In this document: positions 1 to 37,857 of the stretch, one piece after another
Layout: each line of letters begins with the position of its first letter
Numbering within the stretch: the first letter of the stretch is position 1
NCBI GenBank assembly: GCA_016212635.1
Contig: JACRFR010000045.1
Span: 1 to 37,857, forward strand
Reading direction: 5' to 3'
DNA from: Candidatus Liptonbacteria bacterium
GTDB taxonomy: Bacteria > Patescibacteriota > Minisyncoccia > UBA6257 > 2-01-FULL-56-20
Length of the DNA stretch: 37,857 nucleotides
The notes under the pieces: generated by a model
Seen by the model: only the letters and a program-made list of their open reading frames with translations
Told to the model about the DNA's origin: nothing
Databases searched by the model: none
Made by a program: the position numbers and the translations under genes

Positions 1-480
1 GTCGTAGCCTTGGTGGGCCATTACCCCGCCAACTAGCTGATCGGGCCTAGGCCGATCTCGGAGCGTCTTGCGACTTTAATCGTACCTCGCTGCTGCAAGG
101 CACCGCTGATTTACGCAGATTATTACGCTGATTTACGCAGATGAATTTTTGAATCCATCCGCGGCTATCCGCGTGTATTTTCTATCTGCGTTTATCCGCG
201 GTGCTTCACAATAGTGAAGCACGATACCATCGGGAATTACCTCACCTTTCGATGAGCTATGCCCGACTCCGAGGTACGTACCAGGGTGTTACTAACTCGT
301 TCGCCGCTGCGCGCGCACAGCGCGCTCATCAGCGAATTACAAATTTATTACGAATTTACGAATTCGCAAATTCGGTTTTTATTCGTTATTCGTTGATAGC
401 GTGCTGCGCACGCACCGCTCGACTTGCATGCCTTATCCACGCCGCCAGCGTTCATCCTGGACCAGGATCAAATCCTCTGA
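1..480 (-). rRNA. rrs: 16S rRNA, 5' ~480 nt (gene continues past window start), with two large hairpin expansions
   Basis: The reverse complement of 440-478 reads AGAGGATTTGATCCTGGTCCAGGATGAACGCTGGCGGCGTG, the universal 16S 5' end. The reverse complement of 1-38 reads AGCTAGTTGGCGGGGTAATGGCCCACCAAGGCTACGAC (E. coli ~240-290). The span is ~480 nt versus ~290 nt in E. coli. Confidence 0.9.
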
Positions 481-604
481 AAAAGAAACAGTTTGGGACA
501 ACTGCAAAACTCTCTGCTCGCCCCGCTAAGCGGGGCTTTCCATGTGCGATTATCAAGCTGCAATCGAGACTAGAGAAAAATAGCGCGATTTCAGTCGCGG
601 GGTA

Positions 605-632
605 AGTATATCCCCCACAGTTGACTTGTCAA
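605..632 (-). promoter_or_regulatory. Candidate sigma-70 promoter for the rRNA operon (TTGACA-16-TATACT)
   Basis: On the minus strand, -35 TTGACA is the reverse complement of 627-632 and -10 TATACT is the reverse complement of 605-610, with a 16-bp spacer. It lies ~120 nt upstream of the 16S 5' end. Confidence 0.5.
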
Positions 633-649
633 GACAAGATCGATACAAT
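621..649 (+). promoter_or_regulatory. Candidate sigma-70 promoter for rpmE (TTGACT-17-TACAAT)
   Basis: TTGACT at 621-626, a 17-bp spacer, TACAAT at 644-649, and the rpmE ATG at 680. Confidence 0.55.
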
Positions 650-679
650 TGGCGCGTTGAACTAAACTAATTCGCATAT

Positions 680-934
680 ATGAAAAAGGATCTTCACCCC
701 AAGTACTATCCCGACGCCAAGGTTCGCTGCTCCTGCGGAACTACTTTTGAGGTGGGCGCGGCCAAGCCGGAAATCCGAGTGGAAATCTGTTCCCAGTGCC
801 ATCCTTTTTACACCGGGGAGCAGAAATTGATAGATACGGCCGGTCGGGTGGAACGCTTCCATGCTCGCCGCACCAAGGCGAAAGTGGCACCCAAGCCAGT
901 TAAGAAACCGCGCGTCAAAAAGAACGTCAAGTAG
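680..934 (+). CDS. rpmE: 50S ribosomal protein L31 (Zn-ribbon type)
   Basis: [10 protein letters not shown]...CSCG...[10 protein letters not shown] matches the L31 signature. Confidence 0.93.
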
Positions 935-966
935 AGCGCGAGTCTACAAGGTTCGACCCCTCCGCT

Positions 967-987
967 CCTCCCCTTAGCAAGGGGAGG
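967..987. repeat. CCTCCCC-TTAGCAA-GGGGAGG hairpin between convergent genes; member of a recurring palindrome family, possible terminator
   Basis: 7-bp perfect stem. The same core (CCCCTCCTTAGnAAGGAGGGG-like) recurs at 6636-6660, 8599-8619, 12170-12200 and 33085-33180. Confidence 0.5.
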
Positions 988-1000
988 TTAGGTGGGGTAG

Positions 1001-1393
1001 TTACTTCCCGAGCAATTTCTGGACCTTCCCTACCAATACATCCAAATCCTCCGTCTTGTCGATGAAGTCCTCCACGCCTAGCTCCTTACTGACTTCGCCT
1101 TTAGAACCAGACAAGGCCGGCCAAGGATCTTTGAGGCTGGACAAGAAAACGATGCGGATATTTTTGGTCTTGGGATTTTGTTTGAGCTCCAGCGCCGCAT
1201 CCGTACCGGTGGCGCCCGGCATGTGGATGTCCATCAGGATCAGATCGGGCATGATCTGCTCCGCCTTGGCCACACCCTCCTTGGCATTGGGGGCAGTGTC
1301 GGTCGCATAGCCGCTGGCCGTCAGCTTAGTGGCAACCAGCTTCCGCAAATCTTCGTCATCGTCGACCATCAAAATCAGGGGTTTGTCGCGCAT
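1001..1393 (-). CDS. Single-domain response regulator (CheY-like receiver only)
   Basis: ILMVDDDEDLRKL...DLILMDIHMPGATG...IVFLSS is the receiver-domain pattern. At 130 aa there is no output domain. Confidence 0.85.
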   Translation of the reverse strand: MRDKPLILMVDDDEDLRKLVATKLTASGYATDTAPNAKEGVAKAEQIMPDLILMDIHMPGATGTDAALELKQNPKTKNIRIVFLSSLKDPWPALSGSKGEVSKELGVEDFIDKTEDLDVLVGKVQKLLGK

Positions 1394-1538
1394 GTTATTT
1401 AGAGTTATTAGAAATATACCCTTTTCGACATCAGGTTAAGTATAGCATAAACGACCCGGCAACACCTGCACACACGGCAATCCATCTGCGAGTTTCACGA
1501 CGATCGTTTTCAAACTCGCAATTAAGTAATGGGGCGAA

Positions 1539-1567
1539 TTGAAAGCCAGCGGATATTTCTCTATACT
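1539..1567 (+). promoter_or_regulatory. Candidate promoter for prfA (TTGAAA-17-TATACT), located inside the longest ORF
   Basis: TTGAAA at 1539-1544 and TATACT at 1562-1567. This places the transcription start near 1574, so translation most likely begins at ATG 1586 or 1601. Confidence 0.5.
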
Positions 1568-1585
1568 ACAAGCACTTTAAAAATT

Positions 1586-2326
1586 ATGAAGCGTATCATC
1601 ATGGAAATTCGAGCTGGGACTGGCGGAGACGAAGCTGGGCTTTTCGCCGGAGATCTGACGCGCATGTACCAGCGCTATGCCGCCAAGCGAGGCTGGGCGT
1701 TCAATATCCTGGATTCTAACGAGTCCTCCTTGAATGGCTATAAATCGCTAGTGGCCGAAATCTCCGCCGGAGGCGGACCCTCCTCCGGAGGGCGCGGTCC
1801 CTATGATGATTTGAAACAAGAGTCGGGCGTGCACCGGGTACAACGTATCCCTAAAACCGAAAAAGCTGGGCGGGTACATACTTCCACCGCGACCGTGGCG
1901 GTCCTGCCGATGGTGGAGCCCAAGCAAGTGGAAATTCGAGACAGCGATCTGGAAGTCAGCTTCTCCCGTGCCGGCGGCCCGGGCGGGCAAAACGTGAACA
2001 AGATCGAGTCGGCGGTCCGAATCCTGCATAAGCCTACCGGTATCGTTATCTCCTGCCGAGTGGAGCGTTCCCAGTATGCCAACCGCGAGCGGGCATTGGA
2101 GATCCTGCGCGCAAAACTTTTTGAGGCGCAGCAAACCAGAGACACGGGCTCGGTCGGCGACCTGCGCCGGGAGCAGATCGGCTCCGCCGACCGTTCGGAA
2201 AAGATCCGGACCTACAACTTCCCGGACGACCGAATTACTGACCACCGTATCGGTAAAAAGTGGCACAACATCGAAAAGATCATGGAGGGCGAGCTGGATC
2301 CGATAATTAAGGCATTTTCGCAGTAG
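1586..2326 (+). CDS. prfA: Peptide chain release factor 1 lacking N-terminal domain 1 (~246 aa)
   Basis: IRAGTGGDEAGLFA, RIPKTE (P-x-T tripeptide), GGPGGQNVNK (GGQ) and RTYNFPDDRITDHRI are present. The ORF track gives 1529..2326; the start was trimmed because of the internal promoter. There is no coding room upstream for domain 1. Confidence 0.85.
   Translation: MKRIIMEIRAGTGGDEAGLFAGDLTRMYQRYAAKRGWAFNILDSNESSLNGYKSLVAEISAGGGPSSGGRGPYDDLKQESGVHRVQRIPKTEKAGRVHTSTATVAVLPMVEPKQVEIRDSDLEVSFSRAGGPGGQNVNKIESAVRILHKPTGIVISCRVERSQYANRERALEILRAKLFEAQQTRDTGSVGDLRREQIGSADRSEKIRTYNFPDDRITDHRIGKKWHNIEKIMEGELDPIIKAFSQ
1761..1790. repeat. In-frame CTCCGG/CCGGAG palindrome cluster inside prfA
   Basis: tctccgccggaggcggaccctcctccggag encodes the extra segment SAGGGPSSGG, between the conserved EIS and the HRVQR block. 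Confidence 0.5.
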
Positions 2327-2392
2327 CAAGTTTCTCCTTCTCCTTTTTTCAAGGAGTAAAATTGCTATATACTCAACTCGCTGGAAGCTGAG

Positions 2393-2929
2393 TCAAGTCG
2401 CGCTTAGAATTTTTAGTTTGATTTCCTTACCGCCGATCAGGAGCGGTGCGACATCCTCTGCTTTCTTGCCTAAGAGCGCCCGGCCCAGCGGCGCTTTGGG
2501 AGTTATCACCAGAACGTTCTGGCCATCAACTTCCGCCACCGTGCCGCCACTCCCATTTAGCACCAGGTGCCAAGCCGTTTTACCCTCGCGCTCCACGGAA
2601 ACCAGCGAACCCGGCTGGATTGTTTCGCCAGCCGGAGCATCTCCATACTCTCCCCTTGGCCGATCGGCCAAGGGGAGATTATGAGTTTGGCCTGAAGCCT
2701 GCACCTGTAATCTCACCAATTCCCTAATGGCCAGCTCCTTGTCCTGGATTAGCGTTACGAGTTCCCCGGCGCGCACCTGCATCTGGGCGCGGGTGGTGTC
2801 GCTATGGGATTCCATGGCACCGGGTGCCTCTTGCGCCGCCCGCCGGGTGTCTTCCAAATTCCGCTTCAACTCCGCCTCTTCCTCACGAATCTTTTGCAGT
2901 ATCGCTTTGAGTACCAATTGCTTATTCAT
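2393..2929 (-). CDS. GreA/GreB-family protein (Gre-like C-terminal domain, atypical N-terminal coiled coil)
   Basis: The C-terminus ITPKAPLGRALLGKKAEDV is Gre-like. The N-terminus is a charged coiled coil. The gene ends with TGA. Confidence 0.6.
   Translation of the reverse strand: MNKQLVLKAILQKIREEEAELKRNLEDTRRAAQEAPGAMESHSDTTRAQMQVRAGELVTLIQDKELAIRELVRLQVQASGQTHNLPLADRPRGEYGDAPAGETIQPGSLVSVEREGKTAWHLVLNGSGGTVAEVDGQNVLVITPKAPLGRALLGKKAEDVAPLLIGGKEIKLKILSAT
2650..2677. repeat. 28-bp perfect palindrome embedded in frame in the Gre-like gene
   Basis: ctccccttggccgatcggccaaggggag is self-complementary and encodes part of NLPLADRPRGEYG. Confidence 0.7.
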
Positions 2930-2940
2930 GCTTGGTGTAG

Positions 2941-3459
2941 CTAACGCAAATCTTCCTTGACCGATTTCACTTGCAACAATTCCAACAATTCCAAAGACAG
3001 ACCGGAAGCGTATAAAGCATCCGCTTTGAGCAGCTCTTCCTCAATGCCAACATGAGGAATATCTCTAAGTTCCGCGACGCTAACCCAGCGATAGTCGGAA
3101 AAATCGGCGCTGATAGTGACCGGACCCTCTTCCTCCACTTCGCAAAGGTAGGAGAATGACTTGCTGGTTTGCCCGTCGGGACGATGAATTGCTTTGTCTT
3201 TCAGTAATATTTTTCCCGACTTCAACGCCAACCCCGCCTCTTCCTTAACTTCCTTGATCAGGGTTTCTTCGATGGTGTCGTTGCCCTCTACCTTGCCGCC
3301 TGGGAAAGTGTACATCCCGGGATAAGCGTGCTCGCACTCGGAACGTTTGAGCACCAAGTACTTGCCGGCGTTGTTCCGAATCACCGCCACCGCCGTAACA
3401 ATGTGTAACTTGTCCGTCTTAGCGTAGGACATCGTCCGTATATTCGCGTTATTTGCCAA
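2941..3459 (-). CDS. Nudix hydrolase
   Basis: Nudix box GGKVEGNDTIEETLIKEVKEEAGL. An alternative start lies at 3432 (MSYAK). The direct repeat tattcgcgttatt occurs twice at 3441-3474. Confidence 0.8.
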   Translation of the reverse strand: MANNANIRTMSYAKTDKLHIVTAVAVIRNNAGKYLVLKRSECEHAYPGMYTFPGGKVEGNDTIEETLIKEVKEEAGLALKSGKILLKDKAIHRPDGQTSKSFSYLCEVEEEGPVTISADFSDYRWVSVAELRDIPHVGIEEELLKADALYASGLSLELLELLQVKSVKEDLR

Positions 3460-3484
3460 TATTCGCGTTATTGGCGATTACTCT

Positions 3485-4546
3485 CTACTCCAACACCTCC
3501 GCCACTTGTCGAATGAAACTCACCACCACCGCGGGCGGCAGAAGACTGTAAGACGGCACACCCTCATCGTCCTTTACCACCCACGGCTCTTCCTTGACCG
3601 TAATTTGCCCCGTGCTTTCGTTTATCTCATAAGCGTAGGCGGGTGTAATCTCATAATCGTCAACATACTCCAGGGCCCGGTCGGCCGGCAGGGCGTTGCG
3701 TAAATACACCTTGGGCAAACCCTGGAGCTCCAAAAGGCGGTCGAAGATCTGGCCGTCCACCTCCAACCTGGCACGGATAGGTTCAATGCCCAAGCGATCG
3801 CCTTCTTTGGGCACCATGCGCGCTCCGTTGCACCCCGTCGCGTTACACTTCAGATAAAACTCTTTTTGTTCGGCATCATAACCAACTTCCTTGGTGGCCA
3901 AAAGTCGCGTATTGCGCGGCGTTTTACAGATAGGGCAAATTACTCGGTATTTGATGCGCTCGTCGATTATCGCATGCGGCAAGCTGATAAACACCAGAAA
4001 GTCGGGATCATTGCGATAACCGATCAGATCCCGCAAGTGCAGGGCGTAGCTGATCTGATCCAAGCCCCGCGGAAAGCCATCAATGAACACTGCCTGTCGC
4101 GGCCGCCGGCTAATTTCGTATTTGAGCAATGCCACGATCAGTTCCGATGATATCAGTTTTTCCTGACTGCGACCTTCGATCAAGTCAAAAGTCTCTTCTA
4201 CCGTGTGAAAACCGCGGTAGTTTTTATTCAGGAAGTCGGAGAGTTCCTGTTTGCGCGCGGGATTTGCCAAACTGTCGTGAATATCTCGGACAATGTCCCC
4301 CACTGCCACGTGGCCAATGTGTTCCGCGCCCACCGCCTCCATAAATAATTTGGAATAAGTCCCTTTGCCGGAATTTTTCTTACCGATTAAATAACCCACG
4401 AAGGTCTGGTCTGATAAATGCTTCCTAATCTTAGCTATAGCCTCTCCGCACTTGGCGTCAAAGTAGACACGCCGATCCGCCGGATCGTTTAAATTAAAGC
4501 GCTGGGTGACTCCCGCAGTTTTAGTTTTGTGAATCGGGAAATCCAT
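3485..4546 (-). CDS. Adenylate kinase-family protein with N- and C-terminal extensions
   Basis: P-loop GKKNSGKGT, IDGFPRG, and a LID-like RVICPICKTPRN...CNATGCNG are present. It is 353 aa versus ~215 aa for canonical Adk. Confidence 0.6.
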   Translation of the reverse strand: MDFPIHKTKTAGVTQRFNLNDPADRRVYFDAKCGEAIAKIRKHLSDQTFVGYLIGKKNSGKGTYSKLFMEAVGAEHIGHVAVGDIVRDIHDSLANPARKQELSDFLNKNYRGFHTVEETFDLIEGRSQEKLISSELIVALLKYEISRRPRQAVFIDGFPRGLDQISYALHLRDLIGYRNDPDFLVFISLPHAIIDERIKYRVICPICKTPRNTRLLATKEVGYDAEQKEFYLKCNATGCNGARMVPKEGDRLGIEPIRARLEVDGQIFDRLLELQGLPKVYLRNALPADRALEYVDDYEITPAYAYEINESTGQITVKEEPWVVKDDEGVPSYSLLPPAVVVSFIRQVAEVLE

Positions 4547-5979
4547 TATTTTTTGCCTTTAACGGTCTTTTCGACTATTTTTAAATGCAATTCTTCCAGC
4601 TGTTGCGGATCTACGGGACAAGGCGCGTCCATCACCGCGGTCTGGCCGCCGGAAGTCATCGGGAAGGCGATCACTTCGCGCAGCGACTCTTCGCCCGCCA
4701 AAAGCATGACATGCCGATCCAGGCCCAGAGCAATGCCGCCATGCGGGGGCGCGCCATATGAAAACGCTTCCAGCATGTGCCCCACGCTGGCTTCGATCTG
4801 TTCCTCGGTGTAACCCATGATGCGCAGGGTGGCGCGCAAAACTTCCGGGTCGTGGGCCCGGATACTGCCGCCGCCGACTTCATAGCCGTTACAAACCAGG
4901 TCATACTGGGTGGTCAGAATATCGCCGATATTCTTCCCGGCCAAATGATCCGTTAAATATTCCGGCATGGGCTGGCTGAACGGATTGTGGGTGAAGGTCC
5001 AGCCGCTCTTGCCGTCCCGAATCTCTGCCACATCCGCCCGATCCACTTTTTTGAAGAACGGGAAGTTGATCACCCAAGCAAAGGCCAACACTCCCTCCTT
5101 CTTTTCCTCTTCGGTCCGCAGGTCGAACTTATCCGCCTTGTACTTCTTCATCGCTTCGGCGTAAGCCACTACCGGGAACGGGTTTTGTTTTATTTTCCCG
5201 CCCACCTGCGTTACCGCTTGACGAACGACCTTTTCCACCATGGCCATAACATCCTGCTGCTCCACGAAACTCATCTCGATATCCACTTGGGTATGTTCGA
5301 AACCGCGGTCCGCTCGCAAATCTTCATCGCGGATACAGCGGGCGAATTGGAAATAGCGCTCCACGCCGGCAATCATTAGGAGCTGTTTATACTGCTGGGG
5401 CGATTGCGGTAAAGCGTAAAATTTCCCGGGCTGCATGCGCGACGGAACGATAAAATCCCGGGCGCCTTCTTTGGTTGCCTTGGTCAGCATGGGCGTCTCC
5501 ACTTCCGTAAAGCAGTTATCATAAAGGGCATCCCGGACGGCCCGAGCATATTTAGAGCGTAGCTGTAGAATCTTATTCAAGCGCGGGCGGCGTAGATCCA
5601 CGTAGCGATACCTTAAACGCACACTTTCGTCGATTTCATAGCCATCGCCATCGATCGGCAGGGGTAGAGGCTCGCTCGGGTTTAGGACGGTCAGGGCCTT
5701 GATCTCCACCTCGAAATTACCCGTGGGGAGATCCGGGTTCTCCATGCCCTTGGGCCGGCGCTTAACTTCGCCCTTAACGCGCACCGCCCATTCCGGCCGA
5801 ATTTTGCCCGCTTCTTGATAGAAGCTTTTCTCCGGCGTGATTACGCATTGCGCCACGCCGGAACGGTCACGCAAATCAAAGAAAATCAGTTTGCCATGAT
5901 CCCGCCGGGCATGGATCCAGCCCGCAAGCTCTGCCTCCTGACCAACTAGGCCAGTGATTTCATTAATGAGTGTGCGCAT
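4546..5979 (-). CDS. aspS: Aspartyl-tRNA synthetase, bacterial type but without the GAD insertion domain
   Basis: FFDLRDRSG, ALPQSPQQYKQLLM, FEHTQVDIEMSF and GGGSIR motifs are present. It is 477 aa. Its stop overlaps the downstream start as TAATG at 4544-4548. Confidence 0.9.
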   Translation of the reverse strand: MRTLINEITGLVGQEAELAGWIHARRDHGKLIFFDLRDRSGVAQCVITPEKSFYQEAGKIRPEWAVRVKGEVKRRPKGMENPDLPTGNFEVEIKALTVLNPSEPLPLPIDGDGYEIDESVRLRYRYVDLRRPRLNKILQLRSKYARAVRDALYDNCFTEVETPMLTKATKEGARDFIVPSRMQPGKFYALPQSPQQYKQLLMIAGVERYFQFARCIRDEDLRADRGFEHTQVDIEMSFVEQQDVMAMVEKVVRQAVTQVGGKIKQNPFPVVAYAEAMKKYKADKFDLRTEEEKKEGVLAFAWVINFPFFKKVDRADVAEIRDGKSGWTFTHNPFSQPMPEYLTDHLAGKNIGDILTTQYDLVCNGYEVGGGSIRAHDPEVLRATLRIMGYTEEQIEASVGHMLEAFSYGAPPHGGIALGLDRHVMLLAGEESLREVIAFPMTSGGQTAVMDAPCPVDPQQLEELHLKIVEKTVKGKK

Positions 5980-5995
5980 TCGGAAAATGACCGAA

Positions 5996-6021
5996 GAACT
6001 AATTAGTCTAATTATTCTAAG
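5996..6021. repeat. 26-bp sequence with an exact inverted copy at 17775-17800
   Basis: gaactaattagtctaattattctaag is the reverse complement of cttagaataattagactaattagttc. Confidence 0.85.
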
Positions 6022-6049
6022 GGGATTCTAATTCGTATATTCGTACTAA

Positions 6050-6078
6050 TTCGTATTTCGTAGCCAAATTGGTATAAT
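6050..6078 (+). promoter_or_regulatory. Candidate extended -10 promoter (TGgTATAAT) for the MgtC-family gene
   Basis: TG at 6070-6071 and TATAAT at 6073-6078. The -35 is weak (TTCGTA at 6050-6055). Confidence 0.4.
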
Positions 6079-6112
6079 TATCCGGTCGAAAGATTACTTT
6101 TAATATACATCG

Positions 6113-6613
6113 ATGCTGACCTTTTCGCAAATGCTGGTGCGGCTGGTGGTGTCCCTGATTTTAGGAGGACTGATGGGATTGGAGCGCGAAGTTTTGGGCA
6201 AGCAAGCGGGCGTGCGAACGTCCATGCTGGTTTCCGCGGGAGCGGCGATCTTTACTATGATTGCATTGGAGCTTCCGTTTCTGGTCAGTTCCGGCGGGGG
6301 TAATTTGCCAGATGTGTTGGCGCACAACAGCGGCTCTCTTAACGTGATCGCCAACATCGTAGTGGGTATCGGTTTTCTGGGTGCTGGTATCATTATCAAG
6401 ACGGGCGAGAAGGTACACGGCCTAACCACGGCCGCCTTGGTTTGGACCGTGGCGGGGATCGGCATACTGGTTGGGCTTGGCTACTTACCCTTCGCCATTG
6501 CCGCGGCGGTGATTATCCCCGGCACGATTTATATCTGGCGAAAATCTGGCATCTACGGGCGGTTCATCCCGGTGTCTGCGGCCGAACGGGAATCGGAGGA
6601 AAATTCTAGCTAA
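6113..6613 (+). CDS. MgtC/SapB-family membrane protein
   Basis: LILGGLMGLEREVLGKQAGVRTSMLVSAGAAIF is the MgtC-family signature. The protein is hydrophobic throughout. Confidence 0.8.
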   Translation: MLTFSQMLVRLVVSLILGGLMGLEREVLGKQAGVRTSMLVSAGAAIFTMIALELPFLVSSGGGNLPDVLAHNSGSLNVIANIVVGIGFLGAGIIIKTGEKVHGLTTAALVWTVAGIGILVGLGYLPFAIAAAVIIPGTIYIWRKSGIYGRFIPVSAAERESEENSS

Positions 6614-6615
6614 CC

Positions 6616-6724
6616 TTGAATTACGAAACTCCATCCTCCCCCTTGTTTAAGGGGGAGCCAGAGGGGGTCCTGGATTCTAGACCCCGCCTGACCTCGGGCA
6701 CAAAGTTACCAGTTTCGTAATTCC
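6616..6724. mobile_element. MITE-like element with ~13-17-bp terminal inverted repeats (GAATTACGAAACT)
   Basis: gaattacgaaact at 6618-6630 is the reverse complement of agtttcgtaattc at 6711-6723. There is an internal CCTCCCCC...GGGGGAG hairpin. Confidence 0.45.
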
Positions 6725-6890
6725 AGGTATATATGATTTTATCATGCTTTTCCGTGGTTTTCGCGGGATTGATTGACGAGCTGGTCACAAACTGCTAAGC
6801 TGGCCTTACAATTGAATCAGATGGTTTTTTAGGAATCCGTAGATGTTACGGGTTTTTTGTTAGGAAACATGCTGGTTCGGCGAGACATAA

Positions 6891-7367
6891 ATGAGCACTA
6901 TCTTAGTCAAAACAATCTCGATGGGGGTCGCCTCTTTGGCGCTCATCTCGCCGAGTTTCATCAATCCGCAATTCAGTTCCAATACTCCGAGTGCTGTAGC
7001 GTCGCAAGCGGATTTCTCCCAACCGACGCCGACCACTCAACCAGATGCCCTGGATGTTTGGTTGGAGCGTCTCGCCGAGTTGGAATCCCACGGCAAGGCC
7101 CAGTTGAAGATAGTAGATCATAACGGTTGGCATTCTTACAGTTGCTTGCAATTCCAAATGCCCACCTTTAAGGAGTACGTGGTTAAATACAACTTATTGC
7201 CGGAAGCAGAAGAGCCGGAATTGGAGAATATGATCTATGATTGCGATTTTCAGAAACAGCTGGCCAAGAAAATGCTGCTGGACGATCCCAGCAATTGGCA
7301 ACATTGGTATTTCTCGGTGATAGAAAAAGGGTTGGGCTTGCCGCCAATACATCTGGCAGAAAAATAA
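6891..7367 (+). CDS. Secreted small protein, possibly lysozyme/transglycosylase-like
   Basis: It has an N-terminal signal-like segment. ELESHGKAQLKIVDHNGWHSYSCLQFQ loosely resembles Rpf/SLT-type E-S...G...LQF cores. Confidence 0.4.
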   Translation: MSTILVKTISMGVASLALISPSFINPQFSSNTPSAVASQADFSQPTPTTQPDALDVWLERLAELESHGKAQLKIVDHNGWHSYSCLQFQMPTFKEYVVKYNLLPEAEEPELENMIYDCDFQKQLAKKMLLDDPSNWQHWYFSVIEKGLGLPPIHLAEK

Positions 7368-7380
7368 TGGAAAAGGCAGC

Positions 7381-7587
7381 TTACGCTGCCCTAAGAGTTA
7401 CCGCGACCACGGCCGACATCAGCGTTTCGGTGCGCTGATATTCGACCACCTGAATCGCGGTCACCTCTTGACCTTGGCCGCTGGCGGCCAAGGAAATTAG
7501 AGAGTTGAGGCGCGCTTCCAGCGCCTCATGTGTCGGCCGCTCATCCAGCGCGGCAGAGCTGGATGCCGAGAAAAAGCGAATTTTCAT
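7381..7587 (-). CDS. Small hypothetical protein (68 aa)
   Basis: AAGGAGG sits 7 nt upstream of the ATG at 7587. The longer ORF to 7629 is probably not used. Confidence 0.5.
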   Translation of the reverse strand: MKIRFFSASSSAALDERPTHEALEARLNSLISLAASGQGQEVTAIQVVEYQRTETLMSAVVAVTLRAA

Positions 7588-7605
7588 GACCACACCTCCT
7601 TGATT

Positions 7606-7614
7606 ATTATAACA
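7606..7614 (-). promoter_or_regulatory. Candidate extended -10 element (TGtTATAAT) for the 68-aa gene
   Basis: The reverse complement of attataaca is TGTTATAAT. Confidence 0.35.
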
Positions 7615-7630
7615 AATGTTAATCTCCAAG

Positions 7631-7667
7631 AAACAAACTCCCCCGACTTGAGTCGGGGGAGTTTTTT
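7631..7667 (-). terminator. Rho-independent terminator after RNase P RNA
   Basis: CTCCCCCGAC-loop-GTCGGGGGAG stem flanked by an A-run and a T-run. On the minus strand it reads stem + TTTGTTT. Confidence 0.75.
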
Positions 7668-7673
7668 ATGCGA

Positions 7674-8242
7674 TTAACCGGCAACCCATAAGCCGGATTC
7701 TGTCCCCTCTCGCCTACGGCGAGAACGCTGATTCACGCCGATTTCTGCGCCGATTCACGCTAATGGGCTAGTCCCCATCTGCACTTATCTGGGTGTTTTA
7801 TCCGCGTTAATCCGCGTCTAGTCTGCGCTTATCCGCGATCTTGTAGTAGACAAGAGAGTGATGATCATTTATCTGGGCCCTCGATTACTCTCGGGCTCAA
7901 GCGAGCACTCCGCGCGCGCAGCGCGCTCATCAGCGAATTGCAAATGAAAACCGAATTTACGAATTCGTATATTCGTAACCGATTCGTTATTCGTTGATAA
8001 CGTGCTGCGCACGCGACACGACTCTTGCGCCCAGTAAGGGTTTAGCCGTTTCACTTTCGCCTTACGGCGAAATTATTCCCGAAGGAATTCCCTCGGCTTT
8101 CGCCTCGGGACGTCTCTGTTCGCACCTCTAAGCTTGCGCTCGACGGCTGTTAGCCGCTACCTTTGGTCCCGCTAAGCGGGACCGGGTGTCCGGACTTTCC
8201 TATCCCGCCGAGGCGGGATCGATCATCTAGGTTGCCAGCTGC
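7674..8242 (-). ncRNA. rnpB: RNase P RNA (bacterial type A-like core) with ~170-200 nt of extra helices
   Basis: In RNA sense, GGAAAGTCCGG is the reverse complement of 8190-8200, GCTTGAGCCC of 7893-7902, and ACAGAATCCGGCTTAT of 7688-7703. P1 can form between CTGGCAACC (5') and GGTTGCCGG (3'). Confidence 0.85.
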
Positions 8243-8246
8243 TTTG

Positions 8247-8274
8247 GTTATACCTCCTGGGCAAAAATTGTCAA
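8247..8274 (-). promoter_or_regulatory. Candidate promoter for rnpB (TTGACA-16-TATAAC)
   Basis: -35 is the reverse complement of 8269-8274 and -10 the reverse complement of 8247-8252. The predicted start coincides with the inferred P1 5' end near 8240. Confidence 0.5.
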
Positions 8275-8298
8275 AACCGTGTATGGGGCCACCCTATT

Positions 8299-8346
8299 TG
8301 TTCGAGGCCCGACCACGAACAGTAGTGTTCGAGGTCGGGCCTCGAT
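8299..8346. repeat. REP-like hairpin, GAGGTCGGGCC family (copy a)
   Basis: ttcgaggcccgacc ... ggtcgggcctcga inverted repeat, intergenic. Confidence 0.7.
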
Positions 8347-8355
8347 ACATGATAA

Positions 8356-9168
8356 TTAAAATTTAGCCTTCCCCGTCAACTCGATGATTCTCTTAAACTC
8401 CTTCGGCCTCAAACTGGCCGCACCGACCAGAACACCGTCAATTTCGGGGTGGTTTAAATAACTTTGTGCATTTTTGACGTTGACCGAACCGCCGTAGAGG
8501 ACGGGGGTGGTGAGTAGAGAGTAGCGAGTAGAGAGTAGAGATTTAATGGAACGGATCATTTCTACTACATCCGCAGGTTTTTCCAAACCTCCCCCTTCCC
8601 CCTCCTTAGCAAGGAGGGGCTTGGGGAGGTTGGTCGATATAGCCCAGACGGGCTCGTAGGCGAGGATTAAGCGAGTAGCGGGTGGGGAGTAGGGAGTAGA
8701 GTTGATACCGGAGAGACAGGCACGAAGTTGAGAGGCGACAAACTTCTTCGAGGCAGCAATCCCCTGCCTGCGAATTGCGAATGTTTCGCCGACACAGAGA
8801 ATCACCTTGAGGCCGGCCCGGAGCGCGGCTTGAACTTTTTTCGCTACCATCTCGTCCGTCTCCCCCATCGCTCGCCGCTCGGAGTGACCTAGAATGACGT
8901 ATTTTGCGCCAAGCTTTTTAAGCATGGCCGGAGAAACTTCGCCGGTGAATGGTCCCGATGCTACCTCTGGCCCGCAGTTTTGGGCCCCTAGGGAGAAGCG
9001 GGCAGAGAGTAGTGAGTAGAGAGTAGAGGAAAGAAATGGGAACGGTGGGCAAATAACCACTTTGGCGTGCTTGTTCTTATCCGCCGCCACTCCTGCCGCG
9101 CGGGCCAGCTTTTGGGCCTCGGCGTAAGTAGTCGGATTCATCTTCCAGTTAGCGATAATTAGTTTCAT
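8356..9168 (-). CDS. tpiA: Triosephosphate isomerase
   Basis: ANWKMN, GHSERR, YEPVWAI, YGGSV and GAASL motifs are all intact. Confidence 0.92.
   Translation of the reverse strand: MKLIIANWKMNPTTYAEAQKLARAAGVAADKNKHAKVVICPPFPFLSSTLYSLLSARFSLGAQNCGPEVASGPFTGEVSPAMLKKLGAKYVILGHSERRAMGETDEMVAKKVQAALRAGLKVILCVGETFAIRRQGIAASKKFVASQLRACLSGINSTPYSPPATRLILAYEPVWAISTNLPKPLLAKEGEGGGLEKPADVVEMIRSIKSLLSTRYSLLTTPVLYGGSVNVKNAQSYLNHPEIDGVLVGAASLRPKEFKRIIELTGKAKF
8586..8630. repeat. Nested 45-bp palindrome embedded in frame in tpiA
   Basis: aacctcccc..cccctccttagcaaggagggg..ggggaggtt encodes NLPKPLLAKEGEGGGLEKP, ~10 aa longer than the usual loop after the YEPVWAI motif. Confidence 0.7.
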
Positions 9169-9236
9169 TGATTGAAATTATAGCACTAAAATCGAATGGT
9201 GGCGCAGGGAATAACAAACCTCCACAAATCGAGTCC

Positions 9237-9917
9237 TTACTTCTCTTGTTTTTCCCAGATGTCGTAACCGCTGTTTGGGTGTAGATTTAAGAATTCGACG
9301 TTCTCTTTCCTCGCGCCATATAAAATATCGTAATGCACATCTATCCCAAACACGATTCCCTCTGGTTTAAGCGCGCGAGCGATTTCTCGTCCCAGGGCGT
9401 ATCGGTACTCTTGAACCGGCAAAATTTCATGATCTATTCCATTCAGGGCAAAATTGTCTGCGGTGGTGAGCTGGGAAACAAAACGGAGCATGTCTTCTGG
9501 GATAATGTGAAAGTTTATGTACGGCAATCTTTCTATCCTTGGGGCAAGCTGATCGGATGGCGACTGGGAGTAATAATCTACATTGATATAATCTTTAACC
9601 CCACATATCGCCATTAGTTCGTAGAGTGCGCAGTCCCGGCCTCCACCCAGATCAAACACCGTCTGGCCAGCCAGTCTTTGCTTCATAAATTCCAGCAATT
9701 TAGCTAATTTTTCCCGTCGGGGGTAATTTTTTGGCAAAAGACGAACTTCTCCTCTGTCCCCTAAAAGTAGGTTCCACTTGTAGGCGAAAGAGGTTCTCAA
9801 TCTATCCTCTATAGTTGGCTTTAGAGTCGCTTCAATAAGTTGCTCATACTCCGCCGCCCGCGGATTGTCGTATTTGGGCAGATCCAATATTGATTTTCTT
9901 TCCGGTCGCTCGAACAT
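9237..9917 (-). CDS. Class I SAM-dependent methyltransferase-like protein
   Basis: VFDLGGGRDCAL motif I-like, with a later acidic motif after a beta strand. GC is lower than in flanking DNA. Confidence 0.5.
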   Translation of the reverse strand: MFERPERKSILDLPKYDNPRAAEYEQLIEATLKPTIEDRLRTSFAYKWNLLLGDRGEVRLLPKNYPRREKLAKLLEFMKQRLAGQTVFDLGGGRDCALYELMAICGVKDYINVDYYSQSPSDQLAPRIERLPYINFHIIPEDMLRFVSQLTTADNFALNGIDHEILPVQEYRYALGREIARALKPEGIVFGIDVHYDILYGARKENVEFLNLHPNSGYDIWEKQEK

Positions 9918-9968
9918 AGCGGTGTCAGCGGACAGGCGGGTTTCCCCGCCGTTATTTGTGCAATAATT

Positions 9969-11153
9969 CTACTCTCCCGAGCGGGCAAGGGGCATATTTA
10001 TCTTCCTTCCTAATTCACTCTCGAGTTTTCTTATATCAAGCCCTGCTCCCGAAAAACGATCTATAAGTGTGGGATCTTTAGGAGTATTCCTTTCATCATC
10101 CAGACTTTCCAACTTAAAGCCGCATGGCATCTCGTAACCCAAAATTTCAGAATTGACCACCATTGAGCCTTCTGCCTGCCGCAGCTTGTTTATCTCTTCT
10201 ACAGGCACGCCATCCTGAACTGCCAGGGGCGTATACGGCCGTTCCATATATTTGTTGTTCACTGTGGCGCCAGTTCTTAAAAGTATCTCTTGCGGTGTCA
10301 GAATCCTGTCACGCTTTCCTGTCTCAAAAGAAAGTTGCTTGAGAACTTTAATGTTTTTGTCTAGACCGATCGACACTCCTTTGTCAAGAATGAGCTCTTG
10401 GTAACGCTTTTCCAACTCGGCAGATGTCAGCCCTCCGTCCGTATATAGGGCAAGGTCATTCAGGATAACCGCTGCTCTTTCACAATCATCGACAATGGCG
10501 ATCCATATCGTTTTTAGTTCATTGAGTATTTCGTCCTCGCGCGCCCTGACTTCCTCGCGTCTTTGCGCTGTTAAAAAATGGTACGGATCTTTGGTCGCTT
10601 CTGTGTCAACGTTGCCGGTCGCGCGCCCTGTTTCTAAATCAAGTGCCGTTAGCCCCGCCAAACGGCGGGCCCGATCCATTCGTTCAATTGTATAGGTCTG
10701 ACCATCTTCCATATTTTCAATTCCCTTTTCACGTAATTTTACTCTTAATATTGGGACTGGTACGTCGGGATCAGTTTCCCAATAGATTCCTCCGTATCCC
10801 GAACTACCTACTTGTTGGTGTTCGCGCGGGGTAGACATGGCCCCATCAAAGAGGAAACCTTTCTCGTCCGTTATTCCTTCAATCTCATCGAGCAGGGACT
10901 GCATTCTGCCAACATAGGCCCGAGGAACTCTATCCAAAAAACGATGCGCCAATTCTATGTTAGATTGGCCCTTTTGCAACAATTCTTGATATCGCACTGG
11001 TAACTCATCCAATTTTCTGTGGAGATCGGTCAAAACGGCGTCGTATTTCTTTCTTGCGTTATCAAGCCAAAACAACTTCCGCCGCTCGGGATTTTCATCG
11101 TACTCATCATCTTCGGTAATCTCTGGCCCAATTGGAAATATAGGATCTTTCAT
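9969..11153 (-). CDS. Hypothetical protein (394 aa), no recognisable domain
   Basis: Long uninterrupted ORF with charged, cytoplasmic-looking composition. Confidence 0.6.
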   Translation of the reverse strand: MKDPIFPIGPEITEDDEYDENPERRKLFWLDNARKKYDAVLTDLHRKLDELPVRYQELLQKGQSNIELAHRFLDRVPRAYVGRMQSLLDEIEGITDEKGFLFDGAMSTPREHQQVGSSGYGGIYWETDPDVPVPILRVKLREKGIENMEDGQTYTIERMDRARRLAGLTALDLETGRATGNVDTEATKDPYHFLTAQRREEVRAREDEILNELKTIWIAIVDDCERAAVILNDLALYTDGGLTSAELEKRYQELILDKGVSIGLDKNIKVLKQLSFETGKRDRILTPQEILLRTGATVNNKYMERPYTPLAVQDGVPVEEINKLRQAEGSMVVNSEILGYEMPCGFKLESLDDERNTPKDPTLIDRFSGAGLDIRKLESELGRKINMPLARSGE

Positions 11154-11169
11154 TTTGAATTCTATTTAT

Positions 11170-11299
11170 GGGACTGTTGCCGAACTGTCATTCTGAGTGA
11201 AACGAAGAATCTCTATGCGACAAAAACCCAATAAAAGCGAGATGCTTCGCGTTGCTCAGCATGACAAATTAGTTGAAAAGGGAGTTCGGCAACAGTCCC
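11170..11299. mobile_element. MITE-like element, family 2 (TIR GGGACTGTTGCCGAAC)
   Basis: gggactgttgccgaac at 11170-11185 is the reverse complement of gttcggcaacagtccc at 11284-11299. The core is GTCATTCTGAG...GCTCAGCATGAC. Confidence 0.6.
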
Positions 11300-11361
11300 G
11301 TAGTATAGCGTGACAACCGATGATTTCTTGTTCCGAGTCAGCAGTCGCCAAGACTACAGTT

Positions 11362-11829
11362 TTAGCCCTTTTTGCCACTTTCGATCTTTTCGATCTCCTC
11401 TCTACGCCCACCTCGCTCTTGCTTTCTTTGCTGAGAACCATAGATAAAGGTACCCACGAGAGATACCAAAGTCGCGCTACCAATAATCGTCCCGGCCCAT
11501 TCTTTTCCCCAAATAGCCACAAGCGCAGAAACAGCAAGACCCGCTAGGCCAATTATTAAACCAAACCACAGACCCATTCTCGAATTGGCAGTGTCGGTTC
11601 CTATTACTATAGACTCCAGTTGTTTCCTATGCTCCGACTGTTTCTCCGCCATTGAAATAATACGCTCTGCCGCACCCGGTAAAATTTTTTCATAACGCTC
11701 AAGTATCTCCGGCGGTGGCAGAGGGCCAGAGAAGCCAACCGATTGCCTAACAGCAATCATGTTTCCCCCCTTCTGCGGCGTATCTTCCCTATTGTTTCCG
11801 TTTTCTCTATCGGGTGTTTGTTCGCTCAT
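11362..11829 (-). CDS. DUF2335-like membrane protein
   Basis: SGPLPPPEILERYEKILPGAAERIISMAEKQSEHR is followed by two hydrophobic helices. Confidence 0.6.
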   Translation of the reverse strand: MSEQTPDRENGNNREDTPQKGGNMIAVRQSVGFSGPLPPPEILERYEKILPGAAERIISMAEKQSEHRKQLESIVIGTDTANSRMGLWFGLIIGLAGLAVSALVAIWGKEWAGTIIGSATLVSLVGTFIYGSQQRKQERGGRREEIEKIESGKKG

Positions 11830-12040
11830 ATTCTTCTAGGGCAGATTGGAGGTCGTCCCGTACCATTAGCCAGTCACTCAATATGGCCCTTCTGTCGGCA
11901 TCCTCGGGGGTCTCGCTTTCGTTATAAATCAAGAAACTACCCGAGGTGTCGAAGATCCGGCCCATGTCCCTAATTAAAGATGGCTTTGCAAAAAGGAAAA
12001 AACTCATGCTTTTCTGTATGTTCTGTCTAATATTACCCAT
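11807..12040 (-). CDS. Hypothetical small protein (77 aa), overlaps the downstream gene by 23 nt
   Basis: The ORF is co-oriented with, and overlaps, the DUF2335-like gene. Confidence 0.4.
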   Translation of the reverse strand: MGNIRQNIQKSMSFFLFAKPSLIRDMGRIFDTSGSFLIYNESETPEDADRRAILSDWLMVRDDLQSALEEYERTNTR

Positions 12041-12144
12041 AACTATATAATAGCAAATAGACTGAAGGACCGCAAACAGGATTATCTAGATGGGAAGTGT
12101 CTATTGACAGACCAGTGTTCAAAGCGGTTTCTGTCTTTCTAATC

Positions 12145-12328
12145 AGGACTTACGCGTTTGGGTATTAATTCTCCCTTTTCTAAAGGGAGTACCCGAAGGG
12201 GGAGGGATTTCTAAAATCCTCCGCTCCGACTCGAGTTGGAGCACCCGCCCGAAACTACTGAATATCGTTTCAGTCGGGCAGGCCTCCTTTAAAAAAGGAG
12301 GAATGAAATCATCAAATACGTAAGTCCT
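12145..12328. mobile_element. Possible MITE-like element (TIR AGGACTTACG) packed with short hairpins
   Basis: aggacttacg at 12145-12154 is the reverse complement of cgtaagtcct at 12319-12328. Internal palindromes include ctcccttttctaaagggag, ctccgactcgagttggag and cctcctttaaaaaaggagg. Confidence 0.35.
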
Positions 12329-12350
12329 AATAATATTGATTTTGTTTGAA

Positions 12351-12905
12351 TTATTTTATTTTCTCCAAATCACGCTCGCGAACTTTCTCGAACGCTCTGG
12401 TCTCGATTTGCCTTATACGTTCGCGAGTTACATCAAAAACTTTGCTTACCTCCTCCAAGGCGTGAATCGTTCCATCCTCTAACCCAAAACGCATATTTAA
12501 TATTTTCTGCTCGCGCTCAGAGAAGCTCTGCAATACGCCTCGAACCAAATCGCGTGGATAAGCACGTTTCTGTACGCTTGCAGTTTTTATTTTGGTTCGG
12601 ATAATATAAAGCAAGCTAAAGATAATAACTATCCCAACCGATTCTGCAGATGTCCGTCGGAAATCTGGCTTGAATGATGAGTAGGCTAGATTAAAAGCAT
12701 TATCCCCCATTAAATCTTTTCTCTGGTGAAGGTTGTCAAGACAATCTTTCTGTAATGGATAAAAGTGATCTACACATGTTTCCAAAGTGGTTCCCATGAG
12801 ATTCGGAGCTACGTGCATAACCGGAAAGAAAAGTCTGAGTACAAGTGCAAGCGCACCCATAGTTAAGATGACGCTTGGACAAATTATTCGCATTAAGTGT
12901 TTCAT
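12351..12905 (-). CDS. Membrane-anchored protein carrying only a sigma-70 region 4 domain
   Basis: The C-terminus [48 protein letters not shown] is classic region 4.2. The N-terminus has two hydrophobic segments. No regions 2 or 3 are present. Confidence 0.7.
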
Positions 12906-12944
12906 CCTATTAAGTTTATCTTTATGATTTTAGCACAAAATCGG

Positions 12945-13016
12945 TAGCCTCAAGGGGAATCGAACCCCTATTTACGCCGTGAGAGGGCGCCGTCCTAGCC
13001 GTTAGACGATGAGGCC
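12945..13016 (-). tRNA. tRNA-Glu (anticodon CUC)
   Basis: The reverse complement folds as a cloverleaf: acceptor GGCCTCA/TGAGGCT, anticodon loop CTCTCAC, T-arm AGGGG-TTCGATT-CCCCT. Confidence 0.85.
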
Positions 13017-13093
13017 ATTGAATATTCGGCTTCGACTTTTGACCTATGTTTGCCCGCCGATGTTTTAACGAAGGTGAGACTTTTACTCGACCA

Positions 13094-14686
13094 CTAGATC
13101 AACGGTTCATGACCAACGGCTGGCTTTGCAACCGACCTATTGGACTTAGTTAGGACTGGCTGGGAAGGTGGCGACCGAACCGCCCGCGCCTTTTTCTTCT
13201 CCATAACCCTCACCAACTTGCGCCTCGGTATGGTAGCCGATTTCCTTTGGGCGGACAAGACTGTCGGCCAGACTGTCGGCCGGAACGGCGGGAGTGGTCG
13301 AGATTGCGGTACAAAATTCGCGAGGGGTCGAACTTCCGGCTCTGCCCCATCCTGCCCGGCCCGCCGGAGCTGGACCACAAAATCGGCGAAGTGCATGGCG
13401 TGGGACGCTTTAACCAAAATCAAATCACCGGGCGCGACCAGCCGCTGGGCCGCTGCTATCGCCTCGTCGCTGGTTTCGTTAAAACTCCAGATGCGGGCCT
13501 GGGGCATACCCTCCGCCCGCGCACCCGCGGCAATATGCTTCGCGTTACGACCCACGGTAATGAGCACATCCGCCGAGCCGGCCGCCAGCCGGCCGATCTG
13601 TTCGTGCGCCTCATCGCTCTGCGGACCCAGCTCCAGCATATCACCCAGGATCGCCACCTTGCGCCGACCGGGTAATGCCGCCAGCGTTTCCAGAGCAAGC
13701 CGCACCGATAAGGGGCTGGCATTGTAGGAATCATCCAGAAGATACGAATCCTTGATCGCGGGCAAAAGCGTGGCTCGGCCGGGCGGCGGCTGGTATTGAC
13801 CTAGCCGCGCCGCGATATCTTCCAGTTTTAAGCCGAATATTATGCCAATCGCCGCGGCGGCCGCGGCGGCATAAACTTGGGCACGACCAAAAACGCCGGC
13901 CATGCGTACTGGCGCCGCTACGCTGCCGTACTCCAACTTGAACACCACCCCCCAGGGCCGGGCCCCGGCGAGCTGAAATTTTTCCTGGTCTACTATCCGC
14001 TTCACGCGATGTTCCAGGCCGGAAATCCGAAGCTGGGCCTCGCGCGCGAACCCATAGGTCAAAACTTGTGCGCGCGTCCGCCGGGCCACGGCCAACACCC
14101 GCGGATCATCACAGTTCAGGGCGGTAAAACCGGCGGCCGGCAGACACTCGACCAGCCCGGCCTTTTCACGAACCACTTCCTCTGTGCCGCTATAATGTTC
14201 CCCGTGCACCGGAATCTCGCCCACGGCGGTCACCACGCTAACATTCGGCTCGATAATTTGAAGCAGTTGGTGAATATCGCCCGGGCGGTCCGCGCCATAT
14301 TCCAGGATCAGAATTTCCGGATAGTCGGCTTGCCGCGTTAAAAGTACCTTCAGACCGCGACAAATAACACCCAGCCAAAACCAACCTTTGCGCCAGCGGC
14401 CGATAGTAGGCGGCGCTTCCCAGGAAACATTTTGGAGTTGGTCGTCAGTCCAGCCGCCGATTAAAACCAGGGGTAGGCCGAACTCGGTATTCAAGTTGCC
14501 GGGCGAACAGCGCACCCGGTAGTCCGGTTTTAATACTTCGGCGATCGCCAGCTTGGTCGAAGTTTTACCGACGCTGCCGGTCACCCCGATCACGCCCGGA
14601 CGGTGGCGCCACCAGATTAGCCAAGCGATTTTGGCTAGAATATATTTAATAGTTTGGCGCGCCCACTTGCGTGTCTGCATGGCCAT
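13094..14686 (-). CDS. murF: UDP-MurNAc-tripeptide--D-Ala-D-Ala ligase with a basic ~80-aa C-terminal tail
   Basis: GVTGSVGKTSTK Mur-ligase P-loop, and position in the dcw cluster after ftsI. Confidence 0.8.
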   Translation of the reverse strand: MAMQTRKWARQTIKYILAKIAWLIWWRHRPGVIGVTGSVGKTSTKLAIAEVLKPDYRVRCSPGNLNTEFGLPLVLIGGWTDDQLQNVSWEAPPTIGRWRKGWFWLGVICRGLKVLLTRQADYPEILILEYGADRPGDIHQLLQIIEPNVSVVTAVGEIPVHGEHYSGTEEVVREKAGLVECLPAAGFTALNCDDPRVLAVARRTRAQVLTYGFAREAQLRISGLEHRVKRIVDQEKFQLAGARPWGVVFKLEYGSVAAPVRMAGVFGRAQVYAAAAAAAIGIIFGLKLEDIAARLGQYQPPPGRATLLPAIKDSYLLDDSYNASPLSVRLALETLAALPGRRKVAILGDMLELGPQSDEAHEQIGRLAAGSADVLITVGRNAKHIAAGARAEGMPQARIWSFNETSDEAIAAAQRLVAPGDLILVKASHAMHFADFVVQLRRAGQDGAEPEVRPLANFVPQSRPLPPFRPTVWPTVLSAQRKSATIPRRKLVRVMEKKKARAVRSPPSQPVLTKSNRSVAKPAVGHEPLI

Positions 14687-14859
14687 GCTACTTCTGTTAT
14701 ATCATCCCTAATCAGCCACTATTCGACAAGGATAAGGGTGGGGCTTGAATTTATTGAGACCTCGGATGCAATTCTTCCGAGCACAGGTTAAGCGACAGGC
14801 CATTCCGGAATGACACATAAATACGTAGATTCGTGATTCAAGGTATTAGATTTTCGGTC

Positions 14860-16491
14860 CTAATCGTCCAACCGATCCGGCGGAATACGATAGTAATTCA
14901 AGATGAACTGGGCTAGATCTCGGAAAGCCGGCACCACGGTCAAGCCCGCGAGCGGCGCGCCTTCCGGCTCCACCAGTTTGACCAGAACAACGAACCGAGG
15001 ATCGGCCGCCGGCCCGAAACCGACATAGGTGTTGATTACGCGATCGGTGTAGCCGCCTCGCTGGAAGTCCGGCACAAAAGCGGTGCCCGTTTTCCCGGCC
15101 AGAGCGTAACCCTTGGTTTTGGCTATGCGCGCCTTATCCACGGCGGAAACCATCATTTCAGTCACGGCCGATGCGGTCTCGGGAGATAAAACTCTCCGCA
15201 CCATTTGCGGCTCGGACGCCGCGTTCAGATAGGGCCGCATTAACTTCCCGCCGTTGGCCAAGGTCGCGAAAGCGTTGATCACGTGCAAGGGAGTTACCGC
15301 CACGCCCTGCCCGTAGGAAGCGGTGGCGAAGGTGATCGCCGATACGTGCGGACGAAATAAATTTTGGACGTCGCCCTTGAGCTCGCCCGGCAGATCCACG
15401 CCGGTTTTGTCCCGGAAACCGAACCGCCCCAAGTAATCCTTAAAAATCTCATCGCCGGTTTGACGCTCGGCGAAGGCGGCGCCGGTATTGATCGACTGCT
15501 CGATCACGTTGGTCATGGTCACCCGGCCGTGCGCCTTGAGATCCCAGTTCTTGATCGTCCGGCCGTTCAGCGTCAAGCTGCCGGTATCTACGAACTCGGT
15601 CTCCGGCGTGATCCGGCCGGAATCGATGCCCGCGGCCATGGTAAAGACCTTGAAGACCGAACCCGGCTCGTAGATCTGCTGCACGGTCGGGTTTAGGAAC
15701 CAAGCCACCGGACTCGCGGCATAATTATTAGGGTCGAACTGGGGCACGTTGGCCATGGCAATGATCTGCCCCGTCCGCGGATCTTCCACAATAACCGAGC
15801 CGGACTTGGCACGCTTCTCTCGGACCAAGCTGCTCAAAATTTTCTCCGCCTCCAGCTGGACAGTGGGATCGATGGTCAGGACCACATCCGCGCCCGGCCG
15901 GGGAGCGACCAGTTTGCCGTCCACAAATTGGCCCGGCGCTCCGGCGAGCCGCTCCTCGCTTAATTTTTCCACCCCGTAGCGTCCAGTCTCGGCATCGTTC
16001 TCGTCCGATTGCGATACGAATCCTATCACCTGGGAGGCCACCGGGCCCATGGGGTAATAGCGAGATGGGGCATAAGCCACATACGCTCCTTTGAGATCTA
16101 AGTCGCGCACGCCCTGAACCAGTTCCGGAGCGGCCTTCCGGGCCAATACGCGGTAACTACGGCCGGTCATTTTCTGAATTAGATCCTCCGCGGCCAAATT
16201 GAACAAAGGCGCCAAACGGTGCGCCGCTTCCGGCAAGTCCTCGATTTCTTTGGGTACTACATAAACCGTAGGGAAGTCTTTATTCAAAGCCGCGGGGGTT
16301 TGCTTGCCCGCCGCATCCGTAAAAAAAATACTGCCGCGCTCGGCATCCAAAACGCCGGTCGCGGAATATTGGGTATTGGCTCGGGCTAGGTAGTAACCGC
16401 CTCGGGCGACTTGCAGATCGTAGAGATGAAAGAGAATAGCGCCGTAACCTAGCGCAAGAAAAGCAATAATTAGTGAGAAGCGAATGCCCAT
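14860..16491 (-). CDS. ftsI: Penicillin-binding protein 2/FtsI-type transpeptidase
   Basis: SVFK (SxxK), SIN (SxN) and KTGTA (KTG) motifs, with an N-terminal membrane anchor. Confidence 0.85.
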   Translation of the reverse strand: MGIRFSLIIAFLALGYGAILFHLYDLQVARGGYYLARANTQYSATGVLDAERGSIFFTDAAGKQTPAALNKDFPTVYVVPKEIEDLPEAAHRLAPLFNLAAEDLIQKMTGRSYRVLARKAAPELVQGVRDLDLKGAYVAYAPSRYYPMGPVASQVIGFVSQSDENDAETGRYGVEKLSEERLAGAPGQFVDGKLVAPRPGADVVLTIDPTVQLEAEKILSSLVREKRAKSGSVIVEDPRTGQIIAMANVPQFDPNNYAASPVAWFLNPTVQQIYEPGSVFKVFTMAAGIDSGRITPETEFVDTGSLTLNGRTIKNWDLKAHGRVTMTNVIEQSINTGAAFAERQTGDEIFKDYLGRFGFRDKTGVDLPGELKGDVQNLFRPHVSAITFATASYGQGVAVTPLHVINAFATLANGGKLMRPYLNAASEPQMVRRVLSPETASAVTEMMVSAVDKARIAKTKGYALAGKTGTAFVPDFQRGGYTDRVINTYVGFGPAADPRFVVLVKLVEPEGAPLAGLTVVPAFRDLAQFILNYYRIPPDRLDD

Positions 16492-16790
16492 GAGTATCGG
16501 CCGGCAGCCGCCAAGTACTGCGGTGCCACTTCGCGCACCAGCTGACGAGAGGCTGCGAACTGTTCTAACTTGTGAGTATCGAGTGCCGCCAAGAGCTCCC
16601 CTTTCGTTTCCCCATTGGACGCTTCGATCGCCTGGAGCTTGGTCTTATTTTCGGTCATCTCGTGGCGCAGGTCAACGGTCCGGCTATACAACGCGATCAA
16701 AAGAACCGTGCTTGCGATAAATGCCGCCATTAGAGGCAGGCAGACGTACCAAAATATAGTTATAGGTCTGGCGGGTCGAATTAAGGTCAT
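16470..16790 (-). CDS. FtsL-like single-pass cell division protein
   Basis: 106 aa with one TM helix followed by a coiled coil. It sits between rsmH and ftsI. Confidence 0.55.
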   Translation of the reverse strand: MTLIRPARPITIFWYVCLPLMAAFIASTVLLIALYSRTVDLRHEMTENKTKLQAIEASNGETKGELLAALDTHKLEQFAASRQLVREVAPQYLAAAGRYSWAFASH

Positions 16791-16842
16791 GGTGTTAAAA
16801 GCGAAAAGCGACGAGGGAAGAGCGACGAGCGGTTGTTAATGA

Positions 16843-17712
16843 TTAATGATTAATGATTAATGCTCGGAGCTTGGCGGAGCGGCTGCGGGGATTGGCGCGC
16901 ACCTCCTCGCGACTGGCAGTAACTGGTTTGGGCGTAAGAAGTTCTGCGCATCCGGATCGAGCTAGATCGCGGAAGCTTTGTTTGACTAGACGATCTTCCA
17001 GGGAATGAAAACTGATGATGACGACTCGCCCGCCTGGCGCCAGGAGTTCCGGCAACTCGCCGAGCAGAACGCTCAAGTTATCCAGCTCGCGGTTGGCGTA
17101 CATCCGGAGCGCTTGGAAGGTCCGGGTGGCGGGATGTATCTTGCCGGGTCCCGGCCGAATCGCTCGCGCGATGATTCCGGTTAGCTCGCCGGAAGTGGTA
17201 ATTTTCCCGGCGGACTTGATGGCTCGCGCGATCCGCGGAGCGTAACGTTCCTCCCCATAGGTCCGGATGATCCGGGTCAGATCCGCCTCGGACATCTGCG
17301 GCAGTAGCTTATGGAGCGGCACCGACTGGTCGTCGTAGGTCATCTGGAGCGGTTCGTCCGTCTGGAAACTGAAACCGCGGCCGGAACCGGCCAGCTGTTC
17401 GGACGACAGTCCCAGATCCAGCAGTAAACCGTTCAGCTTTGGTAGTTGGCGCGTCCCTAAGATCGAATCTAGCTCCGCGTAATTGCCGTGAACCCAAATG
17501 GCCCGCACCTTCGGTGCATGAACCGACCGGCGAGTACTATCTAAAAGATTCGAATCCCAGTCCACGCCCAGAAACGTACCGCCCGGAGCCAGGTGCGGCA
17601 GGATAGCGCGGGCATGTCCCCCGCCATCCACCGTGCCGTCGGCGATAAATTCTCCCGGCTTAGGATCCAGATACTGGAGAACTTCCTGTAAAAGAACGGG
17701 AATGTGCATCAC
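16843..17712 (-). CDS. rsmH: 16S rRNA (cytosine1402-N4)-methyltransferase
   Basis: HIPVLLQEVL, DGTVDGGGH and FHSLEDR motifs are present. The 3' end runs through a TAATGAT x3 tandem repeat. Confidence 0.9.
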   Translation of the reverse strand: MMHIPVLLQEVLQYLDPKPGEFIADGTVDGGGHARAILPHLAPGGTFLGVDWDSNLLDSTRRSVHAPKVRAIWVHGNYAELDSILGTRQLPKLNGLLLDLGLSSEQLAGSGRGFSFQTDEPLQMTYDDQSVPLHKLLPQMSEADLTRIIRTYGEERYAPRIARAIKSAGKITTSGELTGIIARAIRPGPGKIHPATRTFQALRMYANRELDNLSVLLGELPELLAPGGRVVIISFHSLEDRLVKQSFRDLARSGCAELLTPKPVTASREEVRANPRSRSAKLRALIINH

Positions 17713-17774
17713 GAAAAGTAAAGAATTATTCTAATTATCCTAATTGTTCTAATGAGAACACCTTCCGTACTTAA

Positions 17775-17800
17775 CTTAGAATAATTAGACTAATTAGTTC
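17775..17800. repeat. Exact inverted copy of the 26-bp sequence at 5996-6021
   Basis: cttagaataattagactaattagttc. Confidence 0.85.
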
Positions 17801-17814
17801 TTTCTTAACTTCCC

Positions 17815-18246
17815 TCATATCCCCAACTCCCCCAACTTCTCCGCGATCTCTTCCGAGGCGCCTTCGGTTTTCTGTTTATATAGCCGCCATACCTCGGAGT
17901 CCCAAATTTCTATGCGATTGTAGAGCCCGGCGACGACCACGGCGCGCTTTAAGCCGGCATACTTGCGCAGGTAGTCCGGTACCAGGATCCGTCCCTGGCT
18001 ATCCAGTTCTACATCCATCGCTCCGGCCAGCATTAAACGCGAGAAGGCGCGGGAGTCGGCCCGGGCCAGCGGCAGAGCCACCAATTTTTCCGCCAAGATC
18101 TGCCACTCTTTAGCGGTAAAGACGAACAGGCAGCTATCCAGGCCGCGGGTGATGATCGCTCCTCCCGTTAACTTTTCCCTAAACTTCGCCGGGATGGCGA
18201 CTCGACCTTTGCTGTCTAAATTGTGTTGATATTCGCCGAGTAGCAT
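17815..18246 (-). CDS. mraZ: Transcriptional regulator MraZ
   Basis: MLLGEYQHNLDSKGRVAIPAKFR, and a second SpoVT/AbrB-like repeat DSQGRILVP. Confidence 0.9.
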   Translation of the reverse strand: MLLGEYQHNLDSKGRVAIPAKFREKLTGGAIITRGLDSCLFVFTAKEWQILAEKLVALPLARADSRAFSRLMLAGAMDVELDSQGRILVPDYLRKYAGLKRAVVVAGLYNRIEIWDSEVWRLYKQKTEGASEEIAEKLGELGI

Positions 18247-18252
18247 GGAAAT

Positions 18253-18337
18253 AGTGAGTGGCGAGTAGCGAGTAGCGTGGCGAGTAGCGAGGACCCATCT
18301 TCCATCTTTCCCTACTCTCTACTCCCTACTCTCTACT
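18253..18337. repeat. Long imperfect hairpin built from GAGTAG / CTACTC hexamer repeats, abutting the mraZ start codon
   Basis: gtgagtggcgagtagcgagtagcgtggcgagtagcgagg opposes ccctactctctactccctactctctac. Confidence 0.7.
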
Positions 18338-18518
18338 TGCTTCTTGATGTGGAGTAGAGGGCAGGCGGTAGGCACGAGGTCGCTGTTTGGCCTGGGGGAG
18401 GTCGACAGTTGGTCTGTCCACCGCCCGCCCTCCGGACTTGTGGTATTTGGGATCTCTTTTTTTATGAGTGCGGTTGGCCGTTGGACCAATCCGTAACTTT
18501 GTCCCCAGAATGGGGTAC

Positions 18519-18585
18519 TTATCCCCAATATTATCCACAATTCCCCACTTGGATATAATGATACCCCACTCGACCCAGACGTCAA
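18519..18585 (-). promoter_or_regulatory. Candidate Pmra promoter (TTGACG-16-TATCAT) followed by three 10-bp-phased MraZ-box-like repeats
   Basis: -35 is the reverse complement of 18580-18585 and -10 the reverse complement of 18558-18563. On the minus strand, 18548-18519 reads GTGGGGAATT GTGGATAATA TTGGGGATAA. Confidence 0.5.
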
Positions 18586-18749
18586 AAAGCGGCTCGGACG
18601 GAATGCGAGCATCGAAAATGTATTGAATTACCTACACTACTCTCCTTTTCGCCCAGCTACTTATCAACAAGTTATGAACTTGCCCCGTCGGGAACAAGCG
18701 GGAGTGGATTCCCCACCCGGTTAAACCACCCATGGGGCGGTTTGTAATT

Positions 18750-18792
18750 TTCCGAGGTCGGGCCTCTAAAATTCCCCGAGGTCCGACCTCTC
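18750..18792. repeat. REP-like hairpin, GAGGTCGGGCC family (copy b)
   Basis: ccgaggtcgggcctc taaaattcccc gaggtccgacctc. Confidence 0.7.
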
Positions 18793-18944
18793 ACATTCAA
18801 TGCCCAACGCTGGGACCAGCGATTTCACTTGGACGTCATTCCGGCCCTCGAGCCGGAATCTACGTCTTGCAAACACGCAAAATATGGATTCGGAAGCAAG
18901 CTCAGAACGACACAAAAACAGTGAGGCGCGCAGGTCCTATTGAA

Positions 18945-19466
18945 TTAACGCAATCCGCGGGATAGCTGATCCAGAGTGGCTTGCAGAGATTGCAACATGG
19001 ACGCGGCCTGGGACCAGCTGGTACTGCCCACTCCGCCGCCGCCTCCCCCGCCACCGGTAGTATCCGCCGCAATCATGAACGGCGCGTCGCTCCAATCCTG
19101 AGCCGATTCTGATTCGCCGCGATAAAGAATCACCTGTATCTTGAAGTCGTCGCCAGTAGTGCTGTTTGAAGGAACCGCGTATTGGGTTGACCCGCTAGCG
19201 GACGAATGACTCATAAAGGGAATCAAATCGATAACGAAACTTGCCCCTTTATAGAGCGCGACTCTTCCCACCCAAGCATCGTCTGGGGCATTGGCAGAAG
19301 ACCATGAGACCGCGTATGTCTTTCCCACCTCCCATCTTTCTCCCCCATTGGGGAAGTGACGGTAATGGTTGGCTGGATAACAGCCGGAGGGGCAACCGTT
19401 ACTGTTTGCCCCGGTACGGAGTTGCAGGGAACCGATGCCTGGGCTTGAGCCGAAGCGGCGACGCAA
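18945..19466 (-). CDS. C-terminal part of the large wall-associated repeat protein (real coding from ~19349 down), separated by a frameshift
   Basis: PNGGERWEVGKTYAVSWSS continues the repeat pattern of the upstream ORF. It ends with DAPFMIAADTTGGGGGGG plus a coiled coil. Confidence 0.6.
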   Translation of the reverse strand: MRRRFGSSPGIGSLQLRTGANSNGCPSGCYPANHYRHFPNGGERWEVGKTYAVSWSSANAPDDAWVGRVALYKGASFVIDLIPFMSHSSASGSTQYAVPSNSTTGDDFKIQVILYRGESESAQDWSDAPFMIAADTTGGGGGGGGVGSTSWSQAASMLQSLQATLDQLSRGLR

Positions 19467-21949
19467 CCCGAGAATGTGGTCGCGGGGCTTAGTGTGCCGC
19501 TCGCGGTCGAGAGCACGTCCGCATACACGTCAATTACCTGCGTGCCACCCGCGGGGATAGTGAGCCAACCGGCAAAAGAGTAGGTGGCATTGGGGGTAAT
19601 TATTGGCACCGTATAGTTCAGCGCCGTACTCCCGGCTTTGACTACCAGATTTTGCAGATTGTTTATGTTAGCTCCTATCTGGATGGTAACCGAGGTCAGG
19701 TTCACCGCGCCGGCCGCGGAAGCGGAGAGGGTGTAGGAACCGATCTTGACGCTCGCGGAGCCAGCCGTCGCGGTTTGATCGCCGACCGCGGAATTCTTGG
19801 AGACAATAACGGTAGGTTGGGGGGCGGGCGCCGTAATCGTAAACGGCTGGTCGCTTTGATCTCCATAGCCCCGCATATTGTCTTCCTCAACTGTTATTTT
19901 GTATCTCCCATTGCCCACTATCTGGGCGATACTGCCTCCGGGTTGTAGGGTTTTGGCGTCCCAGGGATATTCTAAAACGCTATTGGCGACTCCTTCGCTT
20001 CCCGCCATAAAACGCTTTGCGATAAGAGAACTTACGCAGGGAGACACCGTACATTCGCTTAGGTAGATATTGAATCCATCAGGGAATTTCCCGAAGTATT
20101 GCCATTTGATAGAACGAGTTGTCCCTTGCGCCCACATCTCCCCGCCGTTGGGAGAAGTGACGGCTATAGAAGGACTTGAACTCCCGCCGCCCGTGCCTCC
20201 GCCACCACCGCCAGTCGCAGCCGCCGCAATGGTGAATGAGGCATCGCTCCAATCAAAATTGTCGGGGTTGTTGGACTCCAAAATTTTAATTTTGTAATCC
20301 GAGCCAGGCGTCAAGTTACTTGTGTTCCAATTTAAGGAAGGAGGGTTTTTATCGCCACTCACACCCACGCTTTGTACCATCTGATCACCCTTCCATAGCT
20401 CTACACTTATGATACCTATCTGGGAGCCGGAGAATGTCCAAGAGACAACGGCTGGTTCGCCCACCCGCCACACCTCCCCCCTGTTAGGGGAAAGAACAGT
20501 GAGAGAGGAATTCGAGCCTCCGCCTCCCCCGCCACCGGTAGTATCCGCCGCGATCATGAACGGCGCGTCACTGGTATCCGAGGCAATTGGCACTCCTCGG
20601 GAATCGGTGTAATCAATTTCCAAATAATGCTGACCTCCGGACAGCGCCCTTTCCGGGATCGTCAGCGTAAAGGTCGGATAATCCAAAGTCGGACTGCGGA
20701 AGCGGATCACGGAATAAGTGATGCCATAGCCGCTCGAATTGCCCAAAAGTTGTTTGGGGCTGTTTTTCAGATACACGAAGTAAAGTCGATTAGGGTCGGA
20801 GCTTGGGAAAGAACCCGTCCGGTTCCAACTCACCGTAATGTTCTGCTCGGGACGGAATGTTTCCCCGCCATTAGGGGAAGTGACGGTTAGGGACGGACTG
20901 CCGGTGTCCAGATTTTCGCACCGCGGTATCCGACAGCCATTCGCGTCGGTAGACCACCTTACTGTTTGCCCCGGTGTGCACGCTAGCTCCGGCGATAGCG
21001 GACACGCTGAAATTTGCGCGGTAACCATAAACGGCTGGTCGCTAGCATCAAAAACCAGCTGGCTGCCCAGATAGGATTTTATCTCCAGAGTATACTTGCC
21101 CGGCTCCAGATTAGCCGGCACGGTTATTTGAGCCGAGCCGGTGTTGGGTACATCACTGGCTAAGTTTATCTCCCGATTATTAGCACTGCTGCGCAGTCGG
21201 ATAACCGACAACTTGTGGCTGGCCGGCAGATCTCGCGAACTCCAAGTAACGGTCTGGCTGCTGCCCACTGTCCACGCCTCTCCGCCGTTGGGGGAGAGAA
21301 CGGTTAGGGTGGGTCGAGTGGGAGTGGGAGTGGGAGTGGGAGCGGGAGACGCAGGGCACTGTGCGAACTCACAGCTGGGACCGGTTCGGGAAACATAAGA
21401 ACCGTCCGAGCAAAGCTTGGCGTCCTGGGTGCAAGCAACCGAGGAAATTGGAGGGGGAGAAACTCTTGTGTTCGTACCGCACCCATAAAGCGTGTTTAGC
21501 TTCGCTCTCGTGCGGCCACCGAGGTAGCCGGTGCCGGATTTAAGACCAGCCGGGGTTAGGATTTCGCTTCGGTATTTTTCCTGAAAAGTGGACACAGCGG
21601 AGGCGACTTCTTCGTCAAACTCTCTTGGGTTTTGCCCTATCGATTCACCCATCGCGCCGCCACCTCCAGCGCCAGGCGATAACAACTCCTCTCTGATCAG
21701 CGCCCCTACAAGGTGGCTAACTTCTGCGTTTTCGTCCCCTATCCTCAAATTAGCATTGAACGCGTGACACCACGCGGCGGACGAGTCACCTTGCGCCTGT
21801 CGTAGTTGTGCCTGGAGTGTCGCGACCTGTGCCAAGAGTGTCCGAAGCTGGGCTTGCAGGTCCGCCACCGACGGAGCCGCTTGGCTGATTAAAGGAAAAA
21901 CGACCGCCCCAACCAAGAGCCACCGCCAGGATCCGGCTGGAAAACGCAT
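19223..21949 (-). CDS. Secreted wall-associated protein: signal peptide, coiled coil, PG_binding_1-like domain, then 5-6 Ig-like SPNGGE-W-xG repeats joined by poly-Gly and PT linkers
   Basis: MRFPAGSWRWLLVGAVVFPLISQA signal peptide. FDEEVASAVSTFQEKY...GYLGGRTRAKL is peptidoglycan-binding-like. The motifs LTVLSPNGGEAWTVG, LTVTSPNGGETF and IAVTSPNGGEMW repeat. Confidence 0.7.
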   Translation of the reverse strand: MRFPAGSWRWLLVGAVVFPLISQAAPSVADLQAQLRTLLAQVATLQAQLRQAQGDSSAAWCHAFNANLRIGDENAEVSHLVGALIREELLSPGAGGGGAMGESIGQNPREFDEEVASAVSTFQEKYRSEILTPAGLKSGTGYLGGRTRAKLNTLYGCGTNTRVSPPPISSVACTQDAKLCSDGSYVSRTGPSCEFAQCPASPAPTPTPTPTRPTLTVLSPNGGEAWTVGSSQTVTWSSRDLPASHKLSVIRLRSSANNREINLASDVPNTGSAQITVPANLEPGKYTLEIKSYLGSQLVFDASDQPFMVTAQISACPLSPELACTPGQTVRWSTDANGCRIPRCENLDTGSPSLTVTSPNGGETFRPEQNITVSWNRTGSFPSSDPNRLYFVYLKNSPKQLLGNSSGYGITYSVIRFRSPTLDYPTFTLTIPERALSGGQHYLEIDYTDSRGVPIASDTSDAPFMIAADTTGGGGGGGSNSSLTVLSPNRGEVWRVGEPAVVSWTFSGSQIGIISVELWKGDQMVQSVGVSGDKNPPSLNWNTSNLTPGSDYKIKILESNNPDNFDWSDASFTIAAAATGGGGGGTGGGSSSPSIAVTSPNGGEMWAQGTTRSIKWQYFGKFPDGFNIYLSECTVSPCVSSLIAKRFMAGSEGVANSVLEYPWDAKTLQPGGSIAQIVGNGRYKITVEEDNMRGYGDQSDQPFTITAPAPQPTVIVSKNSAVGDQTATAGSASVKIGSYTLSASAAGAVNLTSVTIQIGANINNLQNLVVKAGSTALNYTVPIITPNATYSFAGWLTIPAGGTQVIDVYADVLSTASGTLSPATTFSGCVAASAQAQASVPCNSVPGQTVTVAPPAVIQPTITVTSPMGEKDGRWERHTRSHGLLPMPQTMLGWEESRSIKGQVSLSI

Positions 21950-22008
21950 GCTGTAATTATAAATAGGTTATTTAAATAGGGGTGTCTGACGAGGACACCA
22001 ATGTGCTT

Positions 22009-22037
22009 AATATACGCCTTTTGCCAAACTCCGTCAA
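22009..22037 (-). promoter_or_regulatory. Candidate promoter for the large surface protein (TTGACG-17-TATATT)
   Basis: -35 is the reverse complement of 22032-22037 and -10 the reverse complement of 22009-22014. Confidence 0.45.
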
Positions 22038-22083
22038 AAACCACGGGGCGACCCGGGGCGACCTTCGTGCTGTCATATAGCTT

Positions 22084-22123
22084 CCGAGGTCGGGCCTTGG
22101 GGAATTCTTAAGGCCCGACCTCG
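22084..22123. repeat. REP-like hairpin, GAGGTCGGGCC family (copy c, inverted loop)
   Basis: ccgaggtcgggcctt ggggaattctt aaggcccgacctcg. Confidence 0.7.
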
Positions 22124-22188
22124 ATGAATTCGAACCCCGCATCTTATTTCCGCCGGCTCATGAGTAGTGGCTGATTGAGGACGGCGTT

Positions 22189-22318
22189 GCGCTGTTCGAA
22201 AACATTGATTCCCCCGCTTGCCGAGTGTCATCCCGGGCTTGACCCGGGATCCAGTGACTAAGGAAACCTGGATTCCGGCTTTCGCCGGAATGACAAACCT
22301 GGGGTTTTCGAACAGCGC
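22189..22318. mobile_element. MITE family 1, copy 1 (15-bp TIR GCGCTGTTCGAAAAC; 9-bp TSD GGACGGCGT)
   Basis: The TIRs at 22189-22203 and 22304-22318 are perfect reverse complements. GGACGGCGT is present at 22179-22187 and 22320-22328. Confidence 0.8.
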
Positions 22319-22460
22319 CGGACGGCGTAGAATTCCTCCGCGGGTAGGTTGTAATTTCCCGAAGTCGAACTTCTCAAGCGCTGATTTGCGCAGAAAAGTC
22401 CCGACCTTTAAATATCAGTTACCTCGGCAACGATCCCGTCGCAACTCCAGCCACACCCAT

Positions 22461-22494
22461 GTCCCGATAATACGCTCCAGCGTATTATCGGGAC
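22461..22494 (-). terminator. 15-bp perfect-stem hairpin downstream of ridA (no U-tract)
   Basis: gtcccgataatacgc tcca gcgtattatcgggac. Confidence 0.35.
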
Positions 22495-22527
22495 ACATCT
22501 ATCCGACTCGCCATAAGGTTTTCGGTG

Positions 22528-22914
22528 CTACCCCAACACGCAATCGGCCTCGGTTTCTACCAGCCAGTCTGGGCGGATGAATCCTCTGACTTCGACAAAG
22601 GTGCAGGCTGGTCGTATTTCCGAAAAAAACTCTCCATGTGCCCGAGCGGCTTCCTGCCGCCGAGAGATATCGGTCAGCATAATTCTGGTTCGGATAACAT
22701 GCTCCAACTTTCCGCCCGCTTCTTCAATCGCTTTCTGGGTGATTTCCAGGCAACGCTTAGTCTGACCATAAACATCGCCGGGACAGGCTGTCGTGCCGTC
22801 CAGTGCAAGCGGTGCCGTGCCCGCTACCGCAATTATGTCCCCGATCCGCACCGCCCGGGAGAAACCGATCGGCTGTTCTAGCGGCGAACCGGAGGAAATA
22901 TTAATCCTGGACAT
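22528..22914 (-). CDS. RidA/YjgF/UK114-family protein
   Basis: 128 aa. GFSRAVRIGDIIAVAGT...GDVYGQTKRCLEI...TFVEV is the typical Rid-family pattern. Confidence 0.8.
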   Translation of the reverse strand: MSRINISSGSPLEQPIGFSRAVRIGDIIAVAGTAPLALDGTTACPGDVYGQTKRCLEITQKAIEEAGGKLEHVIRTRIMLTDISRRQEAARAHGEFFSEIRPACTFVEVRGFIRPDWLVETEADCVLG

Positions 22915-22937
22915 TTTCGTGTTTGGCGATCATTTAG

Positions 22938-23009
22938 TGGGCGTTGCTGGGATCGGACCAGCGGCCTCTTCGATGTGAACGAAGCGCTCTACCACTGAGC
23001 TAAACGCCC
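22938..23009 (-). tRNA. tRNA-Val (anticodon CAC)
   Basis: In the reverse complement: acceptor GGGCGTT/AACGCCC, D-arm GCTC-AGTGGT-AGAGC, anticodon loop TTCACAT. Confidence 0.85.
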
Positions 23010-23030
23010 CTTTTCTCTCTATTTTTATAA

Positions 23031-23060
23031 CAGAAAAGGCACCGGCTTTCAACCAGTGCC
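23031..23060 (-). terminator. Rho-independent terminator after rplL
   Basis: On the minus strand: GGCACTGG-TTGAAAG-CCGGTGCC followed by TTTTCTG. Confidence 0.65.
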
Positions 23061-23101
23061 CTTTCGCAAGGATTCGCGTTTAGATTCGCACGGATTCGCT
23101 T

Positions 23102-23467
23102 CTATTCGATAGCCACGGTCGCGCCGGCCGTCTCAAACTTCTTCTTCATTTCTTCCGCCTCCTCATTTTTCATGCCCTCCTTGACCATCTTGGGGGCACC
23201 TTCCACCAGGTCCTTGGCTTCCTTGAGACCGAGCGCGGTCACCTCGCGGACCACCTTGATCACATCGATTTTCTTGTCCCCCACCGCCTTCAGAACCACG
23301 TTGAAAGTATCTTTTACCTCCGCCGCAGCCCCCGCGCCAGCCGCCGGAGCCGCCATCGCCGCAGCCGACACGCCGAATTTCTCCTCCAGGACTTTTACCA
23401 GTTCGGCGAGTTCCACCACGGTGAGCGCTTCGATTTTCTTGATTAAGTCTTCGAATTTATTGTCCAT
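23102..23467 (-). CDS. rplL: 50S ribosomal protein L7/L12
   Basis: Ala-rich hinge plus C-terminal [19 protein letters not shown]. Confidence 0.95.
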
Positions 23468-23520
23468 TTTATAATTATCAACGAATTGCGAACTGGTTGC
23501 GAATTTTCGAATTCAATTCT

Positions 23521-23592
23521 TCGAGGTCGGGCCTCAAAAATCCCCGACCGTGCCCGCCGTAGCTTTTCAGCGTAGGCGGGAGGCCCGACCTC
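23521..23592. repeat. REP-like hairpin, GAGGTCGGGCC family (copy d, with nested second hairpin) in the rplJ-rplL spacer
   Basis: tcgaggtcgggcctc ... gcccgccgtagc ttttca gcgtaggcggg ... gaggcccgacctc. Confidence 0.7.
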
Positions 23593-23650
23593 TAACATTC
23601 AGATTCGTAGATTCGCAACAGATTCTTTATTCGTTGATGTTAATTATTAC

Positions 23651-24145
23651 TCACGACTTTTTGGATTGCTGATCCAACACGAACATGAACGAACGGATAG
23701 GAGCGGCTAGCATACCCACCAGCTGCCCCAAGAGCACTTCCCGCGGCGGCAGTTGGCCGATCATGGTTACATTTGCCGCTTCCAGGTAGGTTCGAGTGCC
23801 AATGTCATAAGCGCCAAGTATCTTATTTGCTTCCAGCTTCAACCCGCGGAAGAATTTATAGATGGTCGCCGCCACATTTTCCAAAGCGCCCGTGGAGAAA
23901 ACCGTGCCCACCGCGCCGTCAAAGCGCGTGGTGTCCAGTTGGTGTCCTTTCTGCTTGAAGAGCACATTCAACAACCGCTTCTTGATAACCAAAAGTGGCG
24001 CTCCCGCTTGGCGCAGGTCGCGACGCAACTTGCGCAGCTCCTCGGTCGGCACCTTGCTGAAATCGGTGAAAACCAGTACCTTGCTCTCGGCGAGTAATTG
24101 CTCTGCTTTGTCCAATTCCGTTTTTTTCTGTTGTTTGGTCTTCAT
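23651..24145 (-). CDS. rplJ: 50S ribosomal protein L10
   Basis: The length, position upstream of rplL, and LRKLRRDLRQAGAPLLVIKKRL are typical of L10. Confidence 0.9.
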   Translation of the reverse strand: MKTKQQKKTELDKAEQLLAESKVLVFTDFSKVPTEELRKLRRDLRQAGAPLLVIKKRLLNVLFKQKGHQLDTTRFDGAVGTVFSTGALENVAATIYKFFRGLKLEANKILGAYDIGTRTYLEAANVTMIGQLPPREVLLGQLVGMLAAPIRSFMFVLDQQSKKS

Positions 24146-24215
24146 GGGATTCTCTGCGAATTACAAATTTGTACTAATATACGAATGGGACCTATATTTT
24201 TCGTATATTCGTATG

Positions 24216-24292
24216 TTTTCGTATTTCGTAGCTAATTTGCGACCTTTTCGTATTTCGTAGCTAATTTGCGACCTTTTCGTATTTCGTAGCTA
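24216..24292. repeat. 29-bp tandem repeat, 2.65 copies
   Basis: ttttcgtatttcgtagctaatttgcgacc occurs at 24216-24244 and 24245-24273, with a partial third copy to 24292. Confidence 0.9.
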
Positions 24293-24296
24293 AAAA

Positions 24297-24505
24297 TAAA
24301 AAACCCCGCTTCCGGCGGGGCTGCGCACTGTCATTCGAATGTGCCCATTCGTTTCCTCCGGAGGAGGATCCGCCCTAGGCGGAAAGGCAATTCGCATACA
24401 GCGCACTCCTCGGTGGGTCTCATACCCTTTCGGGTAGCCCAGTCCGACCTTGTGTCGGACCCCCGATTTCCGGCTTTCTGGAACATCAGGGCGGTCTTCG
24501 GAAGC
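24297..24505 (-). ncRNA. Candidate ~210-nt structured leader/attenuator RNA upstream of rplJ (possible L10-leader analogue)
   Basis: It is bounded by a consensus-like promoter and an intrinsic terminator (CCCCGC-CGGAA-GCGGGG + T6). It contains several stable hairpins. The overlapping ORFs look spurious. Confidence 0.4.
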
Positions 24506-24511
24506 AAAAAT

Positions 24512-24540
24512 ATACTACTTCTGCCTGGTACGGTTGTCAA
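24512..24540 (-). promoter_or_regulatory. Candidate promoter (TTGACA-17-TAGTAT) for the rplJ leader
   Basis: -35 is the reverse complement of 24535-24540 and -10 the reverse complement of 24512-24517. Confidence 0.5.
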
Positions 24541-24549
24541 ATTGAGGGG

Positions 24550-24670
24550 GCGCTGTTCGGAAACGTCAAAAAGTTATTCCCTGAGCCCGTCGAAGGGTAG
24601 CTTTTTGGCGGGTACATGGCATGGCCCTCGACAAGCTCGGGCAATAAAATCGGTGGTTTCCGAACAGCGC
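24550..24670. mobile_element. MITE family 1, copy 2 (TIR GCGCTGTTCGGAAAC; 9-bp TSD AATTGAGGG)
   Basis: TIRs lie at 24550-24564 and 24656-24670. AATTGAGGG is present at 24540-24548 and 24672-24680. The internal sequence differs from copies 1 and 3. Confidence 0.75.
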
Positions 24671-24738
24671 CAATTGAGGGATACGCTTGAGGGATACGCT
24701 TGTCCGGTATTTACCCGGATGGTGGCACCTCAAGCGGA

Positions 24739-24788
24739 GTTCCCAAATCACACGATTGTCCGACCGGACAATCGTGTGATTTGGGAAC
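24739..24788. repeat. 50-bp near-perfect palindrome (24-bp arms)
   Basis: gttcccaaatcacacgattgtccg ac cggacaatcgtgtgatttgggaac. Confidence 0.85.
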
Positions 24789-24915
24789 AGAAACAAAACG
24801 GCAAATTCTTGCACCATTTCTAATTGACCACCACTCTTAAGTCGACACGGATAAGATGCGGGGCCTGAAGCTGTGCGACGGTGCGAGGTTATCGCTGATT
24901 TTTGCAACCAGCTGA

Positions 24916-26580
24916 TCAGTTTGCGGTCCGCAATAACTCCGCGTAAGCCCGAAGCATTGCGGAATCAGGTGAACGCGCCAAGAGGGACCGCATTTCCTTC
25001 TCCGCCTCGGTCTGTTTATCTTCAGGGATCGAGGTTGGATCCAAAAACGGATTTACTATTTTAATGCCGTATTGGTCGATCACTACCCGATTCTCCGGCG
25101 TATTCCGTACCAGCAAAATCGCGGCGTCGTCCCAATAAACCAACCGGAAATTGTGCTTTTCGATCAGCGCCCGCTGAAGCGGCGCGACTACTCCGTCCAG
25201 CGGCTGGCGGTACCAAAGCAAAAAGTAATTCAGACGGTAGTGGTCGAATGCGAGCTGCTCCCAACCCGGCCGCATCTGGGCAATGGTCAAAAAATCTTGC
25301 GCCGGCCGCCCGGCAGAGGTTTCCGCCCGGCCGTCCAGAAAAACCTTGTACTTGGGATACAGCCGCCACTCCAGGTAGCCGCCGTCGTGGGCAAAGTTGA
25401 ATCCCGGCCCGGCGATACCCGTCTGCCCTAAAAAATCAACTGCTTGAGTGGCCAGAATATGGGTGCCCACCGGCTCCCGGGGCCAAGCGAGCAACCCCCG
25501 AGACAAAAGCGCGATGCCCAAGATAGCTGCCGCCGCGACTCCGATGCGCCTGAAAGCCCGCGCGTTCAGTCTGGCGGCTAACTTAGCGAAAACCCCAGAC
25601 TGGGAAAGCTCTGTCGCTAAGAGCGGAGCGGCGACCAGTGGAAAATATCCGACGTGTCGGATCGCGAGCAGAGGCATGAGAGAAACGCCCAAAACTAAAC
25701 CGGTGCGGGTTAGATGCGGCTTGCGATCATGCAGGAATTTAAAAACCAGCAATAGATCCACGGCCGTCATCAGAGCCAGGAATAATTTGGCCTGCGGGAT
25801 GGCGAGAAAGTCCAGGAGCGAGCGCCACTCCGCCACGTTCAAGAGAGCGTGAGTGTCGCGAATGAAATAGTAGTAAAAAACCGACTGGTAGGTGTTGGGG
25901 TTTAGAAACGCGAAGACTAGGGCCGCGAGTCCGGCATAAATAAACCGGCGCCGCTCCCGGGTCGAGAGTGCCGGCGCCCCCCAGCGCCGCAGTTTGCTCT
26001 TTAGTATGTCCGCCAAGCCGTACCAACAAATCGCCGCCAAACCCAAAAGCACGCTGGCGTGAGCATTAGCCCAGAACCAGATCAAAAACACCAGCCCGAC
26101 CAGATACGCCGTTTTCGGCCAGCGCCAATAAGAATCCAGCAGAAGCACCGCCGCCGCGAGTAGAAAGTAAGATAGCACTTGCGGCCGGACCACCCACTGT
26201 TCCAGAGTCAGATAGGCGACCGGAAAGAGAACCGCGAGCGCCCAGTACGGATGAGCGCCCCAGCGGCGAGCCAAAAGAAAAACCAGGTAGTAGGTCAGTG
26301 TGCCGAGGAGCGCGATCCCGGTTATGAGCCCCCACGGTCCAAAGGCAACAATAACCAAGTAGAAAAGAATTTGGATCAGCCACTCGTGACTGATCCAACG
26401 GCCACCGGGGTTAGTGAAAGTGAAACTATCGGTGGTCGGCACTGACCGAGTTTCCACCATCAGCCGCCCCGCGGACAGGTGGTAAAAAGTATCAAAATCT
26501 CGGATCTGATTGAAAGAAAAAACGAAAAATATGCCCAGGAGTAAAAGCAGAAAGACTTTCTGGGCCCGGGTGAGGGTCAT
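24916..26580 (-). CDS. Polytopic membrane protein, putatively a GT-C-fold glycosyltransferase (ArnT/PMT-like)
   Basis: ~12 predicted TM segments followed by a ~130-aa soluble C-terminal domain. Assignment is by architecture only. Confidence 0.4.
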   Translation of the reverse strand: MTLTRAQKVFLLLLLGIFFVFSFNQIRDFDTFYHLSAGRLMVETRSVPTTDSFTFTNPGGRWISHEWLIQILFYLVIVAFGPWGLITGIALLGTLTYYLVFLLARRWGAHPYWALAVLFPVAYLTLEQWVVRPQVLSYFLLAAAVLLLDSYWRWPKTAYLVGLVFLIWFWANAHASVLLGLAAICWYGLADILKSKLRRWGAPALSTRERRRFIYAGLAALVFAFLNPNTYQSVFYYYFIRDTHALLNVAEWRSLLDFLAIPQAKLFLALMTAVDLLLVFKFLHDRKPHLTRTGLVLGVSLMPLLAIRHVGYFPLVAAPLLATELSQSGVFAKLAARLNARAFRRIGVAAAAILGIALLSRGLLAWPREPVGTHILATQAVDFLGQTGIAGPGFNFAHDGGYLEWRLYPKYKVFLDGRAETSAGRPAQDFLTIAQMRPGWEQLAFDHYRLNYFLLWYRQPLDGVVAPLQRALIEKHNFRLVYWDDAAILLVRNTPENRVVIDQYGIKIVNPFLDPTSIPEDKQTEAEKEMRSLLARSPDSAMLRAYAELLRTAN

Positions 26581-26590
26581 ATCAATAGTT

Positions 26591-27508
26591 CTAAATCGCC
26601 CAGCCCAGCAGCCCGGAAATAGTGACCAGCGAGAAGACAGTGCTCATCACGATAGCTGTGGCCACAAAAGACTTGTCCAGTCGAAACTTGTCGGCCAGAA
26701 CAAAGGCGGTTACGGCGGTGGGCATGCCCGAGATGAGACCGGCCACCGCGGCCCCGGGCGCTGGCACTTTAAGCCAGTAGCCCAAGAGAAAAACTAATAT
26801 CGGGAAGATCACCAGCTTCAAACCAGTGGTCAGCGCGGCTGAAAAGAAGTGTCGCCGGGGCAGACGATTGTGCAGAAAAGCGCCCAGAGCGAAGAGCGCG
26901 CCGGGCGAGGCGGTGGCGCCCAGCATCCGGAGTGGTTCACGCAGGACACCCGCCACGAATCCCTGGAAATTTACCAGGCCCAAAACGGTGCCGACCACAA
27001 GCGCCAAAACCAAGGGGTTGAACGCAAAATCGCGCGCGTGGCCCCAGAAATTCTTACTGCGCAAGACCCAGTGGTCCGCGCCCATGATCGCCAGGATCAG
27101 TCCCACCACCAAGTGAGCCGAGGCCACCCCCGCGACCAATCCGAAGTTCGTCGTGCCGAAAGCCCGCTCGCCCAAAGGGAAACCCATGTAAACCGCGTTG
27201 GCTACCAAAGCGGCAATGAAAATCTCCGTTTTGCGGCTGCCCGGGAACGATAACTTATCCAAGACCAGAAACAGCAACAGGCCAAAAAGCAGGACCGCGC
27301 CGGCCGTGAAGCCCACCACCGCGAGCACGCCCTGGGCCCGCCAATCCATCTGCCAAAAACTGATAGCGATGAGGGCCGGTAAGGAAACGTAGTATACGAA
27401 AGAGTTCAAAACCGAGACCCAGCTGGCCTGGGCCAAACCAATCCGCCGCAGGATATACCCCAAGCCGATGATCAAAAAGATCGGCAGGACGATACTCAAA
27501 ACTGTCAT
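26591..27508 (-). CDS. AEC (auxin efflux carrier) family transporter
   Basis: MTVLSIVLPIFLIIGLGYILRRIG start typical of the family, with ~10 TM segments in 305 aa. Confidence 0.7.
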   Translation of the reverse strand: MTVLSIVLPIFLIIGLGYILRRIGLAQASWVSVLNSFVYYVSLPALIAISFWQMDWRAQGVLAVVGFTAGAVLLFGLLLFLVLDKLSFPGSRKTEIFIAALVANAVYMGFPLGERAFGTTNFGLVAGVASAHLVVGLILAIMGADHWVLRSKNFWGHARDFAFNPLVLALVVGTVLGLVNFQGFVAGVLREPLRMLGATASPGALFALGAFLHNRLPRRHFFSAALTTGLKLVIFPILVFLLGYWLKVPAPGAAVAGLISGMPTAVTAFVLADKFRLDKSFVATAIVMSTVFSLVTISGLLGWAI

Positions 27509-27559
27509 CGAGTAATCATACCACGCCCGGCGAAAATCCGCGCGGGGTCGATCTGGTTA

Positions 27560-28501
27560 TCAGCTTCGCTTTTTAATAACCCGTGCCTCCGGCCGAGCCA
27601 ACCACTTAGCCATAATTCGGCCCAGTTCCCCCCGGTGGCCCTTAAAGCCATGATCCGCACCAGGGATAATACGGTACGCGAAGTCGGGCTGGTAGCTTTT
27701 CAAGATCTCGATAACCTTGGGCACATTGCCCCAAGCATACTCGTCCTGCTCGCCGTAGACCACTAGGGTCGGTTTCCTCATCTTTCGGTAGAAACGGAAC
27801 AAGGGCCGGGTAGACAGACTAACCCGCCTCAATACTTCGTAGAATGGAAAAGTGTTGTAGTCGCCATCGGGATTAGCCAGGTCGAAAAAGCCCTGGTAGG
27901 AAAAAATGGTGTCGGGCAGCAATTCTTTGATTATTTCCCCGCCCTGGCCCGCCTTTATTTTCCGCCGAGCTTCTTTCAACAAGCGCCAGAACTTGGTCCG
28001 GCCGGACGAGCGATAAGTAATGCCCACGTCATCCCCTCCGGCGAGCAAAATGTATCCACTGATTGGATTGCGCTTCTGGTAGTGATCGTAGACGCAAATT
28101 TTATTTGCGCCGGTGGAGGCACCGACCAGATACAATTTCCGGTAACCTCTGGATTTCAGGAACTGGACCGCGCCGTTGATGTCTGGCACGCACTCGCGAA
28201 TTTTCTCATATGCCATGCCAAAGCGCCGGCGTTTTTCAATATTGCCTTTCCGGATGGTAAGTTTTTTTATCAAGTGCGCACCGCGGTTATTGAAAGCTAG
28301 AAACGCAATTCCGCGCCGGTTAAGCTCTGCCGCCAATACTCGGCTGTATTGAGGTTCACCATAAAAGACCGAGGAGCTGCCGTTGCCGTGCAGATAGATC
28401 GCCGCTGATTGGTGCGCCTTGGTGCTATAAAGCAGGCCGGGTAACTCCAGCCCGTCCGGTGTTTTTATTCCTACTAACTCCGGTTTCACCATGCGCATCA
28501 A
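27560..28501 (-). CDS. Alpha/beta-fold hydrolase
   Basis: Nucleophile elbow GASTG in LYLVGASTGANK, and a late GADHGF histidine motif. Confidence 0.65.
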   Translation of the reverse strand: MMRMVKPELVGIKTPDGLELPGLLYSTKAHQSAAIYLHGNGSSSVFYGEPQYSRVLAAELNRRGIAFLAFNNRGAHLIKKLTIRKGNIEKRRRFGMAYEKIRECVPDINGAVQFLKSRGYRKLYLVGASTGANKICVYDHYQKRNPISGYILLAGGDDVGITYRSSGRTKFWRLLKEARRKIKAGQGGEIIKELLPDTIFSYQGFFDLANPDGDYNTFPFYEVLRRVSLSTRPLFRFYRKMRKPTLVVYGEQDEYAWGNVPKVIEILKSYQPDFAYRIIPGADHGFKGHRGELGRIMAKWLARPEARVIKKRS

Positions 28502-28544
28502 ACTATTATAGTATCATTCGAGTTAATGATAACATCATGGTTTT

Positions 28545-28649
28545 TTATAGGACCTCCACGCCAAAATCTTTTAATTCCGCGACCAGTCGTTTGAGCGGAA
28601 GCCCCATCGCGTTGAAGAAATCACCCTCAATTCTAATCAGCGGGAGCAT
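28545..28649 (-). pseudogene. 34-codon ORF resembling the C-terminus of Maf (probable gene remnant)
   Basis: MLPLIRIEGDFFNAMGLPLKRLVAELKDFGVEVL resembles the Maf tail (I-x-G-D-x-x-N-V-x-G-L-P). An in-frame TGA lies 3 codons upstream, and only 77 nt remain before the next gene. Confidence 0.4.
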
Positions 28650-28726
28650 ATAGGTTCAGAACCAAATCCTAACAAGCCGTCGCAACCTTTTCTGAAAAGC
28701 TCGCGTGAGGCCTGTAGGTCGACTTT

Positions 28727-29236
28727 TCAGTTTGTATTTTTGAAATAGTACTCCAAAACGCCGAGTTGGAGAGTGAATATTTTTTCTGGGTTCCCGTCGA
28801 AGATTTTTTTCAGTTCTTCCTTTTTCATCCAACGTATATCTTTTACTTCGTCAGCTTGAGGCTTAGGTTCTCCAACTTCCACTTCGCACAAAAAAACAAA
28901 CCCAACCCATGGCTTTCCACCTTTAAGTTGCTGTTGGCAACAAAAGGGAACAAATGCAAACGAGGCGTCATTTCTAGGGCCGTGAATGCTGGTCTTTATG
29001 TCGGGAATAACCTTAGTAACCACAAGTCCCGTTTCTTCTAGTATCTCCCTTTTGAGGGCTTTATACACGTTTTCATATTTATCCATCCAACCAGCGGGAA
29101 TTTCCAGAGTGCCGGAATATTCAGAATCTCGCTCGGGTTTCCAGCGAGTTTGGACCAAGATTTCTTTCCCGTCAATTCCATCGCGTTCGATTATGGCGGA
29201 AACGACGGAGATGTTTGTTTCCTGATTTTGTGACAT
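28727..29236 (-). CDS. Nudix hydrolase
   Basis: Nudix box AGWMDKYENVYKALKREILEETGL. The region has low GC. Confidence 0.8.
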   Translation of the reverse strand: MSQNQETNISVVSAIIERDGIDGKEILVQTRWKPERDSEYSGTLEIPAGWMDKYENVYKALKREILEETGLVVTKVIPDIKTSIHGPRNDASFAFVPFCCQQQLKGGKPWVGFVFLCEVEVGEPKPQADEVKDIRWMKKEELKKIFDGNPEKIFTLQLGVLEYYFKNTN

Positions 29237-29335
29237 ATACTTCCAGTTTACATTATGAAATTTATTATACGAAGCAAGCTACCTGGGTCGCTCTGCCGCC
29301 ACGGGCGGGAGGGTCTCCCGATGCTAAATATTTAC

Positions 29336-29410
29336 TGGCGGGGGCACTAGGATTCGAACCTAGAAGTTCGCTTTTGGAGAGCGACAGTTTGCCATTGAGC
29401 TTATGCCCCC
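29336..29410 (-). tRNA. tRNA-Trp (anticodon CCA), CCA end encoded
   Basis: In the reverse complement: acceptor GGGGGCA/TGCCCCC, anticodon loop CTCCAAA, T-arm CTAGG-TTCGAAT-CCTAG, G73, CCA. Confidence 0.8.
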
Positions 29411-29538
29411 ATTGCACAATATCCTATAACGCCCCAGGGTACGACGCAACCCGTTATTTTCCGTGCCGTTCGGATCAATATCCTGCCCTAGCCTACCCGT
29501 CCACACAACTCCCCTTGCCATTTTCTCCCCATCCCTAA

Positions 29539-29578
29539 TGTTTCCTCTATTCGAGAATATTCTTGAATAGAGGAAACA
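29539..29578. promoter_or_regulatory. Palindromic site A: TGTTTCC-N9-GAATATTC-N9-GGAAACA
   Basis: Near-perfect 44-bp palindrome at 29537-29580. Confidence 0.6.
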
Positions 29579-29651
29579 TTTACCGGCCGCGACCCATCTG
29601 ATTTACGACCTAATTTACTTGCCGATCCACCACCAGCTCCAGATTGTAAAT

Positions 29652-29691
29652 TGTTTCCCCTTTTCGGGAATATTCTGTTATAATGGAAACA
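29652..29691. promoter_or_regulatory. Palindromic site B, same architecture, overlapping an extended -10 (TGtTATAAT, 29676-29684) and ending 1 nt before the ATG
   Basis: TGTTTCC at 29652, GAATATTC at 29668, GGAAACA at 29685. The -10 position implies a leaderless or near-leaderless mRNA. Confidence 0.6.
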
Positions 29692-29692
29692 C

Positions 29693-30265
29693 ATGCCCCG
29701 GAGCTTTCACTCACGAAGCGGTCTGACTCGGGATACCCTGCTTCGCCTCGCGGCGCTCGGTGTTCTGACCATCGCCGCAGGAACTTCTCCATACTTTTTA
29801 TCCAAGTTGGCACAGACTTATTTCCAAGACAAAATCCGAGAAACTATTCGGGCGCGGGCTAAAAAGCTTCGAGAGTTGGAGAGGCGCCAGTTGGTCAACT
29901 TTCAAGAGCTGGCGGACGGTAAGATTCGAATCGAGCTGACCCACCACGGCAAGAAATTGATTCGGCTTTATAATCTAGACGAGATGAAGTTGACGCGGCC
30001 CAAGCGTTGGGATGGACGCTGGCGGATAGTTGTCTATGACATCCCAACCGGGCAGAAACGAGCCAGCAACGCTTTTCGGGAGAAACTGAAGCAATTAGGA
30101 CTCTACCCCTTGCAACGCAGCGTTTGGATCTCGCCTTTCGAGTGCCTACCGGAGTTGGAATTTCTCGCTACCGTTTTCGAGATTGATATCGATAGTTGCC
30201 TTTGTTATTTAATGGCAACTCAAGTGCCCCGCGAGAAAGAACTGCGAAGATTCTTCGGCTTGTGA
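29693..30265 (+). CDS. PaaX-like / Cas2-fold putative transcriptional regulator
   Basis: RWDGRWRIVVYDIPTGQKRASNAFREKLKQLGLYPLQRSVWISPF matches the PaaX-type (Cas2-like ferredoxin fold) core. It is preceded by a winged-helix-like segment. Confidence 0.55.
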   Translation: MPRSFHSRSGLTRDTLLRLAALGVLTIAAGTSPYFLSKLAQTYFQDKIRETIRARAKKLRELERRQLVNFQELADGKIRIELTHHGKKLIRLYNLDEMKLTRPKRWDGRWRIVVYDIPTGQKRASNAFREKLKQLGLYPLQRSVWISPFECLPELEFLATVFEIDIDSCLCYLMATQVPREKELRRFFGL

Positions 30266-30306
30266 CCCCCTGCCCCTGTCCGATCAAAACCGGCGAGCCT
30301 AGACAA

Positions 30307-30346
30307 TGTTTCCCATTTTCTGGAATATTCACGAATAAGGGAAACA
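30307..30346. promoter_or_regulatory. Palindromic site C, same architecture, 41 nt after the regulator gene stop
   Basis: TGTTTCC at 30307, GAATATTC at 30323, GGAAACA at 30340. The internal spacings (16 and 17 nt) are identical to those of sites A and B. Confidence 0.6.
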
Positions 30347-30363
30347 AATGGAGCTAAGACCAT

Positions 30364-30540
30364 GGGACTGTTGCCAAATTCACTTTTTGATTGATTTGTC
30401 ATGCGGAATTGATTTGTCATGCGGAGCGGAGCGAAGCATCTAGGTTTTATTGGGTTTTTAACGCGCGCGAGATCCTTCACTTGTTTCCACCCAAGGCGGA
30501 CCCTCCTCGGGAGGGCAGGATGACATTCGGCGACAGTCCC
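30364..30540. mobile_element. MITE-like element, family 2, copy b
   Basis: gggactgttgccaaat at 30364-30379 opposes attcggcgacagtccc at 30525-30540. The internal gcgaagcatctaggttttattgggttttt is the inverse of the core of copy a. Confidence 0.55.
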
Positions 30541-30576
30541 ACAATAACCCGACTGGCCCCACTGAAGCGAGTCTTT

Positions 30577-30756
30577 TTACTTACCAGAGATTTTAACTTC
30601 TTTGTGTGTCGTTTGCTTGCGGCACCAGGGACAGAACTTTTTGAGTTCGATCTTACGGGTCACTAGCTTCTTGTTCCGGCGGGTGTAGTAATTCCGGCGC
30701 TTGCAGGTACCGCACCGGAGTCCGATCAAGTTGTCCGAGTATTTAACTTTAGCCAT
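30577..30756 (-). CDS. rpmG: 50S ribosomal protein L33 (59 aa; below the ORF-track size cutoff)
   Basis: Manual translation gives [59 protein letters not shown]. Confidence 0.85.
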
Positions 30757-30765
30757 TGTGCGGTT

Positions 30766-30794
30766 ATGCTATCATACCGCTCGATTATTGGCAA
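30766..30794 (-). promoter_or_regulatory. Candidate rpmG promoter (TTGCCA-17-TAGCAT, TG-extended)
   Basis: -35 is the reverse complement of 30789-30794 and -10 the reverse complement of 30766-30771. The -35 directly abuts the MITE target-site duplication. Confidence 0.4.
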
Positions 30795-30803
30795 CTGATT
30801 TCA

Positions 30804-30934
30804 GCGCTGTTCGAAAACGACCTTTTCTCTTATCCCTCTCGGTCATCCCGGGCTTGACCCGGGATCCAGGATCCTGAAAAACCTGGATTCCCGCTTTCGC
30901 GGGAATGACAACCCCCCTGGTTTTCGAACAGCGC
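30804..30934. mobile_element. MITE family 1, copy 3 (TIR GCGCTGTTCGAAAAC; 9-bp TSD CTGATTTCA), inserted in the 3' end of a Nudix gene
   Basis: TIRs lie at 30804-30818 and 30920-30934. CTGATTTCA is present at 30795-30803 and 30937-30945. The core is nearly identical to copy 1. Confidence 0.8.
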
Positions 30935-31417
30935 ACCTGATTTCAGATATGCGGCGACGGCCGGGCGGACATTGTCGATCAGATTCAAGTCGGTTGCTTC
31001 CGATGGCGAAATCCAACGGAATTCGTCGTGATCCTGACCCAGTTTGACTTCCCCGTCCCCTGCCCGGCACCGAAAATAAACTCCCACGATTTGCCACTTC
31101 TCGCCGCGCACTTCTGGTCGCCACTCGCCCACATAAAAAGGCTCGCCGACTTCCGCGGTCAATCCGGTTTCTTCCAAAACCTCCCGCTTCAAGCTTTCAT
31201 CGAATCGTTGTCCCGGTTCCACCCGCCCGCCAGGCACATCCCACCGCCCGGCATTCGTTCCGTCGGCATAAACATTGGACTCCCGCAGAACCAAAATCTT
31301 CCCATCCCGCTCCAAAAAAGCCTTAGTGGCTACGAAGATTCTGTCCACTTTGTCCATCATCATTTCTTTTTGCCAAATTCCCCAAACGATTCTGGAGCTA
31401 TCCGCCTTACGTGACAA
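30830..31417 (-). CDS. Nudix hydrolase whose last ~33 codons are MITE-derived
   Basis: Nudix box GGRVEPGQRFDESLKREVLEETGL. The tail ALFENQGGCHSRESGNPGFSGSWIPGQARDDREG is encoded by the MITE. The true start is probably MMMDK near 31363. Confidence 0.8.
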   Translation of the reverse strand: MSRKADSSRIVWGIWQKEMMMDKVDRIFVATKAFLERDGKILVLRESNVYADGTNAGRWDVPGGRVEPGQRFDESLKREVLEETGLTAEVGEPFYVGEWRPEVRGEKWQIVGVYFRCRAGDGEVKLGQDHDEFRWISPSEATDLNLIDNVRPAVAAYLKSGALFENQGGCHSRESGNPGFSGSWIPGQARDDREG

Positions 31418-31590
31418 CTCTTGTGGTAAAGGCTACCAAATTGCCCCAAACCTAAATATACAAAGAGGCCAACAAACCAAGCGAGATATCTACCGCCGAA
31501 TCCTGGGTAATCACCCTCCAAAACGAAAGCGTCGCCAGGCTCAATTCTCTGATTGCATTCTATGCAGGTTGCCATTTTACTTTGATTCAT
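31360..31590 (-). CDS. Hypothetical small protein with CxxC...HxxC pattern
   Basis: MATCIECNQRIEPGD...YHKSCH. It abuts the Nudix gene start. No homology was recognised. Confidence 0.3.
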   Translation of the reverse strand: MNQSKMATCIECNQRIEPGDAFVLEGDYPGFGGRYLAWFVGLFVYLGLGQFGSLYHKSCHVRRIAPESFGEFGKKK

Positions 31591-31731
31591 TCGTTCCTCG
31601 CGTATCCGACATTTTCCATTTTATCCTTGAGCCGTCGGCCCTCCTTCGCTAAAGCTTCGGCGGGGCAAGTCGGAATTTCGCTATCCCCTTTTCACTACTC
31701 TCTACTCGCCACTCACTACTCACTTTCCTTG

Positions 31732-32025
31732 AGCCGTTGGCCGGATTTGAACCGGCGACCTACTCCTTCGCTTACACCTCCCCTTTTCCGCGAACTTATA
31801 CGGGAGGACTAGACTGTATCTTCTCCGACTCGAGTCGGAGCCCTTGTCAGTCGTTCGAGCCCCTCGATAGGCTCGGGGTAAACCGAGACATATTTGAGGT
31901 GCTACGGTCTTGGCCTGGTTTTGGCTTTTAACCGTCATTCGGGATTCAGACCGGCGTTGCCACCGGAATGGGCAGGGAGCGAGCGCCCCACCATGGAGTT
32001 GCTCTACCAGCTGAGCTACAACGGC
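31732..32025 (-). tRNA. tRNA-Thr (anticodon GGU) interrupted after position 36 by a 221-nt intron
   Basis: The 5' exon (32025-31990, 36 nt) is GCCGTTGTAGCTCAGCTGGTAGAGCAACTCCATGGT. The 3' exon (31768-31732, 37 nt) is AAGGAGTAGGTCGCCGGTTCAAATCCGGCCAACGGCT. Joined, they form a perfect 73-nt cloverleaf. Confidence 0.75.
31769..31989 (-). mobile_element. Group I-like intron in the tRNA-Thr anticodon loop
   Basis: The 5' exon ends in U, which can pair with G in a P1 hairpin (AUGGU|GGGG with CCCUGCCCAU). The intron ends in G. It contains GGCAACGCCG and GUCUAGUC, which resemble core segments of the Azoarcus/cyanobacterial tRNA introns as I recall them. Confidence 0.6.
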
Positions 32026-32049
32026 AACATGCTGTCCAGAACTTTTTTG

Positions 32050-32120
32050 AGTTTACTATTACTAAAGTGAATAGTCAAAATTTCGACTTTTTCGCTTTTT
32101 TCGACTTTTTTCGATGTCAT
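32050..32120 (-). promoter_or_regulatory. Candidate promoter for tRNA-Thr (TTGACT-17-TAAACT) with phased A-tract UP-like region
   Basis: -35 is the reverse complement of 32073-32078 and -10 the reverse complement of 32050-32055. Upstream on the minus strand: GAAAAAAGTC GAAAAAAGC GAAAAAGTC GAAATT. Confidence 0.45.
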
Positions 32121-32159
32121 TCAGGAAAGTGTTGACTACTACTACTACTAGGCGTATGT

Positions 32160-32402
32160 TTGGGAACAGCGAGGTCGCACATGTATCAACCCTATGATCC
32201 ATATGGGTACGGTCGCTCGACCGTACCCGGCCCCGGCAAGAAGCATCGCCGGGGCAATCAGTGCGAGCAGACCCGGACCTACTACCGGTCGGACACCGGT
32301 TGGTCGGTCCAGGTCAAGGGCGCGCGGAAGATCTCCCGCGCCCGGGCGGCGGTGGAGCTCGGTCTGCGAGCCGACGAGCTCCACCTGCTTCAAGGTGGAT
32401 GA
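32160..32402 (+). CDS. Doubtful small ORF (80 aa) in a GC-rich hairpin-dense block
   Basis: It is the least repeat-like of three overlapping ORFs and is followed by the hairpin GCGGCGGCC-N8-GGCCGCCGC. The region may instead be non-coding. Confidence 0.25.
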   Translation: MGTARSHMYQPYDPYGYGRSTVPGPGKKHRRGNQCEQTRTYYRSDTGWSVQVKGARKISRARAAVELGLRADELHLLQGG

Positions 32403-32534
32403 GGCAACGAGCGGCGGCCAGACCAATGGCCGCCGCTTAAATCCCTCCCCCTTCTCGCCTCGCCGAAGCCTACGGCGTAGCGCAGGTCGGGTACTCCCTT
32501 TATCAAGGGAGAATTCCGACAAAACCCGTGAGCC

Positions 32535-32951
32535 CTATTTTAACTTCAGATACTCCTCGATCACCGCTACGTCGCGCAGGTGTTTTTCCCGCCCGTAGGC
32601 CCGTTTGAAAGAAATCGTGTCGGGCAGACTGGCGAAAGCCACTCCGCTGATCATGTCCGCGCGCCGAACCAATTCCTCAAGCGTCGGGCAGAAATCACCG
32701 CAGTTCACGTCCAAATACAGCTCTAGGATTCCCTGCCGCAGGAATACCTGGTCCTGGCCGGGGTGATTCGCGTAGGTCCAGGGCAACACCTGCCAGCCAG
32801 CCGCCCGGTAGTGTTCGAAAACTTCCGGCGCGATTACAAGATCAATATCGTGAGCATCTTTCAGCCCCCGGACTGCCATCGGGCCGCTGCCAACCACCAC
32901 GTACTTCCCGGCAGGTAGGTCCAATTTTTTGATCTCGGCGATGATGTCCAT
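32535..32951 (-). CDS. Nucleotidyltransferase-fold protein (minimal NTase)
   Basis: VVVGSGPMAVRGLKDAHDIDLVI fits the G-S-G...D-x-D pattern of Pol-beta-superfamily NTases. Confidence 0.45.
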   Translation of the reverse strand: MDIIAEIKKLDLPAGKYVVVGSGPMAVRGLKDAHDIDLVIAPEVFEHYRAAGWQVLPWTYANHPGQDQVFLRQGILELYLDVNCGDFCPTLEELVRRADMISGVAFASLPDTISFKRAYGREKHLRDVAVIEEYLKLK

Positions 32952-32977
32952 TTGTCCCTACTCCCTACTCCCCATCC

Positions 32978-33053
32978 TGGAGCCACCTCCCGGATTCGAA
33001 CCGGGGACATACACTTTACAAAAGTGTCGCTCTACCAGCTGAGCTAAGGTGGC
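32978..33053 (-). tRNA. tRNA-Thr (anticodon UGU), CCA end encoded
   Basis: In the reverse complement: acceptor GCCACCT/AGGTGGC, anticodon loop TTTGTAA, T-arm CCCGG-TTCGAAT-CCGGG, U73, CCA. Confidence 0.85.
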
Positions 33054-33068
33054 ATTCGGCGGGCGAAG

Positions 33069-33185
33069 CACCTCCCCTCGCCCCTCCTTAGAACAGGAGG
33101 GGGACTACACCTCCCCTCACCCCTCCTTAGAACAGGAGGGGGACTACACCTCCCCTCGCCCCTCCTTGGAAAAGGAGGGGAAATG
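33069..33185. repeat. 39-bp tandem repeat x3, each unit containing a CCCCTCCT-N7-GGAGGGG hairpin
   Basis: cacctcccctcgcccctccttagaacaggagggggacta is repeated at 33069, 33108 and 33147 (the last unit is diverged). Confidence 0.9.
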
Positions 33186-33262
33186 AACTGTCCCTAGGTT
33201 AGCAAAAACGGCCCGAAAATCCAATGAGTTCGGCGCAAAATACTGGGAAACCATTAATTTTT

Positions 33263-33303
33263 AGAGGTCGGGCCTTAGAAAATCTCCCAAGGCCCGACCT
33301 CGG
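33263..33303. repeat. REP-like hairpin, GAGGTCGGGCC family (copy e)
   Basis: agaggtcgggcctt agaaaatctccc aaggcccgacctcgg. Confidence 0.7.
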
Positions 33304-33400
33304 AAGCAATGCGATGGCGCGAGGGATTGCAGTTTCGGACACTTGTATTCCCGGACGCTTTTTAGGTTATAATGACCTGGCTGGCAGCCCGACTGCGAAC

Positions 33401-36400
33401 ATGACCAAGTTCGTCCATCTCCACACTCACTCCCACTACTCCCTCCTGGACGGCCTGTCCCAGATTCCGGACCTGGTAGCCCGAGTCAAGGAGCTGGGCA
33501 TGGACATGCTGGCCGTGACCGACCACGGCGTTTTGTACGGCGCCGTGGAGTTTTACAAGACCGCTCGCAAGGCGGGCATCAAGCCCATTCTGGGCATGGA
33601 AACTTACGTGGCGCCGAAAAGCCGCCTGGCACGAGACTCGAACGAACGGTACTACCACTTGATACTCCTCGCGGAAAACGATGTCGGCTGGCACAACCTG
33701 ATCCAACTCTCCACCAAGGCGCACCTGGAAGGTTTTTACTACAAGCCGCGCGTGGACAAGGAACTTCTGCGGGAACACCACGCGGGGCTGATCGCAACCT
33801 CCGCTTGCCTGGGCGGGGAATTGTCCCAACTGCTGCTCCAAGGAGAATACGACACGGCCAAGCGGGTCGCGCTGGAGTATCGGGACATTTTCGGCGCGGG
33901 CAACTACTTCCTGGAGCACGGCGAGCATCCGCACATTCCGGACGCGGTTAAAGTTAAGCCTCTTTTGATCCAGCTGGCCCGCGAGACCGGTATCCCTCTG
34001 GTCGCCGCCCAGGATAGCCACTACCTGCGTCCGGAAGACGGCGAATATCACGACGTTCTGCTCGCGGTTCAAACCAGTAATCGCCTGGCCGACGACGACC
34101 GCTTAAGCATGAAGGCGGATAATTTCGCGATCCTTTCGCCGGACGAAATGGCGGCCAAGTACGCCGATCTGCCGGAGGCGATCGAAAACACAGTTCGTAT
34201 CGGTGAGCGCTGTAATGTCACCTTGGAACTGGACAAGGTCATCCTACCCGACTTCCCTAAGCCGGAGGGCGAGACCGCAGATCAGTACTTGCGGGAACTG
34301 GTGGAGACACGCCTTCCGGGTCGCTTTCCGGAACGGGCAGTCGCACCGGAGGTCCGGGAGCGGCTGGAGTTCGAGTTGGGCGTGATCCAAAAGACCGGCT
34401 ACGCCGACTACTTCTTGATCGTCCAAGACCTGATCAATTGGGCCAAAACCCACGGGATTGCGGTCGGCCCGGGCCGCGGTTCGGCGGCGGGCAGTCTGGT
34501 TTCTTATGTGCTCGGCATCACCGGGGTCAATCCCCTAACCTACGATCTGCTGTTCGAACGATTCCTGAATCCCGACCGCATTCAAATGCCGGACATCGAC
34601 ATGGACTTCGCGGACAAGCGCCGGGACGAAGTGATCGCTTACGTGCGGCAAAAGTACGGCTCGGACCGGGTGGCGCAAATCATCACTTTCGGGACCATGG
34701 CGGCCCGGGCCGCTATTCGGGATGCCGGCCGGGCGATGGGTCTACCCTACAACTTGTGTGACCAAGTGGCCAAACTCATTCCGTTCAATATGAATCTCGC
34801 GGAAGCGATCAAAAAGGTGCCGGAGCTGGCCGAGTTCTATCAAAACCCGGAAACCAAGAAGTTGTTGGACACCGCGCGGCATCTGGAAGGAGTCGCGCGC
34901 CACGCCTCCGTGCACGCCTGTGGCATTGTGATCTCTAAGGAGCCGTTAGTGAATATTGTGCCCCTGCAACTCGCACCGCAAGACAAGGACAGTATCGTCA
35001 CCCAGTTGGAGATGCATTCCATTGAGGACCTGGGCCTCTTGAAGATGGACTTTCTGGGCTTACGCAACCTGACCACCATCGAGGAAACTGTCCGGCTGGT
35101 GCGAGAACTGCACGGCGAAACTATCGATATCGCGAATATCCCACTGAATGATCCGGCTACCTTTACTTTGCTCCAACGGGCGGATACCAGCGGCGTGTTC
35201 CAATTCGAGTGTTTATCCGGCGATACAATGATTTCGAACACCACCCTGAAAAAACTTTATGAACGAAGAAACAGGAAAACCCTGGAATCAGTATATGTGG
35301 ACGAGGGCAAGGTTCATCGAAATACGATCCTGGGAATCGCGAAAAGCGGTAAAAAAGATGTTTATACGTTGATCGCGGATAATAACTGGTTTATCAAGGC
35401 TACCGCCGAGCACAGTTTTCTAACGGAAAACGGGTGGAAAAAATTAAAAAATATAAGGCCGGGCGAAAAAGTTTTGCTAAGGACCAAGGCCAGGCATCTG
35501 GTCTACAATACATGCCTGACTTGCAGAAAACAGATCGATGGTCAAAAAAATGGCAAAAGCAGATTTTGTTATGCCTGTTCGGCGGCGCATTTCAAAAATC
35601 CAAGCAAAGATATTTCACGAACAAAGATGCGGGAGGCGCGCAGAAATTTCTTTCGAAACGGCGGACGCACCTGGAATCTGGGAGTTACCACCGAAAATAA
35701 TGAGGTTTGGCGGGAGACGGCTCGTAAAATTTCCCAAGCTCTGACTGGAGTGTCGATCGAGGACCGGTGGGGGGCGGAAAGAGCCACGGAGATCAAGCGG
35801 AGATTCTCGGAAAGATTCCGGGGCGCGGGCAATCCCATGTTCGGCCGCCGCTCGCCGCACAGGAAGGGCGGCATCCGACCGGATTTGGGGCACTATGTCC
35901 GATCCAACTGGGAAGCTGACTTTGCCAGGATCCTTAATTACTTTAAAACGGGGTATCAATACGAACCGAAAACTTTCCGGCTCACGAGAGGCGACGGCAG
36001 CGCTGTTTCATATACACCGGATTTTTACGTTCCGACCACGAACACTTTCTACGAGATCAAAGGCTGGCTTCACGAATTGGACCAGGAAAAAATGGACCTG
36101 TTCCAGACACAGTATCCGGAATACAACTTTGTGCTGGTAAATAAAACTAAGTTCGCGGAGCTGGCACTGCAATATCGGGACTTAGTGGCCTGGGAGTGTC
36201 CCAAAATACCCGAGAAGAATTTCGAGTTCGTGAAAGTCCGCGAAGTAAAATATTCCGGGATCGAAGAAACATATGACATCGCCATGCAGGCTCCGGGAAA
36301 CAACTTCGTTGCCAACGGATTTGTGGTTCATAACAGCAGTGGTATGCGACGTTATATGAAAGATATCCATCCCACCGAGCTGGAAGATCTGGTAGCGCTG

Positions 36401-37857
36401 GTCGCTCTGTTCCGCCCGGGCCCGATGGAACTGATCCCGTCGTACATCAAACGCAAAAACGGCGAAGAAAAAATTGCCTACCTCCACCCCAAACTGGAAC
36501 CGATCCTCAAAAATACTTATGGCATCGGCGTCTACCAGGAACAGATGATGCGGATCGCCCGCGACTTGGCGGGCTACACCCTGTCGGAAGCCGACACCTT
36601 GCGCAAAGCGATTGGCAAAAAGATAAAATCGCTTTTGGACGAGCAGGAGGAAAAGCTGGTCGCCGGCATGACTAAAAACGGCATCGCTCCGAAAGCCGCC
36701 AAAGCCATCTGGGAACTCTTCCCGCCATTCGCGCGCTATGGGTTCAATCGCTGCGTAACCGGCGATACTCAAATTAATGACCCGGTTACCGGACAATTAG
36801 TTGCGGTGGAGGAGCTGTTCCGGGATAAGACGCGGCTGGCGCAAACTTATTCGATTGATCAGGGCGGCAAAGTTTTCACCAACGGCATCACCGACATTCT
36901 GGATAATGGACCGAAAGACGTTTATTCGGTCAAGACTAAGAGCGGCCGGAAGATCAAGGCCACCGCGAATCATCCCTTGCTCACGCCTCAAGGGTGGCGG
37001 AAACTGGAGGATATTGAGGCCGGCACCCGAATTGCAGTACCGCGAATCCTGCCCGAGCCGGCACAACCGCTTGCCGCCCAGCATCACCGCGCCGCCTTGC
37101 TGGGCTACCTTTTAGCCGAAGGCAATTTGTGCCATCCGCACGGCTTTTATTTCTATTCCGCCTCCGAAGCGGAAATAACGGACTATATCCAAAATCTGGA
37201 AAAATTCGACAACACCGTTGCCGTGATTGATCGCTCCAAACCTGCGGCCTCGGTTTACGCAAAGCGCAAAGATGTTAAGCGGATCTCGGCGGCAGTCGCC
37301 TGGGTAGAATCTCTGGGCATGAAAAATAAAACCGCTACCCAAAAGACCATTCCGGATTGGGCCTGCCGGCTCGCCAACGAGGATTTGGCGGTGCTGATCG
37401 CGAAAATGTTCCAGGGAGACGGCTGCCTGCACCTGCGCGGCGTTAATCCCCAGATATACTACGCCACTTCCTCGCACCGCTTGGCGCAAGGACTGCAGCA
37501 TTTGTTGCTGCGCTTCGGTATTTTGTCCACGATCCACCAAAAGGGATTTAAATATCGGGGCACGATCAAGCCCGGCTACACGGTATCAATCGGCCGCCAT
37601 GACAATATCGGCAAATTCATTGCCAATTTTATGCAACATTTTGTCGGTCAGAAACAGGCGGTTGCCCGAGAAATATTAAGGGGGCACCCGATCTTGAATC
37701 AACTACCTCGCAGCAAGCTGACGAGGTATGAACTGAAAACTACCCAAGTGGTGTCATTCCGGCCCCCGCATCAAGTGCGGGGCGAGCTTGGAGCCGCCTG
37801 TCCGCCTCCGGCGGAGAATCCAGGTGGGAATACTGAATGGATCCCGGATATTTTTCA
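33401..37857 (+). CDS. dnaE: DNA polymerase III alpha subunit, 5' part (open to window end), interrupted by two inteins
   Basis: Manual translation in the frame of ATG 33401 gives MTKFVHLHTHSHYSLLDG (PHP), GRGSAAGSLVSYVLGIT, PDIDMDF, KMDFLGLRNLT, GVFQFE, then after intein 1 SSGMRRY...LFRPGPM...YGFNR. The ORF track omits it because it has no stop in the window. Confidence 0.92.
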   Translation, partial: MTKFVHLHTHSHYSLLDGLSQIPDLVARVKELGMDMLAVTDHGVLYGAVEFYKTARKAGIKPILGMETYVAPKSRLARDSNERYYHLILLAENDVGWHNLIQLSTKAHLEGFYYKPRVDKELLREHHAGLIATSACLGGELSQLLLQGEYDTAKRVALEYRDIFGAGNYFLEHGEHPHIPDAVKVKPLLIQLARETGIPLVAAQDSHYLRPEDGEYHDVLLAVQTSNRLADDDRLSMKADNFAILSPDEMAAKYADLPEAIENTVRIGERCNVTLELDKVILPDFPKPEGETADQYLRELVETRLPGRFPERAVAPEVRERLEFELGVIQKTGYADYFLIVQDLINWAKTHGIAVGPGRGSAAGSLVSYVLGITGVNPLTYDLLFERFLNPDRIQMPDIDMDFADKRRDEVIAYVRQKYGSDRVAQIITFGTMAARAAIRDAGRAMGLPYNLCDQVAKLIPFNMNLAEAIKKVPELAEFYQNPETKKLLDTARHLEGVARHASVHACGIVISKEPLVNIVPLQLAPQDKDSIVTQLEMHSIEDLGLLKMDFLGLRNLTTIEETVRLVRELHGETIDIANIPLNDPATFTLLQRADTSGVFQFECLSGDTMISNTTLKKLYERRNRKTLESVYVDEGKVHRNTILGIAKSGKKDVYTLIADNNWFIKATAEHSFLTENGWKKLKNIRPGEKVLLRTKARHLVYNTCLTCRKQIDGQKNGKSRFCYACSAAHFKNPSKDISRTKMREARRNFFRNGGRTWNLGVTTENNEVWRETARKISQALTGVSIEDRWGAERATEIKRRFSERFRGAGNPMFGRRSPHRKGGIRPDLGHYVRSNWEADFARILNYFKTGYQYEPKTFRLTRGDGSAVSYTPDFYVPTTNTFYEIKGWLHELDQEKMDLFQTQYPEYNFVLVNKTKFAELALQYRDLVAWECPKIPEKNFEFVKVREVKYSGIEETYDIAMQAPGNNFVANGFVVHNSSGMRRYMKDIHPTELEDLVALVALFRPGPMELIPSYIKRKNGEEKIAYLHPKLEPILKNTYGIGVYQEQMMRIARDLAGYTLSEADTLRKAIGKKIKSLLDEQEEKLVAGMTKNGIAPKAAKAIWELFPPFARYGFNRCVTGDTQINDPVTGQLVAVEELFRDKTRLAQTYSIDQGGKVFTNGITDILDNGPKDVYSVKTKSGRKIKATANHPLLTPQGWRKLEDIEAGTRIAVPRILPEPAQPLAAQHHRAALLGYLLAEGNLCHPHGFYFYSASEAEITDYIQNLEKFDNTVAVIDRSKPAASVYAKRKDVKRISAAVAWVESLGMKNKTATQKTIPDWACRLANEDLAVLIAKMFQGDGCLHLRGVNPQIYYATSSHRLAQGLQHLLLRFGILSTIHQKGFKYRGTIKPGYTVSIGRHDNIGKFIANFMQHFVGQKQAVAREILRGHPILNQLPRSKLTRYELKTTQVVSFRPPHQVRGELGAACPPPAENPGGNTEWIPDIF
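35210..36334 (+). mobile_element. Intein 1 (375 aa) in dnaE with a non-LAGLIDADG, PD-(D/E)xK-like endonuclease insert
   Basis: It starts CLSGDTM directly after GVFQFE, has block B ATAEHSF, and ends NGFVVHN followed by S. The insert contains CLTCRK...CYAC, NPMFGR-type repeats and SNWEADF...YTPDFYV...FYEIKG. Confidence 0.8.
36752..37857 (+). mobile_element. Intein 2 in dnaE (LAGLIDADG type), incomplete at window end
   Basis: It starts CVTGDTQI after YGFNR (splitting the conserved YGFNKSH motif). It has ATANHPL, and LAGLIDADG-like LLGYLLAEGNL and LIAKMFQGDGCL. Confidence 0.8.

Follow-up and report, generated by a model that had tools for sequence, protein, structure and literature searches.

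The closest described analogue of the repeat reported here is the RPE of Rickettsia, a set of dispersed palindromes of ~100-150 nt in a reduced genome (PMC2229807). RPEs are described there from intergenic DNA, from coding frames and from the genes for tmRNA and M1 RNA (Ogata 2002, as cited in PMC2229807). Like the RPEs, the element described here, which we call the CPR element, occurs between genes, in frame within protein-coding genes (for an aminotransferase and TsaD), a placement that is the hallmark of RPEs, and within RNase P RNA. Unlike the RPEs, it is also found in rRNA genes, is carried by Patescibacteria and other phyla, and includes a GC-clamped subfamily that is confined to stable-RNA genes and uniformly oriented within them. 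Sequence kinship of the two families is unlikely, judging from the word-array architecture of the CPR element. It gives the selfish palindromes of Rickettsia a parallel among reduced-genome bacteria of another, unrelated group. A sequence-only reading of this locus, in which the 16S rRNA and RNase P RNA genes were seen to share a hairpin, knew of no precedent for such sharing. For the element itself this holds, as our literature searches (for its sequence word, for palindromic repeats or MITEs in CPR bacteria, and for RNase P RNA in Patescibacteria) returned no description of it; for the phenomenon it does not, given the RPEs in tmRNA and M1 RNA genes (PMC2229807). What appears to be new is the family, its breadth among CPR bacteria, its presence in rRNA and its oriented, RNA-restricted clamped form.

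The CPR element also resembles the bacterial MITEs and REP hairpins (Correia/NEMIS, ERIC, RUP, REP/BIME), which are short, non-autonomous palindromes with stem-loop transcripts and lie mostly in intergenic DNA near genes (PMC2229807). It differs from these in that no TA or other target duplication, parent insertion sequence (IS) or RAYT was found for it, and in its arrays of 6-7-nt words. [quoted passage not shown] 2024, PMC11270868, which makes no mention of repeats, palindromes or RNase P). Like rRNA intervening sequences and these short inserts, the CPR element adds hairpins to the tips of variable rRNA helices. Unlike the short inserts as catalogued, it is shared with RNase P RNA, intergenic DNA and coding regions. 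Part of the short, ORF-less class can now be assigned to a concrete, searchable repeat family, and a single element remodels RNase P RNA and protein-coding genes besides rRNA. In cyanobacteria, a genome-wide family of short tandemly repeated repetitive (STRR) sequences reportedly occupies a peripheral helix of RNase P RNA with function kept; STRRs, however, are heptamer tandem repeats in P12 and do not form a bounded palindromic cassette that rRNA also carries. L7Ae/K-turn sites are a recognition motif common to archaeal rRNA and RNase P RNA, but the CPR module has no K-turn, and it comprises 105 nt of homologous sequence rather than a short motif.

The window, that is, the whole stretch of DNA analysed, is an entire 37.9-kb contig from a bacterium of the Patescibacteria (CPR). 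The AspRS encoded on it shares 66-68% identity with Pacebacteria/Woesebacteria proteins and 74% with its nearest relatives, and other proteins are CPR-like and reduced in appearance. Two stable-RNA genes, both on the minus strand, are of interest. The 5' part of a 16S rRNA gene (model positions 1-280) occupies 1..483 (Rfam RF00177, SSU_rRNA_bacteria, 169 bits, E 8.7e-50) and is truncated where the contig stops. An RNase P RNA gene of bacterial type A, 565 nt long, occupies 7674..8238 (Rfam RF00010, RNaseP_bact_a, 91 bits, E 3.5e-28); model positions 1-367 align in full, with the conserved P4/CR regions, and GGAAAGUCCGG and ACAGAAUCCGGCUUA are present. Both genes are hosts of two inserted modules, A and B. 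The 91 bits of the RNase P RNA fall below the Rfam gathering score of 100 because of these inserts and a reduced P13/P14 region, so default annotation would miss the gene. Besides pushing an RNase P RNA under the gathering score, the inserts have practical effects in the form of broken assemblies and distorted 16S V1-V2 amplicons.

Module A is the hairpin that had been noticed from the sequence. A repeat search of the window aligns 307-413 with 7908-8014 on the same strand, without gaps, at 84% identity over 107 nt; a gapless count over the wider segments 300-420 and 7901-8021 gives 93/121 matches, and blastn within the window gives E 2.3e-26. The likeness put by eye at 80-85% is therefore real and not near-random, and all four shared sequence blocks listed in the sequence-only reading are present. 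Comparison with six more copies from other organisms sets the boundaries of the module at 309-413 and 7911-8014. In the 16S gene, the GC-clamped palindromic element (309..413, minus strand; GCGUGCGCAGCACGCUAUCAACGAAU...AUUCGCUGAUGAGCGCGCUGUGCGCGCGC in RNA sense) extends the tip of helix 6 by an insert of 87 nt (model positions 78-83) and takes the place of the distal part of that helix. In the RNase P RNA gene, the Rfam RF00010 alignment places the second copy (7911..8014, minus strand) in the P15-P17 arm, where it makes up the P16-P17 arm distal to the P15 internal loop. Each copy is predicted to fold as one long imperfect hairpin, as the same reading had proposed, with energies of -61.8 kcal/mol (z -7.0) for the 16S copy and -52.9 kcal/mol (z -4.1) for the RNase P copy.

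A chimeric join or a collapsed repeat could in principle place the same sequence in two genes, and the contig does terminate inside the 16S gene, as might be expected of repeats that break assemblies. We nevertheless regard an assembly artefact as exceedingly improbable. The two copies differ at 17/107 positions and are embedded in two intact, correctly ordered RNA cores; the RNase P-AspRS synteny of the window is common to the independent contig of a relative (L001); and the arrangement recurs in independent metagenomes.

The AT-rich inner ~70 nt of module A are a near-perfect palindrome centred on GAATTC, with ACGAAT on one arm and ATTCGT on the other. Its core consensus is ATCAACGAATAACGAAT..TTACGAATTTACGAATTCGTAAATTCGTAA..ATTCGTTATTCGTTGAT, and its arms are arrays of 6-7-nt words spaced roughly 7-12 nt apart. 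A pattern in which only the 11-nt ends of this palindrome are fixed was run against species-representative genomes totalling 596 Gb. The scan yields at least 117 loci, with an estimated chance yield of ~34. Seventy-six of these loci contain three or more further ACGAAT-type words in the unconstrained interior, and the other 41 contain none, a number that fits the chance estimate. Among the matches listed, ~53 of the 76 family loci are, by record title, from Patescibacteria of many classes, and the rest include Omnitrophota, Bacteroidia and Treponema; the patescibacterial hosts among these matches include Saccharibacteria, Parcubacteria, and Sung-, Lipton-, Nealson-, Uhr-, Doudna- and Staskawicz-bacteria, and several single MAGs carry 2-4 copies on separate contigs.

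An nhmmer profile of this plain palindrome, built from 42 copies in other genomes, has five matches in the window. Two of these are the cores of module A, at 328..397 in the 16S copy (56.7 bits, E 1.4e-15) and at 7929..7998 in the RNase P copy (60.8 bits, E 7.4e-17). An intergenic palindrome without a GC clamp at 23477..23638 accounts for two more (E 8.8e-8 and 8.6e-7); its halves, 23477-23525 and 23592-23638, are parted by a nested GC-rich hairpin (23526-23591). The weakest match (24155..24229, E 2e-4) is a degenerate intergenic relative with TTCGTA words.

Plain copies are mostly intergenic among the matches listed. The commonest arrangement (39/72) is stop codon, element, start codon, and the median distance from the end of the palindrome to the next start codon is 9 nt among these matches. 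Such positions suggest either that insertion strongly prefers these sites or that the start-proximal copies have a role in expression, whether as promoter, as terminator or in translation. The orientation of plain copies relative to neighbouring genes shows no bias (13 vs 9). Some copies are translated. In locus L071, a class-V aminotransferase gene (Aminotran_5) contains two in-frame palindromes (L071:174-243 and 714-783), each read as HQRIxN..R.N.FVNS..IRYSLM, and in locus L112 a TsaD gene contains one (L112:4577-4646) in a different reading frame, translated LSTNNEFNTNIRIRKFGKDSLFAD; both loci belong to genomes other than that of the window. At the gathering score, no Rfam family matches the element positions in 18 loci, and for plain copies a relaxed search (E up to 1) gives only sub-threshold, spurious miRNA-hairpin look-alikes. 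A phage origin finds no support in IMG/VR, in which the palindrome pattern has only three matches.

Module A carries, in addition to the palindrome, a clamp of 15 GC-rich nt on each side (5'-GCGUGC-NNN-GCACGC ... GCGCGC-NNN-GCGCGC-3' in RNA sense). JGI metagenomes were scanned for this clamped form with a pattern that requires just 3-4 clamp bases per side. All five matches have the complete clamp, and all five are in stable-RNA genes. Together with the two window copies and a copy in a Sungiibacteriota MAG (L116), eight clamped copies are available, every one of them in a stable-RNA gene. Three lie in 23S rRNA: in the h63 area near model position ~1762 (L116), upstream of model position 2529 (L121), and at a site that we take to be h98 from its flanks, which match GCUGAAAGCAUCUAAGCACGAA... 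(L122). One metagenomic copy (L123) is in helix 6 of 16S rRNA, at a site identical to that of the window. The remaining two (L124 and L120) share a site in RNase P RNA (J5/7) that is bordered by the 5' strand of P4 (GGAAAGUCCGGACACCC) on one side and by P7-P9 on the other, and that differs from the P16-17 site of the window. The J5/7 site of L124 and L120 is also the exact position of a small additional hairpin in the RNase P RNA of the window (8165-8183; GGUCCCGCUUAGCGGGACC).

Read in RNA sense, each of the eight clamped copies opens with GCGUGC and closes with GCGCGC, and their flanks are unrelated; the clamp is therefore part of the element and not of the host helix. The consensus hairpin has 39 pairs, and at four pairs of the clamp both bases have changed in a compensatory manner. 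Invariant in the clamped form are one U.G pair, one bulged G and two A/C mismatches. The clamp arms are each self-complementary, so that the two clamps read as near-direct repeats. Pairwise identities range from 78 to 95% and track neither host RNA nor organism; the 23S copy of L122 and the 16S copy of the window, for instance, are 95% identical. The proposal that a hairpin element colonises variable helices of stable RNAs is thus supported by a bounded module at 16S helix 6, at three 23S sites and at two RNase P sites. It applies to the GC-clamped form; the palindromic core is genome-wide, mostly intergenic and even in frame in proteins.

The clamp and its boundaries also bear on the possibility that the helices lengthened where they stand, as short words slipped during replication with compensation on the other arm, and that 16S and RNase P RNA are alike because they converged on one favoured word. 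The arms are indeed arrays of short words, and other words occupy the same RNase P helix in relatives (TTGGAAYTT in L001, UAAUUUCUAA-type words in L124). However, the gapless 84% identity over 107 nt covers the non-repetitive GC clamp together with its mismatches, and eight copies have identical boundaries within unrelated flanks. In-place slippage cannot explain a likeness of this kind, and we consider it highly improbable.

Orientation relative to the host RNA is uniform in all eight clamped copies (~6 independent sites). As plain copies have no orientation bias, this polarity is specific to the clamped form. Together with the invariant non-canonical features, the orientation suggests constraint beyond neutrality, and both may reflect either function or an insertion mechanism specific to one strand. 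One reading, in line with the shared recognition or processing module offered as an alternative in the sequence-only reading, is that the clamped hairpin is a functional module that selection maintains in 16S, 23S and RNase P RNA. It would be recognised in all of them by one protein or nuclease, such as a factor for maturation, quality control or localisation, and it could still have originated from a repeat element. The restriction to stable-RNA genes in 8/8 copies, the uniform orientation as against the unbiased plain palindromes, and an invariant base and proximal stem below a drifting distal tip are all in its favour. But the sites vary between relatives, with P16-17 occupied in the RNase P RNA of the window and J5/7 in that of L124 and L120; some relatives lack the module (P17 of L001 has another tip); and the core is abundant outside RNA genes, including in coding frames. 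Also, with ~6 independent sites the uniform orientation has a chance probability of only ~0.03-0.06, and no candidate partner protein was identified. We therefore consider a shared functional module unlikely.

A related reading is that the clamped hairpin is a cassette specialised for stable-RNA genes, spread by a strand- or RNA-dependent mechanism and kept in the mature RNAs, where it would be a bacterial expansion segment that all of them share and that binds one partner. Such a cassette would have spread between 16S, 23S and RNase P RNA genes, both within genomes and across CPR lineages, and candidate mechanisms would be the insertion of single-stranded DNA targeted to hairpins, or insertion at the RNA level followed by reverse transcription. 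This, too, we hold to be rather improbable.

The two host genes share a second palindrome, module B, which the reading of a single shared module had missed. Segments 86-200 (16S) and 7709-7837 (RNase P) are 67% identical over 116 nt with gaps; blastn gives E 6e-11 when just these two regions are compared and 1.3e-8 when the search covers the whole window. The 16S copy (86..200, minus strand) is a palindrome of CGCGGAU/CGCAGAU words and lies in the V2 area, within an insert of 126 nt that caps helix 9 (model positions 188/189). The RNase P copy (7709..7837, minus strand) occupies the P19 position, where it follows the 3' strand of P2 and model position 335; the RNase P RNA of L124 has a homologous insert at the identical P19 site. 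Palindromes like module B occur in other CPR loci, in intergenic as well as rRNA regions. In a scan of viral contigs, a 15-base module-B word has 49 matches, which look like chance hits. Module B is probably a second element whose architecture and history are like those of module A.

Other palindromes of this type were seen around rRNA genes. The leader 5' of 16S is the usual place of rRNA processing stems, and in L123 a module-B-type palindrome with CGCGGAT/ATCTGCG words (L123:136-227) abuts the 5' end of the 16S gene. In the 23S gene of the Sungiibacteriota MAG, module-B-like palindromes at 2384-2465 and 2841-2903 lie in a large gap between 23S segments. This one gene (L116:1751-8000) thereby combines several kinds of insert: the clamped module, a group I intron (5578-5840) and the module-B-like palindromes.

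The inserts are not fixed among relatives. L001, whose AspRS is 74% identical to that of the window, has an extended P17 with a tip made of different words (TTGGAAYTT) and has no P19 insert, and the 16S gene of L123 has module A but not the helix-9 insert with module B. These differences show that inserts were gained or lost between relatives. In L124, P17 carries another word array (UAAUUUCUAA-type), module A is at J5/7 and module B is at P19. The P16-17 regions of L001 (L001:1-110) and L124 (within L124:315-1070) have different words on a similar GC base, and on sequence grounds the tip of the P17 helix appears to be exchangeable between lineages.

Several known identities were considered for module A and rejected. 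Rfam shows no group I or group II intron at either module (at the gathering threshold in the window, and at E up to 10 in the RNase P region), although it does detect the group I intron elsewhere in the L116 23S gene; moreover, module A has only 105 nt and no ORF, which speaks against an intron with a homing endonuclease. A hammerhead ribozyme is suggested by CUGAUGA and a GC hairpin in the 3' arm, but GAAA, stem III and an Rfam match are absent. For a K-turn or box C-D motif, UGAUGA is present, but the partner CUGA/GA is missing from the other arm. The architecture does not fit TIGR-Tas arrays.

Another identity has to do with what becomes of the element, and does not conflict with a dispersed-repeat origin. 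The ~45-bp hairpin may act as an intervening sequence that is excised by an RNase III-like enzyme without religation, leaving fragmented but functional 16S and RNase P RNA. The long, near-perfect duplex is consistent with such a fate, as is its position as an extra helix at the tips of variable helices (16S h6 and h9; RNase P P16-17 and P19; 23S h63 area and h98). Correia/NEMIS hairpins in Neisseria mRNAs, which are RNase III substrates, offer a precedent. Also, CPR rRNA inserts are reported to be missing from transcripts (Brown 2015, as cited in PMC9297842), and some of the short, ORF-less CPR inserts have been proposed to be RNase III-type intervening sequences (PMC11270868). The 23S sites in the h63 area and h98, however, are not the classical sites for intervening sequences (h25 and h45). 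Fragmented bacterial RNase P RNA has, to our knowledge, not been described. Excision is a possible fate that we entertain tentatively.

The explanation that we favour, and consider likely, is that module A belongs to a dispersed family of palindromic elements, comparable to RPEs or MITEs, whose clamped subfamily colonises the terminal loops of peripheral helices in stable RNAs. On this view, module A is a copy of a dispersed palindromic repeat that is functionally akin to Rickettsia RPEs or bacterial MITEs, and the clamped subfamily has been copied, in this genome, into the terminal loops of 16S helix 6 and RNase P P16-17. In a transcript, the element would fold back to form a hairpin of ~45 bp that stacks on the host helix, which would leave the catalytic core undisturbed; as a hairpin in a terminal loop would merely lengthen the helix, such insertions would survive. 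We infer that the inserts are near neutral and that, in mature RNAs, they are either tolerated as expansion segments or removed by a double-strand-specific RNase.

The distribution of the copies points to transposition-like mobility at the DNA level. A transposase, or an autonomous parent whose ends match, was looked for in ~0.9 Mb of loci without success, and a search of the same loci for separated left and right ends enclosing an ORF gave no convincing pair. The eight clamped copies and the plain copies are not flanked by any consistent direct repeat that would indicate a target-site duplication. Conservation of the sequence across CPR classes and other phyla is unusual for a selfish element and hints at a conserved trans-acting factor or function. 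The median of 9 nt to the start codon could mean that plain copies act in expression and are not purely selfish. The clamped subfamily, which is sharply bounded, uniformly oriented and invariant in its mismatches, provides a testable handle on how such elements are copied into helix tips, and on whether they are carried in the mature RNA or excised from it.

The window contains further repeats. The word vocabulary of module A recurs in intergenic regions at 24216-24293 and 6020-6075, which contain a 29-mer repeated three times in tandem (TTTTCGTATTTCGTAGCTAATTTGCGACC) and arrays of TTCGTA words that lie immediately upstream of a TATAAT-like box. A hairpin (GAGGCCCGACC.../...GGTCGGGCCTC) at 8302-8345, between the RNase P RNA gene and tpiA, recurs at 23526-23591, where it is the nested insert that splits the palindrome 23477-23638. 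This hairpin may represent another small repeat family, inserted in the second case at the centre of a palindrome.

The triose-phosphate isomerase ORF next to it (8356-9168, minus strand; Pfam TIM, 1.6e-67) has odd in-frame segments, especially at 8509-8541, 8599-8630, 8670-8702 and ~9010-9035. They include three blocks of CTCTACTC-type words (translated SSTLYSLLS, STPYSPP and SLLSTRYSLL), which, by their sequence, may be further repeat-derived inserts in frame, as may the odd segments in general. Directly after the AYEPVWAI motif, this ORF also contains a hairpin (CCCCTCCTTGCTAAGGAGGGG) that resembles one past rpmE at 967-998.

Follow-up and report, generated by a model that had tools for sequence, protein, structure and literature searches.

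Extra hairpins in the 16S rRNA and RNase P RNA genes of a Patescibacteria bacterium as probable copies of a dispersed palindromic element family

Why do the 16S rRNA gene and the RNase P RNA gene (rnpB) of one bacterium carry similar extra blocks of sequence? This question is raised by the stretch of DNA analyzed here (hereafter, the window), which is 37,857 nt long and represents the entire contig of a Patescibacteria (CPR) bacterium. The best homologue of the TIM protein encoded in the window was 52-53% identical to it, and the nearest named homologues were from Liptonbacteria and Parcubacteria. A first-pass annotation of the sequence had described positions 104-200 in the 16S gene and 7726-7838 in rnpB as copies of a diverged expansion module, which was said to be built in both genes from the same sub-repeats in the same order, to form a long hairpin in each RNA and to accompany another module shared by the same two genes.

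Both RNA genes are encoded on the minus strand. Of the 16S rRNA gene, which is cut by the contig end, the 5' part (positions 1-483) matched the Rfam model SSU_rRNA_bacteria with 169 bits over model positions 1-280, and had extra sequence of 87 nt at the tip of helix 6 (h6) and of 126 nt at the tip of helix 10 (h10), where a 3-nt loop of the model was replaced by the 126 nt in the Rfam alignment. The rnpB gene (7674-8238) matched the bacterial type A model over its full length (RF00010 RNaseP_bact_a, 1-367; 91 bits, E 3e-28). It belongs to the type A RNase P RNAs, as P1-P4, P15 and P18 align and the conserved P4 strands (GAGGAAAGUCCGG / ACAGAAnCCGGCUUA) are present; two large insertions keep it under the gathering score of 100. 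The P16/17 arm carries the first of these at its tip. The second, of ~150 nt in the cmscan alignment, lies between the 3' strand of P2 (GAUCAUC) and the 3' strand of P4 (ACAGAA) and occupies the J2/4 stretch, which is left unpaired by the RNase P model and which is the exit position of helix P19 in those RNAs that possess P19. Thus, covariance-model placement indicated that the annotated blocks are additional to normal 16S and RNase P RNA, and neither of them corresponds to a helix of ordinary length. Searches with Rfam covariance models for group I and group II intron ribozymes gave no match at either block. In related rRNA loci, group I introns are present at other places.

The two blocks are homologous to each other. 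Local alignment of 104-200 with 7726-7838 gave a score of 41, compared with 15.8 +/- 2.7 (maximum 31) for 2000 dinucleotide shuffles (z = 9.5); the identity between the two copies was ~68% and their flanks were different. The dodecamer GCYGATTYACGC occurred five times in the window when up to one mismatch was allowed (0.99 expected), and four exact matches were found, all of them within the 16S h10 and the rnpB P2/P4 blocks. On the plus strand, both blocks begin with four CGCNGAT heptads (at 104, 114, 126 and 136 in 16S, and at 7726, 7736, 7748 and 7758 in rnpB), whose 10/12/10 spacing is common to the two copies. These are followed by ATCNGCG heptads at 157, 167, 184 and 194 in 16S and by six ATCNGCG-like units at 7777-7837 in rnpB. 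Read in the sense of the RNA (minus strand), the former make up a 3' arm of four AUCNGCG heptads in the 16S copy (104-142; nhmmer arm profile, E 2e-13) and of four AUCNGCG-like heptads in the rnpB copy (7726-7764; E 3e-12). The latter make up a 5' arm, which was located by the arm profile and the heptad positions and consists of four CGCRGAU heptads in 16S (157-200) and of six CGCRGAU-like heptads, the inner two degenerate, in rnpB (7777-7837). The sub-repeats named in the first-pass annotation and their common order were therefore confirmed, and the extra unit that it ascribed to the rnpB copy turned out to be one additional double unit on one arm (six versus four heptads).

Long hairpins were also recovered, most clearly when the flanks were included. 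The minimum free energy was -74.8 kcal/mol for 16S positions 66-240 (z -7.9), with a clean long hairpin at 95-210 (z -7.2), and -61.7 kcal/mol for rnpB positions 7700-7862 (z -4.6); the rnpB core as originally delimited (7726-7838) was weaker on its own (z -2.3). The stems are broken every 7-8 bp by mismatches and by 2x2 to 4x4 loops. Both copies are ORF-less forms, with loops of 17 nt and ~12 nt. The blocks first annotated are thus real, and the true units are larger, about 79-225 and 7707-7855. In 16S, a single long hairpin on the minus strand (79-225) is composed of an outer stem (AUCGUGCUUC/GAGGUACGAU), then GUGAAGCAC and then the heptad arms. In rnpB, a composite palindromic element in the P2/P4 interval (7707-7855, minus strand; located by the cmscan insert) consists of UCUUGUCUACUACAAGAU, the arms and UUCUCGCCGUAGGCGAGA. 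An irregular hairpin of ~147 nt is added to 16S h10, and one of ~149 nt to RNase P RNA at the P19 position. We also considered the flank hairpins as separate modules and abandoned this division, as the minimum-energy fold pairs both flanks together to give one long hairpin; either folding is possible. Searches of the 37.8-kb contig with profiles of the two arms found no third copy.

Beyond the contig, one genome per prokaryotic species and metagenome contigs were scanned for the exact pattern GCYGATTYACGC-N10-GCYGATTYACGC. In the genome scan 18 contigs matched, against ~0.1 chance matches expected by our own estimate, and 14 of the 18 were from Patescibacteria of many classes (Saccharibacteria, Jorgensen-, Wolfe-, Uhr- and Nealsonbacteria, Paceibacterota and Parcubacteria). 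In metagenomes the pattern was present at no fewer than 120 contigs or loci; as it was derived from the window, it biases the subfamilies and heptad variants recovered. All copies recovered (the genome matches and the metagenome matches listed) have a common plan. In transcript sense, the 5' arm is [CGCRGAU-n3-CGCRGAU]-n4/5-[CGCRGAU-n3-CGCRGAU] with a short loop after it, and the 3' arm is [AUCNGCG-n3-AUCNGCG]-n5-[AUCNGCG-n3-AUCNGCG]. Further complementary flanks often enclose the arms, and the resulting imperfect hairpins measure 80-165 nt and lack an ORF. Among the variants were copies with three or four double units, copies with the 3' arm only and, in intergenic DNA, copies with perfectly complementary CGCTGAT arms. 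Since many copies within ORFs have the 3' arm alone, the hairpin is not obligatory. The purine-purine mismatch in each heptad pair was considered as a structural feature of the RNA and rejected, being in part due to ascertainment by the search pattern and in part to avoidance of in-frame TGA (CGCTGAT); the perfectly complementary heptads of the long forms described below also count against a structural role. A peptide profile of the element was uninformative when searched against a set of 5.8 billion proteins (62 candidates, one hit). In the literature that we searched, which is incomplete and may have missed an earlier report, no description of this element in CPR bacteria was found.

The family occupies many unrelated genes, to a large extent protein genes. 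Open frames of at least 150 aa contained nine of the 14 genome copies and ~75 of the 122 metagenome matches listed, in one orientation, and four copies were in an antisense open frame. The matches listed included 73 distinct host ORFs and 97 Pfam families, mostly of housekeeping enzymes: DnaG (10), class I aminoacyl-tRNA synthetases (9), DegT aminotransferases, IF2/LepA GTPases and ThrRS, as well as helicases, TsaD, TatD, Mur ligases, Clp ATPases and GatB. The peptide encoded by the element is of the type ...TQINAD.NADKRG..ISVNQR.NQRESA.... Of the six frames of the consensus element, only one is open; as the period is 22 nt, each double unit moves the reading frame by one position, and TAA occurs in the third frame. 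Because of this shift, two double units per arm are the norm in genes and a third unit needs a 6-nt spacer. In proteins, the element survives only in the single orientation and frame that is without a stop codon, so both are explained by selection against stop codons.

Orthologous proteins differ in whether they have the element at a given site and in which form. Among the 120 best CPR homologues of LepA, the element signature was found at no fewer than five different positions, and most homologues were without it. In the loop between ITIKMAPVRM and LNLIDTPGH, 56 proteins had a spacer of 12 or 16 aa (empty), 22 had one of 26-51 aa, in which several different repeat families were represented, and 18 had one of 167-188 aa. 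In comparison with the solved LepA of Aquifex (2YWE), a long insert has 157 residues in place of five (chain 68-72), a site that we read as a beta-hairpin loop of the G domain. Intein splice-junction residues were absent from the LepA inserts, which start with ...YHSDRG / HPAQ... and end with ...RESAQ before VEEYILN.

In the inserts of 167-188 aa, a complete GxxExxY domain is placed between a peptide encoded by the 5' arm and one encoded by the 3' arm. At the DNA level, locus L142 has four CGCAGAT heptads, then the GxxExxY ORF and then four ATCTGCG heptads. An equivalent long-form layout was found in L143/L144 and in the helicase gene of L093, and in L001 the 5' arm is visible before the locus ends. 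The GxxExxY ORF (116 aa) matched TIGR04256 over positions 1-116 (125 bits) and belongs to Pfam PF13366/PDDEXK_3, and the function of the GxxExxY family is listed as unknown in a survey of PD-(D/E)xK proteins (PMC3424549). Four residues (E27, D66, E76 and K78) were invariant in the GxxExxY domains. A single GxxExxY sequence had no match in the PDB, and a GxxExxY profile gave as its only near-hits the catalytic core of T7 endonuclease I, weakly (E 0.15 and 1.0). The invariant E, D, E and K align with this catalytic core in a similarity that is not significant alone, and the likeness to T7 endonuclease I is thus offered as a lead and not as a result. In a non-exhaustive search of the long forms with the same arms, no transposase was seen, only the GxxExxY protein of the PD-(D/E)xK family. 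The window itself, across its 37.8 kb, had no GxxExxY match, and its copies do not belong to the long form.

The other shared block, here called module 1 (the element described so far being module 2), is likewise present in both genes, as the first-pass annotation had noticed. It lies at the tip of 16S h6 (307-413, minus strand; hairpin z -7.0), where it has no ORF and its arms are of the ACGAAU/AUUCG type, and at the tip of the P16/P17 arm of rnpB (7908-8014, minus strand), the two copies being 84% identical. A repeat search revealed a third, intergenic palindrome like module 1 (23475-23638, no strand assigned), in which ACGAAT/ATTCG arms surround a GAGGTCGGGCCTC hairpin. Locus L110 has a GxxExxY ORF (30% identical) that is bordered by ACGAAT/ATTCG arrays of the module 1 type, and this ORF occupies the same GatB loop as a short module 2 copy in L018. 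From the arms of L110 and this common GatB loop, modules 1 and 2 appear to be ORF-less members of two sister cassette families.

Nor are the two genes of the window the only RNA genes with the element. Copies were found at the h6 tip of 16S (L077, L079 and L133), directly 5' of 16S (L044, L052, L057, L066, L076 and L098), in 23S leaders (L051 and L005/L116), in a spacer of an rRNA operon (L004) and in intergenic DNA. In L016, L065, L072 and L104, a helix tip of 23S is affected, where 128 nt replace 21 nt at model positions ~1886-1907, which we infer to be helix 68. At all of the 8-9 independent RNA-gene sites, the two of the window included, the element is co-oriented with transcription, an orientation that stop codons do not explain, and within RNA genes it lies at helix tips or junctions.

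For each window copy, a copy closer to it than its partner was also found at such a site. Over 146 nt, the 16S copy had 80% identity with one of the two copies arranged in tandem in the L051 23S leader, and this match takes in GUGARGCAC and the outer 10-bp stem that Rfam had aligned as h10. From this similarity, the whole of h10 (79-225) is probably derived from the element. The same L051 leader carries a module 1 copy (86% over 79 nt) along with its two module 2 copies. The flanks of the rnpB copy were 88% identical to those of a copy in L005, ~130 nt upstream of a 23S gene, and they have in common UCUUGUCUAC-N-ACAAGAU (5' flank) and UUCUCGCCGUAGGCGAGA (3' flank). The similarity between rnpB and L005 stops exactly at these flanks, by which the boundaries of the rnpB element were placed at ~7707-7855. 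Hence, the same composite occurs in a different gene of a different organism in both cases, rnpB versus the L005 23S leader and 16S h10 versus the L051 23S leader. L005 and L116, which have identical flanks, were considered as orthologous rnpB genes and rejected, as the copy is ~130 nt upstream of the 23S gene and RNase P gave no match. In the contigs of the nearest TIM homologues (52-53% identity), the TIM-rnpB synteny was absent. An inspection by eye of ~100 copies gave no obvious direct repeat at their borders.

On the basis of these results, we consider it likely that 7726-7838 and 104-200 are two ORF-less copies of a dispersed family of palindromic elements of Patescibacteria, being relics or derivatives of a nuclease-bearing mobile cassette. 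As copies are widespread and both window copies resemble copies of other organisms more than they resemble each other, 16S and rnpB appear to have been colonized independently. Two other explanations keep the history of the blocks within this genome. If the expansion segments had grown in place by replication slippage in 16S h10 and rnpB, their likeness would be convergent; the arms are indeed tandem repeats with a variable number of units (four versus six heptads here, and three to four double units elsewhere). However, the alignment runs past the repeats into unique flanks that are common to other genes in other organisms, and more than 70 unrelated protein genes contain the same 80-nt architecture. 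Together with the alignment z of 9.5, these observations make such an origin hardly credible. As the number of units varies among arms, slippage probably alters copies after their insertion. Direct exchange between the 16S and rnpB genes of this genome, by gene conversion or recombination, could account for the presence of both modules in both genes, in the same orientation, and for the 84% identity of the module 1 copies. It is nevertheless very unlikely, since the module 2 copies are nearer to foreign ones (80% to L051; 88% in the flanks to L005) than to each other (~68%). Moreover, the L051 leader carries both modules, so that their joint presence is to be ascribed to the element families and not to 16S and rnpB in particular. 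Thus, the idea of expansion modules that are special to two stable RNAs, or were exchanged between them, is not upheld: the same element is present at many unrelated sites in Patescibacteria, and each window copy has its closer counterpart in a 23S leader of another organism.

The remaining two explanations concern what the hairpins do for, or to, the host. Heptad arrays that serve as binding sites of a conserved Patescibacteria protein, benefit the host and are kept by selection would fit the conservation of the heptads across distant classes, a spacing of 10-12 nt that places them on one face of the helix, and the co-orientation with transcription at all 8-9 independent RNA-gene sites. Against this, orthologues differ freely in whether they have the element, where it sits and which arm family it belongs to, copies decay (such as the inner heptads of rnpB and the half elements), the element is linked to an ORF of a nuclease family, and orientation in ORFs is already explained by stop codons; we regard such a role as improbable. 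More weight, while still short of an even chance, is given to the possibility that the hairpins are intervening sequences, which are excised by an enzyme of the RNase III type and leave fragmented functional RNAs, a fate that would be compatible with an origin from mobile elements. The extra sequence sits at helix tips and has long stems, and copies are also found in rRNA leaders adjoining the mature ends (L051, the L098 group and L005). Insertions in the rRNA of CPR bacteria are said to be excised, and a 23S intervening sequence is reportedly removed by RNase III. On the other hand, stems that are interrupted every 7-8 bp are poor substrates of RNase III, and mRNAs that contain the same element are read through and would be harmed by cleavage.

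If the blocks are members of the mobile family as we propose, the cassette would have spread at the DNA level, and the GxxExxY nuclease, judged by its association with the arms, would be the likely mobilizing enzyme. The heptad arrays (about one heptad per helical turn), or a cruciform formed from them, could be the putative recognition sites of the nuclease. Short forms might arise by loss of the ORF or be mobilized in trans. Persistence of the copies in 16S h10 and at the P19 position of rnpB may be due to a tolerance of these peripheral sites for a protruding hairpin, which would be transcribed with the host RNA and then either kept as an extension or trimmed. The co-orientation in RNA genes might reflect descent from ORF-bearing forms that depend on host transcription. 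On the 37.8-kb contig, with two copies and no GxxExxY gene, no mobility event within this genome was seen. A further, tentative step is to regard these elements as an undescribed class of selfish cassettes, a reading that is possible although we do not favor it as it stands. In such a class, a GxxExxY nuclease gene would be bracketed by its own phased heptad recognition sites and move by cut-and-copy into exposed loops, where it would be read through and not removed; heptad families would be specific to clades, and ORF-less relics would remain after a homing-like cycle. Essential proteins would then carry an in-frame insertion of a domain plus linkers, rRNA and RNase P RNA would carry an extension of a helix, and different nuclease clades might pair with different heptad families (CGCNGAT, ACGAAT and others).

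Should the proposed origin be true, one mechanism would cover several oddities of CPR bacteria, namely extra blocks in rRNA, low-scoring RNase P RNA and unexplained insertions in proteins. Such blocks would lower the scores of covariance models, as for the present rnpB gene that falls under the Rfam threshold, and would inflate protein lengths; phased CGCNGAT/ATCNGCG heptads would offer annotators a simple DNA signature. The elements would also mark insertion-tolerant positions in 16S, 23S, RNase P RNA, LepA, GatB and DnaG, and a testable role for the GxxExxY/PF13366 family would be at hand.

Among known systems, the Rickettsia palindromic elements (RPEs) are the closest analogue in behavior. 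RPEs are inserted in frame in unrelated housekeeping genes and are translated as extra peptide loops (PMC10969869). The family described here resembles them as a set of short palindromic repeats, of several families, that are found in frame in unrelated genes, and this applies to the family and not to the two window copies themselves. The likeness is one of behavior: the host is not Rickettsia, and the Patescibacteria element differs in its phased heptad-array arms, its GxxExxY long forms and its common one-arm half elements. RPEs have reportedly been found in RNA genes as well. If our reading is true, the Patescibacteria family would be a second, phylogenetically distant case of selfish DNA absorbed into essential proteins and RNAs.

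The intervening sequences of rRNA, some of which carry ORFs, are similar in that they are extra hairpin blocks at helix tips with a patchy distribution, as is the h10 block of the window (126 nt in place of a 3-nt loop; z -7.9). Unlike them, the Patescibacteria element extends to RNase P RNA, leaders and in-frame sites in proteins, and its stems are highly interrupted. [quoted passage not shown] Homing endonucleases and inteins offer the likeness of an ORF of a nuclease family placed in frame in conserved loops, with long, short and empty alleles at one site. In contrast to these, the element occupies many sites and not one cognate site, has no splice junctions and no ribozyme, and apparently stays in the protein. 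The element is set apart from inteins by the missing splice-junction residues, from introns by the missing ribozyme and from classical MITEs by the lack of a transposase in the long forms, as far as these were searched. A precedent for the location in rnpB is provided by the short tandemly repeated repetitive (STRR) heptamers that reportedly lie inside the RNase P RNA gene of heterocyst-forming cyanobacteria. There too, a genome-wide family of short tandem heptanucleotide repeats lengthens a peripheral helix of the RNA. The cyanobacterial site is helix P12, however, whereas the sites in the window are J2/4 (the P19 position) and the P16/17 tip, and the heptads of the window differ from STRR in sequence, are arranged in inverted arrays and are linked to a nuclease ORF.

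A complete, in-frame GxxExxY domain of the PD-(D/E)xK nuclease family was found in a G-domain loop of LepA/EF4 in about 20 clusters from Patescibacteria (741-823 amino acids; proteins among P0129-P0237, with loci L142-L144 and L001), and some of these entries are titled 'GxxExxY protein' by their sources. One LepA protein, P0178, contains the long form of the element with GxxExxY, plus a short element at a second site. The LepA loop, between ITIKMAPVRM and LNLIDTPGH, was also found to hold inserts of 26-51 amino acids built up from different repeat peptides, IQNSKSEI, EIRNSKLEI and QIKNSEF among them. These peptides look like translated AATTCG repeats of the module-1 type, that is, of the sister family of the heptad element, and this resemblance suggests that several arm families use one hot spot.

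Heptad-like arrays were also observed in two genome contigs labelled as other phyla, Pseudomonadota (L011) and Bacteroidetes (L009). The former contains ACGCTGATTTACGCGGATTGGA in non-palindromic tandem arrays and the latter a partial array; these could indicate that the heptad family has relatives beyond Patescibacteria, or the contigs could have been mis-binned.

The window holds a third heptad-repeat family, GAGTAGA / CTACTCT, with arrays at 8490-8541, 8658-8708, 8985-9035, 18234-18342, 31676-31725 and 32953-32988. The units at 18234-18342 are arranged as an inverted pair and form a palindrome. Three arrays are contained in the triosephosphate isomerase (TIM) gene (8356-9168), where the peptides STLYSLL, STPYSPP and STRYSLL are encoded, the last of which is also present at the equivalent place in one TIM homologue (P0011). 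The same gene has an in-frame GC-rich hairpin, CCCCTCCTTAGCAAGGAGGGG, at 8590-8630; its translation, LPKPLLAKEGEGGG, represents approximately 10-12 extra amino acids compared with most homologues. Hairpins of the CCCCTCCTTAGCAAGGAGGGG type are intergenic at 958-1000, 6630-6670 and 33069-33195.

A further dispersed and mostly intergenic hairpin family, based on GAGGTCGGGCCTC, was identified at 8323-8342, 18739-18808, 22077-22137, 23507-23553 and 33255-33294, one copy being nested within the module-1-like palindrome at 23475-23638. The window also contains two tandem arrays whose repeats are perfect or near-perfect: 2.9 copies of 39 nt at 33069-33195, adjoining a tRNA (32981-33053), and 2.7 copies of 29 nt at 24216-24293, which include TTCGTATTTCGTA units.

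Apart from its two inserts, the RNase P RNA (7674-8238, minus strand) was without most of model positions ~154-200, which also lowered its Rfam score; we read this missing region as the P13/P14 arm. With regard to related CPR rRNA genes, group I introns are also present (L098, L016, L065 and L072). In L098, the 16S match is divided between 432-1167 and 1846-3447; a group I intron was matched at 2450-2682 and a group II intron, weakly, at 3653-3740.

Follow-up and report, generated by a model that had tools for sequence, protein, structure and literature searches.

The window analysed here is the whole of a 37.9-kb contig from an uncultured, ultra-small bacterium of the CPR/Patescibacteria (Parcubacteria-like). 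Genes were identified with Pfam (proteins), ARAGORN and Rfam; approximately 76% of the contig is protein-coding, 4% consists of RNA genes and 20% is the rest. The best relatives of its TpiA (50–53% identity) come from assemblies of Candidatus Liptonbacteria, Minisyncoccia and 'Patescibacteria group', and the closest one among 5.8 billion proteins is 53% identical. Several repeat families lie within the proteins, the 16S rRNA and the RNase P RNA of the contig, and both of these RNAs carry large helix-tip insertions. Repeat insertion was also considered as the cause of the unusual length of DnaE and was ruled out, this length being explained by two inteins. No transposase or other mobilising gene was found within the 37.9-kb contig, and there was no RAYT (Y1 transposase) gene among its ORFs scanned against Pfam. 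The gene and the element at the centre of this study are:

8356–9168, minus strand: tpiA, 270 aa, TIM family (Pfam, 1.6e-67)
8586–8631, unstranded: nested palindrome of 46 nt inside tpiA, with the layout of a two-sided (both-strand) intrastrand triplex motif

A nested palindrome of about 45 bp had been reported at this position in the initial annotation, and it is real, with a length of 46 bp. On the plus strand it reads AACCTCCCC(c)tt(c)CCCCTCCTT agc AAGGAGGGG ctt GGGGAGGTT. The inner stem (CCCCTCCTT at 8599–8607 and AAGGAGGGG at 8611–8619, 9/9 paired) encloses the loop agc, and the outer stem (AACCTCCCC at 8586–8594 and GGGGAGGTT at 8623–8631) is also paired at all nine positions, with one bulged C at 8595. 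The folding energy of the element as coding-strand RNA was −37.4 kcal/mol, compared with −22.9 ± 3.0 kcal/mol for dinucleotide shuffles (z −4.9; none of 200 shuffles folded as well), and a sliding scan of the contig (50 nt) found no stronger hairpin within any confirmed gene. No direct repeat (target-site duplication) flanks the tpiA element; the flanks just add 2–3 bp to the palindrome. Perfect pairing of both stems would not be expected of a neutral passenger over time, which suggests either a recent arrival or selection or gene conversion that keeps the pairing.

In the TpiA protein itself, the catalytic residues and motifs (N7, K9, H95, E172, YGGS and GAASL) are all present and the phosphate-binding loops are conserved, in agreement with the earlier statement that the catalytic motifs are intact. 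At the site of the element, the translation reads ...YEPVWAISTN-LPKPLLAKEGEGGGLE-KPADVV..., and the peptide segment EGEGGGLEKPADVVEMIR is part of this predicted translation. We aligned 26 sequences, namely the window protein, E. coli TpiA and 24 homologues from Parcubacteria. The insertion corresponds to residues about 181–196, where lid loop 6 meets helix 6, right after YEPVWAI. The segment from the lid loop to helix 6 exceeds that of E. coli by 13 aa and that of the most frequent form in Parcubacteria (ISTNK-GAKPDSPE) by 10 aa, so the lengthening of about 10 aa proposed previously comes to 10–13 residues by alignment. In the other homologues of this set the loop after YEPVWAI ranges from 0 to +7 and never exceeds +7, and none of them has the motif at the same site. 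The comparison with homologues suggests that an insertion event occurred in tpiA, but since the loop is length-variable in Parcubacteria, some of the additional residues may be older than the motif.

We also modelled the protein with AlphaFold2 (45 sequences). The mean pLDDT was 90.1, and the model was weak only at residues 181–200, with values below 50 at residues 190–193; its target-normalised TM-score against solved TIMs was up to 0.91 (4y96_A). Thus, the TIM barrel is intact and the insertion forms a low-confidence loop on it. As this loop adjoins the catalytic lid, at the C-terminal hinge of loop 6, and not an inert face of the barrel, to call the insertion harmless is to make an assumption.

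Different in-frame GC-rich palindromes are present in other Parcubacteria tpiA genes, at other loops. One such insert has 24 residues and a folding energy of −28.6 kcal/mol in a locus of 40% G+C; in another, KLSAGGGSAFGGK, the first 15 nt are identical to the RF1 hairpin of the window. The triplex-motif finder described below ruled these palindromes out as triplex motifs.

Three intergenic regions of the contig contain elements of related architecture:

955–999, unstranded: two-sided triplex motif with a stem variant, between the convergent rpmE (L31) and response-regulator genes
6636–6669, plus strand: triplex motif with a third stem variant, downstream of an MgtC-family gene
33070–33180, minus strand: three tandem 39-nt triplex-motif units, between tRNA-Thr and dnaE

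A unit consists of a homopyrimidine arm, a loop of 2–6 nt, the complementary homopurine arm, a spacer of 2–5 nt (usually 3) and a third, G-rich arm mirroring the purine arm. Because the third arm mirrors the purine arm, such single-stranded DNA could double back on itself twice to form a triple helix of the purine-motif type. The finder used for these elements requires 8-nt arms, a perfect hairpin and at most one mismatch in the third arm. It returned six units in 37.9 kb (955–999, 6636–6669, 8587–8631 and three at 33070–33180), those at 955–999 and 8587–8631 on both strands, and no unit in 100 first-order Markov resamples. The nearest in-window relatives of the tpiA copy are the units at 33070–33180, which read CCCCTCCT gttcta AGGAGGGG cga GGGGAGGT on the minus strand. 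The unit at 955–999 reads CCTCCCCTT agc AAGGGGAGG tta GGTGGGGT, where the A/T position of the third arm shifts according to the mirror rule, and the unit at 6636–6669 reads CTCCCCCTT gttt AAGGGGGAG cca GAGGGGGT. All five units outside tpiA satisfy the mirror rule for the third arm with 0–1 mismatches.

The core of the tpiA palindrome had been equated with the intergenic hairpins at 967–987 and 33069–33185. The identity is exact for the units at 33069–33185 (CCCCTCCT..AGGAGGGG plus the ACCTCCCC block), whereas the hairpin at 967–987 is only similar (CCTCCCCTT agc AAGGGGAGG; same loop, T shifted). The most over-represented 8-mers of the contig include CCCTCCTT/AAGGAGGG and ACCTCCCC/GGGGAGGT, and these words occur as pairs in the units at 956–998, 8586–8631 and 33069–33185. 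Whichever strand of the tpiA copy is read, it can be matched column by column to the intergenic units and to elements of five other CPR genomes.

Within the tpiA element, GGGGAGGTT at 8623–8631 is the third arm of the plus strand, following ctt, and the mirror block AACCTCCCC serves the minus strand. This third arm (8620–8631, ctt GGGGAGGTT) gives allowed triads at 9/9 positions, and the other strand qualifies too, with a one-base bulge. The element has each part by which a class II purine motif is recognised, namely a homopyrimidine arm, a loop of 1–6 nt, a complementary homopurine arm and a mirror arm. The candidate triplex strand is 5'-CCCCTCCTTAGCAAGGAGGGGCTTGGGGAGGTT-3', which, judging from the literature and from these sequence rules, can be expected to be capable of triplex folding. 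As purine-motif triplexes do not form in RNA (PMC4666352), the element in the tpiA mRNA would simply be a strong hairpin.

To follow the motif in other genomes, we scanned GTDB (one genome per species) for CCCCTCCTT-N2-6-AAGGAGGGG and obtained at least 120 loci. The matches listed come from many phyla and groups: Bacteroidota (isolates such as Pontibacter and Hymenobacter), Nitrospirota, Acidobacteriota, Thiomargarita, cyanobacteria, Dehalococcoidia, Planctomycetota and at least 13 CPR genomes. In about 60% of the hairpins among these matches, just one side has a conserved block, which is AACC[A/T]CCCC plus 2–4 nt or, when it lies on the opposite side, the complement GGGG[T/A]GGTT; nothing is conserved further out, and in IMG/VR viral contigs the block accompanies 78 of 109 hairpins. 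A Shine-Dalgarno/anti-Shine-Dalgarno reading of AAGGAGG/CCTCC was set aside, as there is no conserved downstream start codon; it is also weakened by the frequency of the motif in Bacteroidota, which make little use of SD pairing. The flanking block is the mirror image of the neighbouring arm. Such an arrangement is that of an intramolecular triple helix of the purine-motif type (G opposite G-C; A or T opposite A-T). It also explains why A and T alternate at the one position that is not G, and why the TT at the end is conserved.

For a covariation test, we scanned viral contigs for hairpins with the T elsewhere in the C-run, and used the un-mirrored (direct) arm as a control:

CCCCTCCTT/AAGGAGGGG, genome contigs: mirror arm in 91 of 151 among the matches listed, control 3
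CCCCTCCTT/AAGGAGGGG, viral contigs: mirror arm in 69 of 96, control 3
CCTCCCCTT, viral contigs: mirror arm in 49 of 73, control 2
CTCCCCCTT, viral contigs: mirror arm in 17 of 42, control 1

Indeed, the third arm followed the mirror of the purine arm in every stem variant tested. The class thus displays both third-arm covariation and multiple copies. An E. coli-like stem (CCCTCTCC/GGAGAGGG/GGGTGAGG) was found at two CPR loci. Intergenic copies are mostly located downstream of genes or between convergent genes (divergent: 6 of 106). A BLAST search with the consensus 39-mer gave no match in annotated phages and two weak matches in plasmids; the low-complexity filter probably masks the motif. No Rfam family matched the element, whether the window was searched at permissive E-values or eight motif-rich loci were searched at the gathering score.

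BoxC/PIT/TM repeats have been known for about thirty years and, to our knowledge, have no accepted function or mode of spread. BoxC, PIT (potential intrastrand triplex) and TM are successive names for these repeats of E. coli, further Enterobacteria and cyanobacteria (Holder et al. 2015, citing Maher and colleagues; PMC4666352). [quoted passage not shown] According to the same study, in vitro E. coli TMs form a triplex, which NMR shows to be favoured over a quadruplex, and PIT elements block DNA polymerase; in vivo, no stable triplex was found; PIT elements have no promoter or terminator activity; local rearrangement is greater around TMs; and the E. coli copies are exclusively intergenic, with no link to mobile elements (PMC4666352).

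The window motif resembles these repeats in its three-part architecture of about 32–37 nt, its mirror second G-rich arm and the A or T opposite A, and in being G/C-rich, dispersed, mostly intergenic and at times arranged in inverted pairs or tandem arrays. It differs in its stem (CCCCTCCTT/AAGGAGGGG and T-shifted variants instead of CCCTCNCCC), and whereas the E. coli repeats are reported to be always intergenic with no phage or plasmid link, the motif described here is found in coding sequence in CPR and is frequent in IMG/VR viral contigs. The tpiA copy also has, unlike the E. coli repeats, a third arm on both sides, and it departs from their intergenic location, which is not part of the structural definition. 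By architecture, the tpiA palindrome fits a G/C-rich intrastrand triplex motif of the BoxC/PIT/TM type.

Coding copies are not restricted to tpiA. Full motifs occur within long ORFs of four other CPR genomes, which Pfam identifies as RarA/MgsA, Lgt, a beta-CASP metallo-beta-lactamase RNase and TsaE, and the Pfam domain matches in RarA, Lgt, the RNase and TsaE are stretched or split at the motif. A cyanobacterial ORF for a restriction-modification methyltransferase has five motif copies. In the CPR genes all three reading frames are used: PLLxKEG in Lgt and in the window TpiA, PSLxRRG in RarA, the RNase and TsaE, and PPxxxGGG in TsaE. Since the arms are C/T-rich and G/A-rich, about 4.4 of the six frames of a unit are free of stops on average (mean 4.37/6 for 155 elements). 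The use of three frames by a stop-poor unit argues for tolerance and not for selection for a peptide; the peptide would be a tolerated passenger and not a selected feature. In-frame insertion had been expected to be unusual for this lineage. This expectation does not hold, because the motif is present in many phyla and in phage contigs and resides in frame in other CPR housekeeping genes. In the literature searched, we found no description of in-frame triplex motifs in housekeeping genes or of in-frame palindromes in CPR, nor anything pertinent on heptanucleotide repeats in Patescibacteria or on the raw motif strings. The repeat family was known before; what is new is that its members reside in frame in housekeeping genes, above all in those of CPR.

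Two further genes, a Gre-like gene and prfA (RF1, 1529–2326), had been proposed to hold in-frame palindromes of the same kind, and of the three genes tpiA alone carries the full motif. The features in the other two are:

1763–1792, plus strand: two adjacent 6-bp hairpins (TCCGCC gga GGCGGA and CCCTCC tcc GGAGGG) in the RF1 insertion
2393–2929, minus strand: Gre-like ORF, 178 aa, with a marginal Pfam match (27.2 bits) to the GreA/GreB C-terminal domain
2644–2683, unstranded: near-perfect 40-bp palindrome with one mismatch, perfect over 30 bp (2649–2678), centre GATC
2645–2710, minus strand: Gre-like insertion of 21–22 residues (74–95) in the linker between the coiled coil and the C-terminal domain

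The perfect part of the Gre palindrome is slightly larger than the 28 bp (2650–2677) given originally. It is read as (H)NLPLADRPRGE(Y) in the middle of the insertion and folds with −33.9 kcal/mol (z −5.95). A collection of 5.8 billion proteins contained only four homologues of the Gre-like protein, all of 153–157 aa, and residues 74–95 are missing from each of them. The AlphaFold2 model (pLDDT 82.9) falls below 50 only at residues 81–100, in the linker; the inserts in TpiA and in the Gre-like protein thus both map to the sole low-confidence stretches of otherwise confident models. The palindrome has an 8-bp stem (CTCCCCTT/AAGGGGAG) in common with the unit at 955–999, has no loop and no second copy in the window, and lacks a third arm, so it is at best a relative of the triplex family. 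With lower confidence than for tpiA, we regard it as most likely either derived from the same stock of hairpins, minus the third arm, or a product of template switching.

The RF1 insertion AGGGPSSG (8 aa, residues 80–87, 1766–1789) is missing from T. maritima RF1 and from the two closest relatives (69% and 60% identity). An insertion of about 9 aa had been predicted and does exist, but its hairpins lie within the expectation from composition (z −1.41, with 18 of 200 shuffles folding at least as stably), and the shuffles and the finder together ruled the cluster out as a significant palindrome or a triplex motif. At this loop (a beta-hairpin), an insert of 7 aa is also present in two distant RF1s, which the initial annotation had itself named as the kind of observation that would refute its reading. 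The RF1 insert appears to be an ordinary low-complexity loop expansion that codes for Gly, Ser and Pro.

The initial annotation had compared these inserts to the Rickettsia palindromic elements (RPEs), which are found in frame in unrelated housekeeping genes and are apparently tolerated through their surface location (PMC10969869). The resemblance holds for behaviour, the tpiA and Gre inserts being selfish-looking palindromes that lie in frame in functional housekeeping genes at tolerant sites. It does not extend to anatomy, which is of the BoxC/PIT/TM type: RPEs measure about 100–150 bp and form ten families in Rickettsia, each with a conserved peptide, whereas the triplex motif has units of 30–39 nt (46 nt when two-sided), occurs in many phyla, carries a third arm that mirrors the purine arm and, being read in three frames, encodes no conserved peptide. 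In-frame repeats outside Rickettsia are known from the intragenic GTAG/CGTC-tagged REPs of Di Nocera et al. 2013, a minority of which lie wholly within ORFs of known proteins, in several phyla, adding about 10–30 residues (PMC3733652). Tagged REPs are likewise hairpins of 20–40 bp with a one-sided, unpaired conserved extension, mostly located downstream of genes or between convergent genes, but in the triplex motif the extension is a 9-nt mirror of the stem and not a tetranucleotide. Membership in this family was rejected, the tag being present in 3 of 155 spacers of oriented elements. The tpiA element also differs from a MITE, for which 70–300 bp, terminal inverted repeats of 15–30 bp and a target-site duplication are expected, compared with 46 nt here.

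We consider it probable that a small, dispersed triplex-motif repeat entered tpiA in frame and is tolerated as a loop. In this scheme, the family is mainly intergenic in this genome, and one two-sided copy would have entered tpiA. If its net length is divisible by three and it sits in a tolerant surface loop, a copy would keep the gene open and would be translated as a disordered loop rich in Pro, Leu, Lys, Glu and Gly. Spread would probably take place at the level of single-stranded DNA, either because the polymerase stalls at the folded motif and switches template or through some hairpin-recognising enzyme.

The palindromes could instead have originated locally, with slippage or intrastrand template switching perfecting quasi-palindromes in Gly/Pro/Glu-rich loops, and the likeness to intergenic repeats reflecting shared composition. 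Composition alone does explain the RF1 cluster, and the Gre palindrome, with its zero loop, missing third arm and lack of a second copy in the window, is what an inverted duplication predicts; the variable length of the tpiA loop among relatives points the same way. The hairpin at 4828–4877 in the AspRS gene (−32 kcal/mol), the third-strongest coding hairpin, was considered as a fourth case and rejected, since it lies within the conserved GGGSIR motif and is clearly no insertion, which is a further point in favour of a local origin. The tpiA element, however, matches intergenic and foreign units position by position, including the spacer length and the mirror arm; three-part units did not appear in any of the 100 resamples; and the motif recurs in frame in unrelated genes and in other CPR genomes. 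We regard a local origin of the palindromes as unlikely.

The chances are slimmer still that the sequence is kept as a nucleic-acid signal, acting for example by pausing replication or transcription, by pausing translation while the TIM barrel folds, or as an RNase III or mRNA-stability site, with the peptide as a by-product. The 9-bp stems in tpiA and the 30 bp in the Gre-like gene are perfect in spite of being coding, intergenic copies are biased to the 3' ends of genes, and PIT elements stop DNA polymerase in vitro (PMC4666352). On the other hand, host genes, positions and frames vary between genomes, no TpiA homologue has the motif at this site, PIT elements are without promoter or terminator activity, and purine-motif triplexes are not formed in RNA (PMC4666352). 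An assembly artefact or a chimeric join at the repeat is scarcely credible: metagenomic contigs can be mis-joined at short repeats, but the element leaves the reading frame, the TIM motifs on either side and the fold unbroken, and independent assemblies of other CPR genomes contain similar in-frame copies. Some yeast mitochondrial genes hold GC-rich mobile inserts that are removed or skipped, and by analogy the segment might be missing from the mature protein as a result of translational bypassing or RNA processing. A very stable hairpin is indeed present at the site, and the helix-tip insertions in 16S and RNase P RNA indicate that intervening sequence is tolerated. Nevertheless, the segment is in frame, free of stops and of a length that keeps the frame, so that nothing forces a bypass, and neither a take-off/landing codon pair nor a stop codon was seen; we judge this possibility to be very improbable.

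A bolder extension of the preferred reading, in which a dispersed repeat entered tpiA and is tolerated there, is that triplex motifs are actively spreading, pan-bacterial and phage-borne ultra-small elements that have colonised coding sequence far more than the work on E. coli suggested, and that serve, above all in CPR/Patescibacteria, as a recurrent source of new surface loops in essential proteins. We hold this to be doubtful, though with some chance of being correct. If it were so, folded single-stranded DNA would possibly trigger template switching at replication forks, tpiA would hold a triplex-forming repeat beside its catalytic lid, and the perfection of the stems would be a sign of activity that is recent or still continuing.

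The presence of full motifs in frame in tpiA, rarA, lgt, tsaE and an RNase gene of different CPR lineages extends the concept of 'selfish DNA inside proteins' past Rickettsia and the tagged REPs to a structurally distinct class of repeats. It also provides natural test cases for the tolerance of inserts in essential enzymes, here at the hinge of the TIM lid, and a rule for annotation, by which the peptides PLLxKEGxGxV, PSLxRRG and PPxxxGGG flag such inserts. Finally, it bears on the 'expanded' look that CPR proteins and stable RNAs often have.

Motifs of the triplex type (a C-rich arm, a loop, a G-rich arm, a 3-nt loop and a mirror third arm; the BoxC/PIT/TM repeat) were also present in other genomes:

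L107:4276-7720, restriction-modification methyltransferase ORF with five in-frame triplex motifs, in a cyanobacterial MAG (OY969811.1)
L066:102-136 and L079:7155-7246, triplex motifs with a BoxC-like stem, in contigs of CPR MAGs

Some of the motifs in the methyltransferase ORF flank an insert that, as judged by eye, looks like an endonuclease domain of the DUF559/Vsr type, which hints that triplex motifs are able to bracket larger in-frame insertions. The stem in the two CPR contigs (CCCTCTCC / GGAGAGGG / GGGTGAGG) is like that of E. coli BoxC; near-identical stem variants are therefore common to Enterobacteria and CPR.

The window contains two other families of hairpins, at the following positions:

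8302-8345, 18752-18798, 22085-22123, 23520-23595 and 33262-33301, second GC-rich hairpin family, GAGGCCCGACCTC / GAGGTCGGGCCTC, with stems of 13-20 bp
22230-22291, 30845-30906, 18838-18859 and 37757-37790, third repeat family, paired hairpins

The second family is intergenic at all five loci. The third, composed of ATCCCGGG cttga CCCGGGAT plus ATTCC(G/C)GC tttc GC(C/G)GGAAT, is also found in coding sequence: the last ~25 residues of a NUDIX protein (...SRESGNPGFSGSWIPGQARDD...) are encoded by its copy at 30845-30906, and another copy lies in frame close to the end of an intein in dnaE, the DNA polymerase III alpha gene.

Two stable RNAs in the window are enlarged:

1-483, minus strand, 5' end of the 16S rRNA, with insertions of 87 nt and 126 nt in two helix tips
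7674-8238, minus strand, RNase P RNA, 565 nt compared with a 367-nt model, scoring 91 bits (slightly below the gathering score of 100)

The insertions at 328-397 (16S V1) and 7929-7998 (RNase P) both contain members of a family of AT-rich palindromic repeats (ATCAGCGAATT...AATTCGTTGAT), which is also found between rplL and rplJ (23477-23638) and has a weaker relative at 24149-24236. Two apparently non-coding regions, 32200-32450 and 24334-24790, are dense in very stable hairpins, including four strong stems within 32205-32437 and a stem of 24 perfectly paired bp (24739-24788; -40.8 kcal/mol). Neither region matched an Rfam family at the gathering score, and they may represent unannotated structured RNAs or more repeats.

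Three proteins are of unusual size or build:

1529-2326, RF1 (prfA), 265 aa, lacking the entire N-terminal domain 1
33404-37855, plus strand, dnaE, continuing past the contig end, with two inteins
4546-5979, minus strand, aspartyl-tRNA synthetase of the bacterial type

The Pfam PCRF match of RF1 begins only at profile position 100. Since its two closest relatives are just as short (232 and 242 aa; 69% and 60% identity), the short RF1 is a lineage trait rather than a truncation artefact. The first dnaE intein spans residues about 613-977; the second, which carries a LAGLIDADG homing-endonuclease domain, starts near residue 1133. The aspartyl-tRNA synthetase lacks the ~120-residue insertion domain found in every bacterial structure matched, and its alignment to these structures splits at about residue 291/297.

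The triosephosphate isomerase gene tpiA is among the carriers of heptanucleotide repeats:

8512-8541, 8673-8699 and 9004-9028, three in-frame (CTACTCT)n arrays within tpiA
18309-18337, 18252-18291, 31692-31724 and 32955-32972, heptanucleotide-repeat sites beyond tpiA

The tpiA arrays encode the peptides SLLSTRYSLLT, INSTPYSPP and LSSTLYSLLS. In TpiA proteins of other Parcubacteria, these three structural positions are occupied by different, lineage-specific heptamer-coded peptides (e.g. SPFTIHHSP, KPITYNLKP and LAPKAYVLAPK), and arrays were confirmed at the DNA level in the Parcubacteria tpiA loci L124 (CACTACT, TCTACTC) and L122 (TTCTAAA). Because the heptamer-coded site ahead of the conserved YGGS motif has the same length as in E. 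coli, the repeat there apparently replaced native sequence instead of adding to it. No report of heptamer-coded peptides in Parcubacteria TpiA was found in the literature searched, and these arrays may be odder than the palindrome that the gene also carries.

Follow-up and report, generated by a model that had tools for sequence, protein, structure and literature searches.

The contig analysed here over its full 37,857 bp (from here on, the window) carries three members of a family of short mobile elements whose insertions are nearly always placed precisely where a promoter −35 box (TTGACA) begins on its upstream side. We think it very likely that these elements are MITEs moved in trans by an IS5-family DDE transposase that chooses T|TGACA targets. 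Pairs of IS5-family MITEs and IS are well known and the element as such is ordinary; what is unusual is the apparent base-precise choice of the −35 hexamer of a promoter. Less ordinary too is the presence of MITEs with the same ends and different, hyper-abundant hairpin modules between them. The window has a GC content of 53% and was matched in four groundwater metagenome runs, and its proteins have their nearest relatives in Patescibacteria and related CPR lineages.

Three MITEs and their hairpin interiors

The exact 15-mer GCGCTGTTCG(A/G)AAAC is found six times in the window, against a mean of 0.21 matches expected in the shuffled window with up to two mismatches permitted. The six form three inverted pairs (22189-22203/22304-22318, 24550-24564/24656-24670 and 30804-30818/30920-30934), and the three elements with perfect 15-bp terminal inverted repeats that had been proposed are therefore real. 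The repeats read GCGCTGTTCGAAAAC in copies 1 and 3, and in copy 2 they are perfect over 16 bp (GGCGCTGTTCGGAAAC), the very ends of the intact IS described below. Measured between the outer repeat ends the three copies have 121-131 bp. Comparison within the family places the true ends one extra base out per side, GGCGCTG...CAGCGCC, with the duplication abutting this extra base, and it is this outermost base that differs among the copies (T, G and A). With it, copy 1 has 132 bp (22188-22319, outer bases T...C), copy 2 123 bp (24549-24671) and copy 3 133 bp (30803-30935, outer bases A...A).

Copy 1 is flanked by the direct repeat GGACGGCGT at 22179-22187 and 22320-22328 and copy 2 by AATTGAGGG at 24540-24548 and 24672-24680. 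Both fit the family register perfectly, with 9/9 duplications abutting the ends. For copy 3 the 9-mer described originally, CTGATTTCA at 30795-30803 and 30937-30945, is a genuine repeat but is one or two bases off the two ends; in the family register the duplication reads ACTGATTTC on the left (30794-30802) and CCTGATTTC on the right (30936-30944), a match of 8/9, and the outermost bases are A...A, not G...C. The original prediction of a different 9-bp repeat for each element thus stands as it was for copies 1 and 2, and for copy 3 as a true 9-mer, yet one that is imperfect in the family register. A 9-mer match has a chance of 3.8e-6 at one fixed register and of about 1e-4 when 25 registers are permitted. 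Inverted ends, together with target-site duplications that differ at each site, indicate transposition and not recombination, as had been suggested.

A Pfam scan of the 30 ORFs of at least 110 aa, 11 of them without any family, detected no transposase in the window, so that the elements are non-autonomous, in agreement with the initial description. The families that were found include RF-2-like, GreA, an AsnRS/LysRS-type synthetase, TIM, a MurE/F-type ligase and PBP, among others, and also MraW, MraZ, RidA, L7/L12, L10 and three Nudix proteins. Coding within the MITEs is restricted to spurious short ORFs that cross the elements.

Copies 1 and 3 have a common interior made of two hairpins, H1 (GTCATCCCGGGCTTGACCCGGGATCCAG, at 22227-22254 and 30842-30869) and H2 (CCTGGATTCC(G/C)GCTTTCGC(C/G)GGAATGAC, at 22267-22294 and 30882-30909), neither of which appears anywhere else in the window. 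Copy 2 holds between the same ends an unrelated hairpin pair, CCCTGAGCCCGTCGAAGGG / GCCCTCGACAAGCTCGGGC. All copies are long and very stable stem-loops, with z from −6 to −10 as DNA and energies from −61 to −76 kcal/mol as RNA (the DNA fold of copy 1 has −38.7 kcal/mol and z = −7.1). No match to the elements was found in Rfam, either at the gathering threshold or at E ≤ 1, and full-text literature searches with the hairpin sequence, the typical translated peptides and MITEs in CPR bacteria returned nothing relevant. In the four runs the depth of H2 was 2,516-135,951 and that of H1 114-3,652, with unique flanks at about 6-7 in the two runs where these occur. Within a given sample the interior modules are 100-10,000 times commoner than the host genome. 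Since these depths far exceed those of the inverted ends (27-38), the hairpin modules have spread well beyond this transposon. The MITE interiors are interchangeable hairpin modules, and what MITEs and IS have in common is the ends alone.

The very stable folds of all copies and the huge abundance of the hairpin modules in the community would also suit elements that are now retained for a host function, as a terminator or insulator that separates the gene upstream from the promoter that follows, and that moved only in the past. In copy 3, H2 followed by a T-run reads toward the promoter, and the site at 30887-30906 on the minus strand (ATTCCCGCGAAAGCGGGAAT then CCAGGTTTTT) has a terminator-like score in the Nudix-to-rpmG direction; in a metagenomic element (L235) H2 has the same orientation relative to the −35 box and a T-run follows as well. 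However, the terminator-like orientation is seen in these two copies only, the long outer stem has no T-run, and the region contains 14 terminator-like sites against 14.5 expected by shuffling. We consider retention for such a function unlikely, and it would in any case leave room for an origin of the elements by transposition. Some effect of the MITEs on the neighbouring transcripts is conceivable.

Relatives in other genomes and the partner IS

A strict paired-end scan of 185,579 GTDB species genomes gave no match. When it was relaxed to 10+10 bases at least 119 matches were obtained, nearly all of them by chance in high-GC genomes, and the sole clear family member was found in Candidatus Staskawiczbacteria (L228), an element of 125 bp with a 9/9 duplication (ATTAAATAA) and yet another hairpin interior. 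Another locus of the relaxed scan, in Xanthomonas massiliensis (L219), has a 25-bp inverted repeat. A single-end scan of viral contigs produced 111 single matches, with no inverted pair among the 80 listed, which fits chance. The scan of JGI metagenomes provided six loci, and among the MITEs there at least three types of interior are represented.

The partner IS was recognized in metagenomic contigs. At L233, one of the six JGI loci, positions 2042-2989 form a 948-bp element whose 16-bp ends are those of the MITEs, whose 9-bp duplication (AATTTTTTA) is perfect, and whose DDE transposase gene is decayed by one frameshift, one in-frame TGA and the change of the catalytic E to K. With the read-through of this gene as query, 116 protein clusters were retrieved, most of them of 294-317 aa and with PF01609. 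An intact transposase of 307 aa (P0137) is located within a 954-bp element (L238, 632-1585) with ends GGCGCTGTTCGGAAAC and duplication CGGGGTGGT, and its neighbours in the contig are typical small-genome genes. Same-ended IS copies of 937-949 bp are present at six more loci (L237, L243, L254, L255, L256 and L257), three of them with perfect 9-bp duplications (L243, L254 and L255), and the intact IS in metagenomes range from 937 to 954 bp. The transposase ORF of the CPR IS lacks its own stop codon and terminates in the target DNA.

The IS copies are 70-80% alike at the DNA level, and some pairs align over 24-26 terminal bases alone, with a match of 96-100%. The IS at L257 has the end variant GAAAAC, like copies 1 and 3, and the other IS have GGAAAC, like copy 2. 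Likeness between MITEs and IS is confined to the terminal 15-23 bp. Six elements are missing matching duplications, and their left and right flanks are unrelated. Recombination between copies would give this pattern, and so would chimeric assembly through repeats; the phenomenon in general is treated in PMC11708052. A more distant branch (P0192, 54% identity) has ends AAGGCTGTTCGAAAACCATAGCC and appears in contigs with one common right flank and three different left flanks. The search with the inverted ends that had been recommended thus gave further copies and an autonomous partner, the latter in other metagenomes, and no empty sites in the contigs.

P0137 scored 53.4 bits against PF01609 (DDE_Tnp_1, cut-off 23). 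Its best NCBIfam model was IS5_2 (NF033579), covering positions 34-287 of 289 with 91 bits, and since this is under the curated IS5 equivalog cut-off of 140 the transposase represents a divergent lineage. D118, D194, E249 and the Y(2)R(3)E(6)K signature (R245, K256) are invariant in 13 homologues. A tblastn comparison with 72,556 plasmids (E ≤ 1e-3) recovered Thermus, Aquifex and Legionella records only, with no enterobacterial record among the matches listed, and the best one was ISTth7-like with about 25% identity. The sequence search of the PDB with the transposase gave no match. The AlphaFold model has moderate confidence (mean pLDDT 68), and in the fold search the best E was about 0.008, all the weak matches being RNase-H-fold transposases or integrases and none reaching E ≤ 0.001. 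Pfam revealed no sigma-4-like helix-turn-helix in the N-terminus, where there was an insignificant MerR match only.

The partner IS shows the features of the IS903 group, namely a 9-bp duplication, GGC-starting ends (GGCGCTGTTCGGAAAC), inverted repeats within about 15-27 bp and a single ORF, and by this anatomy it would be placed in the IS5 family with an IS903-like pattern. The placement is based on anatomy and not on sequence clustering, because similarity to named elements is low. The initial guess of an IS1/IS4/IS5-like enzyme proved right in its last member, as related metagenomes contain an IS5-family IS whose 16-bp ends are identical and whose duplications also have 9 bp. The IS6 family was also considered, the ends resembling those of IS26, and was excluded by the duplications of 9 bp (not 8) and by the DDE_Tnp_1 enzyme.

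Among the IS5 groups, IS5/IS903-group elements all make 9-bp duplications, while the other groups make duplications of 2-6 bp (PMC3281130 Table 2). The Paracoccus elements of the IS903 group (PMC3281130) share with the CPR IS these 9-bp duplications, ends of 15-27 bp, one ORF and DDE_Tnp_1, but they have 1,050-1,054 bp against 937-954 bp, and the stop-less ORF is a feature of the CPR elements. ISTth7 of Thermus (annotated as 'IS5-like element ISTth7 family transposase'), the best match in the annotated plasmids at about 25% identity over 94% of the protein, differs in its ends (GGGCTTGCCTTGCAAAGG) and has no visible 9-bp duplication at the two copies inspected. The pair ISAba12/MITEAba12 of Acinetobacter, with 16-bp ends GGCTTTGTTGCACAAA, 9-bp duplications and only the ends in common (PMC6382973), is the closest described analogue of the CPR pair. 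Like the CPR family it combines a MITE of about 113-135 bp, GGC-starting 16-bp ends and an IS of about 1 kb with a single DDE transposase. Of the 16 positions of the ends, nine agree (GGCTTTGTTGCACAAA against GGCGCTGTTCGGAAAC). MITEAba12, however, has one conserved interior and an AT-rich target only, whereas the CPR family has several unrelated interiors and the fixed T|TGACA register, and in the tblastn comparison with plasmids the CPR transposase was not detectably close to enterobacterial or Acinetobacter enzymes.

Copy number was also examined in the source metagenomes. There the copy-3 interior forms a unitig with a depth of 27-38 against 6-7 for its flanks (a 4-6-fold excess), and at least one additional junction contig has a different flank and a depth near the host genome's. 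For the right end of the copy-2 type the unitig depths reach 157-270 against 5-7 for the host genome, and an identical copy-2 element was found in another contig, from a sample with hardly any host genome. The decayed L233 copy served as reference for the IS in the source runs. One of them (X1) has no contig at least 80% like it, and another (X2) has a diverged relative only, at a depth of about 5. The perfect ends, the perfect duplications in two of the three copies, the excess depth and the extra near-identical copies are in favour of recent activity. On these grounds the family may be called active-looking, though less firmly than in the original description; on the other side, no empty-site joint was present for any of the three copies in the Logan contigs of the four runs, which drop rare variants.

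Target register at the −35 box

The survey of targets comprised 18 element loci with 34 independent flanks, read outward from the element end. Exact TTGACA was located at +9 to +14 in 11 of the 34 flanks, and a hexamer with one mismatch (TTGCCA, TTGACG or TTTACA) occupied the same positions in three more. With a background frequency of TTGACA in the surveyed loci of 2.0e-4, this corresponds to P = 5.8e-33. There was one case in which the hexamer was shifted by one base, and three elements (L236, L237 and copy 1, whose duplications have no in-register hexamer) have nothing like a −35 hexamer on either flank. Behind every in-register −35 hexamer, at 16-18 nt, stands a −10-like hexamer that matches 4 to 6 of 6 positions, and wherever gene calls exist there is a gene downstream in the right direction. 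In this register the duplication ends on the first T of the −35 box. The source metagenomes contain alternative flanks for the right end of the copy-2 type, TGGGCGCGT|TGACA, CCGCAACCT|TGACA, AGCTCACGT|TGACC and AATGACTAT|TGACT. The window has seven exact TTGACA hexamers, one of which is occupied. We rejected the possibility that the −35 box is a part of the element: save for its first T the hexamer is outside the duplication, it is found on one side only and 8 site-specific bases separate it from the end, and it is therefore target DNA.

Within the window the consensus scan detected two promoter-like sequences on the minus strand that directly adjoin the duplications of copies 2 and 3. The first one, TTGACA-N17-TAGTAT at 24540-24512, precedes rplJ (23651-24145, minus) and is directed away from copy 2, position 24540 being at the same time the first T of its −35 box and the start of the left duplication. 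The second, TTGCCA-N17-TAGCAT at 30794-30766, with TG before the −10, precedes rpmG (30577-30756, minus). The scan agrees here with the original prediction, which had put copies 2 and 3 directly against the −35 hexamers of the rplJ and rpmG candidate promoters and had hinted at a target preference. Of all properties of the family this preference, with its 11 exact and 3 near-exact flanks, proved the strongest, and insertion at the −35 edge explains both the promoter adjacency and the rewritten Nudix tail described below.

The adjacency could alternatively come from random insertion followed by purifying selection, the survivors being only those just upstream of promoters in a gene-dense genome. 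CPR genomes are indeed compact, to the point that the rpmG promoter overlaps the Nudix end, three elements have no adjoining −35-like hexamer, and MITEAba12/ISAba12 shows no target consensus beyond AT-richness (PMC6382973). But selection would allow any site upstream of a −35 box, while the register is base-fixed in the 11 exact and 3 near-exact flanks and is kept in the further flanks from the source samples (P about 6e-33 against the background hexamer frequency), which makes an origin by selection quite improbable. The spread of REP-like hairpin arrays by recombination or by a Y1 (RAYT-type) enzyme, with the outer repeats and 9-mers being incidental, would fit the independent spread suggested by cargo hairpin depths of 2,516-135,951 against 27-38 for the inverted ends and the Y1_Tnp gene found near some related IS copies, but it is extremely improbable given the different cargos between identical ends, the site-specific 9-bp duplications and a transposase-bearing element that matches both in its ends and in the length of its duplication.

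Transposition in trans with a choice of target is, in consequence of its higher probability, the reading that we develop here. An IS903-like transposase, encoded by an IS of about 950 bp with GGC... ends, very probably moves the MITEs in trans and would bind the common 16-bp ends GGCGCTGTTCG(G/A)AAAC. A 9-bp staggered cut would be made in the target and the element joined there. The transposition complex would pick its target by T|TGACA, placing the cut so that the duplication ends on the first T of a sigma-70-type −35 hexamer and the element comes to lie just upstream of a promoter directed away from it. In a CPR genome, compact as it is, such a landing would leave gene and promoter core unharmed. 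Copy 3 would have struck the rpmG promoter within the last Nudix codons, and the frame running 34 codons into the element would be a by-product. The enzyme that mobilises the MITEs would be that of the partner IS, whose copies are known from other metagenomes, and it may recognize TTGACA directly, as opposed to selection acting after random insertion.

It is about as likely as not that this CPR lineage of DDE enzymes reads the −35 hexamer itself, or docks on promoter-bound sigma/RNA polymerase, integrating with single-base precision at the upstream edge of the hexamer. Promoters would then be safe landing sites for IS and MITEs alike, and the stop-less transposase gene would end at the TGA in TTGACA after exactly three target-encoded codons. 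If recognition is direct, the enzyme would be a natural promoter-seeking integrase and an aid to promoter mapping in the genomes of uncultured CPR bacteria; it would also reveal a way for mobile DNA to last in very compact genomes without killing genes. Full-text literature searches did not turn up an IS or MITE that targets the −35 hexamer. A fixed distance from a short recurrent functional motif is likewise seen in the ISAjo2/IS1202 group at dif sites (PMC10132070), the motif there being dif and in the CPR family the promoter −35 hexamer.

A Nudix tail read from copy 3

The Nudix hydrolase gene (30830-31357, minus strand, 175 aa) has its last 34 codons and its stop in 30830-30935, where they are read from copy 3, and its translation ends in ...AAYLKSGALFENQGGCHSRESGNPGFSGSWIPGQARDDREG*. 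When copy 3 and one repeat are removed in silico the protein ends in ...AAYLKSVANNRAV*, so that the tail ...YLKSVANNRAV-stop that had been predicted for the excised gene was confirmed by translation. After ...AAYLKS, 34 element-read residues stand in place of the last 7 codons, and the ancestral tail VANNRAV-stop has been displaced and is now in 30771-30794. The candidate promoter of rpmG is within this ancestral 3' end, and this location of the promoter is the reason why copy 3 sits in the Nudix gene. As the restored 3' end contains the rpmG promoter, the end of the gene and the next promoter already overlapped before the insertion.

All the 119 homologues listed cover just 73-80% of the 175-aa query, and almost all have 137-147 aa. 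Of the 18 included in an alignment, three have short unrelated extensions, and the others stop no more than a few residues from the AYLK position. The copy-3 tail, for which the original prediction had proposed an origin in the element and which was looked for at the C-terminus of these homologues, was present in none of them (0/18). In compact genomes with a promoter inside the end of the upstream gene, such insertions rewrite the C-termini of proteins, and annotators of metagenome-assembled genomes should expect tails of this kind, for example ...HSRESGNP... or ...IPGQARDD....

Other mobile elements are also known for their specific sites, IS1397 inserting in the loops of REP sequences and IS4321 in the ends of Tn21. 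In Rickettsia, palindromic elements are inserted in frame in protein genes. As with copy 3, in Rickettsia a short palindromic mobile element joins a coding sequence and the protein is not destroyed. The Rickettsia elements, however, add an internal segment, whereas copy 3 replaces the C-terminal tail, probably as a by-product of the targeting of an embedded promoter.

Transposase reading frame and the -35 box

The IS5-family element of ca. 950 bp that has the same 16-bp ends as the MITEs contains no internal stop codon for its transposase ORF (L238 1580-1600; L254 2390-2406; L256 2370-2387; L257 2368-2385). The C-terminal W-F-P-N-S-A of the transposase is coded by the right end of the IS itself, and reading continues from there into the target DNA. 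When this end lies against a -35 box the ORF terminates at the TGA of TTGACA, exactly three target codons on, and the resulting proteins finish in NSARGG, NSAENY, NSATFS or NSAPDD, each followed by the stop. The 3' end faces the -35 box in 5 of the 7 oriented IS copies.

A more distant branch of this IS family (transposase P0192, 54% identity) was found at L244 (1956-2900), L246 and L248-L253, with AAGGCTGTTCGAAAACCATAGCC as its ends. In several contigs it adjoins a Y1_Tnp (IS200-like) gene, and one right flank was common to three different left flanks.

Hairpin H2 and similar ends

Hairpin H2, shared by MITE copies 1 and 3, has the form ATTCC[C/G]GC-GAAA-GC[G/C]GGAAT (window 30874-30914 and 22247-22345) and appears to fit the pattern of the Neisseria dRS3 repeat, ATTCCC-N8-GGGAAT. 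In four groundwater runs the depth of the H2 word ranged from 2,516 to 135,951, versus ca. 6-7 for unique flanks.

Matches to the inverted end with two mismatches, GCGCTGATCGAAAAG and GCGCTGGCCGAAAAC, were located at 25147-25171 and 26111-26125, both within an ORF coding for a 554-aa membrane protein (24916-26580). They are probably due to chance, or possibly relics of ends. A 110-bp element of Xanthomonas massiliensis (L219 3632-3741) carries a 25-bp inverted repeat whose first ten bases are those of the MITE and IS ends (GCGCTGTTCGCGTTCGGTAGGGATG), and has CTTGCGATA as its flanking repeats. Only the terminal decamer may link it to the present family, and the element may be a MITE of unrelated origin.

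Other repeats and RNA features of the contig

The intergenic regions contain a second family of repeats, whose core is CGAGGTCGGGCCT, at 8323-8342, 18745-18808, 22077-22116, 23514-23553 and 33255-33294 (D1/D11, I3, I4, I6), frequently as inverted pairs; MITE copy 1 is found ca. 70 bp away from one of the copies. Repeats rich in GAGTAG/CTACTC occupy several intergenic regions on both strands (8490-9035, 18234-18344, 31676-31725; D2, D6, D9, I8-I12). Immediately 3' of tRNA-Thr, a 39-bp unit is repeated three times in tandem (33069-33195, D7), each unit with a small hairpin, CCCCTCCTTAGAACAGGAGGGG. Hairpin repeats at the contig end (37690-37857; GTCATTCCGG... and CTCGCAGCAAGCTGACGAGG) are probably the reason why the assembly stops there.

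The region 24149-24330 separates the rplJ promoter (24540-24512) from the start of rplJ (24145). It includes tandem repeats of 29 bp (24200-24297) and, on the minus strand, a hairpin that resembles a terminator and has a T-run (24322-24302). This region gave no match to the Rfam L10 leader; it may represent a leader or an attenuator, or else a small RNA.

Insertions in the 16S rRNA gene are often reported for CPR bacteria. Here the 5' part of this gene (1-483, minus strand) takes 483 bases to span only model positions 1-280, which implies an insertion within the gene.

Follow-up and report, generated by a model that had tools for sequence, protein, structure and literature searches.

The group I intron of the cyanobacterial and plastid tRNA-Leu(UAA) gene contains no ORF, interrupts the anticodon loop and is fixed across a large clade. 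The Azoarcus-type intron of tRNA-Ile(CAU), a member of subgroup IC3, served here as the comparison set, for which loci from Betaproteobacteria were used (L126-L228). Group I introns in the rRNA genes of Patescibacteria (CPR) have been described in general (Tsurumaki et al. 2024, PMC11270868), and the papers found on these rRNA insertions do not treat tRNAs. CPR tRNAs with group I introns were mentioned in passing, with the host tRNA left unnamed (Lui et al. 2021, PMC8172020). A full-text literature search found no description of a group I intron in tRNA-Thr.

The window, meaning the whole stretch of DNA that was analysed (37,857 nucleotides, a contig of Candidatus Liptonbacteria bacterium), is Patescibacterial. 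On its minus strand lies what is very probably a functional tRNA-Thr(GGU) gene, in which a group I intron without an ORF separates anticodon nucleotide 36 from nucleotide 37, and splicing is predicted from the sequence. A preliminary description had proposed a tRNA-Thr(GGU) split after U36 by a group I-type intron of 221 nt, and this reading is borne out by the P1-P9 anatomy, the identity of the core and the covariation among about 70-90 relatives. The gene is composed of the following parts:

32025..31990, 36 nt, minus strand: 5' exon of tRNA-Thr(GGU), nucleotides 1-36 (GCCGUUGUAGCUCAGCUGGUAGAGCAACUCCAUGGU), containing the acceptor 5' strand, the D arm, the anticodon-stem 5' strand and A32 U33 G34 G35 U36
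31989..31769, 221 nt, minus strand: ORF-less group I intron, with its first G at 31989 and its terminal (omega) G at 31769
31768..31732, 37 nt, minus strand: 3' exon of tRNA-Thr(GGU), nucleotides 37-73 (AAGGAGUAGGUCGCCGGUUCAAAUCCGGCCAACGGCU), containing A37 A38, the anticodon-stem 3' strand, the variable loop, the T arm, the acceptor 3' strand and the discriminator U

The intron starts with GGGG, ends with GCG and is placed between U36 and nucleotide 37. Upon joining of the exons, ARAGORN reported tRNA-Thr(ggt) with a canonical cloverleaf and the anticodon loop A-U-GGU-A-A, exactly as had been claimed for the two halves of 36 and 37 nt; CCA is not encoded in the 3' exon. The intron search of ARAGORN, which had been suggested as a check, located the gene, including an intron of 221 nt, at precisely these coordinates, the boundary being set 2 nt to the left and thus read as Arg(gcg). 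Three registers are possible, Arg(GCG), Pro(GGG) and Thr(GGU), and only in Thr(GGU) does the exon end with U and the intron with G. The Thr(GGU) register was chosen because of these U/G splice-site ends, its occurrence in 93 of 93 parsed relatives and matching intron-less genes in other samples. The intron mode of ARAGORN also misplaced the boundary by 2 nt in about one quarter of the relatives, yielding Arg(gcg) or Pro(ggg), and their boundaries were corrected by the U/G splice-site rule. G1-C72, C2-G71 and U73, which we take to be identity elements for ThrRS, are the same as in the neighbouring tRNA-Thr(UGU). A minimum free energy fold calculated for the single 294-nt sequence (z = -2.95) preserves the acceptor, D, anticodon and T stems around the insert.

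The interrupted gene was missed by both default ARAGORN and the Rfam tRNA model. The intron, too, gave no match to RF00028 (Intron_gpI, Rfam 15) in the window at the gathering threshold of 50 bits, nor in the region 31600-32150 in a permissive search at E<=10. Among the relatives, the tRNA-Thr intron of locus L001 reached 16.0 bits (E=0.063) in a weak full-length alignment from a 271-nt search. As a control, the Azoarcus-type tRNA(CAU) introns of Betaproteobacteria were scored with the same model and obtained 48-63.5 bits. RF00028 thus reaches other small tRNA introns, from which it follows that the Thr family is divergent. Two observations had been named beforehand as speaking jointly against a group I intron, the lack of a covariance match and the lack of a foldable core. 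The Rfam search suggested for the former indeed gave no match in the window, even at E<=10, whereas the P3-P9 core folds and covaries, and a refutation from the Rfam miss alone was therefore rejected. The miss is a limit of the model's reach and not the absence of a defining structural feature.

For the analysis of the structure, 68 diverse members of the family were aligned with MAFFT (alignment A1), and a group I model with a P3/P7 pseudoknot was scored on it. In the window, the elements of this model are located as follows:

31992..31971, minus strand: P1 stem-loop, in which G34-G35-U36 and the intron GGGG pair with CCCU-GCC
31970..31947, minus strand: P2 hairpin with a GCAA (GNRA) tetraloop L2 at 31960..31957, the tip being GGCAACGCCG
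31943..31941, minus strand: P3 5' strand CCC, pairing with GGG at 31843..31841
31935..31904, minus strand: P4 (ACGGU/ACCGU), A-rich J4/5 and J5/4, and a short P5 hairpin
31903..31858, minus strand: P6 with a lineage-specific extension, the P6a hairpin CUCGG..CCGAG
31854..31848, minus strand: P7 5' strand A-(C bulge)-GACUG, unchanged in 68/68 and the complement of 31816..31811
31847..31841, minus strand: J7/3 (ACAA) and P3 3' strand (GGG)
31840..31823, minus strand: P8 hairpin CUCCGAC-UCGA-GUCGGAG, a plain helix
31822..31811, minus strand: J8/7 (AAGAUA) and P7 3' strand (CAGUCU), aligning to the model consensus GAAGAUAUAGUCu
31807..31777, minus strand: P9 stem (CCUCCC/GGGAGG) with internal elaboration
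31776..31769, minus strand: 3' tail UGUAAGCG up to the terminal (omega) G at 31769

Across the 68 sequences, 93.1% of the cells formed standard pairs, compared with 78.6% in column shuffles and 33-42% when the partners were slid by 1-3 columns. Double (compensatory) changes were found in 29 of the 49 pairs, and the covariation score was 0.412 versus 0.137 in shuffles, none of which (0/500) reached the observed value. Covariation was present in P1, P2, P3, P5, P6, P8 and P9. RNAalifold, run blind on A1, recovered P1, P2, P4, P5, P6, P7, P8 and P9 together with the anticodon stem, which closes over the intron and shows compensatory exon changes (columns 1-3 with 270-272).

In P1, the pairs G34-C, G35-C and U36·G are invariant in 68/68, and the wobble at the 5' splice site is formed by U 31990 and G 31973. 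The intron part of P1 covaries (GU/AU/UA/GC; GC/AU; GC/UA/AU). The U·G pair had already been pointed out and holds in all 68 sequences, whereas the pairing then proposed for the exon AU (AUGG/CCAU with a bulge) was rejected: the conserved intron GCC pairs with G34-G35-U36, and the next CA opens P2. P2 has compensatory changes in 8 of 10 pairs. Its tip, GGCAACGCCG, had been taken for part of an Azoarcus-like core, which turned out to be a chance resemblance, as this segment is the GCAA hairpin tip of P2/L2. P3 comprises 3 bp, is paired in 100% of the cells and carries CG-to-UA compensatory changes at all three pairs in some relatives; in a few relatives it has 4 bp. J7/3 measures 4 nt, and the two are short for a group I core. 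P5 covaries, as do the basal pairs of P6 (GC/AU; GC/CG; CG/AU/UA) and of P9 (UA/CG; CG/UA), and in P8 all 5 tested pairs show compensatory changes.

P4 is fully complementary and invariant in 68/68, and P7 is invariant with an A-U pair, a bulged C and then a G-C pair, this last pair being the presumed guanosine-binding site by analogy with known introns. As P4 and P7 do not vary, covariation is silent on both and speaks neither for nor against them. When metagenomes were scanned for members with another base than G at the distal P7 position, one match was due to chance and one was a family member, in which the change is uncompensated. At the distal P7 pair, the Azoarcus type and the Rfam consensus have A-U and the Thr family has G-C, and this difference between families is the only compensatory evidence for P7.

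The assignment to group I is also based on the core sequences. Two segments of the intron, CGAACGACUGACAAGGG and AAGAUACAGUCUAGUCC, align to the RF00028 consensus for J6/7-P7-P3 and J8/7-P7, and the P7 5' strand aligns to the consensus AGACUAAA. A link to the Rfam model was provided by an intron in a Saccharibacteria 23S rRNA gene (L009), which was matched by a 16-mer from the window and scored 63.1 bits on RF00028. Its alignment to the model places AAGAUACAGUCUAGUCC on GAAGAUAUAGUCuaauc (J8/7-P7) and CAACGACUGUAAGG on AaAGACUAAAcGg (J6/7-P7-P3). This rRNA intron belongs to the same lineage and contains the identical J8/7-P7 stretch AAGAUACAGUCUAGUCC (16-mer AGAUACAGUCUAGUCC) and a nearly identical J6/7-P7 (AACGACUG). 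It differs in its rRNA host, its length of about 305 nt, its conventional P4-P6 (UGCGGG...), its longer P3 and its 63 bits on RF00028. Taken as a whole, the group I features found in the window are the U·G pair in P1, the omega G, the P3-P8 and P4-P6 domains and the J6/7-P7 and J8/7-P7 sequences. The anatomy is compact and ORF-less, with P2 present and with neither P2.1 nor P5abc, and is IC3-like by anatomy. No ORF that overlaps the intron exceeds 72 aa, and the reading of this length is not conserved.

The copy in the window keeps every invariant column and is standard at 45 of the 49 modelled pairs. Among columns conserved at >=90%, it deviates only by the added P6a hairpin at the tip of P6. 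Neither terminal inverted repeats nor a target-site duplication were found at 31769 or 31989.

To find relatives, a 16-mer from the apparent J8/7-P7 (AGATACAGTCTAGTCC) was used as a probe in a scan of one genome per bacterial and archaeal species (596 Gb), which returned at least 119 loci; by chance, a few hundred matches to a 16-mer would be expected in 596 Gb. Among the matches listed, 107 of 119 continued with the arrangement CCCGAACGACTGACAAGGG-hairpin-AAGATACAGTCTAGTCC-hairpin-GGTGTAAACG, followed by a tRNA 3' half, and in 100 of these listed loci the ARAGORN intron search reported an intron-containing tRNA. All relatives that could be parsed (93/93) have the intron in tRNA-Thr(GGU), after U36 and with a terminal G, as was first noted for the G at 31769, and their introns measure 169-269 nt. 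The carriers among the matches listed amount to about 100 species-level genomes, nearly all of them labelled Patescibacteria: Saccharibacteria, Paceibacteria, Nomura-, Taylor-, Harrison-, Vogel-, Uhr-, Lipton-, Kaiser-, Yanofsky- and Jacksonbacteria, Peribacteria and Pacebacteria. Three of the loci come from bins with a proteobacterial label. The window copy is at most 70% identical to any relative among the matches listed.

A covariance model built from the tRNA-Thr intron family (R1) scored 174.6 bits at the intron site of the window and had no second match there, and 104 relatives obtained 155-201 bits. The observation of the intron is therefore far beyond chance (174.6 bits with R1). No intron-less Thr(GGU) gene was present in 654 kb of flanks from 92 relatives; for the organism of the window, a second, intron-less Thr(GGU) gene may lie outside the 37.9 kb of its genome covered. 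The expectation that a tRNA-Thr host would be unusual in this kind of genome was overturned, since the same intron occupies the tRNA-Thr(GGU) gene of about 100 species-level genomes, nearly all Patescibacteria, and this host is the norm and not an oddity. The introns in effect form a family of their own among the group I introns in anticodon loops of bacterial tRNAs, newly delineated, ordinary in its lineage and apparently undescribed.

Members of the family use one of two combinations of L2 and P8. A GAAA-type L2 (GAAA, or AAAA/UAAA) was found in 28 of 91 members, of which 26 have a receptor-like P8, that is, an asymmetric internal loop of the GCUAAG..UAUGC kind. The remaining 63 of 91 have a GYRA L2 (GUAA, GCAA, GUGA or GCGA), and every one of them (63/63) has a plain P8 helix. 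The types of L2 and P8 are associated (Fisher p = 9e-21), with the p value overstating independence because the sequences are related. The GCUAAG...UAUGC loop follows the pattern of the 11-nt receptor, which is also visible in P8 of Azoarcus-type sequences. The window copy combines a GCAA L2 with a plain P8. From these sequence patterns, the GNRA loop L2 is predicted to dock into P8 as in IC3-like tRNA introns, and the coordinated L2-P8 pairing has the look of a folded, selected ribozyme and not of a decaying insert.

Compared with the Azoarcus-type introns, the Thr family shares the insertion directly after the third anticodon nucleotide (ARAGORN places the anticodon at 35/37 and the intron at 38/40), a guide pairing with the anticodon, the lack of an ORF and a length of about 200 nt. 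Also alike are the GNRA tetraloop of P2 and its association with an 11-nt-type receptor in P8, a P7 of the GACUx/xAGUC form with a bulge, and the G at the intron end. The two types differ in the host tRNA and its anticodon (Ile with CAU there, Thr with GGU here) and in P3, which has about 6 bp there and 3 bp here; J7/3 is 4 nt and P4-P6 is shorter in the Thr family. RF00028 scores are 48-63.5 bits for the Azoarcus type versus <=16 bits for the Thr family. In the reverse direction, R1 found none of 14 Azoarcus-type loci at E<=10, and there is no detectable sequence homology at this level. The resemblance to the Azoarcus core noted in the preliminary description does not reflect a close kinship, as R1 detects none of these 14 loci. 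On the 23S rRNA intron of Saccharibacteria, R1 gave a weak score of 15.1 bits.

Other intron-bearing tRNA genes were encountered at the relatives' loci, namely Leu(CAA), Leu(CAG), Asp(GUC) and Tyr(GUA). They resemble the Thr introns in that they are found in the same genomes, sometimes in adjacent genes, and are insertions of about 190-270 nt in the anticodon loop; at one locus (L017), a tRNA-Tyr(GUA) gene with a 192-nt intron lies 22 nt upstream of the Thr gene. RF00028 recognised the introns of Leu(CAA) with 60 and 72 bits, Leu(CAG) with 57 bits and Asp(GUC) with 45 and 34 bits, and had no match to the tRNA-Tyr intron at E<=1. They represent different families, since R1 reached only 20.7 bits on Tyr and had no match on the others.

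A sequence of steps may be proposed for the expression of the gene. Transcription would proceed from the minus strand, probably from a TTGACT/TAAACT site located 24 nt upstream. In the transcript, the 221-nt insert is predicted to fold into a compact ribozyme with P1, P2 with its GNRA loop, a 3-bp P3, P4-P5-P6, P7, P8 and P9, and with a P3/P7 pseudoknot. The guide G-C-C would pair with the anticodon G34-G35-U36 and create the U36·G wobble at the 5' splice site. Free guanosine, presumably bound at the P7 G-C pair beside the bulged C, would attack after U36. The terminal G 31769 would then take the guanosine site, and the freed 3'-OH of U36 would attack after 31769. U36 would thus become joined to A37, and a standard tRNA-Thr(GGU) would be released, possibly independently of protein in vivo. 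The intron is bound to this one isoacceptor because its guide sequence pairs with the anticodon.

RNA data were also searched for the spliced junction. The best DNA run contains 49% of the sampled window words and the RNA runs 8-12%, and no RNA run searched contains RNA of the window's organism. Exons joined exactly at 31768|31990 with 0 mismatches were present in contigs of three of four metatranscriptomes compared. Their flanks are unlike the window, from which it follows that they are intron-less genes or transcripts from other organisms. The junction check proposed earlier therefore yielded exact joints with foreign flanks, none of them from the window's organism; these contigs were rejected as evidence of splicing and confirm the junction, not the reaction. 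Indirect indications point to a functional gene, namely the co-conservation of exons and intron, the compensation in the anticodon stem across the intron and the lack of an intron-less Thr(GGU) gene in the 654 kb of flanks.

Other explanations for the insert have to be considered. It might be a group I-derived intron that has lost autonomous catalysis and needs a host protein cofactor or does not self-splice in vitro. Many natural group I introns need protein helpers, and the unusually short P3 of 3 bp, the small P4-P6 domain and the great distance from RF00028 would fit such a loss. This is nevertheless unlikely, as the usual catalytic-core elements are all present and invariant, and L2 and P8 co-vary so as to keep a peripheral contact that stabilises autonomous folding. 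Moreover, Azoarcus-type introns of similar size are efficient self-splicers, which as general knowledge likewise argues against lost autonomy.

A further reading would be a tRNA pseudogene with a non-splicing insertion, such as a MITE/IS remnant or another structured RNA gene, ACC and ACU being decoded by another tRNA. Insertion of the same element at one and the same nucleotide in about 100 species, compensation in the helices of the intron as well as in the anticodon stem that spans it, and intact exons in a copy that retains all invariant positions make this very improbable, even though the gene is missed by standard tools, has no Rfam group I match and has a metagenomic relative (L230) with uncompensated mismatches in P3, P4 and P7. 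Nor does a pseudogene agree with the 654 kb of relatives' flanks, in which no intron-less Thr(GGU) was seen, or with the lack of terminal inverted repeats and target duplication; a mobile element of the MITE/IS kind was rejected because terminal repeats, a target-site duplication and a conserved ORF are all lacking. Lastly, the insert could belong to another mechanistic class, either a protein-spliced bulge-helix-bulge intron of the archaeal/eukaryal kind or a new class of ribozyme. Patescibacteria have many unusual RNA features and RF00028 fails here, but an insertion at 36/37 instead of 37/38, boundaries formed by a P1 with U·G and a terminal G without any bulge-helix-bulge, and core sequences that are those of group I introns leave this reading with hardly any probability. 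The bulge-helix-bulge tRNA intron in particular was rejected on its site, 36/37 and not 37/38, and on its boundaries, which lie in P1 and after P9.

The spliced group I intron in a functional gene is thus the preferred reading, and a wider proposal may be built on it tentatively, with rather more doubt than confidence. According to this proposal, the Thr(GGU) intron would be an ancient group I family without an ORF that has been passed on mostly by vertical descent and is fixed in much of Patescibacteria, carriers including genomes labelled Saccharibacteria, Paceibacteria/Parcubacteria lineages, Peribacteria and Pacebacteria; it would be a CPR counterpart of the cyanobacterial tRNA-Leu intron that is undescribed and systematically missed by Rfam and default tRNA finders. 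The tRNA-Leu(UAA) intron is a candidate parallel for long vertical inheritance, likened by description and not by sequence, and it is unlike the Thr intron in its insertion within the anticodon (34/35), its host and its lineage. If the proposal is true, carriers are routinely annotated without the tRNA reading ACC and ACU.

Through this family, tRNA-Thr joins the few tRNAs that have been published as hosts of group I introns in bacteria, and the family, together with the Leu, Asp and Tyr introns next door, shows that intron-bearing tRNA genes are common in Patescibacteria. It also provides a set of about 100 naturally occurring group I ribozymes of very small size (169-269 nt) with a minimal 3-bp P3, and a clean natural swap between two L2-P8 solutions, in which a GAAA loop is combined with a receptor and a GYRA loop with a plain helix. 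For annotation, genomes with this intron will seem to be without tRNA-Thr(GGU) because the gene escapes default ARAGORN and the Rfam tRNA model, and the intron escapes RF00028. Such misses distort estimates of the tRNA complement, of completeness and of decoding in a phylum with a noted odd translation machinery.

Further features are located upstream of the gene, two of which correspond to the promoter with phased A-tracts already remarked upon, and the third to the intron-less tRNA-Thr(UGU) that had been placed about 1 kb away:

32114..32081, minus strand: A-tract repeat with a 9-10 nt period (UCGAAAAAAG x3.6), detected by Tandem Repeats Finder
32078..32050, minus strand: sigma-70-like promoter candidate TTGACT-17 nt-TAAACT, with 9/12 consensus matches
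33053..32978, minus strand: intron-less tRNA-Thr(UGU), about 950 nt away and outside the element

The promoter candidate ends 24 nt upstream of tRNA position 1, and the A-tract repeat, which is possibly UP-element-like, sits directly upstream of the -35 hexamer. Two sigma-70-like sites were found versus 0.5 expected in shuffles, and the promoter call is a consensus match only. The neighbouring genes are housekeeping genes and encode bL33, two NUDIX hydrolases, other tRNAs, an AsnRS/AspRS-type synthetase, a PBP and a Mur ligase. Elsewhere in the window, further signs of its Patescibacterial origin are two insertions in the 16S gene and a 908-aa protein whose relatives are all from CPR. Words of the window are present in groundwater metagenomes.

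Group I introns were found in further tRNA genes of the relatives scanned, with several interrupted tRNA genes per genome. The following loci in other genomes and metagenomes were identified:

L017, 7162-7436, minus strand: tRNA-Tyr(GUA), interrupted 3' of the anticodon by a group I-like intron of 192 nt with the core GUAGAGACUAGAUACC ... AAAGAUAUAGUCC
L011, 1885-2190; L015, 2057-2361; L039, 1892-2231 and 5485-5800; L004, 2661-2954: tRNA genes of Patescibacteria, each interrupted by a group I intron that the Rfam model RF00028 recognises

The interrupted tRNA-Tyr(GUA) gene lies 22 nt upstream of the intron-containing tRNA-Thr(GGU) of the same genome, and its intron was scored at 20.7 bits by R1, the covariance model of the tRNA-Thr intron family. 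For the RF00028 matches, scores of 60 and 72 bits were obtained for tRNA-Leu(CAA), 57 bits for tRNA-Leu(CAG), and 34 and 45 bits for tRNA-Asp(GUC).

Within the tRNA-Thr intron family, one metagenomic member (L230, 2375-2640) has uncompensated mismatches in the core helices P3 (C·A), P4 (A·G), and P7 (U·C), and is either a decaying copy or the product of a low-quality assembly. Three carriers of the intron (L028, L039, and L054) are labelled as Gammaproteobacteria or Azotimanducaceae bins, which reflects either mis-binned Patescibacteria contigs or a transfer outside the phylum. Contigs of three metatranscriptomes include tRNA-Thr(GGU) in intron-less form, with exactly the sequence of the window's joined exons (31730-31768 and 31990-32027). 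As the flanks of these contigs are unrelated to the window, the same tRNA sequence occurs without the intron in other organisms.

Around the two Thr tRNA genes of the window, repeats and low-complexity runs were located:

33069-33180: tandem repeat with a 39-nt unit, 2.9 copies, 94% identical
31692-31724 and 32950-32975: GAGUAG-type low-complexity runs, just downstream of each Thr tRNA gene
32133-32150: CUAGUAGUAGUAGUAG run, upstream of the candidate promoter region

The tandem repeat lies directly upstream of the intron-less tRNA-Thr(UGU) gene, and each of its units contains a hairpin (CCCCUCC..GGAGGGG). A wetland metatranscriptome includes a 37-nt contig (depth 180) that aligns to the run at 31692-31724 with 3 mismatches.

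Two other genes of the window were also annotated:

1-483, minus strand: 16S rRNA gene truncated by the window edge, 5' part only
29693-30265, plus strand: 190-aa ORF matching the PaaX central Cas2-like domain (PF20803, E=1e-17)

Compared with the bacterial SSU model, the 16S rRNA gene has insertions of 87 and 126 nt, both within the first 280 model positions, and these are typical of Patescibacteria. The PF20803 ORF is flanked by tRNA-Trp and the bL33 gene.
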